In this document: positions 1 through 46,899 of the stretch, in pieces | Layout: each line of letters starts with the position of its first letter | Numbering within the stretch: the stretch's first letter is position 1 | From: Perkinsus olseni | Taxonomy: Eukaryota | Direction: 5' to 3' | DNA length: 46,899 bases | NCBI GenBank assembly: GCA_013115125.1 | Contig: JABANN010000255.1 | Coordinates: 1 to 46,899 of the forward strand | Position numbers and translations under genes: made by a program | The notes under the pieces: model-generated | What the model was told of the DNA's origin: nothing | Database searches by the model: none | What the model saw: only the letters and a program-made list of their open reading frames with translations

Positions 1-269
1 CTGCCATTGAGAAGGCTGTTGATGACGCCTTGTCATGGTTGGATAGGAACCAACTCGGTGAGAAGGAAGAGTTTGAGGCGAAGCAGAAGGAGGTTGAGGC
101 TGTTGTTAACCCCATCATGATGAAGGTATACCAGGGTGCTGCTGGTCAGGGTGGCGCCGCTCCAGGCGCTGCTCCTGGTGGTGCAGCCCCTGGTGGTGCG
201 GCTCCTGGTTCTGGTTCCGCCCCTACTGGTGGAAGTGGCTCCGGTCCCACTGTTGAGGAGGTAGACTAA
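1..269 (+). CDS. HSP70: Cytosolic heat shock protein 70, C-terminal part (gene starts upstream of window)
   Basis: Translation [33 protein letters not shown], then GGAAP repeats, ending GPTVEEVD-stop. This is the canonical cytosolic Hsp70 lid and EEVD tail. Confidence 0.97.
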
Positions 270-478
270 GATTTAATTATTGTCAAGTGTTAGTTACATA
301 CACCGTCTCTATTGATTGTTCAATCTCAGCACCCGCTGAAGGCAATGCCTTCTAGTGGCAACTGATAATATACACAGTAGATACCCATTTTAATGATACT
401 GCGTAACTGGAGCCTCTTGCGTTGTTATGAGTTACGTGTCATACTCAACTTCAAACATCTACTGAACTCAGTGCGTCG

Positions 479-693
479 TGGATTGACAATTGCTATGGTG
501 AACAAGCAGTCGTTGTGGACGCTCCATCCGAGGGAGATAAGAGGAATTCTGCTATAGATTGATATCGTGAAGATATTATCGTCCGGTTCGACAAGCGGGA
601 TTACGAGTCGTCATCTCACAGCCCAGACGAATTGCTGCGCAGGCTGTATCTGATAGACTTGCTAAAACTGGCCTGAAAGTGTCTGTCACTTAG
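479..693 (+). pseudogene. Degenerate DEAH-box RNA helicase fragment
   Basis: 601-690 reads LRVVISQPRRIAAQAVSDRLAKTG (DEAH motif Ia, TQPRRxAA), bounded by in-frame stops TGA 568-570 and TAG 691-693. A different frame from 479 reads WIDNCYGEQAVVVDAPSEG, resembling a decayed lead-in to Walker A. Confidence 0.6.
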
Positions 694-1739
694 CTCGGCG
701 TCTACGGCAAGCTACTAGGTGATTTCGCCGTGATAGAGGAACACGGGGAGGTTGTTACGATATTCACTCAGATACGGCCTATGTTCTTGACGCGGTCCAT
801 GGGGCAAGTGATATGAGTCACATCACCACGCTCATGGTGTGCGATTGGCAAATTGTGAGTGGCAATTCGCGGAAATTTCTGCAGCGGAAAAATTGGCAAA
901 ATAGCAAAAATGACCAAAAATGGCCCAAAAAGGACCCACAAACCTTTAATGGCATTCCTTCATTTCACTGCGTTGTCTAACTTGAATGGGGTTCGTGACT
1001 TACTTCACACATGAGTAAAACATGAAATTATCTATTTGCTTGCGAACTGCTGCAGTTCAACTTCGAGCATCGCGCAGTTATCGAAGGAGTCTTTCCCTTA
1101 ATAAGTCCACGTCAGTGAGTATGCCACGAAGCCTGGCCCCGCAACGCCGACAAGGCCCTTGTATCTTGTGAACCTTTACGAAACGGGAACTGACAACGCC
1201 TCGTCCAAGCCTTGGACTCCAAGGTCACCAATCGGTTGCGCCTCCACAGTTGAGGCATTTCCTCTCATGTATGAGAGTGGACTCAAATTGAGTCACTCAA
1301 TCTGCAGCAGTTGAACAGCATAACTGATACTCATAATGAGTATAAGTTTTACGGCATTACTGCTGAGTAGCTCACTTACTACACTTCGTTGCGTTGAGCC
1401 ACTGGATTTGATCACAGAGGTACCCTGCCGAATCAGCAATGGTGATTGAATTGTCATCAATCCATGGCTGAGACAGCTCAGATCACCATCTCGCGGATCG
1501 TTGAGCCAGATACCGGAACGGTCCGGTACCAGTAAGGTCGCTAATAATTATCCGGAAAACTTGATCTCACTCAGGTGCCCTCCATTCCGTCATCTATTCG
1601 TAACGCTCAAAAGGACGCGAGCGGAGAGGCACTTTCGAAGCAACGGTTTGACGAGTTTCGTTATTGTGATAAGGAACGCGCCTTGGCCCTTCGGTTGGCT
1701 ATGCCTTGAAGCGTTGTAGCATTGCTAAAGTAGCAAAGT

Positions 1740-2089
1740 CATGGTGGCAAATTGCCACTGGCTATTCATGCCAGGGATTGAGACTCTTTTGAACGACGAC
1801 GATATTGTCCACTCTCATATTCTTTCCTACATTACCAGCCGGAATTGAAAAGCTGCTGAAGTACTGAGCTTTAGCTGAGATGAAGGGGTAAAACTTGTCA
1901 TTCCGCCAGGCCCATGGGTGAAGGACTTACGACTCGCAAGTTGAGGGCGTCACGCTCCGAGGAACGGAACGGTTAGTCGGACTAACTCAGTCCTCATTTC
2001 GACTCCTACCGTATTACGGCAACGTCCCTAACTTTCTCCTTTGTCCGTAACGTCCCTAACGTCCCTGGTTTAGCCACCTTGCCACCGTG
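1740..2089. mobile_element. Possible non-autonomous TIR element (MITE-like)
   Basis: CATGGTGGCAA at 1740-1750 and TTGCCACCGTG at 2079-2089 form an 11-bp inverted repeat with 1 mismatch. Three subterminal AACGTCCCT repeats lie at ~2021-2066. No clear target-site duplication. Confidence 0.35.
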
Positions 2090-2224
2090 GCTTACATATC
2101 GGACAAGGACTTGGACCTACTCTTGTTGGAAGTAATCTTACTGTTGAATACCCGTCCAACGCTCCCTTACTACTACGACGAGGATGAGGCTAAGCGAATG
2201 TTACACCCGATACGCTAATAGTGC

Positions 2225-2257
2225 AATCCCAGCATAGTGTAACACTATGCTGGGATT
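2225..2257. repeat. Perfect 16-bp inverted repeat (hairpin/cruciform)
   Basis: AATCCCAGCATAGTGT-A-ACACTATGCTGGGATT: the arms are exact reverse complements with a 1-nt spacer. Confidence 0.9.
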
Positions 2258-3070
2258 ATACCAGGAGTTGGGGCCGGGAATTCGGCTTCGGGCTTAGCGC
2301 CGAGCCGATTAAGGCCGGTTGTGATACCACTACTGTTCGAACGGAATTCATCGATTATCATTGGAGAACGCTAAAGAAGAAATCCCTGGTTACGTTTACT
2401 CCAAATGCCCTTAAGGAGCAGAGAAGATAGATTTTGACACACGACCCCGATACCGACTGCGACGCACTCAATGACCACGCCGCGGGTATCGATGACGAGG
2501 ACGACGTTCCCGCGACGGGATTCCTGGCCTTGATCGCACGCGCGAACTGGAGGTCCGTCCTGATCGCATTGCATGAACATTCGGGTCAACCTGAAGGTAC
2601 GTGGCAAACGAGGCAAGCACTGGCACAAAGCCGCTGTGATACGCGAGTTGAAGAGCGGTCATGTTAGAGTGGGCACGACGGCTCGCCGGATGAGCGACTG
2701 TGGCTCGACGCCGAGCAGGGGGAACCAGGACACGTGCACGGTCGGTCGGATCGACCGTACGCGTGTTCTGGCAACTGACACGACTATTCTGCTAAGCATG
2801 TTCTGGAAGTGCTTTGTGCGAATTGGTGTTTCGTTGGAAAAGCCCCGATCATATGTACGTACTGCTGAGCGGTACTGCTCAGAGCAGTGTGCTTCAGTGC
2901 GCGCACCTGCCTTCCGGCCATGCAGGTAGAGGTAGACCGCCCGAACGGTACGTATAAATGCATGAGAAGTTTGTGCTCTTACGCTTGTTGCACTCAGTAA
3001 ATTACTGACAGTAATGGTCAGTGACCATTGGTTACCCTCACACGGTAACACAACGCTGGCTGAATGGTGC

Positions 3071-3773
3071 TCAGGAATAAGCGACTTTATTTATACCATT
3101 ACGATCAAGCCTGAACTTGATCCATTCGGGCATCTTCGCAGCGCCAATCCTCTCATAAAATTCATGAGCCTTCACGTTCCAGTCAAGAGCTTCCCATTCA
3201 ACCCTCGCACACCCTCTGTCGGCGGCAAATTTAGTAACGTACTTCAGCATCGCAAGGCCTATCCCCTTCGACCGACTATGCTCGAGTACATAAAGATCTT
3301 CAAGATGAATGGACCTGACGAGCCAACTCCAACCAGCAACCCCTCCTACCAGGAAACCCACCTGCCCTCCCAAGTTGAGTAGACCGGAAAGAACAAGACA
3401 AAGCCTACAGCTTCCCCATTGACCTCAGCAATGGCGGCCCAGTAGTGGCCATCATTGAAGTCCACCCGTAGCGTCTCGGGGGTGACCTAAGGCAGCAGCC
3501 TAGCGGACAATGGGTCCGACAGCAGCGGACCTCAACAGCCTCGGGCATCCTCTCGAAGTGGGCCAACCTCTTGACCATCCCGTGTATGGTATGCGAGTCA
3601 GCGACAATACCGGCACGAACAACCAGCTTTTCGCCAGTATCCAGCCATTCCTCGATGCGCACTGGAGGATGCCTCGGCTGCCTCGAACGATACAGCAGAG
3701 CCGCCATGGCTCCTGTAGCGATCACAGCTAGGGCCCCGGTGACAGCACGAGTCGATAAGTCGAATTTGTCCAT
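3071..3773 (-). CDS. GNAT-family (diamine/SSAT-like) N-acetyltransferase A with N-terminal hydrophobic anchor; 3 exons
   Basis: ATG at 3773; GT-AG introns 3487-3530 and 3315-3361. Spliced product includes LAHFERMPEAVEVTPETLRVDF...VGFVLFFPVYSTWEGRSIHLEDLYVLEHSRSKGIG...EWEALDWNVKAHEFYERIGA, typical SSAT-type GNAT motifs. Confidence 0.9.
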
Positions 3774-3977
3774 CAAAATCCGCCGAACTTGGGCGACTAC
3801 TCACAAGCGGACTTCCCGACAGGGGCGACAAGCCGTTGTTACGAATGCCGATCGTGAGAACCGACTCTCCTTGCAGTTGAGAAGTTATCCCTACTAGAAT
3901 GATGACCACCAGGATTGCATCACCGAGCTCAACTCAATGCCAGTACCAGAGAGATGGCAGAAACTGAGAGTTTTACT

Positions 3978-5031
3978 TCAATTCGAGGAGGCCAAAGCTG
4001 CGATACCGTCATGATCCAGAACGAAGGGTATCCACTCCGACTCCTTCTTGGCTCCAATACTCTCATAGAAACGATGAGCACCAACGTTCCAGTCGACGGC
4101 CGACCAGTCCATTCTAGCGTAGCCTTCACGAGCCGCGAGCTTAGCCACGTACTCAATCAAACTGCGGCCAATACCTTCGCCCCGGAGGTCTTCGTCGACA
4201 TAGATGTCCTCAAGATGAATTGATCTGCGAAATTCGCAGTGCGAATACGACCGGTCCAATCTCATCCCAGGCAGAAACAGCCATTCGAAAAACAAAAATC
4301 ACGACCGACTTGCGAGATCGACAGCCGAGAATACTCTCACATATCGGCCATCACGGTCTATGTGACCATCGTGAGAAGTCTCTGGCACACCCCTTTCGCT
4401 TACTTGCCATCCCAAGTCGAGTATCCTGGGTAGAAGAGAGCATACCCCACTGGACTGCCTTCAACCTCCGCGATGGCTGTGTGGTAGCGGCCGGCCAGGA
4501 AGTCCTTTAGAAGGTCATACGACGATATCTGGACAGTGCCGGTCAAACGGTTGATGACAGGATAGGCCTACGTTGAGATTGTTAGAGGAATGTCTTATTG
4601 TGTCTATCTCCCAATCTCAGTGTACATGCGTGCACCCTTTTAGCTATGGTAACACTGGTTGGTTGTTGTGCGATCAGTATTGATGAGATTGGTATAAGTC
4701 AGTCCGTAGCCATCTTGGCTCAAGTTCTGAACTGTTGGGTTCAGTCAATGTCTGACAACCCTCAAGGGAGCGGAACACCTGCCGTTAATAGATCCTCGGG
4801 CAGTTTTTGGAAGAGGACCAACTTCTCGAGCATCGTATAGATCTGGTGTGAATCGGCCGCCGTTCCCTCTCTAACGACGAGTTGCCGGCCGTCGCTGAGC
4901 CGCTTCTCGACTTGAAGAGCAGTTCGACCGCGTCGGCGCTTCATAACAGCCAGGAGGCCCACGGCCATGCAGAGACCAGCTCCCGCCGCGGTGGCCGCAG
5001 GGATGATGGAGGAGGAACGAAAATGTAGCAT
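3978..5031 (-). CDS. GNAT-family (SSAT-like) N-acetyltransferase B, tandem paralogue; first intron enlarged, intactness uncertain
   Basis: Exon 1 (5031-4783) reads ...LVVREGTAADSHQIYTMLEKLVLFQKLPEDLLT. Exon 2 from 4528 reads ISSYDLLKDFLAGRYHTAIAEVEGSPVGYALFYPGYSTWDGK. The last exon reads SIHLEDIYVDEDLRGEGIG...WNVGAHRFYESIGA. Joining exons 1 and 2 in frame needs a GC-AG intron at 4782-4529. Confidence 0.75.
4703..4782 (+). ncRNA. Perkinsus-type spliced leader (4703-4724) with SL-RNA-like downstream sequence; SL RNA gene, pseudogene or SL relic
   Basis: TCCGTAGCCATCTTGGCTCAAG matches the perkinsid 22-nt SL (ACCGTAGCCATCTTGGCTCAAG; dinoflagellate form DCCGTAGCCATTTTGGCTCAAG) at all but the first base. 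It is followed by hairpin CTGAAC-tgttgg-GTTCAG, an AATGTCTGA segment and a CCC-tcaa-GGG stem. No GT directly after the leader. Confidence 0.7.
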
Positions 5032-5231
5032 TTAGAGAAGAAACTATTGTTGATTATAGACCAGCTATAGAAACAAGGCAGAGCAGGTCTTATCAGCCGC
5101 GTCCTGCTGGATCTATACCCCTACCCTCAGCCAACCTTGACCAGGGGTCGTCATCGATGATGGAAAAGGATGATGATATACAAGGCATCCATGCAAACGT
5201 GTTCGGCAGGGCGGTTTCCAGTTCCCCACGA

Positions 5232-8200
5232 CTATCCGCCGCTCTTTGTCGTCCCTCTCAGCTCATCATTCTCCTTCCTTGCGACAGTCAAAGCTCTCCT
5301 AGTGGCACCCAGCATCGCTGTAGTCGCCATCAGCTCACTCCTCGTAGTTTCTAGTGCCGTTACTGTCTCTCGACCAGTCTGATACCACTCCTTCCAGAGA
5401 TCACATTCCCAACCCCCTCTCCTACCGTGGAGGTTGTCGTGAGCTCATGTTTGAGGTCGGTGATGAGGTTGTCCTTCTCAACGCTACGCTTCTCCACTTC
5501 CTCCACTTGCGCCTTGTACTCGGCCATTCGATCTTCCAGCCTCTGCTGTTCCATACGAATGAAGCTCAGCTCGCTCTCCAGACGAATCTTGTCGTCCGTC
5601 AACTCCGACGCCATTTCCTCGGCATTGAGACGGCTACAACAACAAAAAAACTTTGTCAAGAATCAATTTTGTATCTCGCACCCTCATAGCTACGACACTT
5701 TCCACCCGAATAACCGCCATTGAGACACTAGATGGCGCTATCGTGGAAGGCATGGTAAGTTCCCAAGCACTGGAGGGCGACTCATGGCTACTACTGGGAC
5801 CACACCTCTATCGTGGACGTCCAGACCAGTGCGAGCCGCGACACCACATGATGATAAGAAACGATAAGGCCCCCGCCCACTACGCTTGCTTCTCCATCTC
5901 TCGTTCCCCTTCAACCGACTTGGCTAACTCCTTCAAACGTTTAACGGCCTCCTCAGTTTCCTACACCAGCGACAACCCCGACTGCATCGCTCGCTTCTCA
6001 CCTCGTGCGTCTTCCTCAACTCCGCCTCATCGCGGGAGTGCCTGTCAATCTCCTCCATCTTCACTGTTATCTCACTCTTGGCCTCCCTCAGCTCCTCCTT
6101 GCACTCCGTCAGCTCGAGCGTGGTCCTTTCCAGCTCTACTTTGATCTTCTCCAGCAGGCCTTCAACCATCACTCGTTTCTCCGTAGCTTCCACCAGCTCA
6201 GCTCTGGCAGCTTCCCTGTCTCTCTCGACCTGACCAAAAAGCTCCCTACTGGACGACAAAACCCAACCAGTCTGACCTGACTCAGTCTTGCCTTCACTTC
6301 TTCCGTCCTCTCCTTCTCCACCCTCATCTCCTCCTCCATTCCTCCAACAGCCTCCTTCAACCCCTCAATCTCCTTCTCATACATCTGTCTCTGCCAAGCT
6401 TCCCTCACCAACTCGTTCTCCTTGCTCATGAGCTGCCTCCTAGTGGCCGCCAATGCCTCACTGGCCTCCTCGAGTTCCGTTGAGGAGCAGTCTAGTTTAC
6501 CCTGCAGCTCATCACAGCGGCTCTCTGCCATTCTCAGCTCCTCCCTGGCCTTCGCCTCTCGCTTGTCTCTTGCGGTGGATTCCTCCTTCAACCTCTCAGT
6601 CAGGGCCTCCGCTCTGCCAAGCTTCATCTGAAGCTCTTCTACAGAAGACCCTAGCTCTTTCTCTCGCAAGGCGCTCCTCTCCACCTCCGCCTTCAACAAC
6701 GCTATCTCTGAGTCCGCCGAGGTCAGCCTCTTCTCCAGTTCTTCGGCAGACCTCCGCAAATCAGCAATAACCTCATCCTTCTCCTCCTTGGCCTCCTCTG
6801 CGGCCTTCAGGCTGGCGATGATCTTGCTTCGCTCCGCCACAAGCCCCTGACATTTTTCGTCCAACTCCTCAGCCCTCTTCATCTCCTCTTGCACCTTCCT
6901 CTCCGCCTCTTCCAGGTCCCGGACTACCTCCTCCCTGGCCTCGACCGCTGCCTTCCGAGTGCACTCCAGCTTCTCCCTCAACTCCTCACACTCCTCCTTC
7001 AGGCCCTCACCCTTCACCTGCTTCTCCTCTTCCAACTCCTCAACCTTCGCAGCCAGCCTAGCCTCCCCAGCGACAGCCTTCTGACAGGCCGCCTTGGCGT
7101 CTCCTAGATCCCCCCTCAACTGGCATCGCTGGTCCTCGAGCTCAGTAATGGTCTGCCTGTCGTCAGCAAGTTCCCTCTCCTTCGCCTCTACAACTGCCTT
7201 TAACTCCCTCAGCTCCACCTTAATCATCACCAACTCACCCGAGAATCGCGCCTCCTTCTCGGCCACCACGTCTTCCAGCTTCTCCTTTTCCTCCCTGAGC
7301 CTCTCCAGCTCCTCTCTCCTCGCCCGAAGGCCGTCTAATTCCTTCATAAGCTCCCCCTCCTTCGCCTCCGCCTCCTCAGCCCTCTTCTCAGCTTCCCGGC
7401 GTCTGGCAACTTCCTCGCCTAGCTTATCTCGAAGGCAAGCCATCCCCTCAGCCAAGCCCGCCCTCTCCTTCTCCAACTCTATCTTGAGACCCTCACAGAC
7501 CCCCTCAGCAATCATCTTCTCCTCAGTGGCCGCCTTCAACGACTCAATGCTCTCCCTCATCATCACCTCTCCCCTGTTGAGAGCATCCCTGGCAATCTCC
7601 AAGTCCCCCTGAAGCCTCTCAGCGAGCTCCTTCAACTCCTCCATCTCCTCCCTCTCCCGCTCCTCCTTCTCACCCAGCCTCGCCACGTCCTCCACAGCCG
7701 AATCAGCTCGATCGACCTCAGCCTCGAGCCTGTCTCTAAGCCGGGCTAGCTCACTCTCCAACAGCTCCCTCTGAACTCTGTACTTTCTCATACCCTCAAC
7801 CTCCCTCATCAGCTCAGCCTCCCTCCCTTCTGCCTTGGAAAGCTCCTCTTCAGCAGCCTTAAGCGCAGCTTTCAACGCGCCCTCTTCCTCCCTCGCTCTT
7901 CCACACTCCTTCTCCAAGGACTCCATCTCACCTTTGATCCTCGTAACCTCACGCCAAGCACCGACCTCCGCTTCATCCCTCTCGGCTTTGAGCTCCTCGA
8001 AGCGCTCCTGCACCGCGGCAAGGGCCTCGACTTGATCACGCAGCTCCTCCAGCTCGATCTCCTTCTCCTTCCCAACCTCAGCCAAGATACTCTTCAGTCT
8101 GATCACCTCTCTCTTCTCCCTATTAGCTTCCAGCGCCATCTCCTCCAGCTCTCGTTCCTTTCCTTCCAACTCCTGCTCTCTCTGCAGGACGGTCGCCTCT

Positions 8201-10638
8201 ACGCATCGCCACTCCCCCACCTTCGCCTCCAGCACATCATAAAAAGCCTCAGGTGTGACCTTACCGGCGATACCCAGGTCACCGAGGATGCCTTCGGGGA
8301 CCTCAAAGGCCTCGACCTCAGCCTGCAGCCGAGCCAGTTCCTCCTCCAGCTCACCGTTGCGCTTCTTCAACTCCTCCCCCCGCGACTCGAGCCTCTTCAC
8401 CTCTCGCTCAGCCTCCTCTGCCACACTCCTTATCAACTCTACCTCCACTAGCAGGGAGTTCTCAGTCTCCACCGCGGTCTTCTGTACCCCATCCAACTCC
8501 GCCTTCATAGCCACCTCCCTCTCCTCGACCTCCTTCAGCCTCTCCACCACCCCAGCCGGGCCTCCGTTTTCCTCAACAGCGCCTCTCAGCGCGGCCATCT
8601 CCTCCTCGACACCTACCTTCTCCTCCCTCACCCGCTCAATTGCCTCCTCCAGCTCAGTGTTGAGGCAGCGATAGTGATCGAGCTTAGCCTTGAGCCTTTC
8701 GCCCTCCAAAGCCATGGCCTCCATATCACTCTCGTGATCCTCCCTCGCACGATCGGCAATCTCCTCGCCCATTCTCCTAGCCCTCTCAGCCTCGGCAGCA
8801 CGGCTGTCGGCCTCCACCCGCCTGGCCTTTTCTACCTCTACCGCCTCCCGTAGCCTCGCCAGCTCCTCCTCCTCAATGCCGCTCCCAGCCACCAAGTTCA
8901 CGGAGTTAACATTCTCATCATTCTCCTGTTCCTCCTCAGCCTTAGCCAGCCTGACCGCCTCTCTCTCCTTCAGCACCAACATCTCCCCGCGTAGAGCCTC
9001 CCCCTCAGCCCTGACCCTCTCCAACTCCTCCATCACTCCAGCGTGCACGACCTGCAACCGATGACATGAACCGCAGCGGACGTCGGTGCCCAAATACCAC
9101 CTCCAGTTTCTCGTACTCCGGGCGGACATCATCCACCTTTGACAGGGCCACCTCAGCGTTCGCCGCCTCACACCTAGCAACCTCAGCCGCGTGCCGAGCC
9201 TCCGCTAGCTCCCCACGGAGACCTGCCACCGAGCACCTTTGCCCTACCAACGGCCCATCGCCTACCCTTAGTCTCAGCCTCGAGCTCCTCCACCCTATTT
9301 TCCATCTCCGAGGACCGGGCCTGCTGTGACCAGCTAGCCGTCCCGCCGGCAGGCCGCCCGACTTACTTCAGATGAAGACACTTTTCCCTCTACGACTGGG
9401 GTGATGAACTTAACCGATAAAAAGTAGACCGCCGCCGTCCACATAGCAGAGGCCACCACGAGGAAGGGCAGCTGCATCGATTAATCGAAGCATGACCATA
9501 CCAGCCACCCTCACTACCCCAAAGCCGAGGAAGTTGAAAGCAGCCATGGGCCCCACTGAGGCCGACAACAGGACGGCTCCCATGATCGGTGACATGAGCC
9601 GACTTTTCTGTCCAGCGGTCACCGCAGTTCCACCGGTATTGTCGCTACCGGAACTGAGAAGCAGGACGTGGAAGCCCCAATGCGTTTCTGCTGGCTTACC
9701 GGGTGATGTCATCGCTATTCTGACGTCTAGTGGCGCGCGGGCCACGGTGAGCGGCAGTGGTAGCAGCCTGCTTACGGGAGGGCATTAGAGGGCGAACCAA
9801 GCACTAGGGTGGAGGTCACCACCCACCGCCAGCCCAACACAAGACAAAGACATAGAAAACAGCTTCAATCATAATCACTCTGTTGGGGATCCGGAGGCAT
9901 CCCGTCCAGCCGGAGGAGCTTCCTCTGCCGCTCTGGCCCGCCACTCTCCCTCGCCCTCTTGGACACTCGACCCGGCCCTTCTCCTGAGCATCAGGATGGA
10001 CCACCACACAGGAGTTCACCTACGATCGACATGCAGCCGGCGATACTCTCTGAAGTCCTCAACTTCGAAAACATAACCGAACTCAGGCCGGGCCGTCTTG
10101 CGACCGAAGAGCACAACGTCGCCTACGAGGGGACGAAATGGCTGGTGGCACTAGAAGCTCTTGCTTTCTTCGGAGAGATACCCGGCGCCAGCTCTTGCTC
10201 CTCCCTGACAGCCTTGCCGTTCACATACACTCCGTTGACACTCCGAAGATCCTTCAACACGAAGTCACAAGGGCCTGCGGGCCGAAGGAAATTACCGCGC
10301 GCCACGAAAATAGTAACCGCATGTGATTAGCAACGTGTTGACCCGAGTAGCCAGCTCCATCAAGCGACTACGCCAGGTCCGATTCTATCTCAGAACACAA
10401 CGACGACTCTCCTCGAAGCTGCCGCTATTGGGCTCGGCCATACCGACCCACCTCTCCTCTCTATGACCGCATGTTCTCTACTGAGCGTCCTAGGGTAAAG
10501 GACAGAGTCCAAGTACACGTCCGACTCCACCGCTCGGCCAATGAAGCATCTCTGAACATGACAAGAAGTATGATTTCCCCTCTCAGTCAGTACCCACCCT
10601 ACCTCCCTCCCAAGATGGACCACATGGGGCACGTCCAT
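5232..10638 (-). CDS. FHA-domain + very long coiled-coil protein (multi-exon)
   Basis: 5' exons encode FHA motifs CFIGRAVESDVYLDSVLYPRTLSREHAVI and FVLKDLRSVNGVYVNGKAV. A Ser/Pro-rich linker follows, then a ~2.8 kb E/K/R/A-rich heptad exon (~6283-9053). The last exon ends ...RKENDELRGTTKSGG-stop at 5232. A single gene is inferred from splice-like boundaries. Confidence 0.7.
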
Positions 10639-10859
10639 AGTAGGCCTGCAGCTGCTAAGGAGGACGAGATGGGCTTCGCACGCACCTAGTGACGGCCAAC
10701 TACCTCTACAGCCCTCACGGAAATGATCAAAAAACGCCAAAGAAGGATCCGCTTTCAACAATTGCCACGACCCGGAGTCTTTCCACATCCTCCTGAAATC
10801 CCGAAAACAGCAAGGCCTCCAAAATTCCTAGCAATGCCAGGGGATATCGTTATTCGGCA

Positions 10860-13800
10860 GTAACACGTATCACTACGCCTGCCAGAGTAGGTAATCACGC
10901 GGCCCACGCTACGAGCCTCCAATGCACTAGTTCACACGCTCTCTCGTGAGCCACTCACGTCCAGGCAGGAGAGCACAGCATCCACGACGACAAGGATCTT
11001 TCTCTGGGCTGAGAGAAGGAAGGGCAATATCCACCCAGCGTCCTTGCCGGCCGATCACCTCTCAGTTGAACTCTGCGAGAGGGGATCGTCAAGTCGGTCT
11101 GATCAGCGACGCCCAATCGCCATCGCTCCAACTGCAACATTTTTACATTCCGGCATGACGGCAGAGCCTTCGTCCGAGACATCCCCGGCTACGGTAAGGT
11201 CGATTTCCCGCCCGCCTTCGCCACTCCAGCTGGCGTCCAATGCTTGCGTATCGTCGAGAGCTGAGGTCGAAGAAAGGACAATACGGAACAAAAGATACGA
11301 TAGCGGGGACCTTGCCAGCCTGGCAATGATGCTTACGGCTTGCAGCAGCCCAGTCGAGGAACAAGGCTCCCGCCTCTCCAATCACACCAGCAGCAGCATC
11401 AGGCTCATCCGCTGCTTGCGGTGGTGGTGGCGCTCTTGGTCTGACAGGAAAGCGAGGCTACGGCCATCGCCACCGAGACGAGGTAAAAGACCCTCATCGC
11501 GCCGAGTAGCCGTGCCCGATACCAGTCGTCGCAATAGCAGCTACGAGTTCTGGCATGACAAGGCATACCCCTTTTCACATAGACGTCATCACCTCGCTGG
11601 TGTCTCCGGCGAGGCCATCAGACCGAAGGCTCTGTTGTCGTGTGATACCGGTGATGGAGATGATGCGCTCCTGTCCTCTATGTATAGCATTCTCCCCCCA
11701 CCACCACCACCACCGCCGCCGTTTACTCTCGATCGCGTTGGTGTATGTGGGACCTGCAGTGGACTACGACCGGCTATCGCCCCTCGAGACCCTACCAGCT
11801 CCGGTTCTCTCGGCTCCGATGACTCCGAAGGAGAAGGGCTCCTGACGAGCTCCAAAGCAAGAGGACGTCTGCTCATGGACGCGTCACTGCGCCACGAAAT
11901 TCTGCTGCACCATCCCCTTGGCCCGGCCGATTGCCGACACTGAACTCAATCCGACCAGCCCTAACATCAGGAGGTTCATTTATCACATGAATCCGCTGAA
12001 TCTTGCTTTCTAGCCTTCCCTCGCATTTTCTCAACGACATGAACACCATACAACCTATCCCTATACTTGGGCATCAACATAAGATACTCCCTGTTGTAGG
12101 AGGTAGTGAGATTGGACAGCCCGAAAGTGTACCTCCGCTTCACTTGCGAGTTCGGTTCGGCATCCACCACCTCCCTCAGCCGTCGCAGATCGCCATCATC
12201 CATAGCAGGAGAGAAAGAGCCACTTCACCAGAGAGAAGAGAAGGGCGCCCCTCAAGCCAACAGCAGTGGTAGAGGAAACCGTTTGAATTCACGATCATGC
12301 CGGGACGGTCTGGCTAGGCGCCGGCTACATTACGGGAGGAGACGGCCAGCCGACGATCGACCTCCACCTTCACTCTAACCATGGACTCATCATCCAACTC
12401 TTGCAGCAAAGCAAGTACTGAGAAGACCGTCCTGGGACCGAGACGCGGTCGCCCGGGTACCCCCACCAGCCGTGACTATGTTATTGTTGCTCTTCTCCTC
12501 AAGCGAGTCATCCTCCCCGACGTTGATGCTTCTCCCTTCCTCCTCGTCCTCTCCTAGTGGTACTGCCGAGAAGCATGGGAACAACCCGATAAGCACCCGA
12601 GACCCACCTTCGGACGACCGTCGAGTCCGACTAGTCAGCCGTGATCGATCCACAGAGGCCCTCCAACAGCTGTCCTCCTCCACCACCACAGGGCTCTCAT
12701 GTACCTTACCGTCAATCGCCGATGACAGGCCCATTTACAGTACCACTGGTGATGACGAATGCATCGACATGAAGGAGTCCCTCGGCAGAAGCTCCGACCC
12801 CGCTCGATGCTGCTGCTTCTGCTGTTCGACTGCGTAGGATACCGAAAGGTCGTAGGTGTCATCGTGACCGCCGCCACCACTACCACGCGAGGCAGGAGGC
12901 ACAGCCGTAGAGTCTGCATGGGAGCGATGGTGATCGCCGGGAAGTACATCACCCACCACGCAGCAGTCCCTCCCACAGCGGCCCACCGCCGGCTATACTC
13001 GAACACCGGCCGCTACCAAACCTCGCACTATCTCTCTGAATGGCAGAGGTCTCCTCCTCCTCGGAGGCCCTACCCAGTCCATGGCATCCGCAAACCGCGG
13101 TCGAGCACGCAGACTCACCAGGACCCTCGACGGCGGCGAGGATCGTCATCATCGGCAGCCAGATTCCCCTCGGCATCACACTCTTGAAAGCCGCGGCCTT
13201 CATCAGAGGACCGAGGCCTGTGAGTGAGTATAGAAAACTCACCCCCCAACTGATGCTGTGGACTACGACCCGCCTTGTGCCATCCCACTGTCATCAGCAC
13301 AGCTAACGAAGGAGTGATCTCCTCCAGACAGGATGCTCGCCCTACTACGGTGAACCCCTGACCAGTACTCATGCCCCTCAATCTACCCCGTCTCCACCTA
13401 CCACCATTGTACAGCTCGGACGACGCTGGGGAGAGGGGAGACGCCGTGCGGCTCGATGACGTCGCTGCCACGGCCTGCCGCTCTTCCGCCGTTACCTACG
13501 ATTCACAGTGGCCGGAGACCCGAGCGAGTCGTCCATCACATCCTTATTGTCAAGTATACTCAACCATGGTAGCCTCGATATGACGTACTCTCTGTAGTTG
13601 GGGTGCTCGCTACAAGGATTATCCTCCAACAGTAGTATCTACAACAGCTTCTGTCCGACTCAACCTTCAACCTATGATTCATCAACAGCGTTAATTTCCA
13701 ACACTCTGGGCGATCTAACATTCGCCACGACCAGGCCCAGTAGATCTCATCCTGTACAAATGTAGCCGGCGACCACAACGAGACCGGAGAGAGGGGTCAT

Positions 13801-14460
13801 TAGACCGCACCTCGAGGTTCCGGCAGTGCCGCCGTAGATGGTCTACTTCTTCTAACTCCCGGATGGCATTCTTACGCAGGTACAGCTCCCGCAGCCTCGA
13901 ACCTGTGAGGGCGCACAGGACGCTCCATTCTAGCGCCCACGAAGCCTAACGACATACCCGGGACTTGCAACGATATGCCATCACAACCATTCTAAAGAGT
14001 AATAATGATCAGCGCGACGCCGTGTGACAAACGGGGGAGTGTTGCAAGCGTTGCACAATCATCACAGCGCCGACGCTATGAGTCGTACCCGAGACCCTTC
14101 AGTGCGTAACCGGCTACTACACCCCAACGGCCATTATTACAGCCTTGGAATCCACTAAGCGTCCGGATACGGTTGACACTGAGGCTGCAGACCTCCAACG
14201 CTGGCATGGCTTCACCGATGATGCCGACGTCCCCAAGGTCGCTGCCCTGCCACACGACGACTACACCACATCTTGAGGGAGGATTACTCGGTGTCGCTCA
14301 CCCACAAGTTGAGCTTGGCGATCATGTCCAACCGATCGGAGCGGCATCTCAGCTGCAGCATCTGTCTGGTCAAGACCTTACTACCATCCGCAGTGACCCT
14401 CGGCGAAGGCGACGGCCGATTTTCGTTGTGGCTACTTTGATGACGCCGAGGTATTGGCAT
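10860..14460 (-). CDS. CFAP410/C21orf2-like leucine-rich repeat protein with long low-complexity C-terminal region (3' extent uncertain)
   Basis: Exons read KVLTRQMLQLRCRSDRLDMIAKLNLW / GSDLGDVGIIGEAMPALEVCSLSVNRIRTLSGFQGC / RLRELYLRKNAIRELEEVDHL / ILLLEDNPCSEHPNYREYVISRLPWLSILDNKDV (LRR + LRRcap; 14460-13530, well supported). Near 10960-11010, RKILVVVDAVLSCLD resembles the family's C-terminal helix. The region between may hold a separate gene. Confidence 0.65.
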
Positions 14461-14569
14461 GAGGATGGATAGTCCTACTGAAATCGCTCCTGGGGGGATT
14501 GACCAACTCAATAGGAAAGGACTGACAGCCAACGAGAAGCTGATGACGATGAACTAAATAAAGAGAGCC

Positions 14570-15867
14570 TTAGCCACTGAGCGTGCAAGTGGTGGTGAAA
14601 CCACCATCAACAGTGATGCTGCTGCCAGTAGTCATCGACGAGGCGTCGCTTAGCAGATACAGCACCGCCGAGGTGACCTGACAAAGCAAATGTCTATCCC
14701 TCGCAATGATAACGCTCTCTGCCACTACGGCCTACTTCGTTCATCTCAGCGAACCTCCCCAGAGGTATACGGTCCCTCATAGGCTTAGCCTTCTCCTCGA
14801 CACCCCAGACTCTAGTCCCCATTGGTGTCATCACAACAGTAGGACACACGGAGTTGCACCGGATACCGTAAGGGCCTGAGCATCACGACGACCGTCACAG
14901 ACTACCAGCACTCGAGAGGTGGCATCTGATTACCCAGTTCCAATGCGGTCATTTTGCTGAGCATGTCAAGACCAGCCTTGGAGCAGCAGTAGGCCGTGTG
15001 ACGCGGTAGGGCAATAGACGAGGCTTGGGAGCTCATGTTAACCTACCACCTTCTATATGAAGAGCAATACTGCATCTACACTACTGGTACTGATACCCCA
15101 TCGATTATGATGATAGGAAGATAAACGAGCGATCACCGGGATGCCCTCCTACAATAGAGCCTTTAATCCCTCTGTCCTTCATAGCCTGTCCAACAACCTT
15201 GGTTGCGACAAATGGCCCGCCAAGATTGGTGTCCACGTGGTCATCAAAGGACTCGCTGGTCATCTCCAGTAGGGGGTCCAACCTCTAAGGAGAAGTGCAA
15301 TGATGACCATGACAGCCCACCTCCAGTGGCCGCCTCTCCCTACCGCTATTCCCGCACAGTTGACGAGGCCATGAATCTGCTCCTCCTGCTCGAGGGCATC
15401 CTTCAGGGCTGTCTCGAACACTGAATGATCGGAGACGTCCACTGCTAGATGGGACAGCTTGGCTGCCTTGTCTTTATCCAGGCTGGCTGACTGAGAGACG
15501 AAGGCGGTGAGAATACCATATCACATACGGCAGGGGCGTCTTTCAAACACTCTCAGAAGGAGTAAAAGAGCCGGGACACTGAAATCAATGGGATACAAAC
15601 AGGATAGGGAATGGCACGAGGACCCTCTAGGAGCACTCAATGCGAAGTTCACCTTGCGGAAAAGCGATATCACTGATCGACGAGCCGACTAGTTGGCCCC
15701 CACCCTCCAGTATGACCCACCAGATCTTCCAAGTCGGTCCTGGTTCTAGACACCGCCAACACTCTAGCGTTGCTGTGTAATAATGAGAGCACCACATCAC
15801 GGCCGAGGCCTTTGCCGGCACCCGTTACGACGAAGAATCTATTAAGGAAGTCAAAGGCCACAGACAT
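14570..15867 (-). CDS. DCXR: Short-chain dehydrogenase/reductase, L-xylulose reductase-like
   Basis: Exons read [56 protein letters not shown] (YxxxK), [24 protein letters not shown] and [25 protein letters not shown] at 15867, TAA at 14570. Confidence 0.88.
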
Positions 15868-16117
15868 TGATGAAAAAAAGAAAAGCTGTGCTGCGGACCA
15901 TACACGCACTCCCACCACATCTAACAACCAAACACCACAAGACTCTTCAATAGAACTGTACCTCGGGGAAGACGGCCAATGGCGGCAGCACCTTCACTCC
16001 TGCTGCCAATGACCGATTCCAGTAATAACAAGCACCCCAGGCATGGGGTTTGGTAAGGAATAATAAGCAGGGAAGAGGTTGATGGGGACGTTACTAATCA
16101 GCGATGGTTCAAGGCGA

Positions 16118-17070
16118 TTAGGCGTAGTTATCAATGATGGACTTATTGACATCAGCTATGCTAGCTCCCTCCTTTCCAGGCTCTTCCTTAGTGAACTGCT
16201 GGAGCTTGAAGATACTCTCAATGACGGCAACCTGAAGCAAGCAGGACGACTGATAATTACCGCCACCTCCCTTTGTAGTACCTCCGTAGCAGTGGTGTCC
16301 ATACCGCAGAAGGCAGCCCAGTCGTTGGCTACCATACCGGCACCGACAGCATCGGAACCTCGGTTCACCGTACCAGCGGTCAAAGGGACCTAGACAGGGC
16401 GCCTACCAAACTATTTGCCAAAGGAAAGGTTACCTGCAGGAGCTGACTGAGCTCATCCATCTCCTCAACGGTTGTTTTCGGGTGTACCAGTCCTCCTTGA
16501 TTGGTGAGGGTGAGGTAAGTGCCGACTAGCACATTACCAGCAATAGCCCCACGGAACACTTCAACCTACAGTGACAAACTTGCACGCTACAGCTACTACG
16601 AGCCCTGTCAACATACCTGCAACACATCTTGGATGATCTCCTCAGTCTCCCTATCGAGATCAGGATGCACCAGGGCAACATAATCGTTGCACACGATACA
16701 GTTGCCGAGGGCTGACAACCGTTCCTCCACTCGTTGAATCTGACAACCACTCCGACATTGAGGTGCCAGCGACCACCTTCGCTACACTTACCTTCACATC
16801 CTCAGGCAATGCGTTCCTTAAATGCTGCAACTCATTGTCCGTAGTGATGCTGGGGACCAGCAAACCGTGTCGGTTGCCAACGCAGACTCGACCGGGGATC
16901 CTTGTGCCCCCGATGGTGGCGTGAACGACGGGAATGTGAGGCTTCAACTCACTCTCGAAAGCCGAGTAGAAGTTCTCACTGCCTCCCAAAGCCACAATAC
17001 AGTAAGAGTTCGTGAGCATGGCGAAGACACCCACTTCATTTGAGTTCTCGAAGGCACACCTCACAGCCAT
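16118..17070 (-). CDS. EIF6: Eukaryotic translation initiation factor 6 (multi-exon)
   Basis: [39 protein letters not shown]...[32 protein letters not shown], ending ...SIIDNYA-stop. Confidence 0.96.
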
Positions 17071-17646
17071 TCTTCAGTAATAAACAGAGACTGAACTAAT
17101 AACAAACCAACTCCTGGGTAATGGCACTTTCTCACCCCACGGTTTAACAATGTGCATCAGAACAACCTCACATGGGAAGTCTAAGCCTTTCAGAAATCTG
17201 CGGAAATGCAGAATCGAAAATATCCTCAGATACTTCAACGCTAGTGGAAACTGCCTGAATTCATCGCAGTTGCGTGATGATAGCCCACTCACACCTAAAG
17301 CTGATACTTCCTGAAATTTAACGTAGATCTGAACAGAAACGACTGAGACCTTCCTCTTCTCAGTGCGACTCACTATTAAGTGCGATGACGCCTGTGCGAG
17401 CGTGAGAGTACGACGGCAGATGTCTAGGGACCCATCATGGGTCACCCATGTGCCGGTAGCAAGCTGCTTGATGGGTGCGAATTCCACATGAATAGCAAGA
17501 GTGGCGCTATCACCAACCGAAGTATTGTCCGACAGCGGCGCGCTGTACCTTGGCCGACATATATACAATCGGCACTGCTACGAAGAATTGCACTTGACTA
17601 TATAGCGAAAAGACGTGGACGACAGGAACGAAAAATACAAAAGAAT

Positions 17647-17718
17647 GGGCTGGGCCGAGAATCGAACTCGGGACCTCTCGCACCCAAAGCGAGAATCATA
17701 CCACTAGACCACACAGCC
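17647..17718 (-). tRNA. tRNA-Pro (anticodon UGG)
   Basis: Reverse complement GGCTGTGTGGTCTAGTGGTATGATTCTCGCTTTGGGTGCGAGAGGTCCCGAGTTCGATTCTCGGCCCAGCCC, 72 nt. Intact D, anticodon (CTCGC/GCGAG) and T arms; one U:C mismatch in the acceptor stem. Confidence 0.93.
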
Positions 17719-18272
17719 GATAAAAACACACAATCACACAAGATGTGTAGAATGCTGGCCGTGAGAGACAGGATCGGGCGTGCGCTACTCTGGATATCTG
17801 TGTAAAGATATCTAGCCGTTTCGTGTCTCATCTGTCTCCTCGGTTACTAAGATTGAGAGAAGTCTCGTGACTAGTTCAGTTGCATTTGCCCTCCGGAAGC
17901 GCTGTCTTCCATTGATCTCTGCAACTTCCCGTCAATCAAGCTATCTACATCAAGAACTCTACTTGCGTTCTAGTCCATCCCCAACTACACCAACCCCGCC
18001 CCTTCGAGAGAGCATACTACACAAAGAGGTCCATACGTGTTGGGCACGTCACTCGACACAACACTGATGACCTGCGCCACAGGACGTCTGTCTCTATTCA
18101 TGCTACACAACTGTCACTTCTCACTCGACCACTTCGAAAAACCTTTCATGTTATACCTATAGAAGCGTCGTTGTGCATTTGACGAAAGGAGGCGTTCAGC
18201 TAATTGAGCACGCAAGTTGCGAATCTCAAAAAAAACGCATAGGGTTCGAGAGAATACGTGGATCTGTGAGCA

Positions 18273-19019
18273 TCATCTCATAGAGCCGAGCCCTGTGTTG
18301 ATATAGTCTTGCAGCCTGTGAGCCGCAAATAACGTGACGAGTATTACCGTCGCCACCACTAGAACCTGAGTATAGACGACGCTGCCGCCGTAGCTCCCGG
18401 AAACCATGGATACAGGGAGAGGACGAAAACTAAAGCGTCTCGTGATACTTACACACCATGACCGATCGCTGATGCTGTGTCCCAGCCTAGCGGCTTTCTC
18501 CAGCTCGCGGACAGCCTCTGAAAGGTGCACTGTGCTGCCAGCGGCTGCTTGGTCGGGGGCCCACCCTTGCTGTCACTAACAGTGGTTTCAACCGTATTCT
18601 CTACGCTAGAGATTTGCTGTCCCTGGTCCGATACCATCACTGCTAAGTCGCGGAACATATCCGAGACTTGCTGTACCTGCATGCCCCTCGTGCCGTGAGC
18701 GCCCCCCATAGAAGCTCTCACTTGCTCATGAATCCGAGATATACCGGCATGCCGTTCATGGACAACTCGCTCGTCGACGAAGGCGTGGGAGTCGCCACTC
18801 TGAGGGCCACATCATGATCCAGATGACGGGATAAGAGCTGCCTACTTCGCGATGCTCTAGTTCTTGTGCAAGTAGGCCGTGACTCTCCTCATGAAGAGGG
18901 TCATCCACCGCGCACTCATAGCGACTCGAGGGAGGCGGATGCCGTCCGAGATGAGAAGAAGAGCCGCTTTCCTTCGACCCCTTCATAGGGCAGTAAAAAC
19001 GGAGGCCTGCCGGTCCCAT
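18273..19019 (-). CDS. Syntaxin-like Qa-SNARE (short; SNARE motif + C-terminal TM)
   Basis: Exons read VQQVSDMFRDLAVMVSDQGQQISSVENTVETTV, EAVRELEKAAR and TM segment VLVVATVILVTLFAA. Confidence 0.82.
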
Positions 19020-19104
19020 CGATCCCCACCAACCAAAGGCACTGCCCCTTAGCGCACAACGGTAAGGTTCCTATCCACAAGTAACTATTCTACATGCTGC
19101 ATGT

Positions 19105-20267
19105 CTAATACCCAAAGGACGTCAGGTTACTCTTATACGACCCAGGGCCCGGCACTCTCGAGCTCCATTGGTTAGGGACGTTCCATCCCTGACAATGAGC
19201 ACCTCATGATCCAAGCCGCTGCCCTCATGAACGCCCTACCGCAGGACGACTCGACATACTGAACGCTGGTGACGAGGTCCCTGTCCCCTTGACGTTCCGC
19301 ATGCTATACCTACACCACCAAAAGTCCAACGCGAGCCTCCCAACAGGGTGTCTCCCACGATCCCGGTCCTGGAACCTTGAACGCCCTCTTGCCGATACTG
19401 GAGGCCGAACTATGGGCGAAGGAATAGCCGTGGTGCTCTGAGGGGCCAACCACCGGCGTATAATATCGTGGCGCGCGACACGCATCTGCCCACCTTTGAG
19501 GAGGCTAGCGGGAGAATAGGTCCCCGGTCCTGGGTTCCTCATTATCTCTGCTGAGACCCCAAGAGTATCCTTCTGAAGAAAGCGCTATGGCAGGCCTGCC
19601 AGATCATACGCCCACCTTCGTTCGTGCTCTCAAGGTATATCGAGGCCCACAGCCTCCCGGATTCTGAGGGGTCTTATACGCGCCAGGCCCAGGTCGCAGA
19701 GCCGCTGGAAAGGTAAAGGAAATTGAAACTAGCTGCTGATGCGTCGGTGGCACCTACCAGTACTGCTGCCAGGACCCCCAATAGGTGGTCGGGTGCTCGT
19801 GCCGAAACCATAGCTGAGGCTGGCGGCCAGGACAGGGTCCCTCGGTCGGTACCTACGTGGCCGCTCAGCCATGCAGCAGCGCCCGAGAAGAAGGAGCCGA
19901 CTTGTCAGGCCCCGGCATGTCGTTCCTCCGCTGGTTGAATCTTCGACTACTACCAAAGCCGTATCTTGGGGCGCCCTACAAGCTAACAGGTTCGCCCAAA
20001 ATCGGTGTCGCCGATATCTGACCTTAAGCTTTGGATTGCTGTAAATTAACGGGGGGTTGTAGGCGCCAGGACCAGGGTTATTGAGAGGACGAGAGTAACT
20101 GATGGTCATGGAGAGCTTCGACAGGCTGTGGAGGCCAAGCAACGGTACAAGTGGCGTCCAGGAAGGGTCCACTTGGGTGCTGTACTGAAGTTGGACAAGC
20201 TGACCATGTAGGCCCCATCCCCTTGGAACCGCTGTGAACGACAAGTCGAAGTAGTCGACATCATCAT
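19105..20267 (-). CDS. PGPGxY-repeat (SHIPPO/ODF3/STPG-like) axonemal protein
   Basis: Repeated PGPGAYNPP, PGPGAYK, PGPGTYSP and PGPGSYK, interleaved with APKWTLPGR / SPAFSMSSRP. Ends SNLTSFGY-stop at 19105. Start approximate. Confidence 0.8.
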
Positions 20268-20499
20268 GTTGTGAGGGGACGATCGACTTATCACTGGTGA
20301 GCCTGACGACAATCTCGCTGATGACCAGAGAACAGCATAGCCTCTACTCGTGGCGGTCCTGAGGTGGTCACTCGAGGTCTGACGAAAGGCAGTTGACATA
20401 GCGGGCGTTGCCGGGGCGGTGGCTGCTGCCGCTGGCGGGCCCTCTGCGAAGGTACTGGCCTCGGCGTCCGATACGACACCTGGCAGCAGCAGTGCATCC

Positions 20500-21418
20500 G
20501 ATGGGCTCATGGCCTCAGAGCAGGTTCCGACCTAGCAGAGCCTGTATGTCGGGACTGACGCTACTGCCATTGCCGGAGTTCACGATGTATCTGTCGTGGA
20601 AGGCTTTGCTGGGGATAGAAGGTCCCGCCGGGGTAGAACCCGGGACCTTCGGATTGCCCTCTACCAAACCTACTCAGCTCCCACTGTCCCAACCGCTCCG
20701 GCGTCCAACAGAGCCTCGACTAGGGCCCGATCAGAAGGTCTCTGCTGTAAGGCACTCACCAGCCACGGCAATCCCGAGGGATCTGGAGATACCACCGTCC
20801 ATCAGCCGACTCCAGCTCCCTACTACCGTTGGAATCCGGACTGATACGCCTCTTGCCGAGAACAGCTCGAACTACCTCAGCGCGGCCCTCCCGAACGGAC
20901 CAGGCGAGAACCTGACCCTTACCATAGCAGCGGCGCCCCTCTCTCTTCACTACCTCTCGCAAGTCCTCTAGCGATGCCGCTGTCAATAGTCCATCCACAG
21001 ATCCCTCTGCCTCCAATACTGCATCCCGAAGGTTCATCCACGACTGATACGCAACCCCTGCCCTACCCATGGCAAGGGTCGCCCTACCTGGGCCTCCTCA
21101 GTCAACGTGATGACCTTCTCCCCCTCCTCAGTCACGGCCCCAGCCGTACCCGATTCCGGTTCCTCAGTCGGCTGGTCCGCAGTCTACAGCGAAGACAGCG
21201 CTGCGTGGCCTTGCAAGGCAGCCTTTCCCTACAGGTCCTTTATCACTGTCGACCAGATCGTGAGATGCATCAGGTCCATCAGGCGCTGGAAGGGGATCTG
21301 CGCCAAAAACTGGCCGAGGCGGCAGGGAAGCTTCAGCCACCTTGAGACAGTGTTTTCGCTTCCTCAACTCCCGCTTCTCCTCCCTCTTCAAAATCCTCAT
21401 CATACCCATCACCAGCAA
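20500..21418 (-). CDS. Hypothetical protein, weak ankyrin-like segments
   Basis: Coding-like exons TEEPESGTAGAVTEEGEKVITLTEEAQ, VLAWSVREGRAEVVRAVL and ALVEALLDAGA. Boundaries not resolved. Confidence 0.35.
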
Positions 21419-21788
21419 GCACTGCTCCGACTCCAGAGGCCTCTTCTTGGGAAGCCATCAACGCGGGTCAATAACGATGCTGTGATGCCAATCTTGCGCA
21501 CTTCCAGCCAATTTCGTGGCGCGCGACATCTTGCGCCACGAAATTGCTACGGCAAATTTGAAGATGTTAACCAGAATAATTGACTCTGAAACTTGGAGCC
21601 GATTGATGCGCGTGGCATCTCTTCCATCTGGGGTCCAGAACCTATTTAGTCTACCCGCTCTTGTCTTTGCTTTGGCCCAGTACACTGTTCTGGGAACAGT
21701 ATACCGCCCCTGCATACCCCATACCACTCCTTTCTATCCTCTCGCCGCTCTGGATTACTACGTCCCTGTTCAATTGTCAGCTGTTTTA

Positions 21789-23194
21789 ATGGCGGTAGGG
21801 TCCCCCACGAAGAAGGCCGTGGTCCACCCCCCTCGGCATCCGATCGAGGCGTCTGAGCTGGGCCGGAGGTTCAACCCTTATGATATCCTTGGCATACCCA
21901 AGACGGCCACTACTACTGTGGTCAAGAGGGCCTACCGGAAGAGGGCCTTGAAGTTGCATCCTGACAAGAATCCAGGAGAGCAGCAAGCCGTCTACGCGGC
22001 GATGTTCAATAACCTTACACTGATGTAGGAACGGGTAATGTCTGGTCGTGATTAGGGGAAGGAGTGGTATGACAGATACGAGTCCCTACTGGACCCTCCC
22101 ACACGTCAAGCCATCGACGATAGAATGGCAGCATCGGAGCAGGAGGAGGCTACAAGGCAGATGCAGACCGCCGAACAGAGCCGGCTGAGGGAAGATCTTT
22201 TGGCAAAGTACTAGGAACGGGGTTAGGGGGGGGGGCGTCGATGGATAGCACTCGTACTGAGAGGGACAGAGCGTCGAGGCTCGTGCCTGAGTGCTACATT
22301 CTCTCGCTTGAATCAAGTCCGGATCTACCAGTGATGACAACAGCTTCTTCATAATGACACGACTACCTTCAAAATGTTGGGCGGGTTCAGAAGCAGTTAA
22401 TTACATTCGAAAGCCATCTACTCATCGCCACGTCGCGGGAACTTGTCGTGAAGGCGTCCAATACATATCGTTAACAAGCGGTCGCGGTGCTTGCTCGCCA
22501 TGTCCCTTGGGTTCAAATCGCGGTCCGGTACTTCGCGAGCGAGCGAGCTCACGTCGCGCTTTCTAAACTTGTTCGCTTCGTGGGTCTGACATTTGCCGTG
22601 AGTTAGCTGGACTTCATGGCGTGCTTCTCGGATAAGCTGTTTATCTTTCTAAGTCCGCATCGGTTACTCAGTCTGCGCTTGGGAGACATTCTGAATGTAG
22701 TGTATCAGCACACTGACAGGACTGTCACTCGTCGACTCGTGAATGGTTAGTGATTGGTCAGTGGATACCAAAATGTCACCGCCTTGCCCATGATGAGGTT
22801 GTAAAACGATCGACTGCAGCGCAATCGTCCGTACGTCCCCCCATAGATCGGTCGGCCAAAATTTCTTCTAGCGTTTGTCACACCCCACGCTGCTGTCCTT
22901 TTCAGAGAAAGAGTATGGAAGGAGCGATCAGCGGCTAGAGATGAGCGGGATCGGATAAAGGCGGCGAACCAAGAGCTGCTAGATGCACTGAAGGCCCGCC
23001 GAGAGAAGGAGCTGCTGTCTGCCAGACGACCACAAAGGCCTACCAGTGCAGCCACGCTAGGAAAGCGGCCCCGTAGTCCTCCAGCTCCGACGGCAGCCTC
23101 GCTTGATGGTATTATAAATAGCGTCTGGGACGAACTAGTGAGAGCTGCTGTTCTTCACGACCGGGGCGGGGACCACCACGTGAAAGCATCTTGA
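21789..23194 (+). CDS. DnaJ-domain protein (DNAJC17/Cwc23-like architecture)
   Basis: [35 protein letters not shown] (HPD motif), then [13 protein letters not shown]...LREDLLA. After a ~700-nt intron comes a charged helical exon ending at TGA 23192-23194. Confidence 0.85.
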
Positions 23195-23292
23195 AACATT
23201 TTCATTCACAATTTTAGCCATTCATACCGCGAGTCGAGTTCGGATTCGCTTGCAGCTCATTGGTCTACATTGTCTTCGTCGTAGTTTTTCAA

Positions 23293-24354
23293 ATGCCCCG
23301 CTCAACCGCGGCTCTTCTGGCTGGGCTCCAGATTAAGACGGCGAGGACCTCGCCGCCCATGGAGATGCTTAGCTCAATATGGGAGTATCTTTCGTGTTTG
23401 GTTCGGGTGCCGACTCTCTCCGCTGCATCAATCTCGGCTATTAAGACTAAGATCAAGGTCCTCACGGAACGGGAGAGCTCGCCGGCGGATTTGGTGGCCT
23501 GTGATGGGGTGGGGTATTTAAAGTCCGGAGACGACTCACAGATTTTCGCCGTCAAGGAAGGCTGTGACTCGCTCCGGAGTCTAGGTGGATCCGTGTTTAA
23601 TGTACAACTTGCCGGGATCGAACCCGGGTCTGATGTGCTGTATACCTTCCGATGGAATCCTGGTAAGAGGGCCATGGAACTCCGTCGTGACACTGCGCTC
23701 GGCGATGGACAGTTATCGGGTGTTTCTTGCTGGTCTGCTGAAGGGTTGCTCCAATCGAAGCCGCTGCTCGCCGTTTCTGAGGGGAGTCTTTTCGTGGCCA
23801 ACTGCATCACTAAGGGGCCGGACGTCCTCAGTTCTATCGATATCCGACCATCTGGGCGAGAGGGAGAGGACGGTGAATGGTTCAAGATCTTTGCGCCCAG
23901 GCCTAGCGAGCTCATCGGAGCTATGTCTGTGCATGCGTGCAAAGATACTTCTCGGCTTCTCTGTGCTATGGAACATAGCATCTGGACCACCGACCTATCG
24001 CCTCATAGTCTTCGTCACGGCACCGAGGTTGTCTGGACCTGCCTTACAGACTTACCTGAATTTCATCGTGTACATCAACTTATCGGTCTTACTGAAAACG
24101 TTGTTATTGGTCTGGTCTCGTACTCGGAAGATGCTTCTTCGCCCGCGCGCGCTGTGGTTACCATCGATCTTGTCAACGGCGAACTGAGAGAAGTGGTCAG
24201 GATAGAGGAAGAGTCTGTGCGGGTGTTCTTGACGAGAGATCGTCTGTGGATGGCCTCGACGAGCGAAGAGAGCGGGGATCCTAGAGTCGAAACAGTAGAT
24301 TTGGAATGGACGCTAGACAACGTTTGCTCTCCACTGGATGTGTCGGTATCATAA
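23293..24354 (+). CDS. Intronless hypothetical protein; weak F-box-like N-terminus, beta-rich remainder
   Basis: Uninterrupted ORF of 353 codons from ATG 23293. PPMEMLSSIWEYL is reminiscent of the F-box LPxEI motif. Confidence 0.65.
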   Translation: MPRSTAALLAGLQIKTARTSPPMEMLSSIWEYLSCLVRVPTLSAASISAIKTKIKVLTERESSPADLVACDGVGYLKSGDDSQIFAVKEGCDSLRSLGGSVFNVQLAGIEPGSDVLYTFRWNPGKRAMELRRDTALGDGQLSGVSCWSAEGLLQSKPLLAVSEGSLFVANCITKGPDVLSSIDIRPSGREGEDGEWFKIFAPRPSELIGAMSVHACKDTSRLLCAMEHSIWTTDLSPHSLRHGTEVVWTCLTDLPEFHRVHQLIGLTENVVIGLVSYSEDASSPARAVVTIDLVNGELREVVRIEEESVRVFLTRDRLWMASTSEESGDPRVETVDLEWTLDNVCSPLDVSVS

Positions 24355-25658
24355 GGGGTACCCCCTCATTTTTAGTCGGTAGATGCCGTTTTTCTACGGA
24401 CAGTATGCGTCTGTACTTACAAGCTGGCGACGTAGCCGTTCCCCAGGAACTGAAAATTTGATCGTCTTATTCCCTTTGCTCACTGTACTACGATTGACAA
24501 TTTCTTTTCTGCTATAATCATTAATTCCGAAAAGAAGCTACAGCTACCTCAATTCGCTTCATGACATTTGTTGTGTTTGACACTAGTTGCAGGAATAGCA
24601 AGTTGATAGACGACCATGGCAATGGAGATTAACGAGTTGGCCATGTCGTCAGAAAACCCTCGCCGGAGTAGTGGCTACAGAAACTCATCGGCGACGGTCG
24701 CATAACAGTCGTTGAGTTTATCTTCATTTCGATTACGACTGCGTTCTGCCTGGCAGATACAAACTGCAATTGCATGGCCTTCTTCAAGGATCGTTGAACC
24801 TTACATGCTCTACTCTTCCCGCCTGGTATAGGACCTTGCATGGTTTATGAGTAGAAGATTTGATACGTGCATCCCATCTCCTGGGGCAAGAACCATGGTC
24901 GGTCTCTTTCATTGAAACGAAGGGCACCAGCCATTTATGACTCTCAAGCTCTATGTTATTTTGAAAGCGTGTTCGTTCAGTCGACTATTGATGAGAAATA
25001 GTCCATGCACGAATGCCCACTTTTCGAAGGGTTTTACACTATGCTTGCAGGATGGTGGGACAATTCAATTCTCTCATCATCTGTCCTATTGACACCCGAC
25101 TGGTAGTTATCGCGCGGGCCTGTGAACTACAGAGCGATACTCATAAGTTCACATCAACTTGAGTAACTCAACGCTCCAAAGTACTCTGATAATACGAATA
25201 ACGGCAGGAACACTTCAGTACAAGTGCAATTATAGAGAGAGGAAAAAGTGTTGCTTATGACACAGTCATCTCTTTCACGCAATATAATAGACTAAGACCT
25301 CTTGAAAAGGAGGTGTAAACTCAGTGACAGAGTCACGAAAGTTTACTGAGAGATCTTAACGAGAGTTGTTCGGAGAATATAAAAAGAGTTACTAATCTTT
25401 ACATTAAACTGTGTACTTCCCGGAGGGCAATTACGGTAATACCGATGATACTAGACAGGAAGATAGCGAGTTATTCAGTCAACAGTAGAGACAGATCAGT
25501 GAAGGAAATAGTCGGGCAGTCTTACTGTTTATACAAATGACTGCGTCGTGACGATACTGGCATGGGTCGGTCCCAGATAAAAATGATCAACAAGCAGGGA
25601 GCAGCACACTCCGTGGAGGCAAAGGACGATAACAGTATATTTTAAAGAGCAGCACAGC

Positions 25659-27236
25659 TTAGGCTTCCGTTGCTTCGGACTTCTCGGCATGCTCACGCTC
25701 AACCTTATTGAAGTAAGGTAGGAAAAGGAGACAGCCGATCGCTCCAGCAACACAAATACCAGCTAGAAGCATAAAGTAGTAGTCGTAGTGAGAACCAGTG
25801 TACATGACCGACTCGGGGTAGTCATCAGGATCGAAATCAGGCATCCACGGAGCACAGATTTGGAAGACCACTCCAGCCAAGAGATTAGCGAAAGAGAAGA
25901 AGAGCAAGTTGAGAGCCGATGACACCGCCTTGAGTTGACTTGGAGAGTAGGTGAAGGCTATCTCGTACGAGGTTGAGATGAGGAAGATCTCACCGGTGGC
26001 GATGAGGAAGAATTGCGGCACCTGCCACCATACCGAAACGGTATAGAGAGGACGATCCATTATCGAGTACTCGACACCCAAAGCACAGAGCAAGGCGAAG
26101 CAGCCCAGCATGGAGCCGATACACATCCTTAGAAGAGCGGAAGGCATCTTGTTGTGCTTTCGAAGGAACTTGTAGAGGAGACCATCAATCCATAATGAGT
26201 TGATAATGATGGATATGCTATCGACATTTTGCATCATTGAGGCGGGAATCTGCCAACCAAAGGTATCACGATTCATCTTCTCGGCTTGTGTAAGGAAGGC
26301 TGTGGTCATTTGAGCATAAGCGATCATGAAAGGGATGACCAAGGCAAAGAGCGGAATAAGCCGGAAGATTGACTTGGCATCCTCGATGAACTGATCTTCA
26401 AATCGACCACCTTTGCTCTTCTTGCACTTCTCTAGAGAGCAGTGAACAGCGGCGTCTCCAATAACCTCGATAACCCTGATAACAGCAGACCCTTGTGGCC
26501 TTGGCTTCACAAATCTGCCCATGATTCCACCAATAAGGAAGAACGTTGTGGCAATGACAAATGCGAAGAAGGGCACCAGGTAGGCCACGAAGAAAGATAC
26601 CTTCTCGACAAGGATTGGGGTAACGAGGCCGCCTACCAGACCACCGAGGTTAATAGAAGCATAGAAGTAGGTGAAGAACCTTGTAATTTGAGCTTTGTGG
26701 AGAACAGGATGGAACTGTTGGGCACCCATAACATTAACACAGCTCTTGATTCCACCGCTTCCGAACGTGATAAGCACCATTAGGGACATGTGGACCATCC
26801 AAGGTTCAGATATGCTTTCAACTGAAGCCAGGCATAGTAGAGCGAGTCCTATTGTGTAGACCACAGAGAAGGCCAGAATGGTATTGTAGACACCCAATAG
26901 AGTATCGGCTAAGACAGCTGCAACCAGCGGCGTGACGTAAATAACAGCCTGGAAAGCTGATATATAAGTATTAGCAGCCGTATCGTTGTAACCGAGGAAC
27001 TCCTTCAAGAACGTCTGCAAATTCGGCGTTATACCGTAGAATGCTAGACGTTCACAAAGCTCCTGTACGAGAACGAAGATAGTAGCCTGCATCATGGGGT
27101 GCTCGTAGTAGTGATAGACATTGCCAGAAGCATCAGTCCAGGTTAGAGGCTTCTTGCTATCAACAACCGGTGAACTGTCTTGCTTCACGAGCTCCTCCAC
27201 ACCAGAATTAGATTTGAGCTCGGATGACTTCGTCAT
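25659..27236 (-). CDS. Proton-dependent oligopeptide transporter (POT/PTR family, MFS)
   Basis: 525-aa intronless ORF with ELCERLAFYG (ExxER motif), GSGGIKSCVNVMGAQQF and FFTYFYASINLGG (PTR2 motif), plus multiple TM segments. Confidence 0.95.
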   Translation of the reverse strand: MTKSSELKSNSGVEELVKQDSSPVVDSKKPLTWTDASGNVYHYYEHPMMQATIFVLVQELCERLAFYGITPNLQTFLKEFLGYNDTAANTYISAFQAVIYVTPLVAAVLADTLLGVYNTILAFSVVYTIGLALLCLASVESISEPWMVHMSLMVLITFGSGGIKSCVNVMGAQQFHPVLHKAQITRFFTYFYASINLGGLVGGLVTPILVEKVSFFVAYLVPFFAFVIATTFFLIGGIMGRFVKPRPQGSAVIRVIEVIGDAAVHCSLEKCKKSKGGRFEDQFIEDAKSIFRLIPLFALVIPFMIAYAQMTTAFLTQAEKMNRDTFGWQIPASMMQNVDSISIIINSLWIDGLLYKFLRKHNKMPSALLRMCIGSMLGCFALLCALGVEYSIMDRPLYTVSVWWQVPQFFLIATGEIFLISTSYEIAFTYSPSQLKAVSSALNLLFFSFANLLAGVVFQICAPWMPDFDPDDYPESVMYTGSHYDYYFMLLAGICVAGAIGCLLFLPYFNKVEREHAEKSEATEA

Positions 27237-27739
27237 CTTTGAAATAAAGTCTTAAAATAAGATACGTTACAACACTAACAGTTCAGTGAGGTACATTTAC
27301 AGTGAACAGCGCTAGAGTAAGGTCATAGCGTCACTGACACAGAGCCTGTCCCATAAGGATCGGTGACAAGCCCCACTCGAGGGGGAGGAACCTGATCCGT
27401 TCTCGAGTGAGTATCGCCTCAAGTGCTTATCATTGATGAATGATGTGGACATCTCGTATCGGGTTGCTAGACGGGACGACGGGGGAATTCTCAACGGGGA
27501 AGCAGCACACAAATCTGTCCCTTAGAGTGGACGATGCCCTGCTCGTAGCTCTAGCTCAAGTCGTCCATGCGGGAGTCGGTCGTCCGTGGCTCGTGCCTAG
27601 GCGTATTCGACTATAGAATCTCCTGGCCTGCTGGGCCCCCAGGAGGCACATATTCGCCGGATGGAACGTGTTGTCGTAGCGAACATAGCCAATCATTGTG
27701 CAGGTTTGGATTCGGTTGAGTGGGATCTATCACTGTATA

Positions 27740-29341
27740 ATGCTTTTCCGAAGATCTCGAAGTTCATCAGGGTCCGCAGATCCACGGAAGCCTCTTGCCT
27801 GGACGGACCCTTCCGGCAACACGTATCATTACTTTGAGCACCCCTTCTTCAATGCCACTATCTTTGTCCTCTCGATGGAAATGTGTGAGCGATTGGCGTT
27901 CACGGGTCTGTTGCCAAACTTGAAGAACTTTCTCAACGAGTTTCTCGACTACGACGACAGTACCGCCTACTCGTATATAAGCGACTTTCAGGCCATCATG
28001 TATTTTACCCCTCTTATCGGAGCCGCCATAGCGGATACTCTACTGGGGTTGTACAAAACTATCATAATTTTCGCCGCTATATATATGCTTGGCTTGTTGT
28101 TCGTGGTCCTTGCCGCGGTACCGTCTATATCTCAGCCTTGGATGGTGCATTTGGGTTTGATGACGCTCATTGGCCTAGGCAGTGGCGGAATCAAAAGTTG
28201 CGTCAATGTTATGGGAGCGCAACAATTTCATCCTGAACTACACAAGTCGGATATCACCAGATATTATACGTACTTCTATGCTTCTATACAGATAGGCTCT
28301 ATCATTGGTGGTATTGTTACGCCCTTGATGGTTGAGGGCGTCTCTTACTTCGCTGCTTTCTGTGTTCCCTTGGCAGCGTTCGTCGTTGGGTTTGCGATCT
28401 TCCTATTTGCAAGCTTTACGAACCGTTATGTGAAGCCGAAGCCGCAGGGCTCTGCTGTGGTCCAGGTTGCTAAAGTGATTGGTTCTGCCTGCATGAAATG
28501 CTCCTTAGAAAAGTGTAAGAAGTCTCGTGGTGGCAAGTACGAGGACAGTTTCATTGAGGATGCGAAGATGCTTTTTCGTCTCGTCCCGCTATTCTGCTTG
28601 ATCATCCCATTCATGATTGCTTACCAACAGATGACAACAGCGTGGGTCACTCAGGGTTCGAAAATGAACCGTGATACATTCGGTTGGGATATACCCGTAC
28701 CGTTGATGCAGAACGTCGACCCTATCGCTGTTGCGCTGACCTCTGTCGTTGTCGATGGGGCCCTCTATCCCAATCTTCGTCGATGGGGTATCATGCCATC
28801 CCCTCTGGTCCGATGTGCTATCGGCTCATTCTCTGGCGCGGTGGCACTAGTGTGCTCTTTGATCGTGGAGTATGTCGTGATGGCTCACCCGGTCTTCACT
28901 ATATCCATTTGGTGGCAGGTCTTGCAATATTGGTTCATCGCCGTGGGTGAGATTTTCCTAGTGTCTACTTCTTACGAGATCGCTTTCACGAATTCACCGT
29001 CGTCTTTGAAGGCTGTCGCCTCAGCTGTCAATCTGCTTTTCTTCTCCATCGCTGGACTCATCTCCGGCGCATTGTTCAATGCATGCTCGTCTTGGATGCC
29101 GACTTTCGACCCATCTGATCCCACCGAAGACAGTGTGAAGGGTGCTCACTACGATTACTTCTTCATACTACTAGCAGTTATCTCAGGAATTGGTGGCATC
29201 TGTGCTCTGGCTATGATACCGTACTATAATAAGGTGTCAAGAGAAAACCAGGCCCATCTCGAGGAGGAAGCGGTGTTGTCCAAGAGTAGCGACCTGAGCC
29301 TCAAGGAGCATGCGGAGAAGGCAGAGTCTTCCGAAGTGTGA
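27740..29341 (+). CDS. Proton-dependent oligopeptide transporter (POT/PTR family), divergent paralogue
   Basis: Intronless ORF from ATG 27740 with EMCERLAFTG, GSGGIKSCVNVMGAQQF and YYTYFYASIQIGS. Colinear with the neighbouring copy. Confidence 0.95.
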   Translation: MLFRRSRSSSGSADPRKPLAWTDPSGNTYHYFEHPFFNATIFVLSMEMCERLAFTGLLPNLKNFLNEFLDYDDSTAYSYISDFQAIMYFTPLIGAAIADTLLGLYKTIIIFAAIYMLGLLFVVLAAVPSISQPWMVHLGLMTLIGLGSGGIKSCVNVMGAQQFHPELHKSDITRYYTYFYASIQIGSIIGGIVTPLMVEGVSYFAAFCVPLAAFVVGFAIFLFASFTNRYVKPKPQGSAVVQVAKVIGSACMKCSLEKCKKSRGGKYEDSFIEDAKMLFRLVPLFCLIIPFMIAYQQMTTAWVTQGSKMNRDTFGWDIPVPLMQNVDPIAVALTSVVVDGALYPNLRRWGIMPSPLVRCAIGSFSGAVALVCSLIVEYVVMAHPVFTISIWWQVLQYWFIAVGEIFLVSTSYEIAFTNSPSSLKAVASAVNLLFFSIAGLISGALFNACSSWMPTFDPSDPTEDSVKGAHYDYFFILLAVISGIGGICALAMIPYYNKVSRENQAHLEEEAVLSKSSDLSLKEHAEKAESSEV

Positions 29342-30349
29342 AAAGAATCGTGAAAACATTTGAATTTCGACATCTTATATTTGCTTATCCTCAGTGTACC
29401 CTTTAGTATCCTCTTCACTCATCTCTACTGTTCCCTACGCGCCATTTTCTCAACTTCTCGTGATCTAATCAGCTTCCCTGGCTGATATATTGGTAGTCAG
29501 CCCCGGCGAGCTTGTCTGGGGGTGCGTGAGTGTTCAAGATGTGGAGCAAAGTTTGGCCCATAGTCATGTTAAATATATGACCTCGACTGATTATAGAACT
29601 TGGTTATATTCCAACTGTACAACTATGCCTTCGTCTCGTTCGGTATACTTGTCTATCAAACGCCCTTTACCTTACCTCTTATTGTCTTCTTTCTCATCTA
29701 CCATTCTGGTTACTTTTACTCGGAAATGATAGCGTTGCGTTCTACAGCGTTACGGAGCAACAGCCCGAAAATTATGAGCGGAGCTAGTCGGGTGACAACC
29801 CTAATATAACGACCCAACCCCGTGTAACTCACTAAGAATGGCAGGCCGGGATCTGCACGCAGTTAAAGTTCGCCAGAAAGTACCCTCTAAGTTGATGGGA
29901 CCTGATGCGACGTACATCCCGCGATTGCATACACGTGATAGCAATATAAATGATCATTCATTCGCGCGCTTTTCAACTCAACGACAGTCGACTTGTTTGA
30001 AATAGCAACTGTTTTGGAATAGCATGCCATTTGACATCACATGATCACCGATGTATACGAAAAGAACGAATTTTAACCAAAACAGAAAAGAGTGAGCGAT
30101 GGTCATCTTCTCTACTCTTGCCTTTGGATGGCGATGAGGGATTGACGAGACAAGATGATACGAACGAATAGCGAATGGGCGATTTGAAAGAGTCGATAAT
30201 AAAGTTTATATGATGAATGGGCGAATAACAACCGGGGAGAGATATACTTGAACGGCTGATTATGTACTGAATAATATGACACTACTTTAGGGTCGAGAAC
30301 TACTGAGTGAACTTTACAGTTTAATGAAAAACTCGATTGCCGAGGACGG

Positions 30350-32481
30350 CTAAGAACAACCGTTACTCAGGCACTGGTGCATATCATCGGGAATCATCGA
30401 ATACGGCAAGAAATCATAATGATAGATCCCCTGTGAATTATGGGCGAGTTTGCCCTTGATGATACGAAGGAATTCGTTGAATGGAGCGGCATCCCACGAG
30501 CCAAACTCGTGGTTATAACCGCACTTACCAGAGTTGAGAGGGTAGACACATTGGTCACCCTGGAATTGCATCGACCACATAAGGTGGGCGCGGCTCTGAT
30601 GCTCAACATAAGCAGCTTGAACGACTTTGTCGACAGCCTCGTTGACCACGTAGTTAACCATCTTGCTCGGCATGTTCTCATACAGCAAGAATCGCGAATC
30701 AGCCGTTTGACTGATATATGCAGTCGGACGGAAGAAGTCATACCTGACGAGTCCGAACTTTGGAACACCACAGAAGATTTGGCTTACATTTCCAGATAGA
30801 AGTGGCTGATCCAGGGCCACTCTTCGAACCTCCCCACTTGATCGAATCCGATGGCGACACCAACTTCGAAATTCGTTCCGTCTTTGAAATCTGCTTCACC
30901 TTGGGGATCCCAGAACAAATCATACTCCGTTGGAACGTGCTTCATCTCTTCGTAGTCGACAGTAATCTAGTGAGCAAGCCGGGAAAAGTGAGATACGCAG
31001 ACGCCGGCTTACCCCCGAGAACTTGATAGACGATAGTTTCGCGTTGTACTCGTTCAAGAGATGGAAAACGCCGGACATAACTTTGCCTTTTGTTGGTGCG
31101 ATGCTCAGCCATCCCTCTCTCGAGACCTCATCGAATACGTAAGGAAGCATGAATATCTCGCCTGACAATCAGCTCACTCCTACATGCTAGACCCGGAAAT
31201 AAACCTTACGAACGCTCGTTCCGCCGAGCTTAGTGAGCAGCTCCGTGTACAAGACGCTCTTGGTAACATCGCCATCTGGGTACCTTAAGGAGCCCCCACC
31301 AATGAAATCATTAAATGGAAATGCCAGAAACTCTGAGCGAGGAGCTGATATTGGTATTATACTCACCATAGCCTATCGCTGGATGAGACACCCGGAGGGA
31401 ACTGAGGATGTAACACTCGAAGGATCAGCTTAGTGACTCTCATGTAGGCACAGTTCGTGGTCAAGAGCCGGAGCAGCCGCCGATAGTAACTAATCAACAG
31501 CGTTCCGACAGCAGAGATACCCCTGAGCACCCAAGGAACCGACTGGCCAGTAGGATTTCCCGATAGCGCTGAGGCCCGGGGGGACTTACTCAGTCCACTG
31601 CACCTTAGTGTAGAGCCCAGACGGCCATTCGGTCCACCAAAATACGTCCTCTTCTCCAGCAGGAGCTGCCCCAGCACAACCAGGGCGCGAGTTGGGGGCC
31701 GCACCTATGCATGGTCGAGCAACGGTAGATAGGATACACGATTGACGAAATGGTACCTTGTGTAGGAGCAGTTGTAGTCCGCATGATATTCTTCGTAGTG
31801 GCTGCACCAGTCCCTGGAGCCGATGGCGCAGAAGGGTTGTAATAACCTACCAGCATCCAACAGATACAACGCGCAACGTTCAACAATGCCAGGCGACTCA
31901 CCTGTTGTGCATTCTTGATTCGGTCGACATAGCTGACCACCATGCTTGCATGTAGGCGGGGAGAGGAACAGCTTGCAGTAGGAGACAACGTCAGGATTCA
32001 GTTCTTGACAATAATTGTCGCAGCCAGTCAAAGCACCCGACCCTTGCACTTGTGCTTCAGGGGGACCTTTTCAGGATATATGGAGAGTGCGAAATGACAA
32101 GTAAGGCTACCTCCAGCCGGCTCGTCAGCTGGGGAGGAGAACGGGGCAGTAGCAGGCGCCGAGCTTTGTACAGCACCTGTAATCGGAAGTAGGAGACACG
32201 ACTGCTAATGAATCCACCAACTCACAATCGACGCGAGGCTGGCAGGGAGAAGTTGACGGTAGGCCGCCTCGGCAGTAGTACTGCTCGTTGTGGTAACGGC
32301 AATAGGAGTCAGCTCCCAAGAGCTCACGACAGTAACTGCCAAGGGCATGGTTCAAGTGCATGGCGCATGCGAGAAAGGACATCTGCTATGCGTCGACTTA
32401 CTCGTGGCATTGATCGGCGACTTCGACTGTTGCGAAGGACCGAACGACGACCACAAGCGAAGAGAATAGCCCAAAACGCAT
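30350..32481 (-). CDS. Secreted modular protein: signal peptide, two Cys-rich modules, Thr/Pro linker, uncharacterised globular C-terminal domain
   Basis: Signal MRFGLFSSLVVVVRSFA at ATG 32481. Modules SYCRELLGADSYCRYHNEQYYCRGG and CDNYCQELNPDVVSYCKLFLSPPTCKHGG, linker APGTGAATTKNIMRTTTAPTQ, then VFWWTEWP...RVTKLILRV...YHYDFLPYSMIP. GT-AG junctions lie between the ORF pieces. Confidence 0.7.
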
Positions 32482-32599
32482 CTTGAATGGCAAAGGAATA
32501 TTGAACTGGGAAGGCACATGAGCGATCGTAGCCAGCAGCTCTGGGCGTAGTAACGAGGGAATTGACAGCGCGACAAAGTGGCAAGTCGGAGGAAGTGTA

Positions 32600-33450
32600 A
32601 CTGGCTAAACACCAACTTCTCTGAGTATCATGTCCATGAGCTCCTCCTCATCCGCAGAAAGCAGGGAGGCTCTGTTGGTAGTTACCAACGGCGGACGTTC
32701 TCGGACAGCAGTACTGGCTGGACCTGGGGCGCAAACGGTATCATCATGCCCATCTCGGATCGGAGGGTGCCGGCGTACTCGCTAACTCGGCGACTATATA
32801 GTCATCGCACGAGGGTTCTAGTATCCGGTCACCATCATCGATGTCAACGGTGGTGTCCTCCGGACTCTGATGCTCGGAAAGCGGCAAGATTCTGAAAAGC
32901 ATAGGTGAAAGAAAAAACAAGGCGATAGGTGTAAAGGCATGCAAACGCTACCCTCGACTTACTCGGCAGATGGGCCCGAGGCTTCTGATAAGTCAGCAGA
33001 GTTGGAGGCTAGCCTGAGACTGACAAGTACGAAATAAGCGGTGGACGACAGTCTCGTGCCTTGAACTCGCGAAGTCAGCGAAGTCCGAGGTCTCACAACA
33101 CGTGCTGTTGACCCCACGAAGTGGATCAATATCTCCATAGTCTGGGTCTTCCCACTGCGAGTTAGAAGTTCCCAATTCGGCAAGACGGCTTGTCGTCACA
33201 TGATCAGAGTGAAAATCGTCGGAACGTGCAATATCCGAAATCTCGCGGCTGCGCACCTGACCGCGCAGAAATGAAACGGAAAGATACCCCAAGATACGCC
33301 AACTAACATTCTTCTCTACAAAGTATTTAAGGCTGCAGACCCCACCTCGGCGTGCCCCTCGACTCTCTCGTGCTCGAGTCCGCCTCGACTGTCATGCCGT
33401 AATCCGCTTCGTCGGCCTAATAGCAGCGAGCCAGCGGACCCCATCGTGCC
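32600..33450 (-). CDS. Possible hypothetical spliced gene
   Basis: Acidic coding-like fragments (WEDPDYGDIDPL; PEDTTVDIDDGDRILEPSCDDY) flanked by splice-like sites. No recognisable domain. Confidence 0.3.
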
Positions 33451-34202
33451 ATACCGAGGCGAACCTTCAACGTGCGCTTTTCGTGCACTTGCAAGAACGC
33501 ATCTTCCGGATCTTGGCTTCAATTGGGGATTGCGTGCGTGAGGTCGCACGTCGGGCTACACATTAAGCTTTGTCCAGTGTGTGCACCGAAGTCGTAATGA
33601 TTAGATCCCAAAGAACGGCTTAGTGTTCGGCGCTCTGTTGATCGCTGGGGATTATTGTCACTCTTTGCAGGACTTATTGTCTCACACAGTGTGAGTGACA
33701 CTCCTATCAATTGTCTGCCTTCGGCAAGCTATCATATGATATTTGATGAAACTAGCCGCAATGATGATCAAGGGTCCCAAAGGGATTGTGATTCTGAAGG
33801 TGGGCCCGTATACGAAGGCTCTACGCGTTCCCCACCGCGTGGCATGGTCGTTCACTCGTTCAGTAGTTGTGAGCGCTTCGTGTTTTTCAGCCGAAGTGGC
33901 TTCATCACTTGGCTTCTCTCCTTCTTCTGCGAGCGTCGTAGGAAGGCCGATAATCGAGAACAAACCGAAGGTGACTTGGACTGAGAAAGCCGAACTTCAG
34001 CTGCAGGAGCAGTTTTTGTTCGAGACCAGTATTGTCCGTTGTTGTATACGTATCGCAGCCCTGGTGATCGGCGTTGAACCATAAACTCACACACGCGCAG
34101 CGCTGGTTCTCCCAACGCTTCCGTTGCGTACTGAACTTCCTTTTGTCTTGGGTTAGACGCTACGGGTGTCTAGGTCGTATCATTGTATTGTCTTCCTTTA
34201 CA

Positions 34203-36446
<2,244 letters not shown>

Positions 36447-36964
36447 TTCTCCTCGTACAGTACATCTATACCACCATTCTCTCATGCTGACTGTTAGAGT
36501 TTACTGATTATTAGCCTATATCTCAATTGTCTTGAAGACCACCCCCGTGAATCGGGATGATAGTAATCTATTGAACGACAAGATCCTCTTTTATTTGATG
36601 CTGTGCTGCCAAGATGTCAGGCCGGCTCCTTGCATTTATGGAATCGGTAGACCAGTCGGGTTTCTACCCGTTCTGCTATCTAGAATTAGTGAGTAGTACG
36701 AGTTGTTAAAGCGTGATGAACATGAAAGTTGTCTGATGAGTTTTTCCGCTTTTGTGTTGACTGGGAGTGGCGACCACCAAATGAAGTTCTGTTGTGCAAA
36801 TAACACATGTGTAAGAACTTCATCCGAATAAACTCGGAGCGCTAGTGCTGTTCACAGTCGGGCTGGTCAGTTCCTGCGATGGGGTGGACTCTGGGAGAAT
36901 CAAGAATTCACCCCCTCTTGGGAATTGGCTGAGAGTAATGGCCTGGATCAACAGTTTTTTGGTC

Positions 36965-38469
36965 ATGCCCCTTCCCTCCCATGTAACGACGCGAATCGGC
37001 GCCCCTCGGTTACTCTGGACACCAATCGCCCTCTTGCTTGTACTATCAACCTCGACAGCCTTGGTAAGTCCGCGAGTACTGCAGGCCCGTAGTCACTGCT
37101 ACTCTCAGGTCCCTGCCCCGTCCATTAGCGGGACGGCTCCTCCTCTCGCTCAGGCTAGCCTTGGCCTACCTCAACAGGCTCAAGGTTCGATCGGCGTCAT
37201 TGCCCCAGTAGTACTCAGCCAAACCTCACCTCTAGGCTAGGCTACTGCTCAGGTAGCACAACAACAGCAGCCGGTGTTGCAGACGACTACGGTGACCCCT
37301 CTGACCGCCAATCCGTCAGAGTCACCACCATCCCAGTTTGCAGCTCCCGTAATGGCGTTTGCAGGGAATCCAGGTAAAGGATGCGATGCGAATTGGTCCA
37401 TTTATGGTATCATACCATTGGTATGTCATGTGATACGCATAGCAGACTGTCAAAACCCGCTTCCCGTTCGCGATAATGGAGCGATCCCTAGACTTGAAAA
37501 CTGTTAGGCTAACAGTGTTAGCTCCTCATGGTTTACATCAGGTCTTCGACAGCAGGCCACCAATGAGGCTCCGGCGAGATCAGGCGGCCTGCCTTACTAT
37601 GCCGTTGTCCTCATTGTTATCGGATCTCTCATCCTTGCCACAGTGATCTTCTACGTCTGGACAAGTGAGGCTCTCTCCACTTCTCCTCCCTAGGCTCTAG
37701 TCGGTGTAACCAGGTCTCCGGTCGAAATCAGCACTAACGCGGATAAAGGCCCTGTTCAAGGGCGATCGAACGCGGAAGAGTTCATCGCCTGCGAACCATC
37801 ATCGAGAGCGTCGGATGAGTTATCGCGAAAGGTTACAAAACCACCAACGATACGGGAGGTTCCTCACCCCTCCTGGGGTAGGTGGCGATGCTCGAGATTG
37901 AGAAATTCCAGGTGGCGCTTCTTGGCAGGTTGAGTCAGACAGCGATGCGTCTTCGCGGCATCATCGCCATCACCACCACCACGCTCATGGGCGGAGCTCT
38001 CCTTCGGAGCGGTATGGGTGGGCCGAACATCGCCTGTTCCACGTCGTTGTTCGTGGCTGCTCTTTGCGCTACCAGCGGTCACTTACGGATGAGCTCCTGC
38101 TCTCAGCGACCACGGTCGTCACCATCATCATCACGCCGAAACGCCACGCAGTAAATCACCCGGGCCTTACACTAGCAGCTCAGCCTTCAGTCACGCGGAA
38201 AAGATAGGTAGGGGACGCCTTGCATGTCGAGAGCTAAGCGAGCCATGTTCGTTTCCTGCTGTTGCACTTCCGTTCTTTCCAATGCTGGAAGCGGTCTTCG
38301 ACATGGGACGTACAGTGGTCCGTCTCGTCTCAGATGGAAGCCCTCAGCGTTCCCGATACCATCCCAGAGCGGTGGTTCGATGACGGTCGATTTATCACCA
38401 AACACGCACCATAAATCCTGTGCTACTTCGTCGTTATTCGTGACGACATTCGACTTCTGTGTTGAGTAA
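36965..38469 (+). CDS. Type I membrane protein: signal peptide, Gln/Pro/Thr-rich ectodomain, single TM, basic/His-rich tail (3' end uncertain)
   Basis: Exons read LLWTPIALLLVLSTSTAL, VAQQQQPVLQTTTVTP, TM YYAVVLIVIGSLILATVIFYVW, then SRHHRHHHHHAHGRSSP and DHGRHHHHHAETP. GT-AG junctions are visible. Confidence 0.65.
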
Positions 38470-39074
38470 ACCAGTCATCAATATGATAATCATCCCAAGG
38501 ACTAGCATGATAACGTGAACCATGCCAGTTGGTACGGCAGGCTGAGGCCTCCAGATCAGCTGAAGCTGAGCCCTCAGCACGAACGTCTCAACCTCAGTAT
38601 ACTTGATGCCTCACCCGAACTGTTGATTCATTACTCGAAGGTTGAGAAATGATCGACTCCGTTCCAATGCATAGAAAATGCAGATTATATCCCACACGCT
38701 ACACCCCCGGTGCTGAGCATTGTGAAAGTCTGCAGTTATGACACAAAAGTCGGGAGTTCAAAACTCGTCTTAATGCTAGATTGTGAAGGGTGTCGCTGTG
38801 ACCCAGCCCACCCTCATTAAACGCGGCGCCATTGAGTTCTCAAGAGGGGCCTAACTTGAGGAATGGGAAGAGCGGAAAACCACCATGATCTGATCTATTC
38901 CGATAGAGTATTGAGTGGGCCAAAAAGACCGGCCAAAGCTCGGCCTAGACAATGTTTGAAACGGGACCAAAGCGCTGGGGGCGACAGACTTAATATTGGC
39001 CAGCATCACTGGATCTACTAACGATAGCGGTGGTCAATCGTTGGAAGTATACCCTTCGTTGTCGGTCTTACGTA

Positions 39075-39896
39075 TCACTGGCCGCCACTGCCGGGGACAC
39101 TTTCATCCACAAGGTCTTTCTCGCCGGCATAGTTGAAGCTCCCCAAGCCGTTGACGTAGCCGGATACAACATAGCTGGTACGGGCGATGAAACCCCACTC
39201 GGGGCCGTCGCGATCGTAAACGAATACGTCGAGCTGCACTGAAGCAGAGACGTTGGTAGAAATGGCGTCCAAGCTCCCGGGGTATCGGAGGAATCTACCG
39301 GGTCTACCATTGACGCCGACATAACCTACGAAACGCCTCCGGTTCGAAGAGGATACTTCGTCCAAACCCGGTATCTTGACCTTCAAGTGCATCATTGTTC
39401 TCATATCCAGAAGCGCCACGTTATTTTGCAGACGATCTCTCCCTATCCGTGAGAAGGGTGGAATCTCTAGGCTCCACTCGAGCTTGCCGCCATTAGGGAG
39501 ATCAATTCGGAAGGTGGTGCGGCCGCTCCCTCGAAGTCCGACATCCACGGGGGATAGAGAGTCGTTGAGTACGACGAAGAGCTCGAAGCTGACTGTGGGT
39601 GGCTGAGACGTATCGTGAGAATTAGAAGGGGTCCGAGTAAAGTTAGTGTAGTTGGAGACGAGGAGCATCCCTGGGCTGATCATGGTCCTGTTCTCCCGAA
39701 TGTACAGGCAGTAGTCAGGAGGACCATTGGGACGGCCGGCACGCTCCTCCAGGCAATTCGGTGGTGACATAGCAATGATCGGCAAAGGCGGTTTTTGGAT
39801 GATACGCTGGCCTTGGTAAGGAGCCGTATCACCGCCTATCAGAGTGTCGTCGAGCATGACCAGCATACGTGTGAAGCAGAGATGAGTCGCGAGCAT
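39075..39896 (-). CDS. Intronless putative secreted protein, unknown family (copy 1)
   Basis: 273-aa ORF sharing PPNCLxxxxxRPxGPPxYCLYIRENxTxxxxGMLLVxN and SPVDxGLRGSGRTxFxxxLPxG with the adjacent ORF. Confidence 0.8.
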   Translation of the reverse strand: MLATHLCFTRMLVMLDDTLIGGDTAPYQGQRIIQKPPLPIIAMSPPNCLEERAGRPNGPPDYCLYIRENRTMISPGMLLVSNYTNFTRTPSNSHDTSQPPTVSFELFVVLNDSLSPVDVGLRGSGRTTFRIDLPNGGKLEWSLEIPPFSRIGRDRLQNNVALLDMRTMMHLKVKIPGLDEVSSSNRRRFVGYVGVNGRPGRFLRYPGSLDAISTNVSASVQLDVFVYDRDGPEWGFIARTSYVVSGYVNGLGSFNYAGEKDLVDESVPGSGGQ

Positions 39897-40248
39897 TTTG
39901 AACTGATGTAGAATAGTGAAGCTTAACCTGCTAGGGACCGAGACGGAATACTCATAGCGGTGTCATGCTGCCCCCCGGCTCAATGCAGCGCTATAAAGGT
40001 CCAAGAAAGGGCTAACTTTGATGGTGGAAGCATCGAAAACCACCGTAAACGAATATTTTGACTCGGGCATATATATCCAGGACGTGACTTGAAGGAGAGA
40101 CAAAGCTTGGGCAGAGACAAATGATCATCATAGCGGAGGAGCGAACTAAACTGCTCAGGGAAATAGGCCGGTATTGGTTATCATCTTCGAACCGTATCAT
40201 CTATCAAAAATCATGGATAATAGACGACTATTCGAAACTTGATGCTCA

Positions 40249-41064
40249 TTATTGATGAGCGCGATCAGGGACATCTTCCAGGAAAAGGAACTTCACGTCG
40301 CTGTAGTGAAAACTTTGAGAACCTCCAGGGAAACTGAAGACATCATGGTCGACATAGATTGAGTAAGACCACTGACGGCGGTCTACCTCGTAGCCGATGA
40401 AGACACTCAGGGATACTGAAGCGGAGAGATAGTCAGAGGTGGCCGATGTTCCGGGGGCAGATAAGATATATTTTGATGGGGTTTTCGTATCCACATAGCT
40501 TGAGAAGTTGAAATTAGTTGAAGATGACACGTTTCCAACACCAGGTACAGTGACCGTGAAGTTGAACATTGCTGGCATTTCAAGGGAAAGCAAACAGCTT
40601 CGTCCGCGATCTCCCCCTATGCGTGAGAAAGTTGGAATGACCAACTCCACGTCGAGCTTGGTACCACGAGGGAGGCTGAGCTCGAAGTTGGTGCGGCCGC
40701 TTCCTCGAAGCCCCATATCAACCGGTGATGAAGAGTCGTTCGATATGATGAACAAATCCATGCTGACTGGAGGAGTCTGCGACAATCCGACGAGATTCGA
40801 AGAGGTATCGGGAGTGTCGATGAAGTTGGGCACGAGGAGCATCCCTGCGTTCTGCACAGTTTTATTTTCTCGGATATATAAGCAGTACTGGGGAGGCCCT
40901 TCTGGACGGCGCTCGAGATCAGGCAGGCAATTCGGTGGGACCGAAGCAAGGATAGGCAGGAGAGGGTTGGACCCCTGGTTCCGGCCAGCAGACACTTCAC
41001 TGCCTCGGATGGAATCGACGGACGTCGTCAGAATATGAACCCAGACGAGAGAGACCGCGAGCAT
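40249..41064 (-). CDS. Intronless putative secreted protein, unknown family (copy 2)
   Basis: ATG at 41064 gives signal-like MLAVSLVWVHILTTSVDS. Colinear paralogue of 39075-39896. Confidence 0.8.
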   Translation of the reverse strand: MLAVSLVWVHILTTSVDSIRGSEVSAGRNQGSNPLLPILASVPPNCLPDLERRPEGPPQYCLYIRENKTVQNAGMLLVPNFIDTPDTSSNLVGLSQTPPVSMDLFIISNDSSSPVDMGLRGSGRTNFELSLPRGTKLDVELVIPTFSRIGGDRGRSCLLSLEMPAMFNFTVTVPGVGNVSSSTNFNFSSYVDTKTPSKYILSAPGTSATSDYLSASVSLSVFIGYEVDRRQWSYSIYVDHDVFSFPGGSQSFHYSDVKFLFLEDVPDRAHQ

Positions 41065-42496
41065 TTCCGAGTGATAAACACTTGCTAAGAAAAACCTGCT
41101 GGGAATGCGCTGCGGAAAGTCGGCGAGCAACAGGTAGCAAAGGTGAGTCGAAAGACCGCGATAGCATCCTCACGGATCCGAATGAAGCGGTAGCATCGGA
41201 TGGAACGCATGGATTAATGTAGTTGAGCAACATGCGGTGCGCAGGTATTCTTCAGGGAGATCCTGGCGAGGGCGAGTTGGATGCGAAGGATAGCTGAAAC
41301 CTAGTCTCCCTTCGGCTCACGGATGAGGCCTTCGATGGAAATGCGGACGAGTGGGGCTCGCGGTGGTTCCCTGGGGAATATGGCCAGAACGTGCTTGTCG
41401 ATTGTGCCGCTTGCGAATCCCACTAGCGCGTCGGCTGTCGAAATCTCTCGTCTGGGCCCTGCGCGTCGTTCCTGTTGTTAGCAAGCATCGTAGGTCGCGA
41501 CCGCGCCGACGCATCCAGATTGAAGCCATTACAGAGAGGCACTTCCGTGTTGTGCTCTGTATCGTAGGCTCCTCATTACTAGCGAGACCCTCAGTGGCAT
41601 AAATCAGTCTGATAGACCCTCACGAAGCAGCAAGTTCTCGCCTGCACATAATGGACGCCGTGTGTTCTGCAGCGTCCACTCGAGCCCTGAAGACTGTTGC
41701 CTCCACGGCCGATGAAGTCCGCTATGTCATATCGGGGTCTCGCGAGATTCAGCCCCAGGCTTTCGTCGCTGAGCGGGTTCGGGTAGATAAGTCTGCGACG
41801 CACGGACTATCGGTGCGGAGGGATTGACTTGTTCGCGACGTCCCCTTTATCCACGCATCTCTAGTGGACTACTACACCTTGAAGCTTTTTTCCTCCTTTG
41901 CGAGATTATGCTTTCAGCAGGATCGAAGATAGACGCCATGATACCCACCGGTATAATCGTGTCCTTTGAATGAGAGCAGTTTCGGCACCACATGGAGTGA
42001 AAAGAGTCGGTCCCCTCAGTGTGTGGAGCACACGCCGAAAACCCGTGATTTCACGGAGTTCTCGTCGGTGATAGAACGATCAATCTCTCAGTGCAACACC
42101 GATCCTCCTGCACGCCGTCGTGTGAGCCCTGCGCATCCGGCAAGGGTAGCATTCATGATCCGTGTATCTTGGAGTCGGCCAATCGTTCTGGGTTGTTGCC
42201 TCGCTGCGGTTATTGAGACAATAACCGCAGCTCTGCGAATCTGGCGATGCGAGCGTTTAGCAAGTCGAAGTGACGGTCACACTGTGACATCGAGCCCCTA
42301 CACCGAGCATGCTCGCTTCAACCCTCGGGCGATGAAGGTCGTCCTGAGTAATGTGCTTTTAAGGTTCAACACGGACCATGTTTTTCGTGCCACGGCATCG
42401 TTGGTATGCGGTCTCGGGTGATCAATTGACACCATCTCATTGGACACCAGCAGCCAGACATGATCAGAAACAGCGCAATAACATGAAGCCCTTCGC

Positions 42497-44437
42497 TCAG
42501 CCTTTGTGCTTTCTCTTCATACTCACAACTTGAGGAAGAGAGGCTTCAACCGCGGCCTGACAGGGCTGGGGTCATCACCAACTCCCCTCGATCATCCCCA
42601 CCTGCGCCTGGCGCCTGACCAGCTTTTGCTCCAGATTCATTCTGGCAATTTGCTCAGCTCGCTGACTATTCTCCTTCGATATCCGCAGCGCCTGGAGAGG
42701 TGCAAAGCCGTAACGTGCAGGAAACTTCAGCAACGGGCTGGCAATCTGTCGTCACCTCCTCCACCGTAACGATCGAGCCCGGGTCGAAATAAGTCTCATC
42801 CTTCTTCTCCTCTTTTTTAATCTGCCATCATGAGAATTTTTATAAATGGCATCGGCGAGCTTCTACATTGTGCGGTATATTGAGGGCTTGCTCGACCATG
42901 GGGAGCCTCAAGATCCGATTCTGAGTTATCGCCCACATGGCATTCGTGCCTGCAGGGGACGTCTGGGAGGCAAGTCACCTCAGCCGCGCTCACAGGTGTA
43001 GACGAAAAGCCCAGCAGGGAGGTACATAGTCGCGGGCAGGGCAATGACACAGAGGGCTCGGAAACCGTGACGAGAGTATTTCTGCATGGTCTTCTGGTCG
43101 ATACCTAAAACACAGCTGCTGTTCCTCCGACCAACAGGATGCCCCACCGAGTTTGTTTTTAGTGTCAGGCCGGTCACCGGCCTCCGCTGCCTGGGCCGAA
43201 TCGATCGAGCCGAAGAACTCGATATTGGTCAATAGCAGAGCCGAAGCCAAAACAGGGAGCACTATGATCCTGACCAGTGGTGCAATATGATGGTACCGAA
43301 GAGGACCCCTACGGATCAGAGAGGGCCAGTGAATCCAGCCACAACGGCGTCTCCATAGGGAAACCTGACCATACCAGAAATTACCCTCATCATACTATTG
43401 ATGAGGTTGTCATTGACGGAGCATCCTGACCTTTAAAAATGTGTGGATGGTTGGACATCTGGCGCATCGCGAGGAAAGCGGTGGTGAAGATCGGTATCTG
43501 TACGAACATGCCCATCATGCCCTTCATCGTCACCATCGACCCATGCTCCTTGATAAATTGAGAGTACCTGCTAGCGCACGACTACCTCACAGCAGGAGCC
43601 GCCGTGCCGTCAGCACTTCGTCTGGGCACGGATAAGTTGTTGTTGGCTGCCCTTCTTCTCAGCCTCTTTCATTTCTGCACTCAATGCCTGCAACAGAGAG
43701 ATCGCCACCAAGACCAAGAGAGGGGCTCACATCCAGCTGCGGCATGATCCTCTGCTTCACTCGACCAGCTCTCATGGATGATATCAGCAGCGGCAGCACC
43801 ATTATCCTAACCTGAGGATGTACGGTGGCCTCCCAACCCAACCCACCTCGCCAACCCCACCCACCACAGTCGCCGCGGCTGCTATTGATGCCATCCAGCT
43901 GTGCCCCGGCATATAGTCGTGGATCTGAGATGGCAAGTGTTCCCCCACATCGCTGAAGGTTTGGCGGGTTCGTGCCATATCTGTATAGCCTTTTGTATAT
44001 CTTTTAGCGCGACCAACCGTATGGGCCACAACCAATTGAGCGGATGGGATACTACAGTAATTATGAAAGACTGCATGAGGTCCACAGGGAGGTAGGGGTC
44101 ATAGGAAGAGGCCAGCTCTGCCCCTCTAGCGTGGGCCTCATCCACGCATCTAGAAGGCGATGGCTGGTACTCGAGAGCATCATCGAGGTACCCACCTCTC
44201 CATCAGATTGAATGACGGTGTATTCTCTGGGTAGTAGTTATGGTACTTGCCCAGTGATGGTATGTCAAACTGCTGGTAGAAGGACACGTCATGTGCCTGC
44301 AGCACCCCTCCATCGCCAGCCGAGGCCTCCGACGTTCTCCACACAGCCTCTGCCATCGTCGTTGTGGAAAACCTCCGCGATGCCGCCGAGCAAGCCAGGC
44401 GACGGCTGGCCAACGGCGTCAACGCCTTCGAGAGCAT
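42497..44437 (-). CDS. OXA1: Mitochondrial inner-membrane insertase, Oxa1/YidC/Alb3 family (multi-exon)
   Basis: Presequence MLSKALTPLASRRLACSAASRRFST. Exons read SWMASIAAAATV/VRIMVLPLLISS, MFVQIPIFTTAFLAMRQM, LWLDSLALSDP..VLPVLAS and LPAGLFVYTCTNAMWAITQNRILRLPMV, with a basic tail ending MKRKHKG-stop. Confidence 0.9.
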
Positions 44438-44596
44438 TACCGCGGACTAAGCCGCCGAACTAGAAAAATTTAACACGATCATCGTTAGGCGTGTAAGGGC
44501 ATGTCCCGCTCGTTGATTGTTCCCCTCCCGACCGATAACAGGACTTCAACTCAAGAGCCCGTTAGGTGTTGAACAACGTCTTCAGTGCTTATGCTA

Positions 44597-46250
44597 CTAC
44601 GTTCCATGACTATTAACAGCGGCTGAACTAAGGCACACTAGCGCAGCACCTGGGCCTCTAACAGCTGGACCTGACGTCGGGTGGGAATGACGACTAGAGC
44701 CGACGTATTCTCGAGATGACCTACTGCTCGCTCGAGACGGTCCTGCCTCTTGGCAACCTTCTCCACTTGGTTTTGAATATGCATAATGCACGTTTCGCTT
44801 CGTCTGATGTGACCCTCAAGAATTGCCTTCAGTTCATCGACGTATCTTGAGGTTGAAGAATAGCCCACTCATTTCTGCTCTTCAACCTCACTGATGCTGC
44901 TCTCGGGCACTGGCAGTCGCCTCCTCTTTGCACTGCGCTACGCTCTCGTTGACGGCCTGTATGTCCCTCCAAAGATCGTCACACCTCGACTGGGAACTAT
45001 AGACTGCTTCATTGTGAGCCTGCAAACATCAAGATGAAGTCGTTAATCACCGCGCCCGATCAGTTGATGTGTAGAGCGGCACACTGCTGTTCGATAAAGC
45101 GTGGGTTCAAATCCCAACGACGACTGCATCGAGTCGGACCCCCTCGACTAGAGCGTGCCTCGACCCTTTTGCCGCCTTTTCAGCTACTGATGCTATTTAA
45201 AAAACGCCGCTCTCGGAGTCAGCGACGGCCTATCGCTACTACAGTAGTCCAGCTCGCACCCATATCACCTGGCGCAGCAAGTCTATCCCTTCCGACACCC
45301 GCTCGACCTTCTGTCTCAACGTCAGCTGCCCGAGCCTACTAGACTGGTGCAGCCCCAGGGACAGGGACCCCGACGTGAGAGATGCTCCCTGACAACAGCC
45401 ATCATGGACTCTCTCTGACCAGGCTGATCACTACCCTTAAGCCTCGACTACCTCTATAATGGTGTCCAGAGGCGATCAGAGGTATCTCATCCTGAAGGGA
45501 GACGAACACGATATGCAACAGCAGTGTAACAGATAGCATCCCGAGTACAGATACCTTCACAGCTTACCAGTCGGTCGACTGACGCTTCCATTTCATCATC
45601 CCCGCCCTCCGAGCCACGTGGACTCAACATGAAGTGTTTCGGGCCGGGCGATCGATCTGGCGAACACCAAGTCAAGAGCGGGCGCAGTGTAACGGCAAAA
45701 TCCCTACACGCGTAACCAACGCTGGCCGCGTTAGTGGCGTCTATGGGAGAGTTAATTAGGCCATTGACGACGCGGCTGGGGGACCTCGCCTGGCAACGGG
45801 AGGAGTGTGGCGTTCCTGGAGGGTCGCTTTCGGGGGCAACCATCGGCAACAACGAAGGCTGACTAGAAGCAGCAGCGACACTAACACCCCGTCATCTTCA
45901 ACGCACCACAATCGTGAGACCTAGAGGCATGCTGATACAGGCGAGCGGCGGAAACGTAATCGTTGATCACACGAGAGCACCCCGCTTCCGGTAGATAATC
46001 TGACCAGGGCCGTGAGGACCGGCACCTGCCTGCACAACACTCCAAGTGCGACAACTCCAGTTTGAGCGGCGACTACTCTACTCGCTGCGCCAAAGAGAGT
46101 CCTGTTTTCGGCAGGATGGGAATCCCGCTCCGTTTGGATCTTCATTCACCCGACCAACTCAACGGGCGGTGCTAGATGAGAAGCTCCAATGAACCATTGC
46201 ACTAGTCACAACAACCCAACCCTTCTACATTTTCACAGGACGCTGGGCAG
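44597..46250 (-). CDS. Possible hypothetical spliced gene with short coiled-coil C-terminus
   Basis: Coding-like piece RYVDELKAILEGHIRRSETCIMHIQNQVEKVAKRQDRLERAVGHLE, plus low-complexity upstream fragments. Structure unresolved. Confidence 0.3.
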
Positions 46251-46899
46251 GTAGGCCCATCAGGCAAACCGATGCGGCCGCCGCTGCCTCCACACATAGA
46301 GACTCCCGACCGCAGAATCCTCAATGCTAAGGGGAATGGCGAGTCCATGCCGTCGACGCTGTCCTGATGGCTCATTTACACGTCACCTCTGGAGCGGCTT
46401 CCTCAGCAAGCTCATTTACTGTAACCACCCCGGCCCGGACAATAGTCAACGCATGCCACTACCGGGCTTTCGAGTGAATTGATCTCCCGGTGTTACCCTA
46501 TTACGGCAGCCCTTCCTCTCTCACGCTTCTAACAAACTCACAGCGTGCAGCTCCCTTGGAACAAAGAAAGTAAATCATATACACCTTCGACGAGGAACGA
46601 ACCCGCTGTCCGTTCCGTTTTTTACTGGGAAGTGAAACGTTTATCAATGGCCTTAAGTTAAGGCCCTTAACCAGCCAAACAGACAAACAGCTCTCGCGAG
46701 TGCAGACCAATCAATAGTAGGTAGTGCAGACATGTTAGCTTACTTAGTTTTCAGCCGTTGGGCCTTCCTCAGGAATGGTAACGCGCAATTTTTGGTAGCG
46801 CACGCCATTGTGATCGATTTTTCGTCTTGTTGTAGTTCCATGGAGACCCTGTGTTGTTTGATGAACCCGAAGCCATGGTGAGTGAATGATAACAGATTA

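Follow-up and report, generated by a model that had tools for sequence, protein, structure and literature searches.

A Spliced-Leader Relic in a Multi-Copy 211-Nucleotide Element, Most Likely a Solo LTR, Inserted into a GNAT Exon of Perkinsus olseni

We have studied a spliced-leader (SL)-like sequence of Perkinsus olseni that lies antisense within a gene for a GNAT acetyltransferase. The window, that is the whole stretch of DNA that was analyzed, comprises 46,899 nt (contig JABANN010000255.1, assembly GCA_013115125.1). A first-pass annotation had placed the leader in a GNAT intron and offered three explanations: a solitary SL RNA gene or pseudogene, a leader one nucleotide shorter made by use of a variant donor, or a relic left by retro-integration of a trans-spliced antisense transcript. 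What is a leader doing at this position, and do any of these explanations account for it? We have examined contigs and unitigs of four public runs, two of DNA from two studies (X1 and X3) and two of RNA (X7 and X18).

A sequence search of the window located the Perkinsus SL-like 22-mer TCCGTAGCCATCTTGGCTCAAG at positions 4703–4724 of the + strand, as first noticed. No further match with up to three mismatches was found in the window, and none of 100 shuffled controls yielded a leader match. The assignment to the perkinsid form of the leader also holds: 21 of the 22 bases equal those of the published PmaSL1, with T replacing A at base 1, the reference being the leader of P. marinus rather than P. 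olseni's own (PMC3101222, of which part was available). The leader is directly preceded by AG and directly followed by TT in place of GT, both in the sequence and in DNA contigs. It had been suggested that one G might have been lost, such that AAGTT should read AAGGTT. The AAGTT site is covered by exact-match DNA unitigs at 4655–4764 in X1 (depth 663.6) and 4652–4764 in X3 (depth 1269.3), all letters agreeing, and the contigs of the four runs list neither an insertion nor a deletion there. With no such variant in the contigs, AAGGTT is ruled out as a lost read variant at a share of 10% or above. The 22-mer is best explained as a copy of the Perkinsus spliced leader, either fossil or captured, that is carried inside a 211-nt element.

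This element occupies positions 4580–4790 (+ strand), and is multi-copy, with defined borders and a target duplication. In the DNA runs the contigs of the flanks have depths of 45.1 and 43.2 in X1, and 83.4 and 75.3 in X3, while the summed depth of bins inside 4580–4790 is far above these, at 1634–3168 in X1 and 2456–5381 in X3, values that do not represent a copy number. The unitigs branch at 4579/4580 and at 4790–4792 into many different flanks; among the continuations listed there are at least three on the left and nine on the right in X1, and at least four and eight in X3, with 30 further. A 211-nt contig of RNA run X18 is identical to 4580–4790, with no differences. Thus the leader forms one unit with the 123 nt upstream and 66 nt downstream of it, which is found at many loci and is not unique to the GNAT locus. 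No second copy was found within the window. A 32-mer from the element had no match in a genome contig collection or in a viral contig collection, and the peptide of its + frame matched no protein (none of 19 longer candidates, and none of similar length).

The element starts with TG and ends with TA, and its termini form an imperfect inverted repeat in which six of nine bases pair. The leader takes up positions 124–145 of the 211. The part upstream (4580–4702), which we label a putative U3, contains TATAAG at 4693–4698; the part downstream (4725–4790), a putative R/U5, contains a 6-bp hairpin at 4727–4744. On either side stands a copy of the duplicated target, GAT at 4577–4579 and 4791–4793. 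If the element were taken to end at 4789 the copies would be AGAT at 4576–4579 and 4790–4793, so that the duplication is 3 or 4 bp according to whether A4790 is placed inside or outside the element. This A is common to all nine right-hand continuations listed in X1.

Where in the GNAT gene does the element lie? The gene (copy B, minus strand) is named 'Diamine acetyltransferase 2 [Perkinsus olseni]' at NCBI. Upstream of the insertion its coding exon 1 spans 4794–5031, with the ATG at 5031–5029 and 100% identity to the deposited protein P0001. Exon 2 lies at 4404–4528, as defined by RNA joints, and is followed by a 179-nt GT..AG intron (4225–4403; joint 4224>4404 in both X7 and X18) and by the coding part of exon 3 with its stop codon at 3978–4224 (PF00583, Acetyltransf_1, E = 1.6e-12). 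The location within an intron is true of the annotation only. In RNA contigs of both X7 and X18, intron 1 is a GT..AG intron of just 43 nt (4529–4571), and the joint 4528>4572 leaves the last 8 nt of exon 1 at 4572–4579, separated from the remainder by the insertion. The element thus interrupts coding exon 1 at a point 8 nt short of the donor. A tandem GNAT copy (copy A, minus strand, 3071–3800; PF00583, E = 1e-13) is uninterrupted at the homologous site, and has a 44-nt intron at the codon position that matches intron 1 of copy B.

The transcripts run into the element from both sides, an exon-1 RNA contig (4766–5045) extending into it by 25 nt, and mRNA contigs from the other side reaching 4606 and 4608. 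A joint corresponding to splicing out of the element at its own borders was seen in neither of the two RNA runs, although contigs can miss rare forms. We considered whether the element might be a spliceosomal intron or an introner-like element, and rejected this; contigs enter it from both sides, and no joint crosses it. The boundary of exon 1 at 4782, which would lie exactly 80 nt from the start of the leader, finds no support either. There is no minus-strand GT donor at 4782/4783, and the deposited models place their donors at 4818 (P0004) or 4778 (P0001), neither of which is used by the RNA contigs. The in-frame 175-nt intron of P0001 (4604–4778) is possible as a minor form.

The structure of the empty site can be read from three other P. 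olseni proteins (P0002, P0003 and P0005), known as gene-model proteins only, which are 95–97% identical to exon 1 and read ...KLPEDLNISSYD... across it. This is the exact product of the flanks after removal of 4580–4790 and one copy of the duplication, and is colinear with GNAT copy A. Since the insertion is missing from other copies of the gene in P. olseni, it is a candidate presence/absence marker. Read-through of the element on the GNAT strand would bring translation to a stop after codon 89, and would put the reverse complement of the leader into the transcript. The insertion in copy B is probably a null allele, in a parasite of farmed clams. It also exposes a problem of annotation, in that a transposon insertion in a coding exon has been hidden in two different invented introns; the model proteins that conceal it are 194 and 218 aa in length, compared with 205 aa for the uninterrupted copies.

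The coverage of exon 1 in RNA is uneven. It is uncovered in X18 (4793–5300), and in X7 the exon-1 contig has a depth of 426.6 against 1619.1 for the contig of exons 2 and 3. Transcripts that start in the element, or trans-splicing inside it, could produce such a drop, and contig depths and holes are no proof of either.

What kind of element has been inserted? The reading that we favor, with a probability of roughly 0.68, is that the leader is a relic within a 211-nt mobile element that is most likely the solo LTR of a retrotransposon of ∼6 kb, inserted into GNAT exon 1. The principal evidence is a 5641-nt RNA contig of X18 that, in + orientation, begins with 4761–4790 and ends with 4580–4609. 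Its layout is thus the end of the element and then its start, with 5.58 kb in between and the same orientation at both boundaries. A contig bounded in this way, taken with the TG at the start of the unit, makes a solo LTR the best reading, one drawn from the 30-nt stretches at either end of a single RNA contig and from loose ends of low-agreement consensus. The majority RNA continuation behind 4790 (five contigs, agreement 0.68) starts with TGG, like a primer-binding site. The only tRNA gene of the window (Pro-TGG, 17647–17718) is mismatched to this continuation. On the left, the low-agreement consensus contains no clear polypurine tract, and neither a gag/pol reading frame nor a full-length element was seen in the contig data. 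No contig covers the whole element in place, so a full-length copy collapsed by the assembler may yet be present. TATAAG lies 5–10 nt ahead of the leader, a spacing that fits a transcription start near 4725 better than one at 4703.

We infer the LTR identity, the placement of U3 and R, and the acquisition of the leader through trans-splicing and subsequent reverse transcription. On this model the RNA of a retrotransposon would have received the leader by trans-splicing, like other Perkinsus mRNAs, and reverse transcription would have copied the leader into the LTR, where positions 124–145 would correspond to the expected U3/R border. All later copies of the element would have inherited it, and one of them would have inserted into coding exon 1 of the GNAT gene with a target duplication of 3–4 bp, 8 nt before the donor of the 43-nt intron. 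The element is expected to yield no SL RNA.

The multi-copy evidence applies equally to other kinds of mobile or dispersed repeat, such as a SINE-like retroposon, a MITE or another non-autonomous element, in which the leader would be a passenger. A further variant is the 5′ module of a multi-copy retrogene family, comprising an upstream region, a relic leader and a 5′ UTR up to the ATG. In agreement with this, the TGG continuation forms ATG together with A4790 and then an open frame, so that the downstream part resembles a 5′ UTR. Furthermore, the termini are TG...TA rather than the TG...CA that is canonical for LTRs, the duplication is only 3–4 bp (and 3 bp is short for LTR elements), and no polyprotein is linked to the element. 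However, each of these alternatives encounters a difficulty. Copying by a LINE is opposed by the lack of a poly(A) or A-rich 3′ end and of a long duplication, and the inverted repeat extends to only six of nine terminal bases. A gene module would hardly generate a lone insertion with exact unit borders and a duplication, and an LTR element best fits the 5641-nt contig, whose two boundaries, the end of the unit and its start, are oriented alike. We consider it rather unlikely that the unit is a repeat of one of these other kinds.

Could the leader nevertheless belong to a functional solitary SL RNA gene, antisense in the GNAT gene, perhaps with a variant donor one base earlier (CAA|GT)? The match in 21 of 22 bases and the availability of that GT would allow it, and contigs of the element are present in both RNA runs, X7 and X18, although contigs reveal neither the strand of an RNA nor its start and end. 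Two adapter junctions of X7, one behind 4702 and one before 4719, hint at RNA ends beside or inside the leader, and at + strand RNA only if the library was stranded. Yet the leader is followed by TT, AAGTT being present in contigs of two DNA runs, and among the junctions listed the sole one between the leader and other sequence falls at 4724, not at 4723. The similarity to SL RNA introns that might have been expected beyond the 22-mer did not materialize. The intron-start motif of P. marinus has no match at up to three mismatches, and all 13 P. marinus oligonucleotides compared with the 66 nt after the leader score at chance (for the true L and S intron oligonucleotides, 891 and 202 of 1000 shuffles equal or exceed the score); this comparison is with P. 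marinus only, and as the intron of P. chesapeaki is reported to be different in the available part of PMC3101222, that of P. olseni may differ too.

The other marks of an SL RNA gene are equally lacking. In P. marinus, 83% of the SL RNA ends that were mapped fall within a poly-T tract (PMC3101222, part of the text). Here there is no T-tract at 80–83 nt; the first run of at least four T begins 102 nt from the start of the leader, outside the element in DNA of the GNAT exon, and the element itself contains none. There are no Rfam matches, and no U2 or U4 gene is nearby. The perfect hairpin CTGAAC/GTTCAG at 4727–4744 does exist, but such a hairpin (6 bp, loop of 3–10) occurs at chance level, in 1380 of 20,000 shuffles of the 58-mer (about 7%) and in 53 of the 808 58-nt tiles of the window. 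The predicted fold of the 80-mer is not significant, with an energy of −24.1 kcal/mol compared with −20.38 ± 3.06 kcal/mol for shuffles (z = −1.22), 25 of 200 of which fold at least as well. The template of leader, stem, Sm site and stem that had been applied is not appropriate for Perkinsus, where the candidate Sm site belongs to the leader exon rather than the intron (PMC3101222, in the portion consulted). Finally, the 22-mer lies in the interior of a larger repeat. We regard both an SL RNA gene, or pseudogene, and a variant donor as very improbable. A tempting false positive, an SL RNA gene nested in an intron, is thereby removed.

That the unit arose when a trans-spliced antisense transcript of the GNAT locus itself was retro-integrated, or that it is an assembly chimera, is scarcely credible: the leader does lie on the strand opposite to the gene with AG directly before it, but the 66 nt behind and 123 nt before it are common to many loci, the empty-site proteins make the whole 211 nt and the duplication extra, and a chimera is opposed by the presence of each junction in the DNA contigs of both studies, as well as in P0001, a gene model of a second assembly. 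The proposal of a relic was thus right in kind and wrong in mechanism, as the leader sits in a multi-copy unit that was inserted as a block.

The 22-mer is a DNA copy of the leader without an SL intron and outside SL RNA genes, as is characteristic of relic leaders. The putative retroelement carrier and the T at its first base suggest that it arose by reverse transcription of a trans-spliced RNA. How common are such copies? Among environmental contigs, the base ahead of the 21-mer is T in 41 of 56 (31 of 42 clusters), and the 21-mer is followed by GT in 3 of 57 (3 of 43 clusters). Leader copies that are T-initial and lack GT are thus the rule in these contigs. The sequence of the element beyond the leader is shared by none of the 57 leader-bearing metagenome contigs. 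In 10 of the 57 we scanned the longest first-ATG frames behind the leader, and none of these ten contains a retroelement Pfam domain; one has Globin/EF-hand, one ankyrin and one a weak DUF3482, and seven have no domain.

The element provides a concrete carrier for at least some of the many intron-less leader copies that have been known in Perkinsus since 2011. With a leader inside it, a mobile element can multiply leader copies and needs no separate retroposition events. The proposed origin of the leader would moreover be direct evidence that the RNA of a retroelement was trans-spliced, and then copied back into DNA. A bolder version, which we think decidedly unlikely, is that an active LTR retrotransposon of P. 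olseni has acquired the host leader at the U3/R border of its LTR and makes use of it. If true, the encoded leader would be the start of R, or the whole of it; the RNA of the element would be host-like at its 5′ end, whether this end was transcribed or was renewed by trans-splicing, and first-strand transfer would find its homology in the leader of the 3′ LTR. Such a family would incidentally distribute leaders and anti-leaders through genes by the dozen, some of them transcribed antisense as in the GNAT gene.

How does this leader copy compare with known systems? The true L- and S-type SL RNA genes of Perkinsus share with it the 22-nt leader exon (21 of 22 bases), but the P. olseni copy lacks their GT donor, conserved intron start, poly-T end at 80–83 nt, array and U2/U4 neighborhood (as described in the available part of PMC3101222). 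Its closer counterparts are the intron-less SL-like copies of P. marinus (Zhang et al., 2011; PMC3101222, likewise in part). There are more than 100 of these, mostly T-initial, for which no SL RNA was found by 3′ RACE or blot, and which the authors judged non-functional as SL RNA genes. They too have a T-initial leader, no SL intron and a variable downstream sequence, and lie in or near a protein gene. They are, however, mostly in tandem arrays, with no carrier element named in that part of the paper, whereas the P. olseni copy is a single leader within a bordered 211-nt mobile unit with a target duplication, and the 66 nt after its leader do not resemble the P. marinus SL-like oligonucleotides published there.

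The relict leaders of dinoflagellate retrogenes (Slamovits and Keeling, as cited in the accessible parts of PMC3229502 and PMC12014239) are also DNA-encoded leaders derived from reverse-transcribed, trans-spliced RNA. These stand at the 5′ end of cellular genes that were retro-copied, and truncated second copies often come after them. In P. olseni the proposed carrier is the retroelement itself, the leader is internal to a terminal repeat and there is no truncated second copy. The P. olseni copy is a new variant among the known relic leaders.

As a putative solo LTR the element resembles those of Ty1/copia elements, such as SmTCL of Symbiodinium (PMC5776459, in part), in its short TG-initial repeat, small target duplication and many near-identical copies, as well as in its RNA contigs and a putative internal part (∼5.6 kb) between two repeats. 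It differs in that no gag/pol was seen, and in a 3′ terminus of TA rather than CA. The terms 'spliced leader' and 'trans-splic' are absent from the SmTCL paper. More generally, the literature searched on Perkinsus and dinoflagellate retroelements and relic leaders contains no description of a leader inside an LTR.

Two further systems link retroelements to small RNAs of the cell. In the Cassandra TRIM retrotransposons, as partial sources describe them, the LTR carries 5S rDNA, and so likewise spreads part of a gene for a small RNA of the cell; what Cassandra contains is the 5S internal promoter, thought to serve its transcription, whereas the element of P. olseni contains the 22-nt leader exon alone, as a putative passenger. 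The SLACS, CZAR and CRE elements of trypanosomatids are site-specific non-LTR retrotransposons that insert into SL RNA genes. They provide another link between retroelements and the spliced leader, in the opposite sense: the element of P. olseni carries the leader with it, and inserts elsewhere.

A leader-like 22-mer, TCCGTAGCCATCTTGGCTCAAG, was located by sequence search of the window at 4703-4724 (+), where the first-pass annotation had placed a spliced leader. With up to three mismatches allowed, the window contains no other match (0 of 100 shuffles contained one), and pieces of it of 9 nt or more do not recur elsewhere in the window. Compared with PmaSL1, from the P. marinus leaders published by Zhang et al. 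2011 (PMC3101222), there is a single difference at base 1, which is A in PmaSL1 and T in the window.

Twenty public sequencing runs were found to contain the stretch, whole or in part. Contigs from four of these were aligned to 3900-5300: X1 and X3 (DNA, from two studies), X7 and X18. X18 is recorded as a metatranscriptome; the RNA label of X7 is a guess, yet spliced contigs are present in it. The depth of the flanks is uniform, at 45.1/43.2 in X1 and 83.4/75.3 in X3. The summed depth of the bins over ~4580-4790 is 1634-3168 in X1 and 2456-5381 in X3; such sums over contigs are not copy numbers, and the claim they support is that the copies are many and a considerable share of them identical. 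Long flank contigs end 28-30 nt into the repeat, and the contigs branch at 4579/4580 and 4790-4792 into many different continuations (in X1 at least three on the left and at least nine on the right among those listed, plus 30 further loose ends). The unitig that spans the leader and is identical to the window has a depth of 663.6 in X1 (4655-4764) and 1269.3 in X3 (4652-4764), about 15 times that of the flanks. In X18, a single contig of 211 nt corresponds to 4580-4790 with zero differences. From the multi-copy depth, the branching and this contig we conclude that the leader is an internal part of a dispersed 211-nt repeat, of which it occupies positions 124-145. Elsewhere in the genome, one variant copy, at single depth, has four letters in place of 4623-4705 (83 nt, including the first three leader bases), and a second lacks 4689-4732 (44 nt) and with it the entire leader.

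In X7, sequencing adapters abut the element at two points, immediately after 4702, which is the base ahead of the leader, and just before 4719, within the leader. From a library that may not be stranded, these junctions hint at preferred RNA ends at the leader border.

The repeat lies in one of two diamine-acetyltransferase-like GNAT genes arranged in tandem, copy A at 3071-3800 (-; Acetyltransf_1, E = 1e-13) and copy B at 3978-5031 (-; Acetyltransf_1, E = 1.6e-12). These paralogs share the same three-exon layout, and their first introns are very short, 44 and 43 nt. RNA contigs of both X7 and X18 contain copy B joints at 4224>4404 (179 nt) and 4528>4572 (43 nt), both GT..AG on the minus strand, and the 44-nt intron of copy A falls at the same codon position as the first intron of copy B. 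The true copy B intron is thus 4529-4571. Beyond the 4528>4572 joint the mRNA contig runs via 4572-4579 into the repeat, up to 4606 or 4608. The RNA joints put the repeat in coding exon 1, 8 nt upstream of the donor, and not inside a GNAT intron as had been annotated; a copy of GAT (or AGAT) flanks it on each side. An X7 contig covering 4766-5045 passes from exon 1 into the repeat, beyond both annotated donors, and the read-through frame meets a stop at 4764-4762 after 89 codons.

With the exon-1 peptide of copy B as query, five proteins were retrieved, each named 'Diamine acetyltransferase 2 [Perkinsus olseni]' at NCBI. Three of them, P0002 and P0003 (both 205 aa) along with P0005 (184 aa), show 95-97% identity and have KLPEDLNISSYDLL across the site. 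This is the exact product of the flanks minus 4580-4790 and one duplicate, and is colinear with copy A. Since inspection by eye found no GT..AG pair able to excise the insertion exactly, these three loci, judged solely from protein models, most likely lack the insertion. The other two models conceal the insertion of one allele in different minus-strand introns. P0004 (194 aa, the model on this window) skips 4529-4818 with the loss of 11 codons, and P0001 (218 aa, from another assembly) splices out 4604-4778 within the repeat with a gain of 13 codons, compared with 205 aa for the uninterrupted copies. Neither intron was seen in the X7 or X18 RNA contigs, from which minor forms can escape. The P0001 intron within the element is 175 nt long, in frame and stop-free; it is possibly a case of a transposon becoming an intron, by a splice that the RNA contigs do not show.

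Elsewhere in the window an open frame of 1011 codons (6169-9204, -), coiled-coil in type with abundant E, R, L and K, has no Pfam match; further exons like it seem to appear down to ~5232, adjoining the GNAT start. Two divergent POT/PTR2 family transporter genes (25659-27251, -, E = 2e-62; 27689-29341, +, E = 4.8e-60) have one long open frame apiece.

What kind of element is the repeat? We consider 4580-4790 to be a solo LTR, with a probability of 0.65-0.7. It starts with TG, has imperfect inverted termini and a small target duplication, and exists in numerous near-identical copies whose flanks differ. An X18 RNA contig of 5641 nt, in + orientation, starts with the last 30 nt of the unit and finishes with its first 30 nt; judged from these two ends, it has a layout of LTR, internal part and LTR, in an element of ~6 kb. 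The majority RNA continuation past 4790 starts with TGG, which together with A4790 gives ATG, followed by an open frame. In some Ty1/copia-type elements gag starts at the LTR edge, with the primer-binding site within gag. However, the 3′ terminus is TA instead of CA, the duplication is possibly just 3 bp and there is no evident polypurine tract, and a dispersed repeat of another kind is the alternative, albeit an unlikely one. Two protein searches with the open + frame of the element as query found no protein. If the unit is an LTR, its division into 123 nt before and 66 nt after the leader would correspond to the relative sizes of U3 and R-U5. The sequence TATAAG at 4693-4698, upstream of the leader, would be compatible with a transcription start near 4725, and the leader may then be the final part of U3.

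The leader itself is real, and its reading as an SL RNA gene at 4703 is rejected on donor, intron, T-tract and Rfam evidence; none of the testable published features of such genes was found at the locus. PMC3101222 describes P. marinus SL RNA genes with a GT donor after the leader, an intron start common to L and S types (deducible from the 3′ RACE primers of its Table 1), transcripts of 80-83 nt with a poly-T tract at the end in 83% of 48 clones, many S-type genes in arrays or adjoining U2/U4, and a candidate Perkinsus Sm site within the leader, outside the intron. At 4703 the leader is directly followed by TT, not GT. The AAGTT site is covered by exact-match unitigs of two DNA runs, with zero inserted or deleted letters listed, which rules out an assembly slip from AAGGTT. 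The intron-start motif gave zero matches at up to three mismatches, and the 13 Table 1 oligos (true introns and 'SL-like' loci) matched the 66 nt after the leader no better than shuffles, 181 of 1000 of which equaled or exceeded the best score. The earliest run of four or more T lies at offset 102 from the leader start. Rfam returned only tRNA on the window at gathering level, and on 4300-5100 at E ≤ 10 only a chance mir-73 match (13.7 bits versus a gathering score of 86). The window has one tRNA-Pro(TGG) gene, at 17647-17718 (-). The annotated 6-bp hairpin exists but is unremarkable: a perfect one forms in 1380 of 20000 shuffled versions of the 58-mer and in 53 of the window's 808 tiles of 58 nt. 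Folding of the 80-mer gave −24.1 kcal/mol versus −20.38 ± 3.06 for shuffles (z = −1.22), and 25 of 200 shuffles folded equally well or better, i.e., no significant structure.

The alternative of a relic is retained from the first-pass annotation, with its mechanism replaced by carriage of the leader within the dispersed 211-nt repeat. As the simplest history we infer trans-splicing and reverse transcription: the element RNA would have been trans-spliced, as other Perkinsus mRNAs are, reverse transcription would have incorporated the leader permanently at the U3/R junction, and replication would then have spread it to both LTRs of every descendant. A bolder reading, of low probability, has the leader serving the element as its R region or as a host-like 5′ end. 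One AG stands directly 5′ of the leader and a second within it, and the two could act as acceptors. Read-through GNAT transcripts (minus strand) carry the spliced leader of 4703-4724 in exact reverse-complement form; if many copies are transcribed antisense, such RNA would be able to pair with the 5′ ends of SL RNA and trans-spliced mRNAs.

A first base of T is typical of intron-less leader copies, and was noted in those of P. marinus by Zhang et al. (PMC3101222). Environmental contigs with the exact 21-mer of Perkinsus type number 57 (43 clusters) and come mostly from lake and marine metagenomes; the 21-mer is preceded by T in 41 of 56 contigs, or 31 of 42 clusters with near-duplicates merged. 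We can speculate that this T arises from reverse transcriptase misreading a modified first nucleotide. GT follows the 21-mer in just three of the 57 contigs (L002, L007 and L044). In L007 and L044 a T-run is also present within 40 nt, and L044 forms a tandem repeat of ~1.57 kb, an arrangement resembling that of true SL RNA genes. In 11 of the 43 clusters the 21-mer continues with CC, as would be expected for decayed second leader copies.

We group the leader copy in this unit with the P. marinus copies that have no intron behind them (PMC3101222) and with the relict leaders known from retrogenes of dinoflagellates (PMC3229502, PMC12014239). The limited literature searched yielded no description of a leader located in a mobile element's terminal repeat. 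The nearest analogy to the leader-bearing unit is provided by the Cassandra elements, which carry 5S sequence in their LTRs.
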